From assembly GCA_963810275.1 (NCBI GenBank), contig CAWENF010000014.1, positions 41,841 to 105,840 on the forward strand: a stretch of DNA of 64,000 bases, given 5' to 3'. The position numbers and the translations under genes were made by a program. The notes under the pieces are model-generated. The model did no database searches. It was not told where the DNA came from and was given only the letters and a program-made list of their open reading frames with translations. This document shows, piece by piece, positions 1 to 64,000 of the stretch. The stretch is from an uncultured archaeon (GTDB lineage Archaea > Thermoproteota > Bathyarchaeia > Bathyarchaeales > Bathycorpusculaceae). The first letter of the stretch is position 1. Each line of letters begins with the position of its first letter.

Positions 1-223
1 TAACCAGTTTCCTCCACGGATCTAACTGGCAAAAAATCAAAGCCACCCTTCAAAAATTAGGCGCACCCACCACTGCACACGAATTAGGAATAAAAGATAT
101 GGAATTAGTTAAGGCGTTGCAGGTGGCGGCACAAATCCGCCCAGAACGGTACACTATCCTGCACAAGCTCAACTTGGGCTTTGACGCCTGCGAAACCGTC
201 GCCCGAGCAACCGGCATCATAAG

Positions 224-610
224 CTAAGTTTTCATAAGGGGCTCTAGTATAGCGAATGCATTGCCTTCAGGGTCTTCCGCTGCTGCTATCCACCCTACTT
301 CTGGAACTTCCTGTTTTGCCTGCGTGATTTTGCCGCCTAACTTGACTATTTTATCGAGGAATTCGCTGACGGATTCGACGGCGATGTAGTTGATGGGTTT
401 GCTCTCTGGAACTAAACACTTGTATAGTCCACCGTTGACGCCTGGTGCTTGGAGCATACCCTTGTCGTCGGTGGGTACGGTTTGTATTATCCAATACTCG
501 ACTGGCCCGCCTGCTTGGACGATTTTCCACCCGAAAACTTGTTCGTAGAAGCTTTTGAGTTTCTGTACATCGTTTGCAGGGATTTCAAAATGAACAACTG
601 TGTGATTCAA
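224..610 (-). CDS. VOC/glyoxalase-bleomycin resistance family protein
   Basis: VVHFEIPA..., NGGL, INYIAVESV, GG.I...K.EVP.VGWIA...DPEGN motifs. Confidence 0.85.
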   Translation of the reverse strand: MNHTVVHFEIPANDVQKLKSFYEQVFGWKIVQAGGPVEYWIIQTVPTDDKGMLQAPGVNGGLYKCLVPESKPINYIAVESVSEFLDKIVKLGGKITQAKQEVPEVGWIAAAEDPEGNAFAILEPLMKT

Positions 611-744
611 ACTTTCTTCACCTCCATCTACCTCAACCGTAATGGATAGAAATACAATCTATAGGTAGAGCACTTTGGAGATTTAACTCTTACCAAAACA
701 AGAAAACAAAAATTAGCTAAATAGAAGAAAAGGGTTTGAGACGC

Positions 745-1551
745 TTACTGAGGCGCTTCAGTTTTTGCTTCTTCAGCAGGTTTCTCCTCCGCGGATGCAG
801 GAGTCTCGGCTGCTGGTGCTTCTGCGGCGGGTTCTGGCGTAGGTGCGGGGGCTGCTTCGGGTTTAGGTTCTGACTTGAAGGTTTCGACGAACTTTATTTC
901 AGTAAAGTCAGGAACGAATTTTTGAATATCCATGGCGATGCCGCGTTTGTAGATTTCAAGGTGCTCAATGTAGAATGCGTCTTCAGGAACATCAATTGTT
1001 AATGTAGCGCCATCTAAAGTGAGGGTGAATTTCCCTTCTTCGACAATGGGGATTCTACGGTGGACCAGCGAGTTGATTTTATCTTCTTTGCCTTCGAGCT
1101 GTTTGGTAACTGTGACTTCGTAGACGAGCGTTCTGCCTGCCAAGGGCGGGTTGAAGTCAAGTAAAACGCGACCTGCGCCAATGCTGCGGACTGTGGCGTT
1201 TTTGCCTTGGAACTCGATTTGTGCACCGATGACTGGGTTGATTTCTTTAGCGTAAAGTTGCTTGATTGGGACGCGTTTGATTTTTTCTGGGTCTCTAGGT
1301 CCGAAGCCTTTCTCAGGCGAAATCTCCACGGTTGCCGGTTTGGCGACTTCCATGGTTTTTAGAGAATCGTCAAGGGCTTCCATAACCCAGCGTTCTCCGA
1401 TAACTACGAGTTTAGGTTCGTATATTCTGCCTTCTTTGAAAAGGTGCTCTTTTTTAGCGACATCTTCTTGGGTTGTGTCAAAAACTTCGTTTGTTTCTTT
1501 AACTTTAGCTACGTAATCGATGAGAATGAAATCTCCTTTTTGTAGGGCCAT
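745..1551 (-). CDS. slyD: Archaeal long-type FKBP peptidyl-prolyl isomerase (SlyD-like) with Pro/Ala/Glu-rich C-tail
   Basis: KGDFILIDY, VFDTT, PEKGFG.RD, DFNPPLAGRTL.YEV motifs. Confidence 0.9.
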   Translation of the reverse strand: MALQKGDFILIDYVAKVKETNEVFDTTQEDVAKKEHLFKEGRIYEPKLVVIGERWVMEALDDSLKTMEVAKPATVEISPEKGFGPRDPEKIKRVPIKQLYAKEINPVIGAQIEFQGKNATVRSIGAGRVLLDFNPPLAGRTLVYEVTVTKQLEGKEDKINSLVHRRIPIVEEGKFTLTLDGATLTIDVPEDAFYIEHLEIYKRGIAMDIQKFVPDFTEIKFVETFKSEPKPEAAPAPTPEPAAEAPAAETPASAEEKPAEEAKTEAPQ

Positions 1552-1883
1552 CTTTTATCATCCTTTAACTGTACGGGGAAGTGTAGAGTTCCAAAGCGCA
1601 ATAAAAACTTTGTCCAGCCAGAAACGTATGTAATGACACAAAAACAGCGCTTTATTCCTCAAAAAGGAAGAATAGCTTTTAGGAGCCTTTTCAATAGGGA
1701 ACTATGTATATAATAGATTTGGTCATAGGTAGTTTAGAGAGCGTCTATTTTTTGTGTAATATGTCAAATCTAGAAATATAGTTCATAAGTAAAAATTGTG
1801 AATTAAGATTTGAGAAGGCAAGCGAGGATGAAGGAGAAGGTTCATGTATTCTATTAAGACCGGTATTCTGCCCAGCCTTCATA

Positions 1884-2192
1884 TTGGTAGCTATGGGGAC
1901 AATAGACTGCATAACCACAGTAATCGGCACCCTCCATTTTGGCGCTACGGAATCCAACCCAATCATGGCATCCGTAGTAGGTAATGTCCCTCTTTTCATG
2001 TCGCTCAAACTCGCAGCAACATTCTGCATCGCAAGCACCTACGTTTTAGCCAATAAAATCCTCCACAGCAGCCTGGACAAAACCACCAAAGGCTTCCAGG
2101 TTGGCAGCAAAATAATTAAAGGCACATATTCTGGCTTAATTATGTTCTTGGTTGTGGTGGTAGTCAACAACTGCTTAGTGCTCATAGTATAA
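1884..2192 (+). CDS. Small membrane protein, DUF5658-like
   Basis: D..TT..G...GA.E.NP.M motif plus hydrophobic helices; start uncertain. Confidence 0.55.
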   Translation: MVAMGTIDCITTVIGTLHFGATESNPIMASVVGNVPLFMSLKLAATFCIASTYVLANKILHSSLDKTTKGFQVGSKIIKGTYSGLIMFLVVVVVNNCLVLIV

Positions 2193-2358
2193 ACCCCGCT
2201 GGGACACCAGAAAACCACTAATATAAGCCATAAGTATGGGCGTAGAAACACAAATCAAATATTTAGGTGCCAACAAATCTAACTTGTACAAGCGCCAACG
2301 CGTAAAAAGCTAAGAAACGCTTAACTGAGAAACAGTACATATCAGGTTGTGAAACCAA

Positions 2359-2997
2359 ATGCCGTTCAATTTATTCCACAGAAAAAAGCCAGAACAAGAA
2401 GAACCAGAAGCAGCCCCAACCACCGAACAGGCACCTGAGCCCACGCCAGAAGCCCCAGTTAAAGCTGCATTTGAACCCATAGAGTCTGAAATGGTTGAGG
2501 AATCCAAAACAAATCTACAATCAGAACCAGAGCCTAAACCTGAACCCGAATCGCCAGCAGCGGAACCCGAACCTCAAGAACACCCCGGAGAGCAACCAGC
2601 CGAGGCGCCAATAGCATTAGAACCGCAGCCAGAACCTGAACAACCCGTTAAATCGCCGTCAGAGGAACCCCAAGCACCGTTAGAACCAGAACCTACATCT
2701 AAAATTTATCTAAAAGCCATGCCGCTCAAAGAATTAACGGATGTAGAAAACGTAAAAGAAGCAGTAACGAACGGCAACATAATAATTTTGCGAATCACAC
2801 CTCTTGCTGGAAAGAGCATAGAGGACGTCAAAAAAGCAGTTAACGACTTGTTCGAGTTTTCTGAATCCGTGGGTGGCGACATCGCCCGCCTTGGTGAGGA
2901 GCGTGTTGTTATCTGCCCTAAAACAGTGCGAATTTGGCGTGAAAAAACTCCAGTGCCAGTCCCGAAAAGAGATCCGCTTCCGCCTACAACAGCCTAA
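2359..2997 (+). CDS. sepF: Cell division protein SepF with long Pro/Glu-rich N-terminal linker
   Basis: C-terminal GNIIILRITPLA...GGDIARLGEERVVICP core; basic/aromatic N-terminus MPFNLFHRKK. Confidence 0.8.
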   Translation: MPFNLFHRKKPEQEEPEAAPTTEQAPEPTPEAPVKAAFEPIESEMVEESKTNLQSEPEPKPEPESPAAEPEPQEHPGEQPAEAPIALEPQPEPEQPVKSPSEEPQAPLEPEPTSKIYLKAMPLKELTDVENVKEAVTNGNIIILRITPLAGKSIEDVKKAVNDLFEFSESVGGDIARLGEERVVICPKTVRIWREKTPVPVPKRDPLPPTTA

Positions 2998-4909
2998 AGG
3001 TTTCCAGCGCAGACGGAACCACTGTATGTATTCCGGCTTTGTTGTCTAGGAAGTTGCCGAAGTTTAGGGTCTTTTGTCTTTCGCCGTGCACTACAAAGAT
3101 GCGTTCAGGTTTAGGAGACAGATGGGTGAGATAGTTGACAAGTTGGCGGCGGTCGCTGTGTCCACTGAATCCTTCCACGGTTTGTACGCCCATTTTGACG
3201 CTGAAAGCAGCCATTTTGCCCTCGTTATCCATCATGGTGACTTCGCCAACGCCTTTCTGCACGCGTCTCCCCATGGTGCCCTCGATTTGGTAGCTGACAA
3301 AGATGATTTGGTTTAGCTCGTTTGAAGCCCAGTTCTTAAAGTACTCAATTACGGGACCGCCTTCAAGCATACCGCTCGTGGCGAGTACAATACAAGGTTC
3401 ACCTTCCATGATGCTACTGCGTTGGCTTGGGTGATCAACAATAGTGAAGTAATCAGATTTGAAGGGGTTAACTTCCTCGTGGAGGATGCTGTGCCGCACT
3501 TCGCGGCCAAGGTATTCGGGGTAGGCGGTGTGGATGGCTGTGGCTTCGCTGATCATGCCTTCAATGAACACTGGCGCCTCCTTCATTAGACCCCGCTTCA
3601 TGTAGCCGTCGATGACCAACATGATTTCCTGAGCTCTGCCCACGGCGGGCACGGGTATGAGAACTTTGCCTTTACGTTCCAAGGTCTGGTTGATTGCTCG
3701 GGTTAGAGATTCTTCAGCTTCTACTCTGGTAGGCACAATGTCATCGGATCCACTGTAGGTAGATTCGGTGATGACAGTTTCGATTCGTGGAAACTCTGTG
3801 GCAGCCGCTTCAAGGAGCATAGTTCTTCCGAACTTGTAGTCGCCAGTGTAGACAATGTTATGGAGGCCTTCACCTATGTGGAGGTGAACCATTGCGCCGC
3901 CCAAAATGTGACCACTGTTGTGTAGTGTTAAGCGGATATCGGGAGCGATGTCGGTGACGACACCGAACCTGAGAGGGATCGTGTGAAGCACAGCTTCGCG
4001 AACGTCTTTTTGGTCGTAGAGGGGTGTAACGCCCTGCTTGTTGGCTACGTCGAGGTAGTCAAGCTGAAGCATAGTCATCAGATTTGACGTTGGCGCAGAG
4101 CAGTATATGGGTCCGTCGTAACCATACTTGTATAGGAATGGCACAAGCCCACAGTGATCGAGGTGCGCGTGACTTATGACAACAGCGTCAAGCGAGTCTA
4201 TTTCAAACTCGGGACTGTCGAAGCGTGGGAATGACTCAAACGGTCGGGTAGAGCCAGGATGGATACCACAGTCCAGTAGTACAGATGATTCGCGGGTTTT
4301 AATTAGGAATGCGCTGCGTCCAACTTCCTGTGCACCGCCCAAAACTGTCATGCGAACGTCGCCGACTTCGTAGCTTTTTGGGCGGAAAATACGTTCACCC
4401 ACGGTTCGCAAAATGCGTTCGCGTTCTTTGCTTTCTGAGTGCAAGTAATGGCGCATATGAGTTACAATTTTAGATTTAATCGGCGGGCTACGTAGAACAT
4501 GTGGACGCCACTTGGTTTTCTTAATTATTTCCTGAAGCACCGCGCCGTTTCTACCAATGACTAAGCCAGGTTTTTTGGTTTCGATTATGATTTCGCCCAG
4601 TGAAGGGTCGAAGTTTATGTCGGTGATTTCAGCTTCGGGCGAGATGAGTTCACGGGCGATTTTCTCTGCTTCCACCTCGGGGATACGCACGGATGGGTCG
4701 GGACGTATAACGATTCTTTTACGTATGACGCCGACTATCTCGGCCACGATGCTACTTTTGTCAACCAGAATTTCTGGACGTTTAGTGTAAACTGCAAGCA
4801 TAGGACCCTCATATTCGATGCGGGTGACCTCTGCTTCGCGGGGAACTTTTTCGAGAATATACTGGCTAATTTCTATTTTATCCTTGTCTTTGTCTTGTGT
4901 TCGAGCCAC
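2984..4909 (-). CDS. fttA: beta-CASP ribonuclease aCPSF1 / transcription termination factor FttA
   Basis: N-terminal KH domains, SHAHLDH metallo-beta-lactamase motif, GFSGHSD; follows psmB as is typical. Confidence 0.95.
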   Translation of the reverse strand: MARTQDKDKDKIEISQYILEKVPREAEVTRIEYEGPMLAVYTKRPEILVDKSSIVAEIVGVIRKRIVIRPDPSVRIPEVEAEKIARELISPEAEITDINFDPSLGEIIIETKKPGLVIGRNGAVLQEIIKKTKWRPHVLRSPPIKSKIVTHMRHYLHSESKERERILRTVGERIFRPKSYEVGDVRMTVLGGAQEVGRSAFLIKTRESSVLLDCGIHPGSTRPFESFPRFDSPEFEIDSLDAVVISHAHLDHCGLVPFLYKYGYDGPIYCSAPTSNLMTMLQLDYLDVANKQGVTPLYDQKDVREAVLHTIPLRFGVVTDIAPDIRLTLHNSGHILGGAMVHLHIGEGLHNIVYTGDYKFGRTMLLEAAATEFPRIETVITESTYSGSDDIVPTRVEAEESLTRAINQTLERKGKVLIPVPAVGRAQEIMLVIDGYMKRGLMKEAPVFIEGMISEATAIHTAYPEYLGREVRHSILHEEVNPFKSDYFTIVDHPSQRSSIMEGEPCIVLATSGMLEGGPVIEYFKNWASNELNQIIFVSYQIEGTMGRRVQKGVGEVTMMDNEGKMAAFSVKMGVQTVEGFSGHSDRRQLVNYLTHLSPKPERIFVVHGERQKTLNFGNFLDNKAGIHTVVPSALETFRLL

Positions 4910-4913
4910 AGTA

Positions 4914-5558
4914 TTAACTTCCTGCCTGTAGCAGCTTAGATTTCTCCTCGTCGGTTAACTCTTTGTAACCGAGCTTGGTGATTACTATAATGTTGTAGTT
5001 GTTGCCGCTTGCTACGTCGCGTTTCATGGCTGCATTGACAGCCTTAGCGATGGTAGGCAACGTTTCTTCTATAGTGGAGTCTTCTTTGAATTTGTCTTCC
5101 AAAACACCATAGGCAACTGGGCTGCCGCTGCCGGTGGAAACCATTTTTTCTTCGGTTAAGCTTCCGTAAGGGTCCAAGTTGAACACGTGAGAACCAGATT
5201 CGTCTACGCCGCCGACAAGCACTTGAGTTTGAAGGGGAATATATCTGCCTTGGAAAAGAAGGTTTGCAACCAGTCTTGCCGCTGAAGCAATAGGTATGGG
5301 GCGGTTCAGGTTGGTTTTGTAGAGTTGAGCATTGGCGGTTAAGATGTCGACGACGCGTTGGGCATCTGCGACTGTTCCGGCGATGGTCATGCCGATGTGG
5401 TCGTCAATTTTGTAGACTTTTTTGCCTGCTTTGTGAGCAACGTAGTAACCCATGGTTACACGGGTGTCAGAGGCTAAGATTACGCCGTCTTTGCATACGA
5501 CGCCGATTGTTGTGGTTCCTTTGAGGATTAATTGGCTAGCTGGGTTATTTTGTGACAT
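4914..5558 (-). CDS. psmB: Proteasome subunit beta
   Basis: Propeptide then KG|TTTIGVVCKDGVILASD, GSGS. Confidence 0.95.
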   Translation of the reverse strand: MSQNNPASQLILKGTTTIGVVCKDGVILASDTRVTMGYYVAHKAGKKVYKIDDHIGMTIAGTVADAQRVVDILTANAQLYKTNLNRPIPIASAARLVANLLFQGRYIPLQTQVLVGGVDESGSHVFNLDPYGSLTEEKMVSTGSGSPVAYGVLEDKFKEDSTIEETLPTIAKAVNAAMKRDVASGNNYNIIVITKLGYKELTDEEKSKLLQAGS

Positions 5559-5730
5559 AGTTTTTTGCTCCTAAAACTCCGTTTTGCGGAATGCCATCCA
5601 CTAGGAAGATGCATGAAGTAATCAATCTATGAGCCTAATTAATATTTCGCCAAACATTTAGAGCAACATATTCCCATATAGAAGTGGCAAAGAGAGGAAC
5701 ATTTTTAGGTAACTGGCGATGTTAGTTGCA

Positions 5731-5800
5731 ACTCGGCGCGTGAGTGGTGCTTCCCACCCGTTGCGCCAAATAAAATAAAACCCGGAGTAGGGAGGCAAAT
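5731..5800 (+). promoter_or_regulatory. Candidate translational riboswitch / structured leader of queT-queC
   Basis: Hairpin 5735-5767, A-rich tail 5768-5780; loop segment 5748-5760 is complementary to 5783-5797, which includes the GGGAGG SD; TTG start at 5805. Confidence 0.5.
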
Positions 5801-5804
5801 ACAG

Positions 5805-6335
5805 TTGAAAATACGAACCAAAGATTTAGCTCTAATAACAATATATGCCGCTTTATATGCGGCGCTTGTAGTTGGATTAGCACCACTCTCTTATGGACCC
5901 CTTCAAATTAGAATCGCCGACGCTATGGTTGCATCAATACCCATCTTTGGCATGGCTGGTGTTTTGGGACATACACTGGGCGTTTTTGTTGCGAACATGT
6001 TCTCACCTTTAGGATTTATTGACTTACTCAACACCATCCCCTCGTTTGTTATGGCATTTGTGGTTTATTATGTGTATAAACGCACACAAAACGACTACAC
6101 CATCATCGCTACGTGTCTGACGTATTCAGCGGTTTTGGGCGTTACAGTAGGCTGGATGCTGTCCCTTTTTGGGGCTCCACTGCTCTTAACTATGGCGTAC
6201 GTTGGAATTGGCAATGCAATCGCAAGCGTAGCAATCGGTTGGCCCATCTTCAAAGTGCTCAAAAGCATCGGCGTCTACAAATGGTTCTGCAACTGCACGT
6301 ACGCCCAGCCTCCGGCAGGCAATGGTTCAAGTTAA
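5805..6335 (+). CDS. queT: QueT family queuosine/archaeosine precursor transporter
   Basis: AALYAAL....PLSYGPLQIRIA..M signature, multiple TM helices, adjacent to queC. Confidence 0.85.
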   Translation: MKIRTKDLALITIYAALYAALVVGLAPLSYGPLQIRIADAMVASIPIFGMAGVLGHTLGVFVANMFSPLGFIDLLNTIPSFVMAFVVYYVYKRTQNDYTIIATCLTYSAVLGVTVGWMLSLFGAPLLLTMAYVGIGNAIASVAIGWPIFKVLKSIGVYKWFCNCTYAQPPAGNGSS

Positions 6336-6347
6336 TGGTGAAAAAAT

Positions 6348-7001
6348 ATGGAATCAAGAAAATGTATAGTCGTCCTAAGCGGCGGACCAGACTCCGCAGT
6401 TGTAGCGCACTGGGCTAAAGCTCAGGGTTACCAAATCCACCCCATCACCTTCAAGTATGGGCAAATCGCCGAGAAAGAAACCCAAGCTGCAAAACAAATC
6501 GCCGAGAAACTTGGTACCACAACCAAAGTCATTGACCTCTCAGCGCTTAAAGAAATCTTTAGCGGCAACACCAGTCTGGTTAGCCGCGATATTCCGTTAA
6601 CAGCGCAGTTCAGCAGCCCCATCATCGTACCCTTCCGAAACGCCATATTCCTGTCCGCGGCTGTTGCCTACGCCGTCACCGCCGGAGCACAAATAATCTT
6701 TTACGGCGCACACGGCAGCGACGAGCCATTCTACCCTGACTGCCGCAAAGAATTCTACGAAGCGTTCGAAAAAGCCGCCCGGTTGGGCACTGACTGCAAA
6801 ATCAGCATCCAAGCACCGTTTAGCGAACTCAAAAAATCTGAAGTTATAACAGAAGGCGAAAAACTCAATGTACCCTTTGAGTTAACCTGGTCCTGCTATC
6901 TCGACGGCAGCAAACACTGTGGAAGATGCGAGTCCTGTGTCAACCGCAGAAAAGCATTCAAAGAAGCAGCAATCTCTGACCCAACAGCCTACGATGCTTA
7001 A
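6348..7001 (+). CDS. queC: 7-cyano-7-deazaguanine (preQ0) synthase
   Basis: VVLSGGPDS PP-loop, VPFRNAIF, YPDCR, TWSCY...HCGRCESC. Confidence 0.95.
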   Translation: MESRKCIVVLSGGPDSAVVAHWAKAQGYQIHPITFKYGQIAEKETQAAKQIAEKLGTTTKVIDLSALKEIFSGNTSLVSRDIPLTAQFSSPIIVPFRNAIFLSAAVAYAVTAGAQIIFYGAHGSDEPFYPDCRKEFYEAFEKAARLGTDCKISIQAPFSELKKSEVITEGEKLNVPFELTWSCYLDGSKHCGRCESCVNRRKAFKEAAISDPTAYDA

Positions 7002-8068
7002 AATAGGGTTTTCTGTTTATCGCAAAATTGCAGGTTAGAAACCCTAACACCAATAAGCCTCATTTTTCTTCCATTAAGACATGGCAGTAACAACTCTTTT
7101 GAAGTTTTATTTAAATCCTCCACTCTGCCGGTCAGGCGTGGAAGCGTTTTGCTTTTCGTATGCGTTTCGAAGCCTTGGTAACGGATTTTGACAGTGACTG
7201 TTTTGAATAGCAGTTTCTGTTCGGCGGCTTCTTTTTGCACTTCCATGCACAACTCATCGAGCACTTTGAGGATAGCGTCTGGATACGCGGTGTCCGCCTC
7301 AAATGTAATTTCGTGACTGATGCTTTTAAGACCCTCACGCTCTTCCACTTCACTCTGATCCACGCCTTTAGCGTTTAGATGCATCTGCATACCCATCACA
7401 CCAAACATGGAAGCCAAAGCGGTTGGGTCGTAACGGGCTAAGTCGCCGACTGTTTTTATGCCTAACGCTTTGAGTTTAACTTCGGTTTTTCGTCCCACCC
7501 AAAGTAGTTTGCGCACATCAAGTGGTGCAAGAAAAATTTGGGCGTCCTCCTCTCTGACCACAGTTAAGCCATCGGGTTTTTGGTAGTCACTGGCAACTTT
7601 AGCGACCAGTTTGTTGGGTCCAACCCCTATTGAGGCTGTAAGATGCTCTTTTTCCTTGATTTCTTGTTTGATTTGGCGAGCTAACTCCTCAGCATTTTCC
7701 CAGCTATGAACAATATCCGACACGTCGAGAAAAGCTTCATCTAAGCCCCATTGTTCAAATCTGCCAGAGTACCGCCGTGCTATCGCCATTATTTCCCCAG
7801 AAACCTTGATGTAAAGTGGGAAACGAGGCGGCAAGTACACCGCATCTGGGCAAAGCCGCCAAGCCTGCGAAATCGGCATCCCACTTCGGACCCCGGTTGC
7901 TCTTGCCTCATAGTTACTGGTGCTCACAACACCTCTGCCTTTGCCCCTTTTAGGGTCTGCTCCAACCACGACAGGGGTGCCTGCAAGCTGAGGGTCTTCA
8001 CGTTCCTCCACCGCCGTGTAGAAGTGATCCATATCGAGGTGGAGGATGAAGCGTTTTTTCTCCCTCAT
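6998..8068 (-). CDS. dinB: DNA polymerase IV (Y family)
   Basis: HLDMDHFY, STSNYEAR..GVRSGMP, GLDEAFLD, K.ASD..KPDG; start taken at ATG 8068 (ORF open to 8092). Confidence 0.95.
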   Translation of the reverse strand: MREKKRFILHLDMDHFYTAVEEREDPQLAGTPVVVGADPKRGKGRGVVSTSNYEARATGVRSGMPISQAWRLCPDAVYLPPRFPLYIKVSGEIMAIARRYSGRFEQWGLDEAFLDVSDIVHSWENAEELARQIKQEIKEKEHLTASIGVGPNKLVAKVASDYQKPDGLTVVREEDAQIFLAPLDVRKLLWVGRKTEVKLKALGIKTVGDLARYDPTALASMFGVMGMQMHLNAKGVDQSEVEEREGLKSISHEITFEADTAYPDAILKVLDELCMEVQKEAAEQKLLFKTVTVKIRYQGFETHTKSKTLPRLTGRVEDLNKTSKELLLPCLNGRKMRLIGVRVSNLQFCDKQKTLF

Positions 8069-8176
8069 TACCATAAAGAACCTTTTGCACAATTAGAAAT
8101 TTGAACCTATCGAAGAATCAGCCTGTCAAACCTAATATTCAACAGGAACCATAGTGAATCAGAGAGGATAAGTAAG

Positions 8177-8728
8177 ATGGATGTTTTTGAAGCTGTTCGA
8201 GTTCGCAAATCAATCCGAGCCTACCAAGATACGCCGGTTCCCAGAGAAAAACTTGAACGCATTTTGGATGCGGGCAGGCTTGCCCCTTCGGCACGTAATA
8301 CCGAGCCGTGGCATTTCATAGCCGTCACAGACACAGAAAAACGCAAGCGCCTCGCAGGCGGGTTATACGCCAAGTTCGTCGCCGAAGCGCCGCTCGCCAT
8401 TGTTGTTTTGGGTGACAAAAAAGCCTCAGCAGATTGGTATGACGTAGATGCATCTTTAGCTTTGGAGAACATGGTTTTAACAGCGGTAAACGACGGACTA
8501 GGAACATGCGTCGTGGGTAGTTTCGACGAAAAAGATGTAAAAGACTTGCTTAAAGTGCCAGAAAACTTTGAAGTCATCGCTTTGATTGCAGTCGGCTACC
8601 CGAAAGAGAAAATAGATTTAACCGGCAAGTTGTTACGCCTAGTGAGCACCCGCAAAATCTTAACAGAAATCGCCAGTGAAGAAGAATACGGCAAGCCCTT
8701 CGTACCCAAAACATGGCTGCAAACCTGA
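8177..8728 (+). CDS. Nitroreductase family protein
   Basis: RKSIR.Y, APSARNTEPWHF, LA.ENMVL.A...GLGTC, IAVGYP. Confidence 0.9.
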   Translation: MDVFEAVRVRKSIRAYQDTPVPREKLERILDAGRLAPSARNTEPWHFIAVTDTEKRKRLAGGLYAKFVAEAPLAIVVLGDKKASADWYDVDASLALENMVLTAVNDGLGTCVVGSFDEKDVKDLLKVPENFEVIALIAVGYPKEKIDLTGKLLRLVSTRKILTEIASEEEYGKPFVPKTWLQT

Positions 8729-8820
8729 TTTTCTTTATATTTACGATTGGCATGTACCATCCAGTAACGGCTAAATACGACAAAGCATAATCCGTTGATT
8801 ACTTAGCAGGGGATACCATT

Positions 8821-10158
8821 ATGAAAGACGTTCCTGAAATCGTGCATGAACTTATTGAAGCATCCAAGAAGCATGAGCAGTACCGAGAGAAAGAATGCAT
8901 AAACATGATCGCCAGTGAAGGCATAAAGTCCCCCGCCGTATGCCAGATGTTGGACATGAGCCACGACCTCGCCACCCGCTACGCTGAAGGCGAAAACGAC
9001 GCCGAGGGTCATGTTAAGAAACGGTATTATCAGGGTCAAAAGTATATGAGCCAAATAGAGGACCTCGCCTGCGACGCTGTGAAAAGCTTATTTGGAACTA
9101 ACTGGGCGGATGTCCGACTGATTTCTGGTACACACGCCAACACCGCCACCTTCAAAGGCCTTTCGTTGGCTTCCAAAAATAACAAGATGGTTGTAACACC
9201 ATTGAGCTGCGGCGCACACATAAGCCATGACTACACGGGTTTAGCAGGCAGCATACTTGGCATAGACAATATCAACCACGTTTACGACATTAACGAGTTC
9301 AACATTGACGCTGAGAAATCTGCCTACGTCATCCGAGCTGCTAAACCAGGCATTGTCACCTTCGGCGGCAGCCTGTTTTTGTTCCCACACCCAATAAAAG
9401 AACTCAAGGCGGTCTGCGACGAAGTAGGCGCATACGTAGCATACGACGGAGCCCACGTCCTCGGCTTAATCGCAGGCGGACAATTCCAAGACCCCCTTCG
9501 CGAAGGCGCAGACTTCATAACAGCCTCCACCCACAAAACCTTCCCCGGACCACAAGGCGGCGTCATCATGGGCAACTCTGACTCTCCAGCAAAAGAAAAA
9601 GCCATCAAAAAAATCCAGCATGCAGTCTTCCCCCTAACAGCATCCAGCACACATCTCGGCAGACTTCCCGCATTGGGCATAGCCTGCCTTGAAATGAGCA
9701 TTTTCGGCCAACAGTTGGCGGCGCAAATCGTCAAAAACGCTCAAACCGCAGGTCAATACCTCTTTGAGAACGGCGTCAAGGTGCTTGCCGAGCATAAAGG
9801 TTTCACACGCAGCCACCAAATCGCACTTGACGTCCGAAGCTTCGGCGGCGGCAACAAAATCGCCCAAGACCTAGAAGACGCCAACATCATCCTAAACAAA
9901 AACTTGCTACCCTATGACGACCAAGCAGGAAAAGAAAACCCATCTGGTTTGCGTGTAGGCTTCCAAGATGTAACCCGCCATGGGATGATGGAAAGCGACA
10001 TAAAGCTCCTCTGCGACTTGATGCTTGACGTCATCAAAGGCAAACGCACCCCCGCCGAAGTCAAGGTGGATGTGTTGGCGCTCAAAAGCGGGTTCTGCGG
10101 CGTCAAATACGGCTTCCAAACAGTCGAAGAAGCGATAAAATACGTCAAATCTGCTTAG
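8821..10158 (+). CDS. glyA: Serine hydroxymethyltransferase
   Basis: INMIASE, RYAEG, YDGAHVLGLIAG, STHKTFPGPQGG PLP-lysine motif. Confidence 0.95.
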   Translation: MKDVPEIVHELIEASKKHEQYREKECINMIASEGIKSPAVCQMLDMSHDLATRYAEGENDAEGHVKKRYYQGQKYMSQIEDLACDAVKSLFGTNWADVRLISGTHANTATFKGLSLASKNNKMVVTPLSCGAHISHDYTGLAGSILGIDNINHVYDINEFNIDAEKSAYVIRAAKPGIVTFGGSLFLFPHPIKELKAVCDEVGAYVAYDGAHVLGLIAGGQFQDPLREGADFITASTHKTFPGPQGGVIMGNSDSPAKEKAIKKIQHAVFPLTASSTHLGRLPALGIACLEMSIFGQQLAAQIVKNAQTAGQYLFENGVKVLAEHKGFTRSHQIALDVRSFGGGNKIAQDLEDANIILNKNLLPYDDQAGKENPSGLRVGFQDVTRHGMMESDIKLLCDLMLDVIKGKRTPAEVKVDVLALKSGFCGVKYGFQTVEEAIKYVKSA

Positions 10159-10239
10159 CCCCGAAATTGGGGTTTTCCTTTTGTTTTTTGATAAAACTTA
10201 ATTAACAGTTTTTTTAATCTCATGGTGACTTGAACGGCT

Positions 10240-10524
10240 ATGCATATTGATTTGCTTTCAATAATGTTCATTATTGTGGCTGTCGGCGCAGTGGTGCTAT
10301 TCACTTTACTGCCAAGGTACGGTCCGCACTACACTTCGCGATTAACATGCCCAGTATGCAAGAAAACTTTTAATTTCCACTGGATACCCGGCGCAACCTT
10401 AACCTCACTTATCCGCCGTAACTACCGTGACCTAAAATGTCCCTACTGTCACCGCAAAGCCACATACGACGTAATGGTCACTCGAGTGCGCACGCCAAGA
10501 CCTCTGAAAAAAGTCAAGGCGTAA
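10240..10524 (+). CDS. Small protein, N-terminal TM helix plus zinc ribbon
   Basis: Hydrophobic N-terminus, CPVC...CPYC. Confidence 0.6.
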   Translation: MHIDLLSIMFIIVAVGAVVLFTLLPRYGPHYTSRLTCPVCKKTFNFHWIPGATLTSLIRRNYRDLKCPYCHRKATYDVMVTRVRTPRPLKKVKA

Positions 10525-10609
10525 GCGTAGCAGCGCTCTGTTTGTTGTAGATGGATTTATTATTTAGCAGTACAATCATTTTTCCTGTACCGATTCAGGT
10601 GAAATCTGC

Positions 10610-11796
10610 ATGAAAGTATTACTTAACGATGGTTTAGAGAAGGAAGGCTTAGCTATTTTCCAAGAAGCAGGCATCGAAACCGACACTAAAAAACGTGACC
10701 CCCAGCAGTTGGTCGCAGACATAGCCGGCTTCGACGCCATAGTAGTTAGAAGCGCCACCAAAGTCACCCGCGAAGTTATCGAGGCAGGCGCCAAAGGAAA
10801 ACTCAAAATCATCGGACGCGCAGGCGTAGGCTACGACAACATCGACTCAGCCGCCGCCTCAGAAAATGGAATAGTCGTTAAAATCGCTCCATTTGGCAGC
10901 ACCAACTCCGTCGCAGAACTCACAGTCGGGTTGATGATTGCAATTTCACGAAACACTCCCCAAGCACATCATTCACTCAAAAACGGTGTGTGGTTAAAGA
11001 AGAAAATGAAGGGCAGAGAACTCAAAGGCAAAACGATAGGGTTAATCGGCTGTGGGAGAATAGGTCAGAAAGTCGCCCAAATCTCCAAACGGGGCTTTGA
11101 CATGGAAATAATCGGCTACGATATTTGTCCTTGCCCAGAGAGCGGTATCAAATTCCTCGCCACCAAAGAAGAGGTCCTCAAAGAAGCAGATTATATCAGC
11201 GTGCATACAGGTGGCAAAGCAGTCATCATCGGCGCACAAGAACTCGCAGCCATGAAACCCACCGCATACATTATCAACACCAGCAGAGGCAACAACATCG
11301 ACCAACAGGCGCTGTACGCTGCACTCAAAGACGGTAAAATCGGCGGTTACGCAACCGACGTCTACAAAGAGGAACCCAAAATCGAAGGCGACCCCTTCAA
11401 CGACAAACTAAAAGAACTTGCACAACGTCGTGTTAAGCAGCCACCTTGGCGCATCCACCGTTGAGGCACAACAGTGAAACTGCTACCGAAATGGCACGCG
11501 TGCTCTGCAGTTACTTGCTGGGTGGCGACTTTACTAACGCCGTTAATGCAGGCGAATGCATCGAACTGGAAGAAAAAGAAATTTTCACGTTGTTTGTCCA
11601 TCACAAAGACGTACCTGGAGTATTCGCTAACATTGACAAAGTATTAGCTGACAGCAACATCAACATCCGAGCTAACTATTCTCGCCAAATCAACACTGGT
11701 TACGCCATCAGCGTATATGTATTACACCAGAAAGCGCCCGAGGAAGTCGTGGTCAAACTAAAAGCTATCCCCAACGTTTGCAGCGTAAAATCCTAA
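10610..11796 (+). CDS. serA: D-3-phosphoglycerate dehydrogenase with C-terminal ACT domain; two frameshifts (about 11421 and 11472)
   Basis: IGRAGVGYDNID, GLIGCGRIG, INTSRG; intermediate frame gives NVVLSSHLGASTVEAQ; ACT domain HKDVPGVFANI. Confidence 0.85.
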
Positions 11797-11853
11797 AAAA
11801 GCCCATTTTATTCAAAAGGGCATATTAACATCTTTTTCTTCTTTTCTGTAACC

Positions 11854-12533
11854 ATGAACCTTTGCGTGCTGTTTTCAGGAGGCAAAGACTCCACCCTCGC
11901 ACTGCACATTGCAGCGCAAAAGGAAACTGTAGCTTGCTTAATTACCGTTGAGTCCAAAAACGTCGAGAGCTTCATGTTTCATACTCCAAATATCGACATG
12001 ACAACCATGCAGGCAGAGGCACTTGGGTTGCCGCTGGTCAAAGTGGAGACAGAAGGACAAAAAGAGGCTGAGTTGAGGATTTGGAGAGCGCCATCAATGA
12101 AGCTAAAACCCGCTACAGCATCAAGGGAGTAGTGACAGGCGCTGTTGAGTCGGTTTATCAGGCGTCTCGGGTGCAGCGCATCTGCAAGCAGACTGGATTT
12201 GTGGCAGTTTAATCCTCTTTGGAAAACAAACCAAAAACAGCTACTTGAAACACTCGTCGAAAAAAAGTTTGAAGTCATCATTTCAGGCGTGTTTGCTTAT
12301 CCGCTAGATGGAAAATGGCTGGGAAAATGGATAAACTCCGAAATAATCGCCAAACTTGTAAGGCTCCAAGGCGAGTATGGCATAAGCCCAAGTGGGGAAG
12401 GGGGCGAAATTGAAACAACCGTATTGGATGCACCGATGTTCAGGCAAAAATTAGAATCACAGAATCCGAAGCCAAATGGAGCGGCAGTTCAGGCGTATAC
12501 CAAATCAAGCAGGCGAGGTTAACTCCGAAGTGA
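11854..12533 (+). CDS. dph6: Diphthine-ammonia ligase (Dph6), split by three frameshifts (about 12076, 12192, 12453)
   Basis: LFSGGKDS, SFMFHTPN, reconstructed GVVTGAVESVYQASRV, PSGEGGEIETTVLDAPMF. Confidence 0.8.
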
Positions 12534-13074
12534 TTATTGTTGTCGACATGAACTGGAAACCCGACTCACTGGCTTTTAGCGAGTTTGTATCGCCCATCTT
12601 ATCGGCAGTCGAAGGCATCGAACCTGTACTGGTCATGCATTACCTTGAATTGACCCTGCAGGACTTGAAGGAATGCAGCCGCATAATTCTATCAGGAACT
12701 ACACTAAAGGATTTTGAGGCACAGAAGCACCTTGAAACGTTTGGGTGGCTGAAGGCCTGGGAGAAGCCTGTTTTGGGGATATGCGCAGGCATGCAAATCA
12801 TCAGCCTCGTCTTTATGACGTGCCGTTGGCAGATTGCATGCAAGTGGGGATGACCGAAATCGCTACAGCCAAAGAGAACCCACTGTTTGGAGGAACTTTT
12901 CAGGCATACACTCTTCATAGTCTCTCTGTAGCACCCTCAGATATCTTCGAAACTTTGGCTAATTCGGAAAATTGTATCCAAGCCACAAAACACAAACAAA
13001 AACCCATCTTCGGCGTTCTGTTCCACCCAGAAGTGAGAAACCCAGAGATACTAAAAAAATTTGTTTTGATTTAA
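12530..13074 (+). CDS. Class I glutamine amidotransferase (GMP synthase subunit A-like), frameshift about 12810
   Basis: PVLGICAGMQ nucleophile elbow; FGVLFHPE in second frame; GTG start overlaps dph6 stop. Confidence 0.75.
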
Positions 13075-13304
13075 CAAAAAAAAGAAAAATGGGGGTGGGT
13101 CAGCTTTTAGGTTGCTACTTACCCAGTTACTGACATCGGTAGGTCAAGTACATATATAGTGGTGTACGGTTGACGAATTCATCTGCGTTAAGCCGCATGA
13201 AGTCTCAGTAAAACGGCGGCTTCATTAAGTCACCTTAGAGCTTGGCAAAAAAAGTTAAATGGCAAAACCACCTTTTTCAATAGTGAAGTTTTGGTGGAGT
13301 CATT

Positions 13305-15716
13305 TTGATTAACAAATTACCTGTTGAGAAACTACGCAACACCTGTAACGCAGACTTCTTGCACTGTGAATCCACAGCCGATTTGAAGCCCAGAACTGAA
13401 ATCATTGGGCAAGAACGCGCCGTCCGAGCGCTCAAATTCGGGTTAGGTATAAAAAACCACGGCTTTAACATGTACGTGGCAGGCTACCCAGGCACAGGCA
13501 GAAAAACCGCAGTGAAAAGCTTTGTAGAGGCACAGGCAAAGAAGCAGCCGGTGCCCAGCGACTGGTGCTACGTCAACAACTTCGGCAACCAATATGAACC
13601 TAAAGCCATCGAGCTGGAGCCGGGCAGAGGCAAAGGGTTCAAAGAAGACATGAAAAACTTCATTGAAAACGTCAGAAACGATCTGCCTAAAGCGTTTGAA
13701 AGCGAAGACTACGCATCACGCCGAGAAGCTACCCTTAGTAACCTTGAAAAGCAACGCAAACGCTTAATCGACGAGTTAAACGCTAAAGCCCAAAGTGAAG
13801 GTTTTGTTATTCAAACTACGCCTGTGGGGCTACTGCTTGTGCCAGTCTTGGATGGCAAACCCCTTAGTGAGGAAGAAATGCTTGCTCTGCCACAGGAGAC
13901 TAAGGATAAGCTATCTGAAAAACGCGAGAAGCTGGAGGGGCAGTTTCGTAATGCGATGCTTCAACTCATCGATATGGAACGTCAAATCCACGAGACACTC
14001 AAGAAGCTAAACAAAGAAGTGGCACTCTACGCCATCGGCAGCCAACTCCAAGGTCTATTGGACAAGTACCAAGGCAACACGCAGGTCACAGATTACCTCA
14101 AAGCTGTGGAAAAAGACATAATCGAGAATCTACCGCAGTTTGTAGGTAGAGGGGAAGAGAAAAAACAGCCTTTTCAGCTACCATGGATGCGTGAGGAGCC
14201 ATACCGGAAATACGAAGTAAACGTTGTCATAGACAACTCGGAAACAAAAGGCGCCCCCGTAATTATGGAAACCAACCCCACTTACCCTAACCTGCTGGGC
14301 AAAACAGAGAAAGAAGCCCAATTCGGCGCCCTAAACACCGATTTTAGCATGATAAGGGGCGGTAGCATCCACAAAGCAAATGGCGGCTTCCTCATTGTCC
14401 CTGTCGAAGACCTCCTCAGAAACCCACTTGCCTACGACGGCTTAAAACGCGATCTAAAAGACTCAAAAATGGCCATTGAGGAGCCCGAGGAACGCTACGG
14501 CTTTCTAAGCATAAAAACCATCAAGCCCCAACCTATACCTCTCACAGCCAAAGTCATCTTAATCGGCGACCCCAACCTTTACCAGATGATGTACAGCTTA
14601 GATCCTGACTTTCGCGAACTTTTTAAAATCAAAGCAGAATTCGACACCAAAATGCCCCGCACCGACGAAAACGCCCGCCAATACGCCGCCTTAATCTGCG
14701 GACTATGTGAAAAAGAGGGAATGAGGCACATTGACGGCGGCGGCTTAGCCAAACTCATAGAGTACAGCAGCCGGCTTGTGGAGGACCAACAGAAGCTCTC
14801 CACTCAGTTCTCGCTTGTCGCCGACGTGATTAGAGAAGCAAACTTTTACGCTAACCAAGAAGATGCCAAACGCATAACTGCAAAAAATGTTGAGAAAGCG
14901 ATTGAAGAAAAACTCTACCGCAGCAAACTAATCCAAGAAAAAATGCAGGAGATGGTTAACCGTGGATTTTTCCTCATTGACACTTCTGAGGTTAAAGTGG
15001 GACAAATTAACGGACTCTCTGTGGCTGGACTTGGCGACTTCTCCTTTGGCATGCCCTCACGCGTCACCGTCAGTATAGGGTTAGGCAAGGAAGGCATCAT
15101 CGACATCGAGCGAGAAGCAAAAATGGGTGGCCCCATTCACACCAAAGGCGTCTTAATCTTAAGCGGCTACTTAAACGACAAATACGCACGCGACAAACCG
15201 CTTAGCCTAAGCGCCAGATTGGTATTCGAGCAAAACTATGGCGGCGTCGAAGGCGACAGCGCGTCCAGCACGGAACTATACAGCATCCTATCAGCACTTA
15301 GCGGCGTGCCCATAAAGCAGTTCTTTGCTGTCACTGGTTCTGTTAACCAGAAAGGTGAGGTACAAGCTATTGGAGGAGTAAACGAAAAAATTGAAGGCTT
15401 CTTTGAAATCTGCAAACTCAAAGGATTAACAGGCAATCAGGCGGTTATGATTCCAGAGAGCAATGTACAGAATCTCATGCTTAAAGAAGAAGTTCTAGAT
15501 GCAGTCAAAGAAGGTAAATTCAGCATCTACTCAGTTAAATCAATCGACGAAGGCATCGAAGTCCTCACAGGCGTTAAAGCAGGTGTGCTTCGACAGGACG
15601 GCACCTACCCCGAAGGCACCTTGAACTATAAGGTAACTAAAGCGTTAGGAGAGATGGCTGAGAAACTAAAAAGCTACGCAGCCCCCGAGGCTAAGACGCC
15701 AGAACCAGACAAATAA
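13305..15716 (+). CDS. Lon-like protease, LonC-type (AAA-like region plus S16 domain)
   Basis: IIGQERAVRAL, GYPGTGRKT, GSIHKANGG, catalytic GDSASS and GGVNEKIEG. Confidence 0.85.
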   Translation: MINKLPVEKLRNTCNADFLHCESTADLKPRTEIIGQERAVRALKFGLGIKNHGFNMYVAGYPGTGRKTAVKSFVEAQAKKQPVPSDWCYVNNFGNQYEPKAIELEPGRGKGFKEDMKNFIENVRNDLPKAFESEDYASRREATLSNLEKQRKRLIDELNAKAQSEGFVIQTTPVGLLLVPVLDGKPLSEEEMLALPQETKDKLSEKREKLEGQFRNAMLQLIDMERQIHETLKKLNKEVALYAIGSQLQGLLDKYQGNTQVTDYLKAVEKDIIENLPQFVGRGEEKKQPFQLPWMREEPYRKYEVNVVIDNSETKGAPVIMETNPTYPNLLGKTEKEAQFGALNTDFSMIRGGSIHKANGGFLIVPVEDLLRNPLAYDGLKRDLKDSKMAIEEPEERYGFLSIKTIKPQPIPLTAKVILIGDPNLYQMMYSLDPDFRELFKIKAEFDTKMPRTDENARQYAALICGLCEKEGMRHIDGGGLAKLIEYSSRLVEDQQKLSTQFSLVADVIREANFYANQEDAKRITAKNVEKAIEEKLYRSKLIQEKMQEMVNRGFFLIDTSEVKVGQINGLSVAGLGDFSFGMPSRVTVSIGLGKEGIIDIEREAKMGGPIHTKGVLILSGYLNDKYARDKPLSLSARLVFEQNYGGVEGDSASSTELYSILSALSGVPIKQFFAVTGSVNQKGEVQAIGGVNEKIEGFFEICKLKGLTGNQAVMIPESNVQNLMLKEEVLDAVKEGKFSIYSVKSIDEGIEVLTGVKAGVLRQDGTYPEGTLNYKVTKALGEMAEKLKSYAAPEAKTPEPDK

Positions 15717-15903
15717 TAACAACTAACCAGCCCTTCATTTTTTATCTATGTGTGAATAGCAGAAATTTACCGCCTTATTTCTTAGCAAATGGTGTTTTCT
15801 TTTACTTTTCGTGAGTGGTTGCTGAAGAATGGTTTTACTTGTCAACAGCTACAGCGACGCAACTATTATTAATACTTAATACACACTAAATTTTGGTGAC
15901 AAC

Positions 15904-18276
15904 ATGACTTTTAATCCTGACATAAAAAAAACCCTGTCAACAAGACCCGCAATCAGCAGAGCAATAAAGCAGCCAACCTCAACCCGAAATAAAACTCCCG
16001 TTAGTATAGTAGTATCTTTAAAAGTACTAGACGAAGCAAAACCCGAAGACATTCAAAAAGGAATAGCGTATGCTTTTTCCAAAGGAGGCACATTTCTCGC
16101 AAAGGCAAACCTAACCCCCAAAGGAACCGCCCAGTTAACATTGAATTTACCCATTTCCGAGACCGCACAGTCAATACGAGTAATCGTTGGCCCAGATCTA
16201 TCAGAAAAACAAACCGTAACTGAACTGCTACGCTTTGGAGGCGAACAAGTATATGTTCAGATACCGCCAAAGATACGCCAACAAACCGCAGTTATTCAGG
16301 TAATCTCAAAGCAGATACTATGCTGGATTCTGAGCCGCTGCATAGTGCGTGGAACAGTCCTAAAAAGAGTGGTAAGCGGCGGAATCACATTGGATTTGCC
16401 TGTATGTGGAGCAACAGTCGAAGTCTACGAAGTTGACCCAGTATACCTTCTGATACCTAAATTACCAATCGAAATTATCGAGCACATAAGAGAATTCATA
16501 ACAAACCCCCCACCTCCTTGGCCCCCAATCAGAGAAATCATTCAGAAACAGCCCTCAATCGGCCCATTACCCCCACAACCTCTCGTGATAGGCAGCAACA
16601 AAATAAAAGAGATCTCAATTAACAAATCATTGGAACCGCAGATTTTAATGCAGAAAAGGAGCTGCATTAATGCCTCCGCATCGGAGGGTAACACACTTCA
16701 GGAAAACTCCACTGACAAAGACATGGCAAATCTACGAGTTTTAGCCCTAACCACCAACACTGAACAATTCAGGCAAGTTTTAATAAATTACGCTGAAGTA
16801 ACAAAATCCATCATATGCATGTTTCCTTTTGCAACGGCTCATATGGATCTAGTAGCGACAGCAGTAACTGCAGAATGCGGCAAATTTAAAGCAATGTTCT
16901 TCAGAGGATGTTACAACACAGACAAACCAGACCTCTATTTCAAGGTTAAACAAAAAATATTCCCAACGTTCCCGCCAATTAACATCTATGCACCAACACC
17001 AGTGCTTTGCAACACATTCTGGAATTACCAATGCGGAACACAAGAAGTAACCCTTCACGTTACTCATCCACTTGCAAGAACCAATGCACCCTGCCAACCA
17101 GTAGATGCACCACTAAACTGGGTATTATTTATGGCAATCGGCAACCACCCACTAAGCAAAATCCGTGGGACCAGCACCACACTTTCAGCATCAACAACCA
17201 CCGACAACTTGGGCTTAACAGATACCGATGCGCCATTTGGAGAAACATTAAGGCCACGCCTCGAATTTGACAACAACCTGCGGGAAGACTTAGGCGTAAA
17301 ATACTATCAAGTATCTTACCGCAAAGGAACCACAAGTGCTTTTGTTCCACTTACAGCCACTATTAATCGACATTACACACATGAAATAGGCGACGACCTA
17401 GTGCTTGAAGTTTATAACCTTGGACCTAAATCCGAAAAAGCCCCGGGCGTACCCTTGGCAAACCAAAACCTCTTCGAAATCCCACCGGCACTTCCACCAA
17501 CAGGTCAATGGAGCACACCTGACGCAGTTGAAGATACTGCCAGCGCTAAATTCCCAACCGTGAACTTGGCTGAACTTCATGAACCAGGCGTAATGTGGCC
17601 TGAAAGTGGATTATACCAAATCAAAGTTGACCTCTTTGACGCAGACGGACAAATAGTCAACATCGATGCCCTGAACATAAAATACCGTATTCCATCATCA
17701 ACAGATCTTTCAGGTACAATTGAAACCGAAGATGCCGCCAGCGGTCTGCTGGAAAATGGCGTACCTGCAAGTTCAGGATTAATCTATGATGACAACGGCG
17801 ACGGTAAAAAAAGCATGATTATCACATTAAACATCGACAACAGCCTGTGCAAAGCGGAAATCCCAGCACCAACACTTGACGGTGTAGCTGCAGGAGATGA
17901 TTGTGGAGTAATGAAATACGATAGCGGACCAGGTCCACTAAAAGCCCCTGAAGGATCAGTGGAGCTATACTACAGACCAGAACATCCGCTTGGAGTCGGA
18001 ACCAAAGGTTTTGCAACCTTCAGCTTCTCACTCACACGCGGAGGAAACCCTCAACAACTGATAGATTCAGGCAGAACACCTTTACCCCCCGCAATTAACT
18101 CAGCAACTCGCACTTCCCAAGAAATCCTCGGATTCTGCGACACCGCAGGCTTTGTTGAACACATGCATGTCTATGCTATGGCTACTTCAGGCTGGCGTAG
18201 ACTCCATGAGTACGACGCTCAAGCAGTAAGAGGATTTGTTTTAGCGCCAAAGGGTAAACAACAAGGACCGACATAA
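15904..18276 (+). CDS. Large hypothetical protein (790 aa), Cys/Pro-rich, predicted beta-sandwich domains
   Basis: Long uninterrupted ORF with own T-rich terminator; no family recognised with certainty. Confidence 0.75.
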   Translation: MTFNPDIKKTLSTRPAISRAIKQPTSTRNKTPVSIVVSLKVLDEAKPEDIQKGIAYAFSKGGTFLAKANLTPKGTAQLTLNLPISETAQSIRVIVGPDLSEKQTVTELLRFGGEQVYVQIPPKIRQQTAVIQVISKQILCWILSRCIVRGTVLKRVVSGGITLDLPVCGATVEVYEVDPVYLLIPKLPIEIIEHIREFITNPPPPWPPIREIIQKQPSIGPLPPQPLVIGSNKIKEISINKSLEPQILMQKRSCINASASEGNTLQENSTDKDMANLRVLALTTNTEQFRQVLINYAEVTKSIICMFPFATAHMDLVATAVTAECGKFKAMFFRGCYNTDKPDLYFKVKQKIFPTFPPINIYAPTPVLCNTFWNYQCGTQEVTLHVTHPLARTNAPCQPVDAPLNWVLFMAIGNHPLSKIRGTSTTLSASTTTDNLGLTDTDAPFGETLRPRLEFDNNLREDLGVKYYQVSYRKGTTSAFVPLTATINRHYTHEIGDDLVLEVYNLGPKSEKAPGVPLANQNLFEIPPALPPTGQWSTPDAVEDTASAKFPTVNLAELHEPGVMWPESGLYQIKVDLFDADGQIVNIDALNIKYRIPSSTDLSGTIETEDAASGLLENGVPASSGLIYDDNGDGKKSMIITLNIDNSLCKAEIPAPTLDGVAAGDDCGVMKYDSGPGPLKAPEGSVELYYRPEHPLGVGTKGFATFSFSLTRGGNPQQLIDSGRTPLPPAINSATRTSQEILGFCDTAGFVEHMHVYAMATSGWRRLHEYDAQAVRGFVLAPKGKQQGPT

Positions 18277-18461
18277 ACACATCTTTTTTCCCTTTTTTTA
18301 TATAAAAATAATCAATAGATTGCTTTTCAGCCAGTTATGTTTACAAAAAAGATGTCGTTAGTATGTATCAGTCACAAATGCTTATACACCTAGCGGCGTG
18401 TCTTTAGTTTAAGCAAAAGGTAAAAGTCCAAAGGAAAAACCACCAAGCCTCGTAAGAGGAG

Positions 18462-18788
18462 GTGAAACATATTTCTAAAACATTGGCAAACATAGGCTTC
18501 ATTTTGGCTTTAATCGGCAGTTTAATTCTGATAATAGTTGGAATAGGAGCAGCGCTTGGAATCTTTTTTTTCATATTCTATCCACTGTACTCATTAGGCG
18601 CTTTTTTCTGGGGGATCGCCATGATTGTTGTAGGCATCTTAGCGGCAGGGTCTTCAAAATTTGTCAGTAACGTTGGAGCAGCGATTTGGCTGATAATTCT
18701 CGCCATCATCGCAGGAATCTTCGGAGCCGGATTTGTAGCCTGGTTAATTGCAATCGGAGCAATACTCGGATTATTATCAAGGCTATAA
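18462..18788 (+). CDS. Small multi-pass membrane protein
   Basis: Gly/Ala/Ile-rich TM helices; GGAGG directly before GTG start. Confidence 0.7.
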   Translation: MKHISKTLANIGFILALIGSLILIIVGIGAALGIFFFIFYPLYSLGAFFWGIAMIVVGILAAGSSKFVSNVGAAIWLIILAIIAGIFGAGFVAWLIAIGAILGLLSRL

Positions 18789-19037
18789 CTTACACTATCG
18801 ACGATTAGATACGAAGTAGCCAAATCAGAAAATAGAAGCCACCTGACACTGACCGTTTATTACTGAATAAGCCTTGCCATAATCCACCTTTTTCCAAAAG
18901 TTTTTTGAGAAACGCCCAAAGTTTCCTTTACGGGAAATCGTCTTCGTATTTGTTTTGCGAGTTTTAAATTAAAGAAAGGTAAACTAAAAAAGGGAAAAAT
19001 TAGCCACGCCTTATTTCGGTTAATAAAGCCTAAATTA

Positions 19038-19295
19038 TCAGTGTCTTTCAGTTCTTATTCCTACACGCATGCCTTCAAGATCTGAATCGGTAAGTTCTTC
19101 TTTAAGAATAACAGACTCTCCACTGATAGAGCCCATCTTGCTTGTTGGCAATGGCACGATCTTCTTTTGTAGAAACCCCAGCTTTTTCACGTAGATTTGA
19201 AGTCTGCATCATCTTTACATCGACTACGTTAACAGTCCAGTTATTGTCGTCAATTTCAACGTCTTCGACTTGGCCTATTCTTAATCCGCGTTTGG
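19038..19295 (-). pseudogene. PRC-barrel domain gene remnant (frameshifted, no clear start)
   Basis: Manual translation GLRIGQVEDVEIDDNNWTVNVVDVK, then shifted KLGFLQKKIVPLPTSKMGSISGESVILK. Confidence 0.5.
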
Positions 19296-19906
19296 CATGC
19301 CTGTACGCACATAGGAGAGTTGGATTCGCTCTATGGCAAGGTAGTTTCTCTCTGATGAAAGTAAAGTGCGAATAAGAGCCAGTTGCGTGTTGTCATCCAA
19401 AAAAGTCAGAAACTCCTTCACTTAAAAGATAGATTTTGTGAACTTTAAAACGTTGCAAACGCGTTTAGCCAGCAGAGTTTTGTTGGTTTTTTAGTCTGTA
19501 TCATGAGTTATCAAAGCTTTTCTGTGGTGTAGCAAGATTTACTGGTTTGATGCGCATTTCGGTTAGTAAAAGAAGAAGCAAGCGGAGAAGCAAAACCTTA
19601 ATGTTGCTTATGCTTCCGCCGCTGGTCTCTCGGGCGTTAGTCGGTTACCTCATAAGCTGGCTGTATTATTCGCGTCAAAGAACATGAAAAACCCGACGTA
19701 ACACCGAAAAAACGCGGAAACGAGGAAGGCTTAACTTTTATCCCGCGTTTGACAAAGAACGCCTATCACAAGAAATCCGCCGGTAACGACGATGCCGTGC
19801 GCTTGGGTAGGGCTTGTTGTTGATGGTATGCAATCACAACGCCATTTATACCTTGTAGAGAGAAGTATTTCTTGCGAGAAATAGCCATCCAAGAGGTACA
19901 CCCAAA

Positions 19907-20019
19907 GCTTGGCGGGTCAACTGTTAACTTGGGCATCAATCGCTCAAGACCCTAAAGGAAGGATTAGGGATCGCCTTTTGATTTGTGCCCTGTGTTTAAC
20001 CGTGGTTGGTTCGCCAAGC
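19907..20019 (+). ncRNA. Candidate structured RNA: about 113-nt imperfect long hairpin
   Basis: Nested stems GCTTGGCG/CGCCAAGC, GGGCATCAAT/ATTTGTGCCC, CCCTAA/TTAGGG with several G-U pairs; TTTATA at 19845-19850. Confidence 0.3.
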
Positions 20020-20050
20020 CTACTTTTAGTTACCCCTCCCCTCTAAGGGT

Positions 20051-20464
20051 ATGTCGTATCTATGTAGCAGTTATATGCTTTTTAGAAGTATTCATAGCTC
20101 CGTGAAAACCGTGAGTTATAAACAGCTAATGCATCCAAAAGTAAGCAAAGCCGAAATTGAAGTTTTCAAAACCCTCAGCACTCAGGGCTTAACAGGTGGC
20201 TTGGTCACCCAGCAACCTATTATCCTCAAATCCACCATACCCGACTTTTGCTGGGTGGAGAAACGCAAAATCATCTACCTTGACGGCAACCCAGTGCACA
20301 AAAAAGACAAGCAACTAAGAAAAGACGAGGAAATCGACGAGTTACTGGAGCAGCAAGGCTGGGATGTGCTACGCATTCCGTATGATCCACCTTTGACTGA
20401 GAAGGGTTTGCAGAAGGTAATGGCGCAGATTAAGCGATTTCTAAATGTCATCGACGATGAGTAA
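20051..20464 (+). CDS. DUF559/Vsr-like PD-(D/E)XK endonuclease domain protein
   Basis: IPDF...IIYLDGNPVH...D...D..L...GWDVLRI; true start possibly ATG 20129. Confidence 0.7.
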   Translation: MSYLCSSYMLFRSIHSSVKTVSYKQLMHPKVSKAEIEVFKTLSTQGLTGGLVTQQPIILKSTIPDFCWVEKRKIIYLDGNPVHKKDKQLRKDEEIDELLEQQGWDVLRIPYDPPLTEKGLQKVMAQIKRFLNVIDDE

Positions 20465-20650
20465 ATAGTCTAAAGAATTCTCTTACTTCTTCGTTGTTAT
20501 TTCGGGGAGTTTTTTAAATTTTTTTATTACAAAAACCAAAAATCCTTTTTTTAACCGCAGTCACGCCGAAAATATCTTTCTGGAGTCACAAAACGCAGAG
20601 CGCCGAAGGAAAAATTTTAGATGTGATAAAAGTATAACATACGCTTAGGT

Positions 20651-21334
20651 GTGACAGAAATAGGCGACTCTCCGCATGTAACCTTCAAGCTTGGAACTGG
20701 AGAATCAAAAAGCGACCGCGAAATGCTGAAAAAGAAAAAAGATCAATACGAAAAGAATTGGTGCAAAACAGGAGCAAAAGTCCTCAAGAAAATAGAGTAC
20801 TTATGCGGTGACTCATTCCCCAAGAAAGCTACACAAGACGGCATAACCGTCATTCTCCACAAGAAGACCCCTAAAAGCCAAGTCAACGCCTACCTCAACG
20901 AACAAACGCCTCTTGAAATTCACTTGTATTTAAACAGGAACGACAAAACAGCAACAATGAAGGAACTCTTAATCCGTATGCTTACCCAATCGTTTATCCA
21001 TCAACATTACGAGTTTCATTTTCGGATAAGAGAACAAACTCTTTTTGAAGACATCTTAGCAGACGAGTTGGTGACTTCTAAAATCAGTTTTATGGTTATA
21101 GGTCGGAAGCTGGGGCGGGCAAACTGCGCTAAAGCACTCGACGAAGCGGTAGAGCAGACGATTTATCGATTATCACAGAAATCAGCGCGAGACAAGCTAA
21201 CGGAGTTCACTTACTTTTTTTTTCAGGATTCTCAAGTTAAGGGTAAACAGCAGAAAACTGACGTTTTAGCGAAACGTGAAGAGTTGATTGCAAAGTTGCT
21301 TGAGCTTCTGCCAAAAACAGTAATCATCGAATAA
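20651..21334 (+). CDS. Hypothetical protein
   Basis: 227-aa ORF converging on tRNA-Ser; no firm family. Confidence 0.7.
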   Translation: MTEIGDSPHVTFKLGTGESKSDREMLKKKKDQYEKNWCKTGAKVLKKIEYLCGDSFPKKATQDGITVILHKKTPKSQVNAYLNEQTPLEIHLYLNRNDKTATMKELLIRMLTQSFIHQHYEFHFRIREQTLFEDILADELVTSKISFMVIGRKLGRANCAKALDEAVEQTIYRLSQKSARDKLTEFTYFFFQDSQVKGKQQKTDVLAKREELIAKLLELLPKTVIIE

Positions 21335-21350
21335 ACTTAAAAATAAATAG

Positions 21351-21465
21351 TGGCGCCGAGAGGGGGATTTGAACCCCCGTGGCCCCGAAAGACCACAAGC
21401 TGTCAGGTACCACCTGAAGAGGTGAATCTCCAGGCTTGCTCCCTGCCGGGCTAGGAGACCTCGGC
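21351..21465 (-). tRNA. tRNA-Ser(GGA) with 26-nt intron at 37/38 (21402-21427), encoded CCA
   Basis: Acceptor GCCGAGG/TCTCGGC, anticodon stem CAAGC/GCTTG, GGA at 21429-21431, long variable arm, GGTTCAAATCC T-loop. Confidence 0.92.
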
Positions 21466-21756
21466 ACACACATAGCAGGTTTGCACAACTTTCTTGAGTT
21501 ACGCAGAATTTAAAGGTTTATCGGAAAAAACAGCACAAGAAGTAAGGCTTGAGGTAACTTCAATCTGTGCCACATATTAATTGCGGCGGATTAACATAGA
21601 GTCTATTATGGTATGTACAAGATAAGGTGTTGCCACATCGCGTCAGGCGCCAGGAAACGTTCTGAATCAACGAAGCAGCGGCAAGCGCAAGCAGTCGTCT
21701 GATGCACATGTAATTTGCCATACGCACATTAAGAGAAAAAATAAAAAAAGGAGCTA

Positions 21757-23541
21757 CTAGACGCCTGCCCAGAACGGAACCTTCTTGCGCATCATGTTGA
21801 CGTATTCTTTAAGCAGTTCCTGCTCGGGAAGAGTCAAGTCCTCATTGTGTGTTGTCAAAAGCGCCTTCGCATCCGCCTCAGGCACCTTCACATAAAGCAC
21901 GTCACGCTCAAACACGTGTCTACCAGCGATTGGTTTATCCATGGAAATCGCCACCTGCATACCAGCTTTAGCTTCACGAATTGATTTGCCTTCGTCCTGC
22001 ACCTGCTGCACCTCGCCTAACTCAGAGCCGTCTTCAGCGCGCATAAGCGACACCCTCGGCTTGATGCGGCCAGCCTGAACCTCCACACCTATCACTAAAG
22101 GTTTAGCGCGGCGAAAAATACAGTTAGGCAGTACCATGATTTTGCCCGGCTTATATAGTGCCTCAAATTCTTCTTCACTTTTACGTTCCTTCTTCTCCTT
22201 AATCCAAGCCAAGTAGGCGTCAACGAGGTTGTAGATAATTGGGTCACGGAACACCTTAACACCACTTGATTCAGCTTCAATCTCCGCGTCAGGTAGGGCT
22301 TTGACGCCGAAAGCCAAAATCGCACCCATTAACGGGTCATGCTGTTTAACAACTGAAGCTTCTATGACGTCGCGTTTGCTAATTTCACCGATATCTGCGC
22401 TTCGCACCTGTACGTTGTTGGCTCGCAGGATTTCCGCAAGGGCCTCCAACGAACCCAAGGTGTCAGCTTTAACGATGACGCCGTCGATTTCTTTGGTGAT
22501 TCGGATTCTACCAACTTCTTCAGTAATCATGCGGCAATACTTGGCTACGTTTTCTCCTGGAGGCACAGCTAACATTGGGGCACCCGCCAAGGCGTCCTCA
22601 AGTCCAGGAGCGACGATTTTGACTCCTGCACTGGCGTAGACGCATTCGACTCCGGAAAATTTGTCTCGGGGGTCACGCATCTCATCCAGCGGCTTTGGAA
22701 CCAGAATTGTGCGCACGCGTGCGGATATAGGGCCGTCTTTGCCACCAACTACTACCAAGTCGTCCTTGTGTAGCGTGCCATCGTAGACGATTGTGTTTAG
22801 GGTCATACCTAAGCCGGGTTCCTCTTTGACTTCTAGTATTGCACCTTTTGCTGGGCCGCCGGTGGTTTGGAGACGTTTTTTGAGGAACTGCTGCGTTAAA
22901 CCCACAAGTACCATAACGAGCTCTGCGAGTCCCTCGGCGGTTTTGGCGCTAGTAGGCACCAGCGCGATGTTTTGGGTGAAGTCTCGGATGTGGTCGAATC
23001 GGTCTGTTTTAAATCCAAGCCTGCTGAAGTCACCCATGATGCGGTAAAGACTGTTGTTCATTTCCTCTTGAACAAAGTTTGATTGAGTAGCAAAAGACTT
23101 TAGAAAAGGCATGCCATGCTGAGGCTTCCAACCAGGGATACGATCGATCTGGTTAACAGCAACGATAAAGGGAGTTTTACGTGCCTTGAGAATTTCGATA
23201 CACTCAAAAGTCTGCGCTTCAAAGCCTCTCACAGCGTTCACGACGAGTATGGCGATGTCAGCGACGCTCCCGCCTCTACGCCTAAGGTTAGTGAACGCTT
23301 CATGTCCAGGGGTGTCCACGATTAGGAGACCGGGGATTTCGATACCTGTCTTAAAAGTTGACATGTATGGTCCGATAAGTTGTTTTAGGGTTTCCACTGG
23401 GAAAAAGCTGGCTCCAATGTGCTGGGTCATGCCGCCTGCTTCGCGGACTTGGACGTTGGTTTTTCGCAGTTCGTCTAGAAGCGAGGTTTTACCTGAGTCG
23501 ACGTGTCCGAGAACGCAGACGATTGGTTGACGAGTTGGCAC
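21757..23541 (-). CDS. infB: Translation initiation factor IF-2 / aIF5B
   Basis: RQPIVCVLGHVDSGKT, DTPGHEAF.NLRRRGG, KADTLGSLEA. Confidence 0.97.
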   Translation of the reverse strand: MPTRQPIVCVLGHVDSGKTSLLDELRKTNVQVREAGGMTQHIGASFFPVETLKQLIGPYMSTFKTGIEIPGLLIVDTPGHEAFTNLRRRGGSVADIAILVVNAVRGFEAQTFECIEILKARKTPFIVAVNQIDRIPGWKPQHGMPFLKSFATQSNFVQEEMNNSLYRIMGDFSRLGFKTDRFDHIRDFTQNIALVPTSAKTAEGLAELVMVLVGLTQQFLKKRLQTTGGPAKGAILEVKEEPGLGMTLNTIVYDGTLHKDDLVVVGGKDGPISARVRTILVPKPLDEMRDPRDKFSGVECVYASAGVKIVAPGLEDALAGAPMLAVPPGENVAKYCRMITEEVGRIRITKEIDGVIVKADTLGSLEALAEILRANNVQVRSADIGEISKRDVIEASVVKQHDPLMGAILAFGVKALPDAEIEAESSGVKVFRDPIIYNLVDAYLAWIKEKKERKSEEEFEALYKPGKIMVLPNCIFRRAKPLVIGVEVQAGRIKPRVSLMRAEDGSELGEVQQVQDEGKSIREAKAGMQVAISMDKPIAGRHVFERDVLYVKVPEADAKALLTTHNEDLTLPEQELLKEYVNMMRKKVPFWAGV

Positions 23542-23686
23542 TTTTGGTCTCCTCTTTGCAAGTTTATTGGGTTCGGATTGTTAGGGGTTAAGGATTAATA
23601 AATACGTTCATGCTATTTTGTGTTTTCAGCTTCTTGTGCTTTCATACTTCGGTAAGCTATTATCACTCAAGCTTCCTCTTTGAAGC

Positions 23687-24016
23687 ATGGTAAAATGCTG
23701 CCTTTCTGTGTTAAATGGCGGTGCAACCCTAAAAGCTGACGATAAATACTGCATACAATGCGGTGCAACGACAGCCAAATTAATCAGAGAAGAATTACCA
23801 AGTTGCAGGCAAAGATGTAGGCGCCAGAGTACAGGAGCTTTTGCATGAAGGTAATGTAACTCGCATAATTGTAAAAGACGAAGCTGGTAAAACTTTGCTG
23901 GAAATCCCAGTAACAATGGGTATGGTAGGGATTGTGGTTGCGCCTTGGCTTACGGCTTTGGCGTGATCGCAGCGTTGGTAACTAACTGCTCAATTGTGAT
24001 CGAAAGAAGAGAATAA
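23687..24016 (+). pseudogene. Zinc-ribbon plus DUF4342 protein, disrupted by several frameshifts
   Basis: Pieces C.KCGATL...KYCIQCG; V.ELLHEGNVTRIIVKDEAGKTLLEIPVT.G; VIAALVTNCSIVIERRE. Confidence 0.7.
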
Positions 24017-24022
24017 AGCGGT

Positions 24023-24223
24023 TTACTGTGATGGCTTCAGGATAAGTAGTACTACGCCAATTATGAGCAAGACGACGCTGATGAAGCCGAAGAGAGGGCC
24101 AAAACCGCTGATTTCTGAGGTTGTAGCGGTGAAGTAAAGCATGACTGCGCCTATAACAATTAAAACTAAACCTAATATCCTCTTAATTAGGGAAGCCCAG
24201 AACGAATCGCCTTCAGCACTCAT
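24023..24223 (-). CDS. Small two-TM membrane protein
   Basis: Two hydrophobic helices. Confidence 0.6.
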   Translation of the reverse strand: MSAEGDSFWASLIKRILGLVLIVIGAVMLYFTATTSEISGFGPLFGFISVVLLIIGVVLLILKPSQ

Positions 24224-24570
24224 ACGTTGTTTTGACCCCTGCTTGCCTTTTTATCTTGTGTTTCTCTGATATAAACAACAGGAGTTATTTTAAATTTTGG
24301 TAAACTATGTTTGTTGAGGCATCGATTAATTTAAGGCAATATTGCACAAAAACTGTGTAGGGCAACATTAATTTAACCAAAACCTGCTAAGCTCAGCCAG
24401 TTTAGGGTGTGTTTGGGTTTGCTGAGGTCCCGAATAGACTTAAGGAGAAAAAAGACGCTTCCACAATCATTCTTAGCAGATACATATCGTAAACAAGAGC
24501 CTTCTCAGCCCTAACTAAGCACCTATTTAAAACAAAAAAAGAAAGAGAGATTGTTTAGTTTTTTCACAGC

Positions 24571-27231
24571 TTACTTTTTGCGAAGAGCAACTATCAATAT
24601 GGCGATGCCCATAATCACTATAACTGCGATTATGGCGCCTGACATGGGTAGGAAGTATTCGTCAGCCATTGATGGTGTAGGTTCAGCTGTTGGTACGGTT
24701 GTTGCAGCATTGTCCACATAGATTCCTGTTTGAGCACTAGAAGGATAGTATGAGCCTGTGCCGGTAAAGCTTGCCATAACGGTATATTCTCCTGCAACTT
24801 CTGGTGTGAAGACCATCTTGAATGCGCCGCTGATGTCAGTGGTTGTTGTGCCTACTGGGTAATAGTTACCGTTGGGGTCAACTACGCTGACTGTAACGTC
24901 AACACCGGTAGCATTTGTTGGTTTCTCTTGATCCATGTAGACGTATTCCATCCATGCTGCCTGACTTCCATCAGACATAGCTGGAACGCCACTTGGGAAC
25001 CGGAACGCCTGCTCACTTTGCGCTGTACCTGAAGAGATGTCAATGACAGTTCCTTCAACAATCACTTTATCTCCTTCCATAGAGACCTTAGGTGAAGCTG
25101 TCACGGATGTCTGGCTTGGACCTTTAGCAACTGCATAGAGTTGATTGTCATAGTAGTTGTAGTAAACCAATGTTCCATCTGCTAGTACTGCTGTTGATAA
25201 GCCTTGTCCGCCGGTTTGTCCTGACCAGCTAAGCATCTTGTAAATTTCAGACCCATCAGTAGCATTAATGCAGTAGATACTGTAGCCTTTGTATAGTGGA
25301 CTGTTTGGAGAGTGCTCATTGTTAAATGCATAGACTTTGCCATCAGCGATAGCTCCGATAAAGATTGGCATCAAACCCCATGCTGTATCAACACCACTAC
25401 TTGTATTGTTGTATTTCCAGAGGGTTTCACCTGTTAAGGTATCAATGCAGAACATTTCTCCACCAAAACCTTGAGTGTAAATGTTTCCGTACGCCGTTGT
25501 ACATCTTTGACCTGCACCTGAACCGCTACTGAAGAACTGCATTGGCCGGATATCTTCATGAGTTGCCCATATTTGATTTCCGTTGTCCAGGCTGTAGCCT
25601 TGGTATTGCATGTCTTCGGCTGTGGTTGTGGTCCAAACGCGGTTTACTGGATCGATTGGGCCAAGGTTGAGTGTCATGTTGTTTGAGGGTGCATTATATG
25701 ATTTCTTCCAAAGCAGGCTGCCTATGCTGTTCTCTTCTAAGCTTAGTGTCCATACTTGGTATGGGTTAGCTGTGCCTCTTTCTCTTAGGACACCGGGTGC
25801 AATAGATGGTGTTGTGCCAAGCAAGATGTCGCCGGGGATTACATATTGTATAGTTGGGTTTTCTGATGCTAATGCACCTGTTAGGTCTGCATTGATAGTT
25901 ACGTTCCATGAATATGCTTGGCTTGCGTCGATGACTTTGCCGACTGGTCTGTATTGCAGTGCGTTGCTTCCAGATCCTGGTGGGCTTCGTGGTACGTCGT
26001 CTGCTGCGGTCCAATTCCATAGTGCTAGCCAGCCTGACTTTGCAGTTCTATCGTAGTTGAAAACGTATTTGACGATTTCACCTTGGTTAGTATATGCAGT
26101 TGTACCAGTTGGAACACCTGTAACATTGAATAGCCATTTACCAGTCAATGAATCCCAAGCTATCCAAGTGGAGCCGACTGCTTGCCATAGGTAGCCGTTT
26201 GGAATTGTCCCGTGCTGGTTTGGTGATTCATAGGTATAGAGTTCGCCGAATGTTGGGTTAATGTCTGGGTTTGTCCAGATGATTTCGCCTGTTCGCAAAT
26301 CTCTACACATATAATCGCCGGCACCTGTTGCGCCCGTGCTGACTTCGTCGCTTAGGGGTGATTTATAATAGAGTCTGCCGTCAATGATGAGTGCGTTTTG
26401 GAATCTGCCTTCATATGAACCGCCCGAATAGAAAGTAGCGCCGTCAATGCCTGTGTTGATGCCGCCAACAACGCCTCCGTCTTCAAGAGGCGCGGTCCAC
26501 ATGATGTGTGGGCTGTCTGGTCCGATTCCGCCGGTTTGCCATAAACTCATACCAGGCTGTTGGAATGTTCCAAAGTAGTTGGCACTTGAGGCATATGAAG
26601 AACTGCCGCTACCTAACCAGTGTGAGCCGATTACGTACCAGTTGAAATCTTCTCCATAGATTGGTCTGCTCCAGTACTCGGTTGGAAGCGCCGAGTTAGG
26701 TGTCATAGGAACAGGGTCAGCTTGGACAGTCAAAGTTGCTGTTGCATTTGCCGCCAAAAATACGACGCCAGTGTATGCATTGTTACCGCCTTCTGCGGAT
26801 GTCCATGTGTAAGTTTGATCGGGGTAGTAGAAGTCAAATGTGTAGGTTCCTTCCTGATCGGGGGTAAACGAAGCTGATTGGACACCAGTAGTGTCTGCAA
26901 CGCGATCCCAAGTTTGCTTGGTTACGTGTCCGTCTGGAGCTGTTATGGTGAGTTGATAATCGTGTCGTCTGATGTCATTGGCTTCTGTTGCACTAGGCAA
27001 AGGTACGTCAACCATCATAGCGATGTAAGTAGCTTGACCTACACCGACTGGGTTAGGTTCAACAATAAGATAGGCGAATGAGGTCATTTCGTTTGAAGAT
27101 TGTGCACTAGCGAGTGGCAATGAAACTACAGGAAAAGCAATGAAGAACGCTAGAATAGCTGCTAAAATAATGTTTTTTTTGTTTCGATAATTCATTTCCT
27201 TTTTCTCCGTTTTATGGGAAAAATATTTCAA
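24571..27231 (-). CDS. Secreted PQQ-like beta-propeller repeat cell-surface protein with C-terminal TM anchor
   Basis: Signal peptide, repeated D..TG...W blades, C-terminal TM followed by RKK. Confidence 0.8.
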   Translation of the reverse strand: MKYFSHKTEKKEMNYRNKKNIILAAILAFFIAFPVVSLPLASAQSSNEMTSFAYLIVEPNPVGVGQATYIAMMVDVPLPSATEANDIRRHDYQLTITAPDGHVTKQTWDRVADTTGVQSASFTPDQEGTYTFDFYYPDQTYTWTSAEGGNNAYTGVVFLAANATATLTVQADPVPMTPNSALPTEYWSRPIYGEDFNWYVIGSHWLGSGSSSYASSANYFGTFQQPGMSLWQTGGIGPDSPHIMWTAPLEDGGVVGGINTGIDGATFYSGGSYEGRFQNALIIDGRLYYKSPLSDEVSTGATGAGDYMCRDLRTGEIIWTNPDINPTFGELYTYESPNQHGTIPNGYLWQAVGSTWIAWDSLTGKWLFNVTGVPTGTTAYTNQGEIVKYVFNYDRTAKSGWLALWNWTAADDVPRSPPGSGSNALQYRPVGKVIDASQAYSWNVTINADLTGALASENPTIQYVIPGDILLGTTPSIAPGVLRERGTANPYQVWTLSLEENSIGSLLWKKSYNAPSNNMTLNLGPIDPVNRVWTTTTAEDMQYQGYSLDNGNQIWATHEDIRPMQFFSSGSGAGQRCTTAYGNIYTQGFGGEMFCIDTLTGETLWKYNNTSSGVDTAWGLMPIFIGAIADGKVYAFNNEHSPNSPLYKGYSIYCINATDGSEIYKMLSWSGQTGGQGLSTAVLADGTLVYYNYYDNQLYAVAKGPSQTSVTASPKVSMEGDKVIVEGTVIDISSGTAQSEQAFRFPSGVPAMSDGSQAAWMEYVYMDQEKPTNATGVDVTVSVVDPNGNYYPVGTTTTDISGAFKMVFTPEVAGEYTVMASFTGTGSYYPSSAQTGIYVDNAATTVPTAEPTPSMADEYFLPMSGAIIAVIVIMGIAILIVALRKK

Positions 27232-27308
27232 GTATTCAAGCTTTAAGTTTTTCGCAATTAATATCCGTAAAAATAAAATACATAGTCAAACAACCCAAAG
27301 ATAATTCG

Positions 27309-27985
27309 ATGCCCATGTCAAGCCTCGTTAATTTAACAATCGAAGTGACCTCTGCAATCTTGTGCTTTGCACTTTTAAGGTTCATGTTCAAACCCTATGA
27401 GCTCACAAGCGAGGGCAGATACCTGGGGTTACCATTAGGATTTATGTTTCTTGGATTAGCTGAAATCTTTCTGGGCACAGGGATTTTTATTAACGTGGAA
27501 GAAATAAGAGTGTTCTCCCTTATCCTACGAACTTTCGCATACGTGTTTTTAGCAGCAACATATTACTTCTTTACTTCTCCAAAAAACCTACAAGAAACAG
27601 CCGAATAATTTGGAACATAACTTTTAGCCTAATCGTCGTGATTTTAGTCGCTCTATCAATCGTAATTGTAAACGGTTCAATAATTATTAACCAACCTATG
27701 AACCCAAGCATTTATTTCCGAATAATTGCCCTCACATGAATAGGATACATATGCATCCAAACCTTAAGAAGCCATATACAAAACCCAGAAAGTGATACGA
27801 TATGGATTCCCATAGGGTTCATTCTGCTCGGCATAAGCCAGTACTCTTTACTAATTTGGGCATCAGACGTCAACTATGTTTATGGCATTGCATTTATGGG
27901 TGGCTGGATAGCAAGAATAGCCGGATTAAGTATTTTCGTTGCAGTTTATTACTTAACTTTGCACAAAAGACCTGAAAAACCATGA
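27309..27985 (+). pseudogene. Multi-TM (about 7) putative sensor membrane protein, frameshift about 27600 and in-frame TGA at 27737
   Basis: Hydrophobic helices continue in the shifted frame; two related motifs YLGLPLGF.FLG and WIPIGFILLG; stop overlaps wHTH start (ATGA). Confidence 0.6.
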
Positions 27986-28251
27986 AGCTTCGAAGAGATA
28001 GATTAAAAATCTACGGAGATCTCTTGGAATATCTTAGCGCTGAGGCTAACAGCGAAAAAATTATCATTACAAAAATTCAGCTAAAAACAAATGTACTTTT
28101 TGACAGGTTAAAGAAATATATCGATGAATTGAAGGCGTTGGGCTTAATTGAGGAAAATAATCTCAAAGTTACAGAAAAAGGAAAACAATATCTAATAGAG
28201 TACGAAGCGGTGCTTCAATTCATGAAGCGAATGGGACTTTCCTACAATTGA
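27982..28251 (+). CDS. Winged helix-turn-helix transcription regulator (archaeal HTH_45-like)
   Basis: RRDRL.IY.DLL...ITKI..K.N....LK.Y...L...GLI.....VTEKGK.YL. Confidence 0.85.
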   Translation: MKLRRDRLKIYGDLLEYLSAEANSEKIIITKIQLKTNVLFDRLKKYIDELKALGLIEENNLKVTEKGKQYLIEYEAVLQFMKRMGLSYN

Positions 28252-28718
28252 ATGCGCAATTAAAAACTAATTAATGACTAAGTTAAACCGGGCTTGCTCT
28301 GGGACTTCAGTTTAAAAAGCTAACTAACATGAGAATCTACTCATGCAAATAAACAAGTACAGATTTTTTACGCCAATAAAAAAGCAAGCGGGTACTGCAT
28401 GAATACTCATAATAGCTATGAGTTGGATGAGAAAAAATGTTATAATTTGGGATCATAATGAACTTAAAAAAACTGTAAACGTCAAAAAACCCGTTTTCTT
28501 AGGTTCGAATGTTTCCAGTCAGTGACCACCCGATTGGGATGCATGCTTTTGGTAAGCAGCAAGGGCTATAACCATGTCAGAGGAAACAATGCCTGTTTTA
28601 TGGAAAAATAACCAACACATTGTTAAGATAGCTCAAGAATATTTTAAGGAATTATTCAAAAAAGCAAAATGGAAGCCGTAAAGAAAATAAACATTTACTT
28701 TAGAAGGAAAGGACAACT

Positions 28719-29669
28719 ATGCAATCGAAAATAGACGAGATTGACCTTAAAATTCTTAATGACTTACTTAAAGATGGGAGGAAGACCTTCGCCGACATAG
28801 CCAAAGATTGCGGCACAACAAAAGGCGTTATCGCTCGACGCTTCAAACAAATGGAAGCTAAAGGAATAATCGTTGGAGCGACAATACAAAACAGTATTGA
28901 ATGTTATAATAAGAAAATGATAGCGATGATGTACCTTCACATTGAAGAAGGGAAAACCGAGCAAGTTTTAGAGTTCTTGGCAAATTTTCCTCAAATTACA
29001 CAGGTTTTTCCGTCTAAGGTGGAGCCACTCGTAATTTTTTGGGTTGTTCTGGGAGACTCAGAAGAGTTTGAGAGTCTTCGGCAGCGGCTTCTTGATTCAC
29101 AATTCGTCACCCGCCTGGATTCACAGATCTTTTTTGGAGTGAGAAATCATCCCGAGAACCTATCGATTTTTAGAAACAAGCCAGAAATAAAAGAAATCAA
29201 ATGCTCGAGTTTGAAAACAAAAATCAGTGATTTAGATAAATTGTTGATAGAGAAACTGGCAGCAGACGGTCGAACGACGTTTAGTCAAATCGCTAAAGAT
29301 TTGGGAACCACCACAGAAACTATCTCGCGCAGATATGAACGACTAAAAAAGGGCGGTTTGATACGAGTTATTATCAGAATTGACCCTAGAAAAATTGGCT
29401 ATGTTGCTTTTTCTTCAATTAGTATTAAACTTTCCAAAGCAGACATAAACATAATAGATAAACTATCAGAAATTCCGGATATAACCCAAATTCAGCGAAC
29501 AAGCGGAAAATTCGATTACTGGATGATAGCAATGCTTCGCGATTTAGAGCATCTACTTGATATACAGTTCAAAATAAGAGCAATTCGAGGAATAGACAAA
29601 ATGGAGAGCGACATCATCCCCCTGTTTTTTCCTTGGCCGACATTTAGGGAGTTTAAATCCACAGAGTAA
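28719..29669 (+). CDS. Tandem-duplicated Lrp/AsnC family regulator
   Basis: Two D.ID..I...L..DGR.TF..IAK..G HTH units, each followed by a RAM domain. Confidence 0.88.
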   Translation: MQSKIDEIDLKILNDLLKDGRKTFADIAKDCGTTKGVIARRFKQMEAKGIIVGATIQNSIECYNKKMIAMMYLHIEEGKTEQVLEFLANFPQITQVFPSKVEPLVIFWVVLGDSEEFESLRQRLLDSQFVTRLDSQIFFGVRNHPENLSIFRNKPEIKEIKCSSLKTKISDLDKLLIEKLAADGRTTFSQIAKDLGTTTETISRRYERLKKGGLIRVIIRIDPRKIGYVAFSSISIKLSKADINIIDKLSEIPDITQIQRTSGKFDYWMIAMLRDLEHLLDIQFKIRAIRGIDKMESDIIPLFFPWPTFREFKSTE

Positions 29670-29713
29670 GAACCCTTTTCTTTCAGTAGCCCCACACATT
29701 TGAAGGGAGACGA

Positions 29714-30481
29714 ATGAAGCTTAGTTTATCCAATGGAATTTTTAGCAAACTCAGCATAGCCGAAAACTTCGGCGCCGTCAAAAAGCTGGGTTTTACACAA
29801 ATCGAGTTTAACATGAAATCCATCAAAAAGGAACACGACACCGACGTGTACCGAGAACAAAGGGCACTGACCGCGTCCGGTCTTAACTGCATCACCCTGC
29901 ACTCGGCTGTTTTGCACGTTAAAGATCCCATTGAAGTGCACCAAGCCGTCTACTACAGCAAAATCTCGCTAGAATGCGCCCGAGCCCTCAAAGCATCCCT
30001 GATGACTGTGCACTCCGACATCGCCAAGAAACTGCCGCCAAACTTGCGGGAAGAGTCTCTCCTTGAAGTTTTTGGGCACATCAAACCGTTCGCTAGAAAG
30101 CTTGGCGTCAAATTGTCGCTTGAGAATCTGTCGTTTAACTCTACAGGATATGGCAAAAACGTGGAACAACTCGAAGAAATCCTCTCCGTAATAGACCCAG
30201 AAAGCGAGTTCGGATTCACGTTTGACTTGTGCCACGCATTGGAAACCAACGTAGTTGACGAGTTACTTGACAGGTACGGAAGCAGAGTCTGTAACGTTCA
30301 CATGGCAAACAAATCGCATGTACCTTTCACTGAACCTAAACCCGAATTAGTCAGCTTCCTTGATGCATTACATGGTTACGGCTACGAGGGACCGATTACT
30401 TTAGAATTGAAGCACGGTACCAGCATGCAGGAAATAGCAAAAAGTAAAGACCTCTTTGATAGTCTGCTTGAAAAGTACTAA
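29714..30481 (+). CDS. Sugar phosphate isomerase/epimerase (AP endonuclease 2 TIM barrel)
   Basis: LSLEN, FTFDLCHA, VHMAN, ITLEL metal motifs. Confidence 0.8.
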   Translation: MKLSLSNGIFSKLSIAENFGAVKKLGFTQIEFNMKSIKKEHDTDVYREQRALTASGLNCITLHSAVLHVKDPIEVHQAVYYSKISLECARALKASLMTVHSDIAKKLPPNLREESLLEVFGHIKPFARKLGVKLSLENLSFNSTGYGKNVEQLEEILSVIDPESEFGFTFDLCHALETNVVDELLDRYGSRVCNVHMANKSHVPFTEPKPELVSFLDALHGYGYEGPITLELKHGTSMQEIAKSKDLFDSLLEKY

Positions 30482-30650
30482 CGGAAATGAGAAGTTACGT
30501 GAAGCTAAAATAGTCTTTTACTGAATACATCAACTAGTTTAATAGAAAGGTAGAGAACTTTTTTTAAATAACAAAGCAATTTTGATAGCTCAATACAAGT
30601 TATGGTTCACAATCGCCTAACGTAGGAAGAGAGTTGCTGGAGCAAAAAAA

Positions 30651-32924
30651 TTGTTTGAAGAGAAACAGAAAATAGCAATAACGTCAAAATACGTTTTAAC
30701 AGCTATTATAGTTATAGCCAGCTTGGTTGGACTATACTTTCTCTCTAGCTACGATTACTTGATTTTTCATGTTATTGTGGAATTTTTCAGCATAGTCATA
30801 GCCTTTGCCATATTCACCATTGCATGGAATACAAAGCACATAACTGAAAACTCGTACTTCCTGTTCATTGGCATAACATTCGTTTTTGTGGCAATTTTAG
30901 ACCTTTTCCACATGCTATCCTACAACGGTATGAACATTTTTTCACCGGAACAGTTTCCTGGCGCTAATTTAGCCACCCAGCTTTGGTTGGCAACCCGCTA
31001 CCTCTTTGCCGTATCGCTTCTTCTACCTTTGCTGTTCATTCGCAGTAAAGTGAAGGAAAACACAATACTTGCGGCTTACACAATAGTAACCGGGCTGCTT
31101 TTTGCTTCAATTTTAGTTTGGCAAAATTTTCCACTCGCTTACATAGCAGGAACGGGTTTAACTATGTTTAAAGTGGCAAGCGAGTTTGCGATATCAGGCA
31201 TAATTCTTGTCGCTATAGTCTTTTTGGTGAAGAAGAGAAATGAATTCAGCGATGAAATATTCAAACTGCTATTAGCAGCTATGGCTCTTGGTATAGCCAC
31301 TGAAATGGCTTTCACCGTCTACACCGACGTCTACGGCATCATGAACATGGTTGGACACCTATTAAACGTCATTTCATTTTTCTTCATCTATGTGGCGTTA
31401 GTCCAAACATCTCTAACCAAACCATACAACCTCTTGTTCCGTGACCTCAAACAAAGTGAAACAAACCTCGCTAAACACTCAGAAGAATTAACCAAAGTCA
31501 ACGAGAAACTCGCCCAGGAAATTGACCAACGCACAGCCGTCCAGAAAGCGTTGGAGCAAAGCGAGCAACAGTTGAAGTTAAAACTTGATGCTGTACTTTC
31601 TCCAGATATCGAGTTAACCGAGGAGGACTTAACCAACATAATAGACGTGACTTCGCTGCAGGCGACGATGGACTACCTCTACCGTGTCACAAACATGGCG
31701 TTTGCATTAATAAATCTCAAAGGCAAAGTTTTAGTGAAAACTGGATGGCAGGATATATGCACTAAATTTCACCGCGTAAATCCCGAAACCTGCCGTAACT
31801 GCATTGAAAGTGATCTTGAGCTTTCAAAATGGATTGAAAAAGGCAATGTTCGCCTATATAAATGCAAAAACAACCTTTGGGATGTTGCTACGCCCATCTT
31901 TCTCGGAGACAAACATGTGGGAAACGTGTTTTTTGGTCAATTCTTCTTTGACGACGAGCCACCTGACCGAACGATCTTTGAGAAGCAAGCAAAAAAATAT
32001 GGTTTTGATAAAGAAGCATATCTAGCGGCGTTTAACCGTGTACCGAGGTTTAACCGCAAAGACATAGACAGCCTGATGGTTTTCTACGCTCAAATGTCAG
32101 AGACAATCTCAAAGCTCAGCTACTCCAACCTTAAACTCGCAAGAGGCTTAAACGAGCAGAAGGAACTGCAACTTAGACTTGAAGGTAAAGCTGCTGAAGT
32201 AGAGGAGTATGCATCTCAGATGGAGGAGTTAGCTCAGGAGAGGGCGAAAAAACTTCAGGATGCAGAGAGGCTCTCGGCAATCGGCGCCACTGCTGGCATG
32301 GTTGGACACGACATAAGAAACCCTCTTCAGGCAATAACCAACGAACTTTACTTAGCAAAAAAGTCTATCGAGTATCTTCCGCATCATACAAAAGCCGAGC
32401 TGGAAGAGAGCATCCAAAGCATGGAAGACAACATCGTCTACATTAACAAGATAGTTGCCGACTTGCAGGACTTCGCTAAACCCCTTAACCCAAAGAGGGA
32501 GCAGGTTGACGTTGAGAATGCAGTTAAAGATGCACTTGCAATCGTAAATATCCCGGAAAACGTTGCAGTTTCAGTTAAAATAGCTCAGAACCTGTCGCCT
32601 TTGATTGCTGATTCAACTATGATTAGGCGGGTAATAGTTAACTTAGCGCAGAATGCGATTCAAGCTATGCCGGAGGGCGGGAACCTTACAATAACCGCTG
32701 TGTATAGAAAACGCAAAATAGTGATTGCCCTCCAAGACACCGGCGGAGGAATACCAAAAGAGGTACAGCCTAAACTGTTCACCCCGCTGATGACAACAAA
32801 GTCAAAAGGGCAAGGCTTTGGATTAGCCGTTGTTAAACGCATGACAGAAGCCATGTGTGGAAAAGTCAGCTACACAAGCCAACAAGAGAAAGGTACAACT
32901 TTCACGCTTGAATTCCCAGCTTGA
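30651..32924 (+). CDS. Sensor histidine kinase: MASE3 membrane domain plus PocR sensory domain plus HisKA/HATPase
   Basis: YLIFHVIVEFFSI (MASE3); GWQDICTKFHR...C.ESD...YKCKNNLWD.ATPI (PocR); GHDIRNPL, NLAQNA, DTGGGIP, GQGFGL. Confidence 0.88.
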   Translation: MFEEKQKIAITSKYVLTAIIVIASLVGLYFLSSYDYLIFHVIVEFFSIVIAFAIFTIAWNTKHITENSYFLFIGITFVFVAILDLFHMLSYNGMNIFSPEQFPGANLATQLWLATRYLFAVSLLLPLLFIRSKVKENTILAAYTIVTGLLFASILVWQNFPLAYIAGTGLTMFKVASEFAISGIILVAIVFLVKKRNEFSDEIFKLLLAAMALGIATEMAFTVYTDVYGIMNMVGHLLNVISFFFIYVALVQTSLTKPYNLLFRDLKQSETNLAKHSEELTKVNEKLAQEIDQRTAVQKALEQSEQQLKLKLDAVLSPDIELTEEDLTNIIDVTSLQATMDYLYRVTNMAFALINLKGKVLVKTGWQDICTKFHRVNPETCRNCIESDLELSKWIEKGNVRLYKCKNNLWDVATPIFLGDKHVGNVFFGQFFFDDEPPDRTIFEKQAKKYGFDKEAYLAAFNRVPRFNRKDIDSLMVFYAQMSETISKLSYSNLKLARGLNEQKELQLRLEGKAAEVEEYASQMEELAQERAKKLQDAERLSAIGATAGMVGHDIRNPLQAITNELYLAKKSIEYLPHHTKAELEESIQSMEDNIVYINKIVADLQDFAKPLNPKREQVDVENAVKDALAIVNIPENVAVSVKIAQNLSPLIADSTMIRRVIVNLAQNAIQAMPEGGNLTITAVYRKRKIVIALQDTGGGIPKEVQPKLFTPLMTTKSKGQGFGLAVVKRMTEAMCGKVSYTSQQEKGTTFTLEFPA

Positions 32925-32934
32925 GGGAGCTGAA

Positions 32935-33309
32935 TTGATAGAGAAACTGTTTGTCTACGGAATATTAACTCAGGTTAAGGTTCGCCGTGAAGTCATCAGC
33001 GAAGATAATCTGCGATATTTAGGTGAAGGCTCGATTGAGGCAGAACTTTACGATTTAGGCGCACACCCAGCAGCGATTCCATGCAATGGCAAACGGGTTA
33101 ACGGCACCGTGTATGAGTTAGCCGATTTAGGTGTTTTAGAACAACTCGACGAGTTTGAAGAGTATAAACACTCTGACCCCAAAGGCAGTCTTTACGTGCG
33201 TGCAGTTGCTGAAGTCACTTTGGAAAATGGCAAAACAGTTGCTTACGTTTATTTCTATAATCGCAGTGTCAAAAAAGCCAAGAAAATTGTCAACGGAAAA
33301 TGGAAATAG
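32935..33309 (+). CDS. Gamma-glutamylcyclotransferase family protein
   Basis: KLFVYGIL, V.GTVYE, LD.FEE, LY.R, AYVY. Confidence 0.8.
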   Translation: MIEKLFVYGILTQVKVRREVISEDNLRYLGEGSIEAELYDLGAHPAAIPCNGKRVNGTVYELADLGVLEQLDEFEEYKHSDPKGSLYVRAVAEVTLENGKTVAYVYFYNRSVKKAKKIVNGKWK

Positions 33310-34161
33310 TCATTTTTTGAAGCTAACTGCGGCATATCCGACAACACTTGAGTGGTCACCTGTAATGTCGCCGCTGTTGTGGTAAGCAAGCAAATCAGCT
33401 TTTGCGTTAACCCCGAACGCGTAGGTGAGGAGGCTGGTTATGGGGGCGTACCCGCAGGCAGAGACATCTCGTTCTTCGATGATTTCGTAGAAAGCTTTGG
33501 CATCTACTGCGATGGCGGCGTCTAAAGCTGCTTGGTCTTTTTGGGATGCGGTTTTGGCAGGTTCGTAGTGGGTCATGTCGGAGGATGCAATGACGACCGA
33601 GTTGGTTGCGTCAAGGGATTCAGTTAGGGCTCTGCCGATTTCCACTGCAGATTGGTAGTCATGCATCATGTAGCAGATAGGAACGATTTTGAATGTGTTG
33701 CCGTAGAGGAACTGAAGGAAAGGCAACTGCACTTCAAGAGAATGCTCAAAGCGATGTGCAAGTTCGTCAACGTCCAGGACCGACGTTTCTTGAAGAATGT
33801 CATCGGCGAGTGCCGTATCGATTTCCACGTTCCCAAACGGCGTCTGCCATGTGCCTTCACGCATAACCGACAAAGCGGAGCCGTAGCCAGTATGATTAGG
33901 GCCTAAAAGTATGACGGTGTCGGGTTTGCCGTCTAAAGCTAACTGGTAAAAAGCGTGTGCCGCCACGGGACCGCTGTAAAGATAGCCAGCATGGGGAGAA
34001 ATAAGTCCGACGATTTTGCGTGGGTGAGTTGATGTGTTAACAGTGGGGAGTTTTTGGGGTCCGAGTTTGCTGAGAAAACAACCGCTAAGTTGTGCTCTGA
34101 GTGCTTCGGCGTTGTCCTCGTAAAATTGAGAAGCGACAACTGCTCGCCGAAGCGGAGCCAA
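33310..34161 (-). CDS. MEMO1 / AmmeMemoRadiSam protein B
   Basis: PHAGY.YSG, LGPNH, EHSLEVQLPFLQ, ASSDMTHY, ACG. Confidence 0.92.
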   Translation of the reverse strand: MAPLRRAVVASQFYEDNAEALRAQLSGCFLSKLGPQKLPTVNTSTHPRKIVGLISPHAGYLYSGPVAAHAFYQLALDGKPDTVILLGPNHTGYGSALSVMREGTWQTPFGNVEIDTALADDILQETSVLDVDELAHRFEHSLEVQLPFLQFLYGNTFKIVPICYMMHDYQSAVEIGRALTESLDATNSVVIASSDMTHYEPAKTASQKDQAALDAAIAVDAKAFYEIIEERDVSACGYAPITSLLTYAFGVNAKADLLAYHNSGDITGDHSSVVGYAAVSFKK

Positions 34162-34163
34162 CT

Positions 34164-35063
34164 TTAGGGTTCATCCTCCTCGTCTCGGGTGACTTTAGCT
34201 TCGAAGTCTTCGATGCTGACTGAGGGATCTTTGTCTGGGGCTAGTTCGCCTCTTTCTCTTAGGACTTGGCGTGCCAGCAGCCAGAAGATGACTGCGAGTG
34301 CGCGGCGGCCTTTGTTGTTGGTTGGGATAACTAAGTCTACGCCGCTGAATTCGTTGTCGGTGCTGCATAGCGCCACGATAGGTATGCCGACAGCGGATGC
34401 TTCTTTGACTGCCTGAGCGTCTGCGCGTGGGTCTGAGACGACGATGACTTCGGGGTCAACTCTGTTTTGGTATTGCGGGTTGCTAAGTTGTCCTGGGATG
34501 AATCTGCCAATGATGGGAGTCGCGCCTGTTAGTTTGCAGAACATTTTAACTGGTTCATGGGCGTATAGACGGGTGGCTGCTATAGCTACTTTACTGGGTT
34601 CGTAACGTGAAAGGAATTTGGCGGTTGTGCGGATGCGGTCGTCTGTTTTTTTGACGTCTAAGACGAATAAGCCATCTGGTCGGACACGGTAGATAAATGG
34701 TTCCATGTCTAGGGTTTTCATTCGGGTACCGATGTGTATACCTGCGGAGAGCAGGGTATCTCGTGGTAGAAGAAGAGTTTCTTCAGGTCCCGTTTCAACC
34801 GGTGCTTGTGGTGCTTCAAATTCTTCTTCCTCTTCTGATTCTTCGCTTTCTTCTTCGACTGGTGTCTCTTGGACAATTTCTTCAGATGCTTCTTCTTCAG
34901 CTTCTTGAGCAAATGGAGCTTCAGTTTCTTCTTCAGTTACGGTTTCTTCTGAAACTGGTTCATCTTGAGGTTCAGCTTCAACGGTTTCTGCTGGCTCCTC
35001 AACTGGTTCTTCTTCTAATTGGGTGTCTTCGGGTAGGTTTTCTTTTGTTTGATCTTCAGACAT
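34164..35063 (-). CDS. rps2: 30S ribosomal protein S2 with about 95-aa acidic N-terminal extension
   Basis: [40 protein letters not shown]. Confidence 0.95.
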
Positions 35064-35080
35064 TCTTATTCATCTTCTCT

Positions 35081-36334
35081 TTAGCGTATATTTAGGTAAG
35101 CCATTCTGGCTCTGTTTCCAAGGAAATGCTCAATGCGTATGAGCTCGTTTAATTTGGCGATGCGTGCGCCTTCTACCACACCTGTTTTGATAACCGGGCA
35201 TCTATATGCTACAGCTAAATGGGCGATGTGCCAATCGCATGTGTCCCCGCTACGATGCGAAACCACAGGGGAGTAGCCGTTAGTTTGGGCTGTTTCGATT
35301 GTTTCAGCTGCATCGGTTAAGGTGCCTATCTGGTTAACTTTGATGATGATAGCGTTTCCCGCGTTAATCTTAATTCCGTTATTTAACCTTTCAGTATTGG
35401 TTGTAAACAAATCGTCACCGCAAATTAAACAATTCTTCGATTTCTTTGTGAGTTCCGCAAAGCTTTCGAAGTCATCCTCTTGGAAAGCATCCTCCACGTA
35501 GACAAGGTGGTACTTCTCTATTAAATCAAGCATGTACTCCAGTTGCTCTGCTGTGTCGCGTTTCACGCCGTCTTGGGTGTAAACGTATTTTTCTTCTTTT
35601 GGCTTCCAAAAGTTGGATGCCGCCACGTCAATACCAAAACCGCATTCGAAATCCAACTCATTACCTACTTCCTCACAAGCACGGGCGATTACTTCAAACG
35701 CATCATCGGTTGTGATGTTGGCTATCCATGCACCCTCGTCGCTCTTGCCGCCGTTAAAGGTAGTGCTTTTCTTCTTAAGAGAGTCGCTGATGCGTTTGTG
35801 GATTAGGGTGTTGGCGGTTTGGGCTTCAAGGAAACTTTCTGCGCCGTGGGGTAAACTGAGGTATTCTTGGATTACGGGTGCTTTGCCGCGTGCGTGGGCG
35901 CCGCCACTTATGCAGTTGCCCAATGGAAATGGCATAGTGTTGGCTGCATTTCCGCCTAAGAATTGGAACAAGAGCAAGCCATGGCTGTTGGCTGCTGCTT
36001 CTGCGTTTGCAAGGCTTATGGCGAATGCGGTGTTGCCGCCTACATTTTTAAAGTCGGCGGTGCCGTCTATTTCGTGAAGAGTGTTGTCGATTTCCTCTTG
36101 GAAATCAGCGTTTAAGCCTGCAAGCTCTGGAGCAACTATTTCATCAACTTTTTTGATGGCTGCCTCAACGCCTCCCGTCGGGTAATAAGCCACTTCGGCT
36201 TTTCCTTTGCTCTTACCGGCTGGCGCGCCTGAGCGTCCGAAACCGCCGGCAGTAATAACATCTACTTCTATGGTTTCTTCTCCGCGGTTATTGAAAATTT
36301 TTCTTGCGATGAGGTCCTCAATGATTGATGACAC
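35081..36334 (-). CDS. eno: Enolase
   Basis: APAGKS.G..E, SDEGA, GDDLFTTN, IKVNQIGTL, VSHRSG. Confidence 0.95.
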   Translation of the reverse strand: MSSIIEDLIARKIFNNRGEETIEVDVITAGGFGRSGAPAGKSKGKAEVAYYPTGGVEAAIKKVDEIVAPELAGLNADFQEEIDNTLHEIDGTADFKNVGGNTAFAISLANAEAAANSHGLLLFQFLGGNAANTMPFPLGNCISGGAHARGKAPVIQEYLSLPHGAESFLEAQTANTLIHKRISDSLKKKSTTFNGGKSDEGAWIANITTDDAFEVIARACEEVGNELDFECGFGIDVAASNFWKPKEEKYVYTQDGVKRDTAEQLEYMLDLIEKYHLVYVEDAFQEDDFESFAELTKKSKNCLICGDDLFTTNTERLNNGIKINAGNAIIIKVNQIGTLTDAAETIETAQTNGYSPVVSHRSGDTCDWHIAHLAVAYRCPVIKTGVVEGARIAKLNELIRIEHFLGNRARMAYLNIR

Positions 36335-36571
36335 GATAATATTAACCTCAAGACGCTATAGTTTTGTAGTCGGGTTATTTTAGGTTTCGGAAAACAGGAT
36401 GTTATAACTAGCCTCTCAAGTGTTCAACCTGCCTTTTTGTTATAAATAGCACTCTTGCTCTATGTTGATCACAGGTCACTCACTTACATAAACCCTTGAA
36501 TATTTACAGCGTCATTCTTGTAGAGTTTTTGGCTGAACTAACAGTTTTTAGTTAGTTTCTTGACAAATCTG

Positions 36572-38603
36572 CTAAACCAGCTTCCGCTTCTGCCTGAGCC
36601 ACCGTTGCAAAACTAAAACCACAGCCAAAACCGCTGCAACCACAATCGCAGCTACAGCAATAGCCAGAAAGGGAAACGCCTCGGCCGAATCGGATGCGGC
36701 AACCACGTAAGGGCGCATCATCTCATTATCTTCATGCTCCAATAGGTGACAGTGCCAAACGTAGCCGGGGCCAGCGGTTGCGTCGAAAGAAAATGGAGCG
36801 CCGTCCTGCTGGGGTCCACCGTGCCCGAATTGTGACGACTTCACCTGAGTTGACAATGACTGTGTCTTTCCAGCCTTGCTCGCTTGGAGCAGCTGGCCAC
36901 GGTTCACCTGTTAGATACGGGCTTAGGGATTCGACGTTTACAGTGGGGTTTTTTAGTGGTAGTTCGCCATTAAGGTTGTTCCAGTCTTCGAGGTAGCTAG
37001 TTATGTCGAAATTTTGGCGGCTCACCACCTGGAACTGGATTAGGTGTAAGTGGATAGGGTGTACATCCATCATGGTGTTGACCAGTGCCCAGTCTTCGGT
37101 TGACCCAACTATAGGGTTTTCGGAAATAGATGCTGACCAGTCCTGCCCGTCAAGAAGGAGTTCTTGGTCACCGTTTGGACCCCCAATGCCCGTCAACGTT
37201 AGAATTCTCGTTTTTGAGGGGGCGGGCAAAGTTGGGTAGTTGCCTGCCAGCAGGGGGTTAAGGTTTTGAGGGAGGTCGGGTGCGACTGCACTCTGTTTAT
37301 CCAAGACGGTGAACTGCATGATTTTCCCTGTTGTGTCAGCGGTGGATGAGTCTATTTCGGCAATGTTTTGCAGGATGATTTGTTGTCCTGCTGGAATGCT
37401 AGAGAAGTCGACAAGGATGTCTATGCGTTCGGCTGGCGCAACCAGCTTTGAAGTTAATTCTACTGGGGATTTAAGGTAGCCGCCGTCCGAACCGACCTGC
37501 GTAAAAGACATTCCATTTGAGAATTGCAGCTGGTAGAAACGACTGTTGGAGCCATCCAGAATGCGGAAGCGGTAGACGCCCTGCTCCACATTCATGTTCG
37601 GCCACACCTTCCCGTTGACCACGAGAGTATTGCCAAGAAATGTCGGTTGCCATATGGGGTGAAAATCGGGGTAGTTGCCTTCGGTGGGGTAGTATAGGGA
37701 GCCGTTTTGGTAAAAACTACGATCTTGAAGCAGCAGAGGTATGTCGTAGGCGCCACTTGGCATAACTTGCTCAACTGGATTTGTGCTGTTTCTTAAGATA
37801 TAAAAACCAGCTAACCCCGAAAGAACGTTTAGGCGGGTTACACCCAATGCGTGGTCGTGATACCACAAGTTGGCTGGGGGCTGGGTGTTGGGGTAGATGT
37901 AGACGGCGGCATTTGGGTCGGTGGGCTCTTCGGTAGTGTAGGCGGAGCCGTGTTTGCCATCGGGGGTGTACCATGATTCGGGGAAGCCATCACTGACGGA
38001 GGATACTTCACCGCCGTGCAGGTGCGTGACAATGGGGACGGGCGAGAGGGCAGAGGCAGTCGTGGAGACGGTCGCTTGCGGGTTCACTCCGCCCATAGAT
38101 AAACCGTTAGGGTTAGCCCAGTGAATAGTAGAGTCCACCGGCAAAATGTAGCTTAACAGGTTGCCTTTGGAGTCCACCAGGCTGTTAACCCATTTCACCT
38201 TAACGGGCACGCCCTGAATCGCCTCAAAAGTGCATCCGGGAGTAAAGCCTACCATCCCCAAGTCGGCGCCTGTGACTCCGTCTTTAGCTGGACCTTGGTA
38301 GCCCCAAACCGTTGTCGATGGATATTCAGTTGGGGAACCATCTTCGTGAATGGTGGGCAGCATCTGCTGGTTAAACTCTCTGACTTCGACGGTGTAGTCC
38401 TGTCTGATGAGGGTTTCTTGGCTGTCGGTTACGTTCACTGCTTCGAAAACTGGTGGTGGATTGGTGAGTTGATTTGTGAATTTAGGGATTGCAGCGGGGT
38501 CAAGCAGCTGCGGTCCTGTTTGTCCACTAGTTGGTTGAATTGGAATCACAACTAGAGCGGTGATTAGTGCCGTGAGAAGTAAAGTTTTCAGTACAGATGT
38601 CAT
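36572..38603 (-). CDS. Multicopper oxidase (CotA/bilirubin oxidase-like), signal peptide and C-terminal TM anchor; frameshift about 36812
   Basis: HLHGG, WYHDH, HPIHLHL and, after the shift, [14 protein letters not shown] copper motifs. Confidence 0.88.
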
Positions 38604-38773
38604 TTTTTAATCCTCAAAACTCTACAGTATCTTTGAGAGGTTGAAATAGAAAACACTTCCGCTTTTCCTTATGCAAACGGCTTGCGGAGACATCTTTGCA
38701 GTTTGGCAATCAGGGGTTTGAATGTGAATGTTTTTATCTCCAACCACAATACAATCAGGTCAAGGTGTAACTT

Positions 38774-39709
38774 ATGGGTAAAGGGTCAGGTTACGGTAAA
38801 GTCATCCTGTTTGGCGAACACTTCGTTGTGCACGGCGTGCCCGGCGTAGTTTCCGCCATCGATTCCTCAACGGACGCAGAAGTAAAGAAATCAGCTAAAA
38901 TGAGCATTAGAGACGAGCGGAAAACCGCTAAAGGCTACAGCGAAGAGAAAAAGATGCAGCAAATCGAATCCATCGAGCGCATGCTCAAAGCCATGGATTT
39001 GGACTCCAAAATGGCGTTTGACATCTGGATAGGCGGCTCTCTACCAGGCTTCAGTGGACTAGGCGCATCCGCGGCCTCCAGCGTTGCCATTGCACGAGCC
39101 ATTTCTGAAGAGCTCAACTTGGGTTTGTCTAACGATAAAATCAACTCGGTTGCTTACGAAGGCGAAAAAGCCTATGCAGGCAACCCGTCGGGTATCGACA
39201 ACACCGCAGCCACCTACGGCGGGTTGATGTGGTTTAAGAAAAACCCCGCGGGTGGACAGGACTTGGTGGAGAAAATTCACATTAAACGCCCAGTCGAAAT
39301 CGTAATCGGCAGCACAGGCAAAGTCGCCAACACTAAAGCCATGGTGGAAGGCGTAGCTGACCGCAGAAAAGCCAACCCAGCCAAATACGACCCTCTGTTT
39401 AAGCAGGCAGAAAACATTGCAGTTGCAGGCAGAAAAGCGCTGGAGGCAGGCGACCTTAAAAAAGTCGGCGACCTCATGAACGAGAACCACAGGATTTTGC
39501 AAGAAATCGGCGTGTCAAGCAAAGAACTGGACTTGCTCGTGGACATTGCCCGCAAGCAGGGCGCTTTTGGCGCTAAGTTGACAGGCGGCGGCGGAGGCGG
39601 CTGCATGGTTGCGTTATGCGGCGGCAAAGAGGTCGCTGGTAAAATTGTGGGTGCCTTTAAGGGCGCTGGCTTTGAGTATTTGATGACTAGAATCGGCGTC
39701 GTAAACTAA
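38774..39709 (+). CDS. mvk: Mevalonate kinase (GHMP kinase)
   Basis: GKVILFGEHFVVHG, SGLGASAA, NPSGIDN, GAKLTGGGGGG. Confidence 0.9.
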   Translation: MGKGSGYGKVILFGEHFVVHGVPGVVSAIDSSTDAEVKKSAKMSIRDERKTAKGYSEEKKMQQIESIERMLKAMDLDSKMAFDIWIGGSLPGFSGLGASAASSVAIARAISEELNLGLSNDKINSVAYEGEKAYAGNPSGIDNTAATYGGLMWFKKNPAGGQDLVEKIHIKRPVEIVIGSTGKVANTKAMVEGVADRRKANPAKYDPLFKQAENIAVAGRKALEAGDLKKVGDLMNENHRILQEIGVSSKELDLLVDIARKQGAFGAKLTGGGGGGCMVALCGGKEVAGKIVGAFKGAGFEYLMTRIGVVN

Positions 39710-39967
39710 TAGAATCTTATTTTGGGCCACCTTTGCCCTTATTGTTTTTCTAAGTTTCTTAGTCCAGAAACCTTGACAAAACACTGACAGAAAACCGGAT
39801 AAAAAACGATTATTAACCGCCCACGAACTCAGAACACATAAGAACACTAAGCAAAGTCTCAGCCCTACATCTGGTGTTGGAGGAGGCAACCATAGCAGCT
39901 CCAAACATGATTTAAGCATTCACCACCTCAAATCCAGCATGGCACCCCGGTTTGGAGTAGCACCTTT

Positions 39968-40413
39968 TGCGATGAGAGTTATGAGTGGGCTTTTTGTGTG
40001 GTTCAAACAAGCGACTCAGGATACTCCCTTGCGGGGTACACACTATTTCTTGTGGTGCGGGTCAGGCGGATGTTTGGCTTGTTAAAGTGGACTCTTTCGG
40101 ATGCCAAGAATGGAACAGAACCTTTGGCGACGCCGGGTTTGATTGGGCTTCTTCGCTGATCAAACATCTGACGGCGGGTTTGCGTTGGCTGGAACAACTT
40201 ATTCTTCTGACGAAAGAGGCTATGATGCTTGGCTAATCAAAACCGATGGTGCAGGAAGTTGCATGGAGTCGAAGCTTCGGCGGTGTAGGCGACGACCAAG
40301 CACTCGCAGTGGTGCCTGTGGGTGACGGCGGGTTTGTGCTGTGCGGCTCAACCAATACCTATGGGGTTGGTGCGTGGGATATGTGGCTGTTTAAGGCTTC
40401 AGGCAGCCCATAA
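39968..40413 (+). pseudogene. Remnant of secreted beta-propeller-like repeat protein
   Basis: Repeats D.WL.K.D..G...W..TFG...D.A.S...T.DGG...AG spread over three frames. Confidence 0.65.
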
Positions 40414-40531
40414 AACGGGTTTTTCATAATCCACTGCGGGTTATTGATATTTATTCCTCTGTTCTGTCAAAGCATTTTTCCAAAACCTATAAACGCAGAC
40501 TCAACATCTTTTCCAATTTGAGGCAAACAGT

Positions 40532-41845
40532 TTGACACTCAGAGGCTTCATAGAGCAACTAAAGCAAAATGGAGAATTAACACAGATTACAAAGCCCGTC
40601 TCAGTCGAGTACGAGATGGCAGGCATTATCGATGCAAACAGCGAGCGGCCAGTCATGTTTGAAAACGTCAAAAAATCCGCTGTGCCGGTTGTGGCGGGTT
40701 TGGTGTCTTCGAAAGATTTGATTTGCAGAAGCATCGGCATCACCAAAGAGCAGTTGCTGCCCAAGTTGCTTGACGCCATCGAAAACCCAGTGGCGCCCAA
40801 ACTGGTCACGGAGGCGCCGTGCCAGGAAGTGGTCGAATGCGGCGCAGACGTTGACTTAACCAAGCTGCCGATCATGCATTACACTGACAAAGACGGCGGC
40901 AAATACATCGCCAGCGCAGTCTCAATCGTCAAAGACCCCGAACTGGGCCAAAACATGTGTTTCCATCGCCTGATGCTTAAAGACAAAAACCACTTCGTCG
41001 CCCGCATAGTGGAACGCAGAGGCACCGATACTACGCTGCAGAAAGCCGGCGGCGAACTCGATATAGCCATCTGCCTGGGAAACTCCACACCAGTGCTTCT
41101 CGCAGCAGCTACTACGTTGCCGATGGGCGTCAACGAACTTGGAATGGCAAACGCCATAGAAAAAACCGACGTGGTGAAATGCAAAACCATCGACGTGGAA
41201 GTGCCAGCCGACTGCGAATATGTATTAGAAGGCAGAATCACCAAAGAGAAAGCTTCCGAAGGACCCTTCCTCGATTTGACAGGCATTGTTGACCGCACCC
41301 GAATGCAGCCTGTGGTTGAAATCAAATGCATTACACACCGCAAAAACCCCATTTACCAAACCATCCTTGCCGGCCGTAACGAGCACAAGTTCCTCATGGG
41401 CATGCCAAAAGAACCCACAATCTTCAAAGAAGTCAGCAAAGTCTGCCAATGCAAAGACGTCTACATCACCCCTGGCGGATGCAGCTGGCTCCACGCAGTC
41501 GTCCAAATCAAAAAACAGGCACCTGACGACGGTAAAAAAGCCATCGAAGCCACCTTCAAGGGCCACGGCTCACTCAAACACTGCGTCATAGTAGACGAAG
41601 ACATCAACATCTACGACCCGCACGATGTGGAGTGGGCAATCGCCACACGGTTTCAGGCAGACAAAAACTCGGTTATCATGTCCAACCAGCCCGGCAGCAG
41701 CCTTGACCCCTCCGGCGACTTATCCGAGGGCAAGAAGGCAACCACTGCCAAAGCAGGCTTAGACGCCACCATTCCGGAGTCAACCACGGGCAAGGGCTTC
41801 GCAAAAGTAGACTACGTAAAAGTAGACCTAAACAAGTACATGTAA
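40532..41845 (+). CDS. ubiD: UbiD-family decarboxylase, probable trans-anhydromevalonate 5-phosphate decarboxylase
   Basis: DLTKLPI, EGPF.D.TG, V.VDEDINIYD...VEWAIATRFQ; adjacent to AcnX subunits and mvk. Confidence 0.85.
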   Translation: MTLRGFIEQLKQNGELTQITKPVSVEYEMAGIIDANSERPVMFENVKKSAVPVVAGLVSSKDLICRSIGITKEQLLPKLLDAIENPVAPKLVTEAPCQEVVECGADVDLTKLPIMHYTDKDGGKYIASAVSIVKDPELGQNMCFHRLMLKDKNHFVARIVERRGTDTTLQKAGGELDIAICLGNSTPVLLAAATTLPMGVNELGMANAIEKTDVVKCKTIDVEVPADCEYVLEGRITKEKASEGPFLDLTGIVDRTRMQPVVEIKCITHRKNPIYQTILAGRNEHKFLMGMPKEPTIFKEVSKVCQCKDVYITPGGCSWLHAVVQIKKQAPDDGKKAIEATFKGHGSLKHCVIVDEDINIYDPHDVEWAIATRFQADKNSVIMSNQPGSSLDPSGDLSEGKKATTAKAGLDATIPESTTGKGFAKVDYVKVDLNKYM

Positions 41846-41855
41846 GTGACCAACC

Positions 41856-43053
41856 ATGGAGTTAACACCACAAGAGCAAGCTATGCTGGACGGCAAAGAA
41901 GGCTACGCTGTCCGCAAAAGCATGCAAATCCTTGTTGCGCTGGGAGAAATCTTTGGCGCTAAAAACCTAATCGACGTTGGCAGCGTGCAAGTTGCGGGCG
42001 TCAGCTACCACAACCTCGGCGACGCAGGCTTGGAGTTTCTCAACTCGCTTGCGGCGGATGGTAAAGTCAAAGTCTTAACCACGCTTAACCCCGCAGGCAT
42101 GGACTTGGAGAACTGGCAGCAACTCGGCATCAGCCCCGACTTCGCAGACAAACAAAACCAAGTCATCGACGCTTTCGAGCGGATGGGCATCCTCATCAGT
42201 TGCACCTGCACACCCTACCTAATCGGCAACCTCCCACTCTTTGGCGAGCATGTTGCATGGTCAGAAAGCAGTGCAGTGACGTTTGCGAACTCTGTTTTGG
42301 GTGCAAGAACTAACCGTGAAGGCGGACCATCAGCGTTGGCGGCGGCATTCGTGGGCAAAACCCCCTGCTACGGCTTGCACCTCGACGAGAACCGCGTCCC
42401 CGACATCCACGTTCAAGTCAACACCCCCATGACTAAACTTTCAGACTGGGGCGCACTCGGCTACGCCATTGGCAAAAAAGCGGAAAACAAAATACTCCTA
42501 CATTACAGGAATCAAAAACGCCAGCCTCGACGAACTCAAAAGCTTCGGCGCCTCGCTGGTGACGTATGGGGCGAAGCCGCTTTTCTACATGAAAGACGTA
42601 ACCCCCAGCTGGGAAGCCCAACAGCAGCCTATAGAAACAGTTACAATCGAACAAAGCGACATCAAAGCAGCCTACGACCACATAAACGACGACGTATCAG
42701 AAATCGACTTTGTCTGCGTTGGCTGCCCTCACTGCAGCATCAAAGAGATTCAGGAAATCGCTGAGTTAATCAAAGGCAAAAAAGTCAAGGAAGGCACCGA
42801 ACTCTGGGTAGCAACGTCACGTACAGCCAAACAGCTCTCAGACAAGCGGGGCTATACGACGGTGATTGAGGCGGCGGGCGGCAAATTCGCCTGCGACACC
42901 TGCATGGCCGTGGCGCCGCTAAAAGGCAGATTCAAGGCGTTGGCAACCACTTCAGCCAAAGGGTGTTTCTACTCTCGTCAGAATTTGATGAAAACAAAGA
43001 TGGGCAGCATGAAGGAATGCGTCCAAGCAGCGGTGAATGGAAAATGGAATTGA
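41856..43053 (+). CDS. Aconitase X type II large subunit (phosphomevalonate dehydratase L), frameshift about 42496
   Basis: CTCTPY, WSESSA..FANSVLGARTNREGG, GCPHCS, DTCMAV. Confidence 0.85.
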
Positions 43054-43427
43054 AAGGCAGAATAATCTACAAAGGAAAAGCCCAAGCAGAAGCGCTCGTT
43101 ACTTCGATGCCGATTAGCTTCTACGGTGGAGTTGACCCCAACACTGGCGAAGTCATCGAGAAAGGACACGAACTCAAAGGTGTAAGCATCAAAGACAAGG
43201 TCTTGGTTTTTCCGCAGGGCAAAGGCTCAACGGTGGGTAGCTACACGTTGTATCGACTCAAGAAGAATGGCGTCGCACCCGCAGCCATGATTAATCGAGA
43301 GACAGAGACCATCGTCGCAGTCGGAGCTATCATAAGCGAAATCCCATTCGTAGACAAAATCGACACTGCCAAAATCAAGACTGGCAACAAAGTTAAAGTA
43401 GAAAACGACACCGTAACTCTCCCATAA
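43044..43427 (+). CDS. Aconitase X swivel subunit DUF126 (phosphomevalonate dehydratase S)
   Basis: ISFYGGVDP.TG, GKGSTVGSY; start at ATG 43044. Confidence 0.9.
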   Translation: MELKGRIIYKGKAQAEALVTSMPISFYGGVDPNTGEVIEKGHELKGVSIKDKVLVFPQGKGSTVGSYTLYRLKKNGVAPAAMINRETETIVAVGAIISEIPFVDKIDTAKIKTGNKVKVENDTVTLP

Positions 43428-43830
43428 ATTCTCTTACTTTTTTGTACCTTAAAACATCTTCAGAAGAAAACTAGGCGATTGACTGGGCGCAATAGAGTTG
43501 TTCGAGGCAACAAATCTTGTGATTTTAGAAAAGATAGGACTTTACATAGTCTTTGTCGTTGCAAGTTGCTACAGCGCCTGAACTTGATACAGAAGGCACG
43601 GTTTTGCTTTGTAATAGGCATTCTTTTTGAGTATAAGCCGCCTCAACCGACCCGAATTGCATCACAGACACGGCATAAAAACATTTTGCTGTGAACAATT
43701 CCTAAGAACGATGCACTCTTCTTTTGATAATTAAAAAATAAAAAACACCCTGAACCCCAGTCTTGAAACGGATACGTTTATATCTAAATCCTTAGTTTTA
43801 GTGACTGCGCAATCAAGGAAATGACGCTAT

Positions 43831-44223
43831 ATGTCTACTCACAGCAGTTTACGTAAAAGGAAACTTTCAGGCGGCAAAAAACGCGCCAATCGCACCAAAA
43901 AACTGTACGAAGCAGGCGGTTACCCAGCCGAAACCATCCTAGGCGAACCTAAACGCAAAACCAAACGCACCATGGGCGGCAACACAAAAATCAAGGTTCT
44001 AACAGAAAAATTTGCCTCAGTAACTGATCCTAAAACCGGCAAAACCGAGAAAACCCAAATCGTACGCGTAGTGAAAAATGGAGCAAACGTTGACTATAAC
44101 CGCAGAGGCGTCATCACCAAAGGCGCAGAAATCGAAACCGCCCTCGGACATGCCAAAGTCACAAGCCGACCAGGTAACGACGGCACAATTGCCGCAGTCT
44201 TAGTAGGCAAAGAAAAAGCATAA
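43831..44223 (+). CDS. rps8e: 30S ribosomal protein S8e
   Basis: RKLSGGK, RTMGGN.K, RRGVITKGAEIET, VTSRPG.DG. Confidence 0.95.
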   Translation: MSTHSSLRKRKLSGGKKRANRTKKLYEAGGYPAETILGEPKRKTKRTMGGNTKIKVLTEKFASVTDPKTGKTEKTQIVRVVKNGANVDYNRRGVITKGAEIETALGHAKVTSRPGNDGTIAAVLVGKEKA

Positions 44224-44250
44224 CTTTTTCTTAAAAAATATATTTTTTGT

Positions 44251-44568
44251 TTATCTTCTTCTAGGCTGCTCAGAAGCCTGTTGATTCTTGACTTTAATTA
44301 GATGCTTAGATAGCTTTTTGATTATGGCTTCTTTCGGCTCGTTTTTCTCAACAATCAGCATGCCGCTTTTCAGCCACGGCGCTTTAGGATAGTGTGCTTC
44401 CAAGTTGATTTCGCTTTCCAAGCCCAGTCTCTCTGCGGCTTCTTTGACTTCAGCAATTTTAGGCGACAGTACAGCTTGGCTTTTAGGGATACGACGTCCT
44501 TCCTTGCGCGTTCTGTTGATGTCAAAGTATACTGGCCAGATTATTGCTTGGTCATCTAGTTTACGCAT
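44251..44568 (-). CDS. srp19: Signal recognition particle protein SRP19
   Basis: IIWPVYFD..RTRKEGRRIP, YPKAPW. Confidence 0.92.
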   Translation of the reverse strand: MRKLDDQAIIWPVYFDINRTRKEGRRIPKSQAVLSPKIAEVKEAAERLGLESEINLEAHYPKAPWLKSGMLIVEKNEPKEAIIKKLSKHLIKVKNQQASEQPRRR

Positions 44569-44580
44569 GCTTCTGTTCTC

Positions 44581-46332
44581 CTATTTCTGTGCGAAATAAG
44601 CTGTTAACTTTTCGCCTACATCGTCTATGCGGACGAAGCCGTAGCGTTCAAACTGTATAATGTCGTCTCGCTTTAACTTTTTGCAGACAACCTCCGCGTA
44701 ACCCCATGTAACTGATGCGTCTTGTTGCACCACTTCTGTGGGGTACTCATAGCCTTTAGGTATCCATTGTATAAGCTGGACTTTTTGCTTGCGTGCGTCC
44801 TCGTATGACTCGCTGGCAAAAGTTGCTGTGACAGTTTTGTCGATTGCGGACTGGATTGTTATATTGAAGAGCTCCATAAGTCGTAAAGTCTGCCCTGTAT
44901 GAATGGCTTGGGCGTCTTTTTTGCTTATCCAGAATGATGCCATTGTGCTATTGGCTTCAGGCAATACAGCGTATTCTCTGAAACCACGATTGGGATGCTC
45001 AGGGTGCAGGGGCAATTTCGCCAAAAATGTCTTTGGCAACCCCGAAACTTTCAGGTTGACAGGTTCCGCCACGAAAAAGTAACGGTCACTGGAAGCATCC
45101 AAAACTTTGCGGTTATAAGAATTCAAGGTCTCCCAGCTAAGCGTTACGTCATTGGGTTTCACACCAACGTCAATTATGACTTTCTTAATTGCTTCAGGCG
45201 TTATGCCACGTTTTTTTAGAGCTTGAAACGTCCCCAGTCGGGGGTCATCGAAGTCCATAAATTCGCCGCCTTCAATACCCGCCACGATTTTAGATTTGGA
45301 TAAAGAGGCACCGGTGATTTTTAGCCTGCCATAATGGATAGCGTCAGGATACTCCCAGCCCAAATGCCGATACATGTACTTCTGTCGCTCCATGTTTGTG
45401 TAGTGCTCTTTACCCCTGATTATGTGAGTCATGCCCATCAGGTGGTCGTCAACGCCCGCTGCAAGGTTATACAGTGGCCACAAGAAGTATTTACTGCCCA
45501 CACGAGGATGTGGATGCGTTACAGTATCGATTACCCGTAGTGCTGGCCAGTCGCGAATGGCCGGGTTAGGATGGTTCAACTCGGTTTTGACACGCACAAC
45601 CGCTTCACCTTCGAGGTATCTGCCAGAACGCATTTTCCGCCACCTTTCCAACTGCTCGGATTGGCTGAGGCTACGGCAGCAGCAAGCTTCCTTAGCTATG
45701 ATTTTGCTGCGGAAAGCCTCAGGTTTACATTCACAAATGTAAGCATTCCCGTCGCCGACCAGTCTCTCCACAATGTCATAATAGATGTCTAAGCGATCGC
45801 TTTGGATGTACTCCTCGTCAACTTTGACGCCGAGCCATTTGAGGTCGCTTCGGATTGCGTCGTAAAATTCGAGTTTGGGCCTCTTCGTTTTGGGGTCGGT
45901 GTCTTCGAAGCGTAGTATGAATTTGCCGTTGTAGATGCGGGCGTATTCGTGGCTTAGGAGTATGGCACGAGCTGAACCCAAGTGCAGTACGCAGTCGGGG
46001 TTAGGTGAGAAGCGGGTGGTTATCTGCTTGTATTTGGAAGCGTTTGGCAATGGGGACAGCTTTTTCTCTTCGGCTTCGGGTTTTTTCTGGGTGTCTGGCC
46101 AGTATTTCTCTACAATTGCTTTCTGCTCGGACAAAGGCAACGCGTTGACTTCGGCGACAACTGCGTTGATTATAACTGAGAGTTCTTTGACTTTACTGCG
46201 GAGGTCTGCGCGTTCGCCAAGTACTTTGCCGACCATGGCACCTGCCTGAGCTTTACCGTCGTGGCTAACTGAATTTAGTAATGCTGCTTTTCTAATAAGT
46301 TCCCTTAAATCGCTGTCGTTTTCTAGTGCCAA
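44581..46332 (-). CDS. gltX: Glutamate-tRNA ligase (archaeal type)
   Basis: TRFSPNP...LHLG (HIGH), LRFEDTDP, LSKS, DDPRL.T. Confidence 0.95.
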   Translation of the reverse strand: MALENDSDLRELIRKAALLNSVSHDGKAQAGAMVGKVLGERADLRSKVKELSVIINAVVAEVNALPLSEQKAIVEKYWPDTQKKPEAEEKKLSPLPNASKYKQITTRFSPNPDCVLHLGSARAILLSHEYARIYNGKFILRFEDTDPKTKRPKLEFYDAIRSDLKWLGVKVDEEYIQSDRLDIYYDIVERLVGDGNAYICECKPEAFRSKIIAKEACCCRSLSQSEQLERWRKMRSGRYLEGEAVVRVKTELNHPNPAIRDWPALRVIDTVTHPHPRVGSKYFLWPLYNLAAGVDDHLMGMTHIIRGKEHYTNMERQKYMYRHLGWEYPDAIHYGRLKITGASLSKSKIVAGIEGGEFMDFDDPRLGTFQALKKRGITPEAIKKVIIDVGVKPNDVTLSWETLNSYNRKVLDASSDRYFFVAEPVNLKVSGLPKTFLAKLPLHPEHPNRGFREYAVLPEANSTMASFWISKKDAQAIHTGQTLRLMELFNITIQSAIDKTVTATFASESYEDARKQKVQLIQWIPKGYEYPTEVVQQDASVTWGYAEVVCKKLKRDDIIQFERYGFVRIDDVGEKLTAYFAQK

Positions 46333-46350
46333 ACTGATACGCCTACACAG

Positions 46351-47421
46351 TTATTTGTTGCGCCTAACCAAGAATTCGGCGAACGCTTTTAATTTTTCCT
46401 TAGCTTCAGGCGTTGGCAGCAATAGGTCTACGTCAGTCCAGCTGTCGGTGACCATTTTTTCAGCGACTGTTTTGACGTGTTCAAAGGCGCCGTACTTTTT
46501 GATTATGGCTATAGCTTCGTCCCGCAATGGCTGCTCGTAAGTGTGCATGGCAAGTACCTCCAGAAGCCGCTCTCTATCAAATTCAGAAGCGTTTTGAAGT
46601 GTATAGATTACGAGAAGTGAGCGTTTGCCTTCGCTAATGTCGCCGCCCACACAGCCCTTGCTCTTAGCGAACTCCTCACCAGTTAAGTCCAATATGTCAT
46701 CCTGCATTTGGAACGCAACGCCAATAGATTCAGCTAAGCTGCCCAGTTTCTCGACCAGTTTGGGTTCTGCACCTGCAACAACCGCCGCCATCTTTGCTGC
46801 CATGCGGGCCAGCGTGCCTGTTTTGTAGGCGCACATTTGCAGATAATCCTTCTCGATAAGCTGGTCAGCGTTGGCGATGCCTCTGTGCCATGCAATGTCC
46901 ATGGCTTGCCCCATACTGAGGTTAATCATTTCCTGTACATAAATCTCGTAAATGTCCCTCTGCACCTCAGCCGAAAGCTGGTCTCGGTTAACCATTATGG
47001 GCAAAAGCGGCAGGTAATACATAGCGTTGCCAACGTTGATGGCTATGTCGTTACCGTAAATTTTGTAGCTGCATGGTTTTCCCCGTCGGACTTCAGAGGA
47101 GTCCTCAATGTCGTCAACTACGAGGGTACCGTTGTGGATGACTTCTGGAATAATTGCGAAGTCAAGGCACCAATCCCCCTTTTTGCCCAGAGCTTCGCAG
47201 ATAATCAGGAATAGTGCGGGGCGCCAGCGTTTGCCGCCTCGGTCCAACATATCCCACACTGGGTCCGCTATGGCTTTGTTTAGGGGCTCAAGGTTGTAAC
47301 TGTACATAGGCGGCGTAACTTTGAATGAAACCGCTTTTTCTGTGAACTGTCTGGGTAAGTATTTTTCGATGGCTTTGTCGATTTTGGGTGCTGTTTCTTC
47401 TAGGAATTGTTCGATGTCCAT
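46351..47421 (-). CDS. idsA: Polyprenyl (geranylgeranyl) diphosphate synthase
   Basis: GGKR.RP, DDIED..RRG, FQMQDDILD, DISEGK. Confidence 0.92.
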   Translation of the reverse strand: MDIEQFLEETAPKIDKAIEKYLPRQFTEKAVSFKVTPPMYSYNLEPLNKAIADPVWDMLDRGGKRWRPALFLIICEALGKKGDWCLDFAIIPEVIHNGTLVVDDIEDSSEVRRGKPCSYKIYGNDIAINVGNAMYYLPLLPIMVNRDQLSAEVQRDIYEIYVQEMINLSMGQAMDIAWHRGIANADQLIEKDYLQMCAYKTGTLARMAAKMAAVVAGAEPKLVEKLGSLAESIGVAFQMQDDILDLTGEEFAKSKGCVGGDISEGKRSLLVIYTLQNASEFDRERLLEVLAMHTYEQPLRDEAIAIIKKYGAFEHVKTVAEKMVTDSWTDVDLLLPTPEAKEKLKAFAEFLVRRNK

Positions 47422-47422
47422 G

Positions 47423-48526
47423 TTATTGTGCTCCTCTTTTAGCGTATTTCTGCAGGTTAAAGCCTCGTGCGGTTAGCCACTCGGCGGTTTTGCTTGTGAT
47501 TACGACGGGTGATTTGGGTAAGTCTGAGATTTTTTTGACTCCTGTTAGGAACATAATGTTTCGTAGTTCCTCGATTAGGCATTTGAGGTTGGTTTGGGTT
47601 TCCGCTGCGCCTTTAACGGCTGTCTGCAAAATCGGCTGCGCAATGCTCGCTAAATCAGCGTTAAGTGCGAGTGCTTTGGCGATGTCGGCGCCGCTTCGGA
47701 TGCCGCCTGAAGCGATTAGTGGCAGTTTGACGGTCTGTGCGTTCTCAATTAAGCTTATTGCTGTGGGTATTCCCCAATCCCACAGTGCTTCGCCCAGAAA
47801 AAGCTGCACTTCACCTTGCTCTTTGGAGACCCGGTGGTACTCGACTGCTGCAAAGCTGGTTCCGCCTACTCCACCGATGTCAATGGCTTTAACTCCCGCG
47901 TTTTCCAGTGCTTTGGCGTCTTCCGCAGATATCCCTGCACCTGTTTCCTTCACGATAACAGGTACGTCAAGCGCCGAGGCGATTTCGCAGATTTTCTCCA
48001 GAACACCGTGGAAGTTGGTTTGCCCCTCAGGCTGCACTGCCTCCTGTAAGGCGTTTAGGTGGATTGCCACTGCGTCGGCGTCAATCATTTCTGCAATACA
48101 TTTGACTTCTTTGACTCCGAAGCCATGCACCAGTTGAACGCCGCCGACGTTGGCGATTAAAAAAGCGTTTGGGGCCTTTTCGCGGGCGACGCGGTAAGTG
48201 CGTTCTAAGCTGCGGTTTTCGATGGCTGCTCGTTGGCTGCCTACACCCATGCCTAAGCCGAGGTTTTCGACTGCCGTTGCGATGTGGGCGTTGATTTCTG
48301 TGGCTTCCTCAGTGCCGCCAGTCATAGCTCCAACAATTATGGGGGCAGAAAATTTTTTGCCCAAGAAATTGGTGGATACGTCGATTTCTGATTTGTTTAT
48401 TTCAGGCAAAGCGCGGTGGACTAGCTGGATGTCTTCAAAGCCAGAGGTCGCCCTCTTAGCTTGCGCTTTATCATCCAAACAAATCCTGATGTGGTCAACT
48501 TTGCGTTTGCCGGTTTCCTCAGCCAT
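47423..48526 (-). CDS. fni: Type 2 isopentenyl-diphosphate isomerase
   Basis: RKVDHI, AMTGG, GVGSQR, HLNALQE..QPEG, KETG.G, GGTSF. Confidence 0.95.
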   Translation of the reverse strand: MAEETGKRKVDHIRICLDDKAQAKRATSGFEDIQLVHRALPEINKSEIDVSTNFLGKKFSAPIIVGAMTGGTEEATEINAHIATAVENLGLGMGVGSQRAAIENRSLERTYRVAREKAPNAFLIANVGGVQLVHGFGVKEVKCIAEMIDADAVAIHLNALQEAVQPEGQTNFHGVLEKICEIASALDVPVIVKETGAGISAEDAKALENAGVKAIDIGGVGGTSFAAVEYHRVSKEQGEVQLFLGEALWDWGIPTAISLIENAQTVKLPLIASGGIRSGADIAKALALNADLASIAQPILQTAVKGAAETQTNLKCLIEELRNIMFLTGVKKISDLPKSPVVITSKTAEWLTARGFNLQKYAKRGAQ

Positions 48527-48531
48527 CGTGC

Positions 48532-49332
48532 TTACTTCTCTATTTCAGTGCCTAACACGCTTTGGTCAGTTAAGGCTCTGTAGATAGATAACTTTTTTGT
48601 GGCTCCGGTGACGGTTACGTGGACTCCAGCTTCAATTGCTGGGATTAACTCTGCGATTTTGCCGGCCATTCCGCCGGTGACGTCTGTTCCTTGTGCTTTG
48701 CCCAGTTTTGGCTGGAGGTCTTTTAGTTCTTTTAGTTTGAGTGTTTTGTATGCTTTGGCGTCAGGGTTATTTTTTGGGTCGCAGTCGAATAAGCCGTCGG
48801 TATCTACGCCGACAACGATTTTTTGTGCTTTGTATTTAAGTGCTAGGTAAGTTACGAGTTGGTCACCTGATAGAACAGTGAAGCCGAGTTTGTCGTCGAA
48901 AACCACGTCGCCATAGAGAACTGGCGTGTAGATGAGTTTTGACATTGCTTTCAGGGCAGTGTCGTCGAAGAAGTTGATTTTACCGTTTTCGGTTACGAAA
49001 CAGTTTGATGGTGCAACGCTTATTGCGGGGATTTCATGCCAAATCAACGAGTCCATTACCAGCCCGTTTAGTACGGTCATCATGTGGTGTGTTTCTGCGA
49101 AGCCGAATTTCTGTGCTGGGTCTTCTTTGTAGCCGTCTTTTATGGCGAATTTGGCTGCTTCGGGGTGACCGAAGCTTCCGCCTCCGTGGACAACGATGAG
49201 GTTGTCAAGGTCTGCCCGTTTAATTTCCTCCGCGAGTTGGTTTATGATTTCAGTTCGGGGAGTGGCTTCTTGGGTTTTGTCGGTGATGGCTGAACCGCCG
49301 AGTTTTAGTATGATTGGGTTGTCATCGTTCAT
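48532..49332 (-). CDS. ipk: Isopentenyl phosphate kinase
   Basis: LKLGGSAITDK, HGGGSFGH, P.LYGD, SGD, DVTGGM.GK. Confidence 0.92.
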   Translation of the reverse strand: MNDDNPIILKLGGSAITDKTQEATPRTEIINQLAEEIKRADLDNLIVVHGGGSFGHPEAAKFAIKDGYKEDPAQKFGFAETHHMMTVLNGLVMDSLIWHEIPAISVAPSNCFVTENGKINFFDDTALKAMSKLIYTPVLYGDVVFDDKLGFTVLSGDQLVTYLALKYKAQKIVVGVDTDGLFDCDPKNNPDAKAYKTLKLKELKDLQPKLGKAQGTDVTGGMAGKIAELIPAIEAGVHVTVTGATKKLSIYRALTDQSVLGTEIEK

Positions 49333-49877
49333 CGTGATCGTAACCTACTATCAGTATTTACGTACTGCTAATTTAACGTTGCAGTTTTCTATCTGTAACG
49401 TATGGGAGTGTGATGTTGCGAGTTGTTTTATGTGCGGCGCTCAATTTTTCATATGCATAAAAATCTTATGATTGATTTTTTTATTTTCTCTATTGGTAGA
49501 TAATGGAAGTGATTCTGTTACCAATTCTTTCTGGAGGTTATACTATTTTTTCTGTTTAGTGGCTGGTTAGTGGGAGCGACATGCTATTTGGTTGTGCTTG
49601 GTGTTAGAAACAGCTTGGAAAACCTTTTTCTCTTGTTTTTCTACCTTTAAAGTGAACATGACAGTTCCTACCGACACCAAAAGACAGATCATGCCCGTTG
49701 TTGTTTTTTGTTGCTTCGTTGTGTCGCTACGGCTGTTTCGGTGCGGCGCCATGCAGAATACGCCAAACAGGGGCGCATAGCCATCCCAGAATTAGCAACA
49801 AGCATCCGTTTGCCAGTGTTTAGCCTAATACAAGTAGCTATTGTTGCATTTACGCTAAGAAAGAATAGCAGGCTGGA

Positions 49878-50633
49878 TTATACTTGCCTAAATGTGGCTC
49901 CCTGCGATTGTTCAGATTCTTTTATCTCCGCCAATGCCTTGCGTTCTTCCTCGCCTTCTTTGCGTTCCCGCTCCGCAATGTCCTCTTTAATAGCTTCGCC
50001 AAAAATCTTGCGCAGATCTCTTTTTAGCACTGTTTGGTCTTGTGTTAACCCAAAATAGTCAGCAAAGTAATCAGTGGTTTTCAGGGCCAGCGAGCGCCCG
50101 CTTCGTTCGGTCATGATTAAACCCATGTCTTTTAAGAGTTTGACATGTCCGTAGGCATGTTGCCCGCGGACTTCGATAACGCGCTTTTGCAGAATAGGCT
50201 GGCGGTAAGCGATGTAGGAGAGCGTCTTTAGGGGACCTGATGACAGCAAAGGGCGGTTAACCAACTTTTTGATTAGCGGGGTAAATTCGGGTTTAACCTG
50301 TAACACGTACCGCTCGTCTTTAAGTGCCAAAATCTCCATAGGACTATTACGTGCTTTGTACTGTTCGGCAAGCGTTTTTGCGTAGCTGATTACTCGTTTT
50401 TTGCTTCTGCTCCCCACCGCCTGGCACATCTCATTAACGTCTAAGGGACGACCTGCAACGTATAGTGCAGCTTCAACCAAATTGAGAGCATGTTGTTTAC
50501 GTTCATTAGTTTCCACCATCAACTCCGTTGCTTCTTGGGTTTCAATCTGAGGTTTTTCAGGCACCGTCTTTGGTGGAGCCGCCTGTGTCGGTTGATTGGC
50601 TTGTTTAACCGGTTGTTCGTTAGTTTTTTGCAA
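49878..50633 (-). CDS. scpB: SMC-Scp complex subunit ScpB
   Basis: VEAALYV.G.P, LKTLSYIAYRQPI, RG, TT..F..YFGL. Confidence 0.9.
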   Translation of the reverse strand: MQKTNEQPVKQANQPTQAAPPKTVPEKPQIETQEATELMVETNERKQHALNLVEAALYVAGRPLDVNEMCQAVGSRSKKRVISYAKTLAEQYKARNSPMEILALKDERYVLQVKPEFTPLIKKLVNRPLLSSGPLKTLSYIAYRQPILQKRVIEVRGQHAYGHVKLLKDMGLIMTERSGRSLALKTTDYFADYFGLTQDQTVLKRDLRKIFGEAIKEDIAERERKEGEEERKALAEIKESEQSQGATFRQV

Positions 50634-51327
50634 CTTTTAATTTCCCCACAGCTATGTATAGTTCTTCAGTTTCCTCATTCTGCCACAGGCTAACTAAGCC
50701 ATCTTGCGCGAGGAACAATAGATAGATAAACATCCTGAGCGCCTCAATCCGCGTGGCACCCTTAGAGAGAGTGGTGAAGTCAATTATGCCTTGTCCGCCT
50801 GTCTTCTCGACAAGTATGGCGTATAGCTGGTCCACCTGAAGCTCAAGTTCAGCTATGAATTTGTCAAATTTAGGCAACAAATCTATCACCGCAGGCAAAA
50901 CGGGGTGTTGATCTACCACTGGGCGCAAGATGAGGTCTTTTTCACCTTTGAGCACGTCATCAAGGACTTCAAGTAAGTGCTGGATGGTGGTGGATGTAAG
51001 TTCATGACGCAACGGCAGAAACAGCGGTGGCGGCACAAAGTCGTTGGGTACACGAGGCACCGGACGAGGGGGTTCTTGCAAGGTAAGCAACAGCTTAGAT
51101 TTCATCAGGTAAATCAAAGCAGAAGAGTCCAATGCCACACCTGAAGCGCGAAAATCAACCTTCTCAGGGTTGGACCGCTCCATCTCCGAAAGGAAACTGC
51201 GCAGCAAATAGGCGATGTTGACGTTCCAAGGCGTGAGTTTTTCGAGTTTACTGATTTCAAAAAGGATGTTCCAGGGAGGACGCAAATAGAAAGGACGCCG
51301 CATGGGAGCCGTCGAAGTAGACGACAT
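50620..51327 (-). CDS. scpA: Kleisin ScpA
   Basis: PWNVNI..L...FL, DFR.SG.AL.SS, F..LLFLA..G.V.LWQ.E. Confidence 0.85.
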   Translation of the reverse strand: MSSTSTAPMRRPFYLRPPWNILFEISKLEKLTPWNVNIAYLLRSFLSEMERSNPEKVDFRASGVALDSSALIYLMKSKLLLTLQEPPRPVPRVPNDFVPPPLFLPLRHELTSTTIQHLLEVLDDVLKGEKDLILRPVVDQHPVLPAVIDLLPKFDKFIAELELQVDQLYAILVEKTGGQGIIDFTTLSKGATRIEALRMFIYLLFLAQDGLVSLWQNEETEELYIAVGKLKVAKN

Positions 51328-54300
51328 TAGGCTGCTGGCACCTCCGACGGGAACTTGGCAGTCACAACGTTAGAGATGCCGTGGCGTTCATAAACACCAT
51401 ACACTTTCTGAGCTTTGTTAACCATCTCCGGGCGGAGACTAATTACTATGAACTGGGTTTTATCCGCCTCATCACGCAATGTCTCAGCAAGTTTGGCGGT
51501 GTGATAAGCGTCCAAGTGGGCGTCCACCTCGTCAAGGATGTAGAAAGCCGCAGGTGAGAATTCTTTTAGTGCGAAAATAAAAGCTACAGCCGAAATCGAG
51601 CGTTCCCCACCTGAGGCGCCGCTTACCACGATGCTGGGTTTGTCGGGAAATTGCACAAGCATATCGATGCCGCCGGTGAATGGTTCATCAGGGTTCTCCA
51701 ATTTCAGGGTGGCATTGCCGCCACCAGTCATCTTGTCAAAGTACAGGGTTAGGCTGGCGTTGATTTTGTCAAACGCAGTCATAAACACTTTGCGCTTTTT
51801 AGCTTCAATTTCATCCATAAAAGCGACTATGGCTTGTTTTTCTCGTTCCAACTCGTTTAAACGTACGGACAGTTCCCGGTAACGGCTGATTTGATCCACG
51901 TAGTGGTCGGCGGCAAGTTGGTTGATAGCGCCTATACGGTCAAGCTCGAATTGCATCATACGGATGGTGGTTTCTGCTGCTTGCACCTGTTGTGGCATAG
52001 TATCCAAGGGTTGCTCGTAGCCGTACTGGTTAAGCTGCGCCAACAGCTGCTGCAACCTTAGCTGGGCGGTTTCTAAAGAGACGTTAAGCTGGTTTTGGAG
52101 GCGATCTGCCTGCTCATATTCAGCGTCTAATGTGCGCAATTCGGCATCGATGACGTCGATTTGGGAAGTAAACTTTTTAGCTTCTTCACGGGCGGACAAC
52201 ACAGCAGTGGATAATTCGACGCGTGTCTTCTCCAACTCGTTAGTCTCGATCTGCACGGCATCCCGTTCGGCAGTGGCATCGGAGATTTCTTTTTGCAGCT
52301 TGGCCTGTTGTTGAGCAATCTTATCCACCTGAAGCTTAGCGTTCTTGTACCCGACACGTAGAACGTGGTCGAACTGGGATTGATTAGTGTTAATCTCCGT
52401 CTGCAACGAACCTATCCGTTGCCGAAGGGTGTTACCTTCTTCGCCGAGCTTTTCACGTTGCACTTCAAGCTCTTGGATGTGTGCCACGTCGGTTTTTAGC
52501 CGTAATACACCGATTTCTGTGTGAATTTTTTTGAGGCCGTTTTGGATGCTGTTGCGTTCGTTTCGGTAAACAGCCATACGCCCACGGAACGATTCGGCTT
52601 CACGCTGGAGTTTGTTGCCGTACTTGCCGATGTGGCGAATGTTTAGTTGGGTACGTTTGACACCTCTGCGAACGCGGATGATTTCCCGTTCTAAGGTAGC
52701 GATGCCATCTTGAAGGCGGGTCATCTCGATTTTTGATTGTTCAAGCTCCTCGTCAATGGTTTCGATGTCTGTGCCACGTTGGGTAAGGTGGGTTTGAAGG
52801 GCCTTCACAGCTTCATCTAGGCTTTTAAGCGCCGATTCGCTAGGAATTATGGTGGAGAAGTCTATGGGAGCGCGGTAATAGCCGCTTTCAAACGCTCCGG
52901 GCTCATATAGGTCGCCGTTAACGGTTACGGCGCGATACCCCTCGTTTGATAATGCGAAAGCGGTTCTGTCATTGGAGACCACGATGGTGTCACCAAACAC
53001 GTAGTTAACCGCCAAAGCATATTGACTGTCGTATTTCATGAAGCCTGAAATTACGCCTATGACACCTTCCCGTTTGGGGTTGGACTTGTTCTTGAGGTTA
53101 ATTGCGCCATGCAAGGGGATGATTTTGATTCTGCCCAATTTCATACGCCGAAGAGTCTCAGTGCATGTAAACGCTGTGTCAATGTCTTTTACGACGAGTG
53201 CGTCAAGCCAGCCTGTTGCAGCGGCTTCGATAGCTTTTTTAAAGCTACGGTCAATCTTGGTCAAACTACGCAGTCTACCGTGGATGCCGTTAATTGCGCC
53301 GACAGCCCCCATTTCCTCAACTGCACGCAGCGCCTTCTCTTCAGCCGCAATCGTCGCAGCCAAATCCCGCTGAGTAGCAAACTCGATGACGGCGTCTTTT
53401 GCACTTCCAGCAATTTTCTGCGCCTCAACAATCTCCCGCTCAACAGTCTCCTTCTGAATCTTTTTCTTCTCAATTATGTGTTCGAGGTTTTTTAGCTGCG
53501 CTTTCTGGTCGCACTGCACCTGCTCCAACTCGGAAAGGGACTTTTCGATTTCGGCGTGGCTTTGGACGAATTTTTCTTTGCGCACGTTGAGGTTTTTGAG
53601 TCTTCCAACGCAGAGCCGCAACGCCGCCTTATCCTGTTTGTATTCAGAACGCAAGAAAGCCAATCTGCGCACGTAGCCTTCAATTTGCCCTTCGAGGCGA
53701 CGGATTTGCTGGTTGTTCCCTTCCAAGCCCTCCCAGAGCCCTGCGGTTTCCTTGGCGATAGCTTCATGCTGAGTCTGCTTCTCAGCAAGTTCAACATCAA
53801 GTTTAATAAGTTCGCTTCGGAGCTGCCGAATTTTAAGTCGGTTTTCCTTAATTTCGTTTTGCAAAGTCTGATGTTGGTTGATGTTATTTTCTCTCACACG
53901 CTTAAAGCTATCAAAGCTTGCTTGCCCCGAGTTGATTTTAGAGTTCAACTCTGTAAGTTTGCTTTTGAGTTCGCCGATTTTAATCTGAACCTTAAGAATT
54001 TCGCTACCACCCTGCTCTAGACCTTCGCCGCTGAGTTTACGCCAATCTCCCTCGATTTCATGGCGTCGGTCACGGCGCAGGTCCCGATGCTCCCGCAGTT
54101 TATCCACTCGATCCTTGACTTTTACGGCTTGAGATGTAATTTCCTCGATTTTGGTGGATTGCTGGTTAATGTCACTTGAGATTTTGATAGCTTGGAACTT
54201 GCGGGTTTCCGCCTGAATAAAACTGTACCGCAAAAGCTGATTTCGCTCCCTCTCCAAGTCGTCAAGGCGCTTCTGAACCTCATCGATTCTGCCCATGGCG

Positions 54301-54881
54301 GTGCGGATCGAAATGTCGGCTGCTCGGAGCTTCTCTTCTGCCTCGGTTTTTTCGGAGTCGTACTGAGCGATGCCGATGAGATCTTCGATGATTTTTCTGC
54401 GTTCTTGAGAGGTCAAGTCGGTTAGTCGAGTGATCGTACCCTGCGGAAGGATGTTGTTGCTCATAGTACTAACTGCAGCCATTGAGAGGGTCTCAGTTAT
54501 CATGGTACGGCTCATGCGGCGCCCGTTGAGGCGGTAGACGCTTTGACCGTTGCGGTAAACTTCTCGCGAAATGGTCACCGTTGTAGTATCTACTGGCATT
54601 AAGCCATCGCTATTGTCGAATTGAACCACGACTTTAGCCATCTTAGCCTTGTCTAAACCCGCTTTTTCGGAGCCATGAAAAATCAGCTTTGCACTGTTCT
54701 CTGCTCTAAGTCGTCGGGTGCTAAGTTCTCCCAGAGAGAAAAGCAGGGCGTCCATGATGTTAGATTTGCCGCTTCCGTTGGGACCAGTTACTGCTGTGAA
54801 CCCCTTCTCGAAGTTGACCTTAACTGTTTGTGGCCCAAAAGACTTAAAGCCTTTTAACTCGATTTTTTTGATGTACGGCAC
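51327..54881 (-). CDS. smc: Chromosome segregation protein SMC
   Basis: GFKSF, GPNGSGKSN, hinge G..G.L..L, SGGE, ILDEVDAHLD. Confidence 0.97.
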   Translation of the reverse strand: MPYIKKIELKGFKSFGPQTVKVNFEKGFTAVTGPNGSGKSNIMDALLFSLGELSTRRLRAENSAKLIFHGSEKAGLDKAKMAKVVVQFDNSDGLMPVDTTTVTISREVYRNGQSVYRLNGRRMSRTMITETLSMAAVSTMSNNILPQGTITRLTDLTSQERRKIIEDLIGIAQYDSEKTEAEEKLRAADISIRTAMGRIDEVQKRLDDLERERNQLLRYSFIQAETRKFQAIKISSDINQQSTKIEEITSQAVKVKDRVDKLREHRDLRRDRRHEIEGDWRKLSGEGLEQGGSEILKVQIKIGELKSKLTELNSKINSGQASFDSFKRVRENNINQHQTLQNEIKENRLKIRQLRSELIKLDVELAEKQTQHEAIAKETAGLWEGLEGNNQQIRRLEGQIEGYVRRLAFLRSEYKQDKAALRLCVGRLKNLNVRKEKFVQSHAEIEKSLSELEQVQCDQKAQLKNLEHIIEKKKIQKETVEREIVEAQKIAGSAKDAVIEFATQRDLAATIAAEEKALRAVEEMGAVGAINGIHGRLRSLTKIDRSFKKAIEAAATGWLDALVVKDIDTAFTCTETLRRMKLGRIKIIPLHGAINLKNKSNPKREGVIGVISGFMKYDSQYALAVNYVFGDTIVVSNDRTAFALSNEGYRAVTVNGDLYEPGAFESGYYRAPIDFSTIIPSESALKSLDEAVKALQTHLTQRGTDIETIDEELEQSKIEMTRLQDGIATLEREIIRVRRGVKRTQLNIRHIGKYGNKLQREAESFRGRMAVYRNERNSIQNGLKKIHTEIGVLRLKTDVAHIQELEVQREKLGEEGNTLRQRIGSLQTEINTNQSQFDHVLRVGYKNAKLQVDKIAQQQAKLQKEISDATAERDAVQIETNELEKTRVELSTAVLSAREEAKKFTSQIDVIDAELRTLDAEYEQADRLQNQLNVSLETAQLRLQQLLAQLNQYGYEQPLDTMPQQVQAAETTIRMMQFELDRIGAINQLAADHYVDQISRYRELSVRLNELEREKQAIVAFMDEIEAKKRKVFMTAFDKINASLTLYFDKMTGGGNATLKLENPDEPFTGGIDMLVQFPDKPSIVVSGASGGERSISAVAFIFALKEFSPAAFYILDEVDAHLDAYHTAKLAETLRDEADKTQFIVISLRPEMVNKAQKVYGVYERHGISNVVTAKFPSEVPAA

Positions 54882-55359
54882 TTAGCCTTTTACCCCTCTC
54901 ACGGAAACGCTTGATGTTTTTTAAAACATCCATCAGTATCAAACGTATAAAAGCTTATACATATGTTGGTTGCGTTTATACTCCTGTTCTGGTAAAGGTT
55001 AAGCGTTAGAAAACCTTTTAGGTTTTTTGTAGAAATGAACCTGTTCGCCAGTAACAGTTAATTCGCCATATTTTTGCCATCCCGGCATGGGCTGCTTCTT
55101 GACTTAATCAATGGTTTTGACGCTTGTGACTTCAAATTCATAATCTTCGAAATTCAGCGTCTGGATGTACTTCATTCGACAAATGAAGTCCCTTCAATAG
55201 TTGAGAGCATAGGTAGAGAGAAAGGCCAAATTATTTTTATTTTGTTTTTTATAGTTCTGATCTATTTGCTTCCCTCTAAATCCCTGAATTCCGTGAAGAT
55301 CTTCGGGGCTGGCTGCAAAGTTTAATTAGAGATCGCAGCGGTACCTTTTGGGGATTTCA

Positions 55360-55593
55360 ATGTCTGAAGCATACGTATTGATCAATGTTGGATCAGGATC
55401 GGAAGACAAAGTGTTAAACGAAATCAAAAAAACCCAAGGCGTAAAAGAAGTCTACGTTTCCTACGGCGTCTACGATTTAGTCGTCAAAGTTGCCGCCGAC
55501 TCAGCAGAAGAAATGAAAGAAACCGTAACACATCGACTAAGAAACATCAACGGCGTAGTTTCAACTTTAACTTTAACAGTCATCGAACAGTAA
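55360..55593 (+). CDS. Stand-alone Lrp/AsnC ligand-binding (RAM) domain protein
   Basis: AYVLIN, V..SYGVYDLVVKV, VVSTLTL. Confidence 0.88.
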   Translation: MSEAYVLINVGSGSEDKVLNEIKKTQGVKEVYVSYGVYDLVVKVAADSAEEMKETVTHRLRNINGVVSTLTLTVIEQ

Positions 55594-56247
55594 TAGTCTG
55601 AACGGAGCCTCAGAAACCGAAAAATCGTTCAAAAAATCCACTTAGTCAGAAATTAAAACTACCCAAGCACCAGTCTTGGGTACGCGGGCGATCCAAAAAT
55701 TTTCTGGAATTTTTTCGGTATCAACTTCTTCAATGATTCATTGATTGGGCATAGCCAAAAATAGAAAGATGTAGATTGCTTAATCAACGAATTTATTCTT
55801 CTTGGTAATAATCGCAGTCGCAATCTTCATCGTAACGGCAATCATTATCTTCTTCTTCAAAAATCATGAATAAGCTTATCTATGGAACATTTTTTTGAAT
55901 TTAATAGGCTTTTCGACATTCATCGAAAATTTTGATTCTAGAGATGATAACAAAAAAGTATAGAAACAAGGAGAAAAAGAAAGATTGTGCTATGTGTTTT
56001 TTTACCTAAAGCAAATAGTCATCAAGAGTAGTGCGTTGCAAAGTTAACACTTAACTTTAATTTTAATGGCGAAATCAACTTTGAACGCCCACAAACAAAT
56101 ACATAACTCCATGTTGTTTAAAAGTTTTATATATACTTAGACACATTTGCTATGAAGATTCAAAATTCATAACACCTTTATTTTCATACCGTCCAATTAA
56201 CAGTAAAAACAGCTCTGAGACTAAACACTAAAGGGCACAGTATCGAG

Positions 56248-56622
56248 ATGAAATCGTTGGGTGAAAAAGACAGGGACCAAAACTATGAGGCAATTCTACT
56301 GCAATCGATAGATGAAGCCTTACTAACCCTGGGAGAAAACGTTCGATTATCAATCTACTTCCATCTTCAAACAAAATTCGGTCTCCCCAAGAACGAAATC
56401 CCTAACCAATCAGTGGAGTTCTCAGATGCCCTAGACAAAATTTTTGGGGAAGCTTCGAGAAAAATTGAAATTCTCATAATGAAGTTCCTAAACGAAAAAG
56501 TGCAATGCAAATACAAGTGGACGGGTCCAAATTGGCTGGTTCCTAACTTAACTTTTGAAGACTACTTAAAAATGGTAAAGGTCAAATTGGAAAGTGAGAA
56601 AAGCAAGCAGAGGCGCAGCTAA
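56248..56622 (+). CDS. DUF3227/NitrOD5-like small protein
   Basis: IDEAL..LG......IYFHL...FGL...EIP....F..AL..IFG....IE. Confidence 0.65.
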   Translation: MKSLGEKDRDQNYEAILLQSIDEALLTLGENVRLSIYFHLQTKFGLPKNEIPNQSVEFSDALDKIFGEASRKIEILIMKFLNEKVQCKYKWTGPNWLVPNLTFEDYLKMVKVKLESEKSKQRRS

Positions 56623-56925
56623 ATGGAGGAGGGCAAGCGGGTCAGAAAACAAAGTGACACCTTCATCACGTTAATTATTCTGCTGGATTTAAAAAACAAC
56701 ATTGTATCGATTAACCACGCCAGTAAGGTATGCATCAGAATAAAGAAAGAGGAATTCACAGGAATAAGCCCGTTCAGAAAAGGGTTATTTGGAGAGAGAG
56801 AAACCGTCATGGAAATCCACGGCGAAACCATAACGGTTCAAGCGGTAAAACCTAGGGCACGAATTTCAAGTTATACTTACCTTTTGAACATAAAACAAAA
56901 GGAGGAGGTGAAAATGCATGGATAA
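56623..56925 (+). CDS. Hypothetical, possibly PAS-like fragment
   Basis: LDLKNNIVSINHA...EE..G; overlaps the response regulator start. Confidence 0.4.
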   Translation: MEEGKRVRKQSDTFITLIILLDLKNNIVSINHASKVCIRIKKEEFTGISPFRKGLFGERETVMEIHGETITVQAVKPRARISSYTYLLNIKQKEEVKMHG

Positions 56926-57370
56926 ACATCCCCGAATCCTCGTTGTCGACGACGACGAAACTATCCGCACAACCATGAAAGTTATACTGCAAGACGAAGG
57001 CTACATAGTGGACCTCGCTGCTACAGGCAAAGAAGCCATCCAAAAAACTCAAGAGGAAACTTACAACATCGCACTCTTAGACATCAGACTACCCGATATG
57101 GAAGGCGTAGAACTTCTTAAAATGCTCAAAGACGGCGTGCCCCGAACCCGCAAAATCATGGTCACCGGCTACCCGTCAATGCAAAACGCTATTTCCGCTT
57201 TAAACAAAAACGCAGACGCATACTTACTAAAACCCGTCGACGTCGAGAAACTGTTGGCAACTGTGAAACAGCAGCTTTATGCTCAGGAGAGCGATCGTAA
57301 ATTCAGCGAAGAGAAAGTAGCTGAATTCATCGAAAGCAGAGTTAAAGAAGTCTCCACAGGCAATCTCTAA
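56918..57370 (+). CDS. Response regulator receiver (REC-only, short C-tail)
   Basis: ILVVDDD, LLDIRLPDMEG, MVTGY, YLLKP. Confidence 0.92.
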   Translation: MDKHPRILVVDDDETIRTTMKVILQDEGYIVDLAATGKEAIQKTQEETYNIALLDIRLPDMEGVELLKMLKDGVPRTRKIMVTGYPSMQNAISALNKNADAYLLKPVDVEKLLATVKQQLYAQESDRKFSEEKVAEFIESRVKEVSTGNL

Positions 57371-57545
57371 GCTGCCTTAACACATACCTTTCCTTTTTAT
57401 TTTTGGTGTATGCTGTTTTGTAGCTGAGTTTAGCCGTCGGTTGGCGTCGTTTTTTAAGAAGACTATCACCCATTTATAAGTGGTTGTGAGAGCAGAAAAT
57501 TTTTATCTCCCCGTGTGTTGGTCTCAGGGTACAGGTTAAAGAAAT

Positions 57546-57770
57546 ATGAGTTTTGGAAACATTAGGATGCTTAGCGGCGTTCAAGAAGTGCTTTCATTGG
57601 TGCTGATGATAGTGGCTATGATGGCTGTTATTTACCTGCCGGACATTGATTTAATGGTCAGGGTCGGCATCGCCGTGTTCGCTTTTGCAGTGATTATGCT
57701 AGTAAACTTGGCTACAGCGCTACTTAAGCAGCAGAAGGAAATTAGAGAGCGCCAAATGAAGCAGGCGTAA
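57546..57770 (+). CDS. Small two-TM membrane protein
   Basis: Two hydrophobic helices plus charged tail. Confidence 0.6.
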   Translation: MSFGNIRMLSGVQEVLSLVLMIVAMMAVIYLPDIDLMVRVGIAVFAFAVIMLVNLATALLKQQKEIRERQMKQA

Positions 57771-57894
57771 CCCTTCAGTTTTTAGCTTTCAGTTTCAGTT
57801 ACCTCCCCCCTCCATGGCGTGGTCTTTTCCTCGATGCTTTAAATAGACAAAACAGGCGATACTTTGCCAATATAACAGTTGGAGACACCAAGCC

Positions 57895-58608
57895 GTGATG
57901 CAAAACATAATAGTTAAGCCCCAGATGGCACAGCAGAAATTCACATTCAACACTCTAGAAGTAGACGACCTCTACCCAGGATTCACCCCTGGAGAATTCG
58001 CTGTCATCCACGGCTCAAACAGCGTCTCAATACTCTCCGCCATGCTCTGCGTCCGGGCACAGCTACCCACTCAGCTAGGCGGGTTAAGCGGCAACGTAAT
58101 CTACATCGACTGTGCAAACACCTTTTCAGCCGACAAAATCGCACGCTATGCCCAAACCAATCACCTCAACCCCCACGGCGTACGCCAACGAATCTACAAC
58201 TTTAGTGCATTCACCGCCTACCAACTCACCTCTCTAATAGTTGATAAGCTGGAAGAAAAACTGCTTAGCTGCAACGCAAAACTCGTCATAGTCTCAGACA
58301 TCGCAAACTTGTTCATCGACAACGCTTTCCCAAAAGAAGAAACTCAGCGGGCATACGGACAAATCATCACTTACCTCGCGAATTTAGCCCTCAAACACCA
58401 AATCATAGTAATAGCCACCTACCCGTCTCACGAGGGCAGCGCAAGAAACATTGCCCTAAAAGAAATGACGCTTAGCAAAGCAGATACGGTGTTGTCATAC
58501 TACAAGTCCCCCTACACCGCCGAGTTGAATTTAGAGAAGCACCCAACCTACATGCTGGGTACCGTTGAACCTCCTACTGAGAATATGTCGCTCACAGCGT
58601 TTTTTTAG
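57895..58608 (+). CDS. RecA/RadA-superfamily protein with degenerate Walker A
   Basis: D.L.PGF.PGE...I.G, QL..Q.GGL.G.VIYIDCANTF, LVIVSD; GKT absent. Confidence 0.75.
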   Translation: MMQNIIVKPQMAQQKFTFNTLEVDDLYPGFTPGEFAVIHGSNSVSILSAMLCVRAQLPTQLGGLSGNVIYIDCANTFSADKIARYAQTNHLNPHGVRQRIYNFSAFTAYQLTSLIVDKLEEKLLSCNAKLVIVSDIANLFIDNAFPKEETQRAYGQIITYLANLALKHQIIVIATYPSHEGSARNIALKEMTLSKADTVLSYYKSPYTAELNLEKHPTYMLGTVEPPTENMSLTAFF

Positions 58609-59469
58609 CCACAAAACCCCTTAGTGACCCTTACGATGTTCAGGATAAGCATAACTGCTCCGCAGGTTGCTTCTCTTCTGTTTTTTGCATAGTCCATCCG
58701 CCACATCCCAGTGGGCAACTGTTTTCCAGCCAGCAAAGCCCCCTCTGGATATTTAAATCATCCTTAACCTAGCCAATCTGCATCAATATTTCAAGTACGG
58801 TAAGAATGTTGGCCACCAGAACATAAAGCGTATCCAGTATCGAGCAGCCTGATATGAAGTGTAAAAAGTGAGGCTGAAAAAAGATGGCTTTAATTAACAT
58901 CAGAAGTATTGCCATCGCGTAGTAGATGAAACACGGGTTAGCGAGCATACGGATGTCTCTTTCTGATGTTTGATTGCTGAAAAGGTACATTGATGACTAC
59001 TCCACCGTCGGGTGCTAACTTGCTAGTTCATATCGTTTAAATAGAATGCAAAAGTTTCTCGATGTTTCCGCGAGTTCGCGTTGCTTTTCTGGGTAAGTGA
59101 CGGGTTTTTTCCGTCGTGCTTCTATGAACCTTCTGGCTGATGCTTGGGAATTATTCGCTGGACGTAGGCAGCTACCAAATTACTGTTATTGACACGACTG
59201 CTTCTTCTTGCAGGTCGCGGTGCGAAGTATTCTAAGGCTTTGTCCTTTGGATAGCAGGACAGGTAGGATGTCGGTTTTTAGTTCTTGTATCCAAGGTTGG
59301 GCAAAAATGCGTAGGAGGTAAGCGAACAGCTTATTGTCAATATAGCGCACCTGATGCATCGAAAACAAAATAAATCGAGCGGATGGAATTTAGCTTTTGA
59401 TTCACTGAAAAGACGCAATAGCCATATAGCAGTTGATTGGAAAATAAAAGTGAAATGGGTTGGGGAAGT

Positions 59470-59700
59470 TTAATAGAAGTTTCGGGCTTCTTTTCGTTTC
59501 TCAGCTTCCTCATAGAAGCGAAGAACTTCATCAATGATTTCGACGTTGGAGAGCAGCATACGCCTGCAACAGTACCGTTTAATTCCGAGGCTGTCAAGCA
59601 CGTCGCTTGCGTTCTCGCCAGTCTTTATGCGCCGAGTGAATTCGTCCCATCGGTCTCCAACCAACTTGCCGCAGGTGAAGCATCTAACTGGGATAATCAC
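59470..59700 (-). CDS. rpoN: RNA polymerase subunit N (Rpo10)
   Basis: [12 protein letters not shown]...RYCCRRM. Confidence 0.97.
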
Positions 59701-59713
59701 TTTCTTCTATCTC

Positions 59714-60130
59714 CTACCTGTACGATTTCTGTTCCTTGGAACGTGCGCCTGATCCGCCCACTTTCTTTGTTTCTTTAGCTCTGCTATCGCCAGCAACCAT
59801 TGTACGGTCATATTCATTGAATACTGTACGCAGATGGCTGCTTTTGGTCCATTTGAGAAGACCATTGGCTATTGCCATGCGCGCTGCTTCTGCTTGCCCC
59901 ATGTAGCCGCCGCCACTTGTCCTGACGTCCATATCGACTTGTTGCCATACATCGCCGCCAGCTTGGAGAAGAGGCTCCATGATTTTAGCTTTGGCAATAT
60001 CTGGTGCATAAATTTCAACTGGAGTTAGGTTTATGCGGACTTTACCGACGCCTTGCCGTATGATGGCACGAGCGACTGCTGTTTTACGTTTTCCACTTAC
60101 TACTAAAACTTTTTTTGTTGTTGTTGGCAT
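59714..60130 (-). CDS. rps9: 30S ribosomal protein S9
   Basis: SGKRKTAVARA, GGGYMGQAEA, D.R..E.KK.GG.GAR..QKSYR; start taken at ATG 60130. Confidence 0.95.
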   Translation of the reverse strand: MPTTTKKVLVVSGKRKTAVARAIIRQGVGKVRINLTPVEIYAPDIAKAKIMEPLLQAGGDVWQQVDMDVRTSGGGYMGQAEAARMAIANGLLKWTKSSHLRTVFNEYDRTMVAGDSRAKETKKVGGSGARSKEQKSYR

Positions 60131-60135
60131 AATAA

Positions 60136-60586
60136 TTACTCCATCCTGTTTCTCCACCCAATTTCTTTTGCCATTTCAGCAAGGGTGAAGTGTGGCCCTT
60201 TAAGGTTTGCTACTTGAGCTTCATCAAATTGGATCATTGGTTTATCTTTGAATTCTGCTGGAACACCCAGAGTATGCCTTGAGGTGTTTGTAGGCATTTT
60301 TACCTTTCGCCTGTTTCATTGGAAGCATACCACGGAAACTTTTGCGCAGGAACCGATCAGGTCGGCGGTAGTGGAATGGTCCACGGGCGGGTGCACCGAC
60401 TTCTAGGAAAAGATGTTGTTCAGCAATTTTGCTCTTTCGTTTACCTGAGAAAACTGCTTTTTCAGCGTTTAGGATGATTACTTCTTCACCGTTAAGAAGC
60501 ATTTTAGCTACTTTGCTGCCCATACGGCCGACAATTTGACCTTCAGCGTTCACAAAAGTAACTGCAGATTTTGTTGTTGTTTGCAT
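60136..60586 (-). CDS. rpl13: 50S ribosomal protein L13, frameshift about 60271
   Basis: GRMGSKVAK.LL.GE.V..LNAE, GP...RRPD; shifted frame continues GVP...KEIGW. Confidence 0.9.
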
Positions 60587-60594
60587 TTCTGGTT

Positions 60595-60957
60595 TCACCG
60601 GATAAGTTTTACGTTTGAGCCTTTGGGGTTTTGTGCTAAGAGCTCTTGGATTGTGATGCACTTGGATTTTGCCGCTTCCAGTTTGGTTTTAGCAGATTCT
60701 GAAGCCTCAAAAGCTGCCACTGTTACTGCGTGGTCCAGTGCACCTGAAGCCAGCACTTTGCCTGGAACAACCACTACACCGTCTTTCTCGCTGTGCCTGT
60801 TTACGTTGCTCAGGTTGACGGCGACACGTTGTCTACGTGTGTGAGCAAGATAGTCTGCTACGTCAGCCCAGATTGGAGCTTCCTGTTCTTTGCTAGTTTT
60901 ACGTAGGAGACGGATGACTTCGATTAGTTGTGGATTGGTGGTTTTGGTTTCTCTCAT
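60595..60957 (-). CDS. rpl18e: 50S ribosomal protein L18e
   Basis: TNPQL, VNLS.VNR, VPGKVL.SG. Confidence 0.95.
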   Translation of the reverse strand: MRETKTTNPQLIEVIRLLRKTSKEQEAPIWADVADYLAHTRRQRVAVNLSNVNRHSEKDGVVVVPGKVLASGALDHAVTVAAFEASESAKTKLEAAKSKCITIQELLAQNPKGSNVKLIR

Positions 60958-61781
60958 TGTTGTTCAGCCTTGATTTGTTCTTCAAACTCGTTTAGTTGTT
61001 TACCTAACAATTTCGATGCTTCTTTGAGTACCCGTTCAGGGGGAAGAGCACCTGAAGATTCAACATTCATGATGAATTGACCTTTCTCCCACTCAACATT
61101 CAATGGGGAAGGCTTCTGTGGGCAAGCTTCAACGCAGTCCATGCAAAGTGTACATGCCAGCAGGTCTTTGACTTCCACCTTGTCGTCTTTCATCTGGAAG
61201 ACTTTTTTAGGACAGATTTCAACGCATTTCTGACAGTCGGTGCATTTTTCTGCGGGAACGTTGATTTTAGGGTAGTATTTGTATGCGCACATAGAGACAG
61301 GTTGCCACTTAGCGTGGGTTTTGCCTCGTCCAAGGCGCGCGTATGCTTCAAGCTTAAGCTTCTGGTTTTTTGCCAGTTTAATTATTGGAACTTTATCGGA
61401 TACTGGGAGAACCTCGGGGTTTTCGGAGACAATTTCGCCGCTGTAAACTGTGCGTGTGCCTTCTTGGGCTTCAGCATCCAACGTTAGAGTTACTCTGCAT
61501 TGTGGGCAGCCGAATTCGCTTTGGCATTCGCATTCTTCTGACAAATTGTATGTGTCGAGGTTTGTCCTAAGCGGAGTCAAACCCAAGCGGTGGGCGATGA
61601 TTTCGTCTTGCAGAATCGAGGTGTTCTCAATCATAACGACTTCTTCGATTGCCATGCATGGGACTTCAGCAAGCGCTAGACGCCTCAGTGCATTCATTAA
61701 GGGAACATCCGCGTCTTTAACAACTATGCGGAGGTTGATATCGTCTTTTTCTAAGATTTCAATTTTCACTTGCTGAGACAC
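60954..61781 (-). CDS. rpoD: RNA polymerase subunit D (Rpo3) with ferredoxin-like Fe-S insert
   Basis: NALRR..L.EVP, E..AHRLGL.P, G.GK.HAKWQP, C..C..C...CP twice. Confidence 0.95.
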   Translation of the reverse strand: MSQQVKIEILEKDDINLRIVVKDADVPLMNALRRLALAEVPCMAIEEVVMIENTSILQDEIIAHRLGLTPLRTNLDTYNLSEECECQSEFGCPQCRVTLTLDAEAQEGTRTVYSGEIVSENPEVLPVSDKVPIIKLAKNQKLKLEAYARLGRGKTHAKWQPVSMCAYKYYPKINVPAEKCTDCQKCVEICPKKVFQMKDDKVEVKDLLACTLCMDCVEACPQKPSPLNVEWEKGQFIMNVESSGALPPERVLKEASKLLGKQLNEFEEQIKAEQQ

Positions 61782-61869
61782 TCCAATAAGCTTCCTAATT
61801 TGGCTGTGCGGTCAATAGGATATTTCGGTGCATTATTTGTATTTTTCCCTTAAAATGGGAGAGAAGAGG

Positions 61870-62280
61870 TTAGACTCTTCTGCCTCTTCTGCCGCCGGGT
61901 CGTCTTGTGCCGTCGTGCGGAATAGGCGTAACTTCTTCAATGCGTTCAATGCGGAATCCGAAACGTGCCAGCGCCCTGATGGCTGCCTGCGCACCTGGAC
62001 CAGGAGTTCTGGGACCAGAACCACCTGGTGCTCGAACTTTAATGTGGATTGCAGTGACGCCCTTGTCACGTGCGATTTCTGCTGCTCCAGTGGCTGCTCT
62101 CATGGCTGCGTATGGTGAAGATTCCATGCGGTCAGCTTTGACGAACATGCCGCCTGTGGTGCGAGCGATTGTTTCTGCGCCTGATATGTCTGTTATGTGG
62201 ATTAGGGTGTTGTTGTATGAGCTAAAAATGTGGACTATGCCCCATTTCTCACTACGTTTACTGTTTGTCATGTTGCTCAA
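61870..62280 (-). CDS. rps11: 30S ribosomal protein S11
   Basis: [33 protein letters not shown]. Confidence 0.97.
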
Positions 62281-62867
62281 AATCTGCCGCCTCCACGTCC
62301 GCCTCTGCGTCCACGCTGTGGGGTCCTGATTTCAGGTTGTTTTGCTACGACGGATAAACCGAGACGTAGTGGATGCTCCTGCTTAGCGAGGTCGCTGTCG
62401 ATTGAGTAGGCAATTTTTGGTTCTTCCTCTTTTGGCACGATATAGCCTGGAATAGTCACGCGGCGTCCGTCGATGGATACGTGACCATGAGTGATGAGTT
62501 GGCGTGCCTGAAAACCTGTCCGGGCCAAGCCTTTGCGGAAAACTATGGTTTGCAATCTGCGCTCCAAGATGTCTTCAATGGTTAAGTCGAGCACGTTGTC
62601 TAGCACTGCGGTTTCTTGCAGGATTCCCCTCTTTTTAAGTTTAGCGAGAAGTTCGTTTTCCATTTTTGCCCGTGTTTCGGTTGATTCGCTGATGAGTGAA
62701 CGGGCGATGCCTCTGGCTTTAGACAATGTTGTTTTGTGTCTCCAGAGTTCATGTTTGTTACGTAAACCGTATTGCCCAAGAAGTTTGAGCTCTTCCTGAA
62801 GTACATCTTTACGCCAACGGAAACGCGGCGTATCAAACTTTTTACGTTGCTTCTTTGGATCTCCCAT
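62277..62867 (-). CDS. rps4: 30S ribosomal protein S4
   Basis: [29 protein letters not shown]. Confidence 0.97.
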
Positions 62868-62869
62868 GC

Positions 62870-63340
62870 TTATTTACCTCCTGCTTTGCCTTGCACAGTC
62901 TTTTTCTTAACACCTAAAGACTTGCCTGCGCGACCAGTGGTTTTGGTTCTTTGTCCTCTTACTTTCAGGCTGTAAGCATGTCGGTATCCACGCCAAGACC
63001 TGATTTCTTTTGCGCCATCTATGTCTGTTTTTATTTTGAATGCCAAGTCAGCGGCTAGGACATGCATGTCTTTACCTGTTTCGCTGTCTTTTCGGCGGTT
63101 AAACATCCAGCCAGGGATGTTATATTTTGGTGGGTCACGAATAACGTCCTCGATTTTGGCGACGTCTGAATCGGTGATGAAGCCGATACGGAGATCAGGG
63201 TTTACGCCTGCCTTCTTGACGATTGCATTTGCAAGACTTGAGTTGACGCCTTTCACGTGCGCCACTGCGTAGCCTGTCTTAACGGTACCTTGAACGTCTG
63301 TACCCATGATACGTACAATATAGCGGTATTCCTGTGACAT
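62870..63340 (-). CDS. rps13: 30S ribosomal protein S13
   Basis: YIVRI.GTD, W..NRRKD, RGYRH...LKVRGQRT. Confidence 0.97.
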
Positions 63341-63448
63341 GCTGAGTTTTCATCCGTTTTTTAGCTTGAAGCATATACGAAATGACTTGGTGTTTATTTA
63401 AACCTTCCCTAGCAGAAATATCCATCAATCGTAAGCCGAAAAAGTAGG

Positions 63449-64000
63449 TTACTGCTTTGATTCACTGTATTCATCCAACTCTTTTTGCAGGTTTTCAAAG
63501 CCCGCTGCTATTCGACTAATGAGGGGAGCATCTGCTTCAGGGTCTAATCCTACATATTTTGACTTGTTGTACTCGCCTTTGTAGGTTAAAACATCTTCGA
63601 CGCGGTTGTTTTTCTGGTAAAGTTCACGAATTATTTTGGCTTCTTTATCGTTGCCACTTTGCCTGCGTACTGAATACATTATGGCGCATGCTGCTCCGAA
63701 CTCTAATCCGGAGGTGGGTAACCCATATTTTTGGGCTAAATGGATGCTGCCCATTATGCGTTCGTCCTGTTGAAGTTTGCGCAGTGGATCTCTTCCGACG
63801 CGTAGTACGTCGTCCTGGAAGCTTGCCCGGCACCGCTTGAAAAAGTTGCGGGTAATGGAGTTAATGTACTGTTTCTGATCAGGGTTTTCGCTGAGTAGGG
63901 CGGGTTTGATTTCGTTTATAATTATGCTTTCAGCCAATTGTGAAACGCGGGAGTCACCCATGCCTTGCCCGATGCTTTTGTACCCTAAAAGCGCTGAGTA
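63449..64000 (-). CDS. Mannitol-1-phosphate 5-dehydrogenase-like C-terminal domain (5' truncated by window edge)
   Basis: LLGY.SIG..M.D, D.V.RVGRDPLRKL...ER; frame open to window end. Confidence 0.6.
   Translation of the reverse strand, partial: YSALLGYKSIGQGMGDSRVSQLAESIIINEIKPALLSENPDQKQYINSITRNFFKRCRASFQDDVLRVGRDPLRKLQQDERIMGSIHLAQKYGLPTSGLEFGAACAIMYSVRRQSGNDKEAKIIRELYQKNNRVEDVLTYKGEYNKSKYVGLDPEADAPLISRIAAGFENLQKELDEYSESKQ

Follow-up and report, generated by a model that had tools for sequence, protein, structure and literature searches.

A conserved pseudoknot in the leader of archaeal queT-queC operons, putatively a preQ0-type translational riboswitch

The window analysed here is a stretch of 64,000 nucleotides from an uncultured archaeon of the order Bathyarchaeales. 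Within it, a spacer separates a proteasome beta-subunit gene from the genes queT and queC, which encode proteins of 7-deazaguanine import and synthesis. The features of this region are listed below, with P1 and P2 denoting helices, L1 to L3 loops or linkers, and SD the Shine-Dalgarno sequence.

4914-5558, minus strand: proteasome beta-subunit gene
5559-5804: intergenic spacer between the proteasome beta-subunit gene and queT
5701-5709, plus strand: TATA-like box ATTTTTAGG with an A-rich, BRE-like stretch just 5' of it; predicted promoter
5735-5740, plus strand: 5' strand of P1, GGCGC, followed by G5740, the partner of U5762 in a G-U wobble
5741-5744, plus strand: unpaired UGAG of loop L1, conserved; candidate tertiary or pocket contacts
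5744-5747 with 5754-5757, plus strand: optional inner hairpin GUGG/CCAC around TGCTTC, which excludes the pseudoknot
5748-5757, plus strand: anti-SD strand UGCUUCCCAC, the 5' strand of P2b, whose partner is 5787-5797
5758-5760, plus strand: CCG, the 5' strand of the short helix P2a
5761-5762, plus strand: UU (L2), at the site of the ligand-pairing C of preQ1-I riboswitches (as defined in PMC11625349)
5763-5767, plus strand: GCGCC, the 3' strand of P1, from the 99-sequence alignment
5768-5782, plus strand: A-rich linker L3, variable in length with a conserved AAAACC end, and including AAATAAAATAAAA (5768-5780)
5783-5785, plus strand: CGG, the 3' strand of P2a, from duplex prediction and alignment
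5787-5797, plus strand: 3' strand of P2b, GUAGGGAGGCA, containing the SD GGGAGG (5790-5795)
5805-6335, plus strand: queT, TTG start; PF06177, E 6e-25
6348-7001, plus strand: queC (7-cyano-7-deazaguanine synthase); PF06508, E 3e-62

The queC product also matches TIGR00364 with 193.8 bits against a cut-off of 150.3. The gene begins 12 nt past queT, and the two are probably co-transcribed. The queT product is predicted to be the substrate-binding membrane component of a 7-deazaguanine importer; its start position is common to the orthologs, which have TTG, ATG or GTG there. A preliminary description, made from the letters of the window, had already named the two genes, and the Pfam and NCBIfam matches agree with it. 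It had also drawn an outer stem of GGCGCG (5735-5740) and TGCGCC (5762-5767), an inner stem GTGG (5744-5747)/CCAC (5754-5757) around TGCTTC, the A-rich tail AAATAAAATAAAA at 5768-5780, and a loop segment TGCTTCCCACCCG (5748-5760) able to pair with CGGAGTAGGGAGGCA (5783-5797). When checked base by base, all of these helix coordinates proved correct; the spacer between GGGAGG (5790-5795) and the TTG at 5805 is, however, 9 nt and not 7 as had been given.

The position of the promoter relative to P1 was examined in 185 non-redundant leaders. Counted from the first base of P1, the positions -34 to -29 are 82-94% A/T, and the positions -40 to -36 are A-rich. An A/T hexamer at this distance is what would be expected of an archaeal BRE/TATA promoter from which transcription begins 3-6 nt before P1. 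In the window, transcription is predicted to start at about 5729-5732, and since the TATA-like box keeps a fixed distance, the motif should lie at the 5' end of the mRNA. The predicted start thus lies a few nucleotides upstream of the outer stem and not downstream of 5748.

It is clear that the leader is not peculiar to the window. QueT orthologs of the same genus, which are 59-81% identical, have a nearly identical leader, and a covariance model (R1) was built from 24 such congeneric leaders with P1 alone annotated. R1 matches 331 of the order's 401 genomes, almost always at a single site in each and with E-values that reach 1e-28 in the best cases; restricted to high-quality genomes the count is 202/238, and 103 of the 117 genera are represented. 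In a sample of 301 genomes from the whole phylum, R1 matches 58, among them 4 from other orders of the class and 23 from other classes, with the Methanomethylicaceae among the matched families (the motif at one locus, L242, is identical in sequence to that at L129, the record of Methanomethylicus mesodigestus V1). The conservation across relatives that the preliminary description had named as a check is present. An exact-pattern scan over one genome per prokaryotic species gave at least 120 loci, and among the matches listed these are almost exclusively in archaeal metagenome-assembled genomes (MAGs), nearly all labelled Bathyarchaeota or Bathyarchaeia. The remaining listed matches are from Methanomethylicus, Methanomethylicota, several Nitrososphaerota/Nitrososphaeria MAGs and a few oddly labelled bins. 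The latter look mis-binned; for example, a contig labelled 'Methanocella' encodes a QueT that is 64% identical to that of the window. The host range of the family is Bathyarchaeia, Methanomethylicaceae and other Thermoproteota.

The order-wide consensus reads GGCGG GUGAG UGGG(n)CCUCC(C)AC CCGUU CCGCC AUAUAAA CCCC GG nG UAGGGAGGUGA, with the start codon about 6-10 nt further 3'. Its architecture consists of a P1 of 5-6 bp, a loop that carries GUGAG, the anti-SD strand and CCGUU, and an A-rich linker that runs to AAACC. The strand 3' of this linker pairs back into the loop, CCG with CGG and then anti-SD with SD, so that an H-type pseudoknot arises in which the ribosome-binding site is buried. 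The unpaired elements are strongly conserved: CCGUU is found in 202 of 204 unique leaders, and the UGAG of L1 in 193 of them (UAGG in 6 and UGGN in 5), with no compensating partner for UGAG found in this set. Across archaeal classes, over 20 of the unpaired positions do not vary, and the RNA core averages 82% identity to the window at loci where QueT is only 31% identical.

The preliminary description had named covariation among orthologous leaders as a check, and it is seen both in the outer stem and between loop and SD. In a model-based alignment of 99 sequences, P1 is paired in 99.8% of cells, and two-sided changes occur in 3 of its 6 pairs (12 cells), which was reached by none of 500 shuffles and by no slid control. 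Pair 1 changes from G-C to A-U or C-G, pair 2 from G-C to A-U, and pair 5 from G-C to C-G, the C-G form being found in the window and in three relatives; a G-U wobble makes up the sixth pair, with A-U in its place once. Outside this tally, the leader L248 has U-A at pair 1. The pattern that yielded the 120 loci had a fixed P1 sequence; the P1 variants come from loci found by model or protein search, in which P1 was not fixed.

The three CCG/CGG pairs of P2a are formed in 98, 89 and 99 of the 99 rows, the shortfall being due to an alignment shift in rows with four Cs; the helix is almost invariant, and covariation speaks neither for nor against its pairing. P2b, by contrast, does show covariation between its anti-SD and SD strands, although one of them has to be kept as an SD, and this extends to leaders whose 3' strand is unlike an SD. 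Loops with CUCCC go together with GGGAG and loops with CUCC with GGAG (63/8 versus 6/44), so that an extra C in the loop is associated with the extra G of GGGAGG with an odds ratio of 58 (Fisher p = 4e-18; like the other covariation statistics given here, this figure ignores kinship). The duplex between loop and tail is also more stable on average for cognate pairs (-14.7 kcal/mol) than for non-cognate ones (-13.4 kcal/mol), which none of 5000 permutations reproduced. With one representative for each of the 34 distinct cores, the values are -14.2 and -12.3 kcal/mol, with 0/20000 permutations; the tails of L031 and L054 were mis-parsed in the permutation test, which biases against the result and leaves the outcome unaffected. 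Fully compensated variants of P2 include UUCCGAC/GUCGGAA, which bears no likeness to an SD and stops a single base short of the AUG, UCUCUUGC/GCAGAGAGA, and CACCUCC/GUGGGGG in Methanomethylicus; a further, multiply compensated variant is UCUCAUGC/GCAAAGAGA. The junction of P2a with the SD helix has variable bulges of 1-2 nt, and therefore the exact register there is uncertain.

Folding of the single sequence is less informative. In the RNAfold minimum free energy (MFE) structure of the leader, 5735-5740 pairs with 5762-5767 as the outer stem and GUGG with CCAC as the inner one; for this composition its stability is nothing unusual (z = -0.57), with 52 of 200 shuffles folding equally well or better. 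The hairpin as seen in the lone sequence is therefore no more than would be expected by chance, and the case for its reality is made by the comparison of leaders. The pairing between loop and tail is another matter: RNAduplex reproduces the helix of 13 bp with one G-U and two bulged As that had been described, at -18.3 kcal/mol, and the loop pairs with the real 3' leader at -19.4 kcal/mol, which is equalled by none of 1000 shuffles of the 3' leader.

The inner stem of the preliminary description stood in part. It is present, and common, in that GUGG/CCAC belongs to the MFE structure of most representatives; it can be at most an optional alternative state, since no double change among the relatives supports its pairing and it cannot form in the short-loop relatives (L007, L012-L014 and L023). 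As obligatory elements, GUGG/CCAC and a second inner hairpin, GAG/CUC, were both rejected on these grounds. GCGGGUG/CACCCGU, a shifted helix in competition with P1, makes up the MFE structure of L007 and L023; either this helix or the GUGG/CCAC hairpin could serve as the state in which the SD is open (ON). No hairpin is predicted in L3, whose length varies by about 10 nt among the relatives with its AAA(A/U/C)CC end kept. A reading of GUGAG as part of a K-turn was discarded on inspection, there being no GA on the 3' strand beside P1. An intrinsic terminator was likewise discarded; a U-run is absent after every helix, which places the control at translation rather than at transcription termination.

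The genes downstream of the motif belong without exception to the 7-deazaguanine pathway. Of the 202 loci, 198 have QueT in first place, usually with QueC behind it; QueC comes second in 77 unique cases. The other 4 loci begin instead with a QueE-like radical-SAM gene; for the three of these that were scanned, the five best NCBIfam matches are all QueE models, below their cut-offs, and the next gene is QueC in two of the loci and a GATase-QueC fusion in one. The layouts are queT, queT-queC, queE-queC and queE-GATase-queC, so that the tie to 7-deazaguanine genes, which had been noted for the window, is kept in two kinds of operon, queT(-queC) and queE followed by queC or GATase-queC. Two general features of riboswitches are found here: a conserved, structured and covarying RNA with conserved unpaired positions in the predicted 5' UTR, and its place before genes of one pathway in different operon arrangements. 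Taken together, comparison of the leaders indicates that this is a real and widespread cis-regulatory pseudoknot of archaeal 7-deazaguanine genes, and the family is apparently undescribed before.

How the motif relates to the known preQ1 riboswitches was examined next to their models and definitions. Rfam 15 gives no match in the window at the gathering score, preQ1-I, -II and -III included, and none in 5560-5860 at E <= 10; in 14 related loci there is likewise no match, to preQ1-I (RF00522) or any other family, at E <= 1. The preliminary description had remarked that the loop fits no preQ1 consensus and might represent a new class, and the lack of any preQ1-I, -II or -III match at E <= 10 agrees with this.

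The preQ1-I class comes nearest. It is an H-type pseudoknot of about 34 nt with an A-rich L3, in which the 3' strand of P1 is preceded by UC (type 1) or AC (types 2 and 3), the C of which pairs with the ligand (PMC11625349). The motif shares with RF00522 (types 1-3, e.g. those of Thermoanaerobacter tengcongensis and, for type 3, E. coli) its topology, the 5-bp P1, an A-rich L3 that runs to AAAC, a P2 that is formed by the tail and takes in the SD, a proposed translational OFF logic, and queT- or queC-type genes downstream. It differs in being about twice the size, 56-72 nt (about 65) against 34 nt, in an L1 plus anti-SD segment of 15-25 nt with an invariant GUGAG, in having UU in place of UC or AC, in a P2 of 11-13 bp that buries the whole SD, in having been found only in archaea, and in its likely ligand, which would be preQ0 given that QueF is absent. 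The second U of the UU wobble-pairs with G6 of P1.

It is possible that the motif is a very divergent subtype of preQ1-I, with the same fold and a ligand site between P1 and P2, an expanded L1 and a re-wired pocket. The common H-type pseudoknot, with its 5-bp P1, A-rich L3 to AAAC and SD-capturing P2 (PMC11625349), would be accounted for, and a second leader of the same archaea, described below, uses the same P2 strands CCG...AAAAAACCGG and does have AC before the 3' strand of P1. Against this, RF00522 finds nothing at E <= 10 on 301 nt; the ligand-pairing C 5' of the 3' strand of P1 is replaced by UU in 202/204 leaders; and L1 is at least 15 nt long rather than 2-3 nt, with an L2 of 2 nt rather than 4-8 nt. 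On balance, a preQ1-I subtype is unlikely, even though it is the best of the alternatives.

The motif is also like preQ1-II (RF01054, the COG4708/queT motif) in standing before queT, in having the entire SD within the pseudoknot and in its presumed control, which would be purely translational. It is unlike that class in its unstructured, A-rich linker, where preQ1-II has the P4 hairpin and HLout topology; no HLout or P4 is seen in the motif, the model gives no match, and preQ1-II is confined to Bacillota (PMC11625349). For preQ1-III (RF02680) there is again no model match. All three preQ1 classes have been described from bacteria only (PMC11625349), and the riboswitches reported from archaea are essentially those for TPP and fluoride (PMC5473149). 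As far as can be judged from models and alignments, the motif would work like a preQ1 riboswitch, yet lacks what defines classes I, II and III.

This motif (motif 1) is missing from twenty genomes sampled in the genus, and in these a second leader type, motif 2, stands before a QueT paralog (about 33% identical). It reads GGUAG UUU CCG UAUAUAAC CUACC UUAAAAAA CCGG(UGA) and is represented by the loci L027-L030 and L272-L293. A covariance model of this leader (R2) has 22 good matches in the 401 genomes, most of these matches being in genomes that lack motif 1. Among genomes of the order searched with both models, those without motif 1 often carry motif 2; two genomes have both motifs, each before its own QueT paralog, and 19 of the 19 R2 matches examined precede QueT. 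The two motifs share the clade, the downstream family, the CCG/AAAAAACCGG strands of P2 and a similar distance from the TATA box. Motif 2 is small (about 40 nt), with UUU after P1 and AAC before its 3' strand; by eye it shows all the hallmarks of preQ1-I (UU after P1, AC before the 3' strand of P1, an L3 rich in A, and a P2 extending to the SD), yet Rfam gives nothing relevant for it. In bacteria, too, one set of genes can be preceded by different classes of preQ1 riboswitch. By analogy with these classes, the near-complementary occurrence of motifs 1 and 2 before one QueT family strengthens the assignment of the ligand.

The gene content of these archaea bears on which 7-deazaguanine might be sensed. 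QueF, QueD and QueE were not found in the genome of the window, where the best QueE-like match is NrdG, beside NrdD; QueC is present, together with one TGT-family gene (an open frame of 558 aa) that is probably ArcTGT. More generally, among the 61 genomes of the order with a completeness of 90% or more, 59 have no QueD. From the absence of QueD and QueE it follows that these archaea probably cannot make the 7-deazaguanine skeleton, and they appear to depend on imported 7-deazaguanines for archaeosine. A precursor would be imported through QueT, and QueC would finish preQ0 for ArcTGT. The base which ArcTGT puts into tRNA for archaeosine is preQ0. Furthermore, without QueF no preQ1 is made, so that preQ0 fits the gene content better than preQ1; the suggestion of preQ0 in the preliminary description agrees with this and with the single TGT-family gene.

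A riboswitch for another ligand, such as 7-carboxy-7-deazaguanine (CDG), preQ1, guanine or the free archaeosine base, is somewhat less probable again than a preQ1-I subtype. With QueD so generally absent, and QueE absent too from the genome of the window, the QueT-QueC pair looks like import and conversion of a precursor of preQ0, e.g. CDG, and the compound taken up could be the signal. The usual logic, however, is control by the end product, and preQ0 is the final free base of the pathway, upstream of ArcTGT; the absence of QueF makes preQ1 unlikely; and the motif also stands before queE-queC operons, whose common downstream product is preQ0. Judged from the pathway, preQ0 would be the most economical candidate, with CDG as the main alternative.

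Our preferred reading is that positions 5731-5800 are the 5' end of the queT-queC mRNA and a member of this pseudoknot family, with a putative preQ0-type aptamer that acts as a translational OFF switch; we would give this a probability of roughly 0.7. The aptamer would recognise a 7-deazaguanine base, preQ0 being the likeliest. An ample supply of this base would stabilise the stack of P1 on P2 and keep the SD paired, which would shut down translation of the importer QueT and, along with it, of QueC. Under scarcity, the anti-SD strand would either be free or fold into a local hairpin, leaving the SD open. The UU in place of the ligand-pairing C of preQ1-I would mean that the pocket is built differently, and candidate pocket bases are GUGAG, the UU and the unpaired Cs of AAACC. 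The preliminary description had likewise read the leader as a translational OFF switch for a 7-deazaguanine, which appears to be supported wherever computation can test it.

The pseudoknot might instead be the site of a pathway-specific protein, such as ArcTGT or a tRNA-modification factor, with no small molecule involved. The invariant unpaired nucleotides might just as well be contacted by a protein, and the weakest match of R1 is the 3' half of a tRNA (L254), the hairpin being somewhat like a T-arm with the acceptor strand. The score of that match is low (E about 1e-3) and the likeness is attributable to chance; no conserved regulator gene lies beside the motif; and its architecture, gene set and position are of the type of a bacterial preQ1 riboswitch. 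A protein site is improbable on this evidence. A tRNA-like reading of the motif as such was rejected, as its sole basis is that one weak, false-positive match, which lies in the 3' half of a genuine tRNA. It is very improbable that the leader is a structure independent of any ligand, whether one that dampens translation constitutively, senses temperature or affects mRNA stability: the SD/anti-SD helix does form without ligand in the MFE folds of L007, L023 and L148, but over 20 invariant unpaired positions across archaeal classes, while QueT falls to 31% identity, and an exclusive tie to 7-deazaguanine genes would be unexpected for a generic structure.

The chances seem evenly balanced that the family constitutes a fourth class of 7-deazaguanine riboswitch and the first confined to Archaea, tuned to preQ0 or CDG, without the L2 cytosine pocket, and in control of salvage in Bathyarchaeia and Methanomethylicaceae. 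Were this true, it would provide a new RNA fold for a well-studied ligand family, riboswitch control of SD-led translation in TACK archaea, and a small ligand-responsive element of about 65 nt for use in archaeal genetics. Such an aptamer, taken with the general absence of QueD, would point to cross-feeding of 7-deazaguanines in sediment and soil archaea.

On riboswitches of Bathyarchaeia, and on preQ0 or archaeosine riboswitches, the literature search found nothing besides sRk28 of Pyrococcus abyssi, reported in 2011. Its published probe sequence, CGAGGGTTGCGATGACGT, is dissimilar to the motif, and identity of the two was rejected for this reason; no promoter was found in front of sRk28 (PMC3124441). 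The likeness lies in its being an archaeal RNA of 70 nt with a proposed pseudoknot, beside a gene with a QueC domain, and its authors saw features shared with preQ1 riboswitches (PMC3124441).

QueD (PTPS) is missing in 59 of the 61 near-complete genomes of the order Bathyarchaeales, and when the whole of the window's genome was searched QueE and QueF were also found to be missing, QueC, QueT and one TGT-family gene being retained. Together, these absences and the genes that are kept suggest a reliance on imported 7-deazaguanine precursors; the imported precursor is possibly CDG.

A second, smaller leader (motif 2) lies upstream of a QueT paralog; most of the genomes that carry it are without the window's own motif.

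L027:1453-1500, motif 2; also at loci L028-L030 and L272-L293, in other genomes of the window's genus and order

Its sequence layout is GGUAG UUU CCG UAUAUAAC CUACC UUAAAAAA CCGG. The architecture is that of preQ1-I (RF00522), including the AC ahead of P1', the 3' strand of P1, and yet motif 2 is not called by Rfam 15, even at E <= 10. It may be an uncurated archaeal subtype of preQ1-I.

The window's motif is itself found in other settings.

L251 and L252 (genomes G507 and G493), variant of the motif without a Shine-Dalgarno sequence (SD)
L150:5243-7412 (one MAG), motif followed by queE, a GATase-QueC fusion and a DUF2848 protein

In the variant, the 3' pseudoknot strand GUCGGAA stops one base short of the AUG, and the changed loop, UUCCGAC, is a perfect match to it; in this form the mRNA is almost devoid of an SD, and the switch would cover its start codon. 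In Crenarchaeota, GATase-QueC fusions of this type have been proposed to act as an alternative archaeosine synthase.

Four contigs (L164, L165, L170 and L151) that carry the motif together with a Bathyarchaeia-like QueT come from bins bearing the labels Acidiferrales bacterium, Patescibacteria, Methanocella sp. and Promethearchaeati; these contigs are probably mis-binned.

Of the matches to R1, the motif's covariance model, the weakest falls on the 3' half of a tRNA gene (L254, G054:C21:10307-10353), comprising the T-arm GUGGG/CCCAC, the acceptor strand and CCA. The hairpin part of the motif thus bears a likeness to a T-arm, albeit a superficial one.

Two neighbours also lie in the window.

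6998-8092, (-), DinB/Pol IV-type translesion polymerase (IMS domains)
2984-4909, (-), 641-aa ORF, upstream of the proteasome beta-subunit gene

The polymerase gene is convergent with queC, with a 4-nt overlap with the queC stop.
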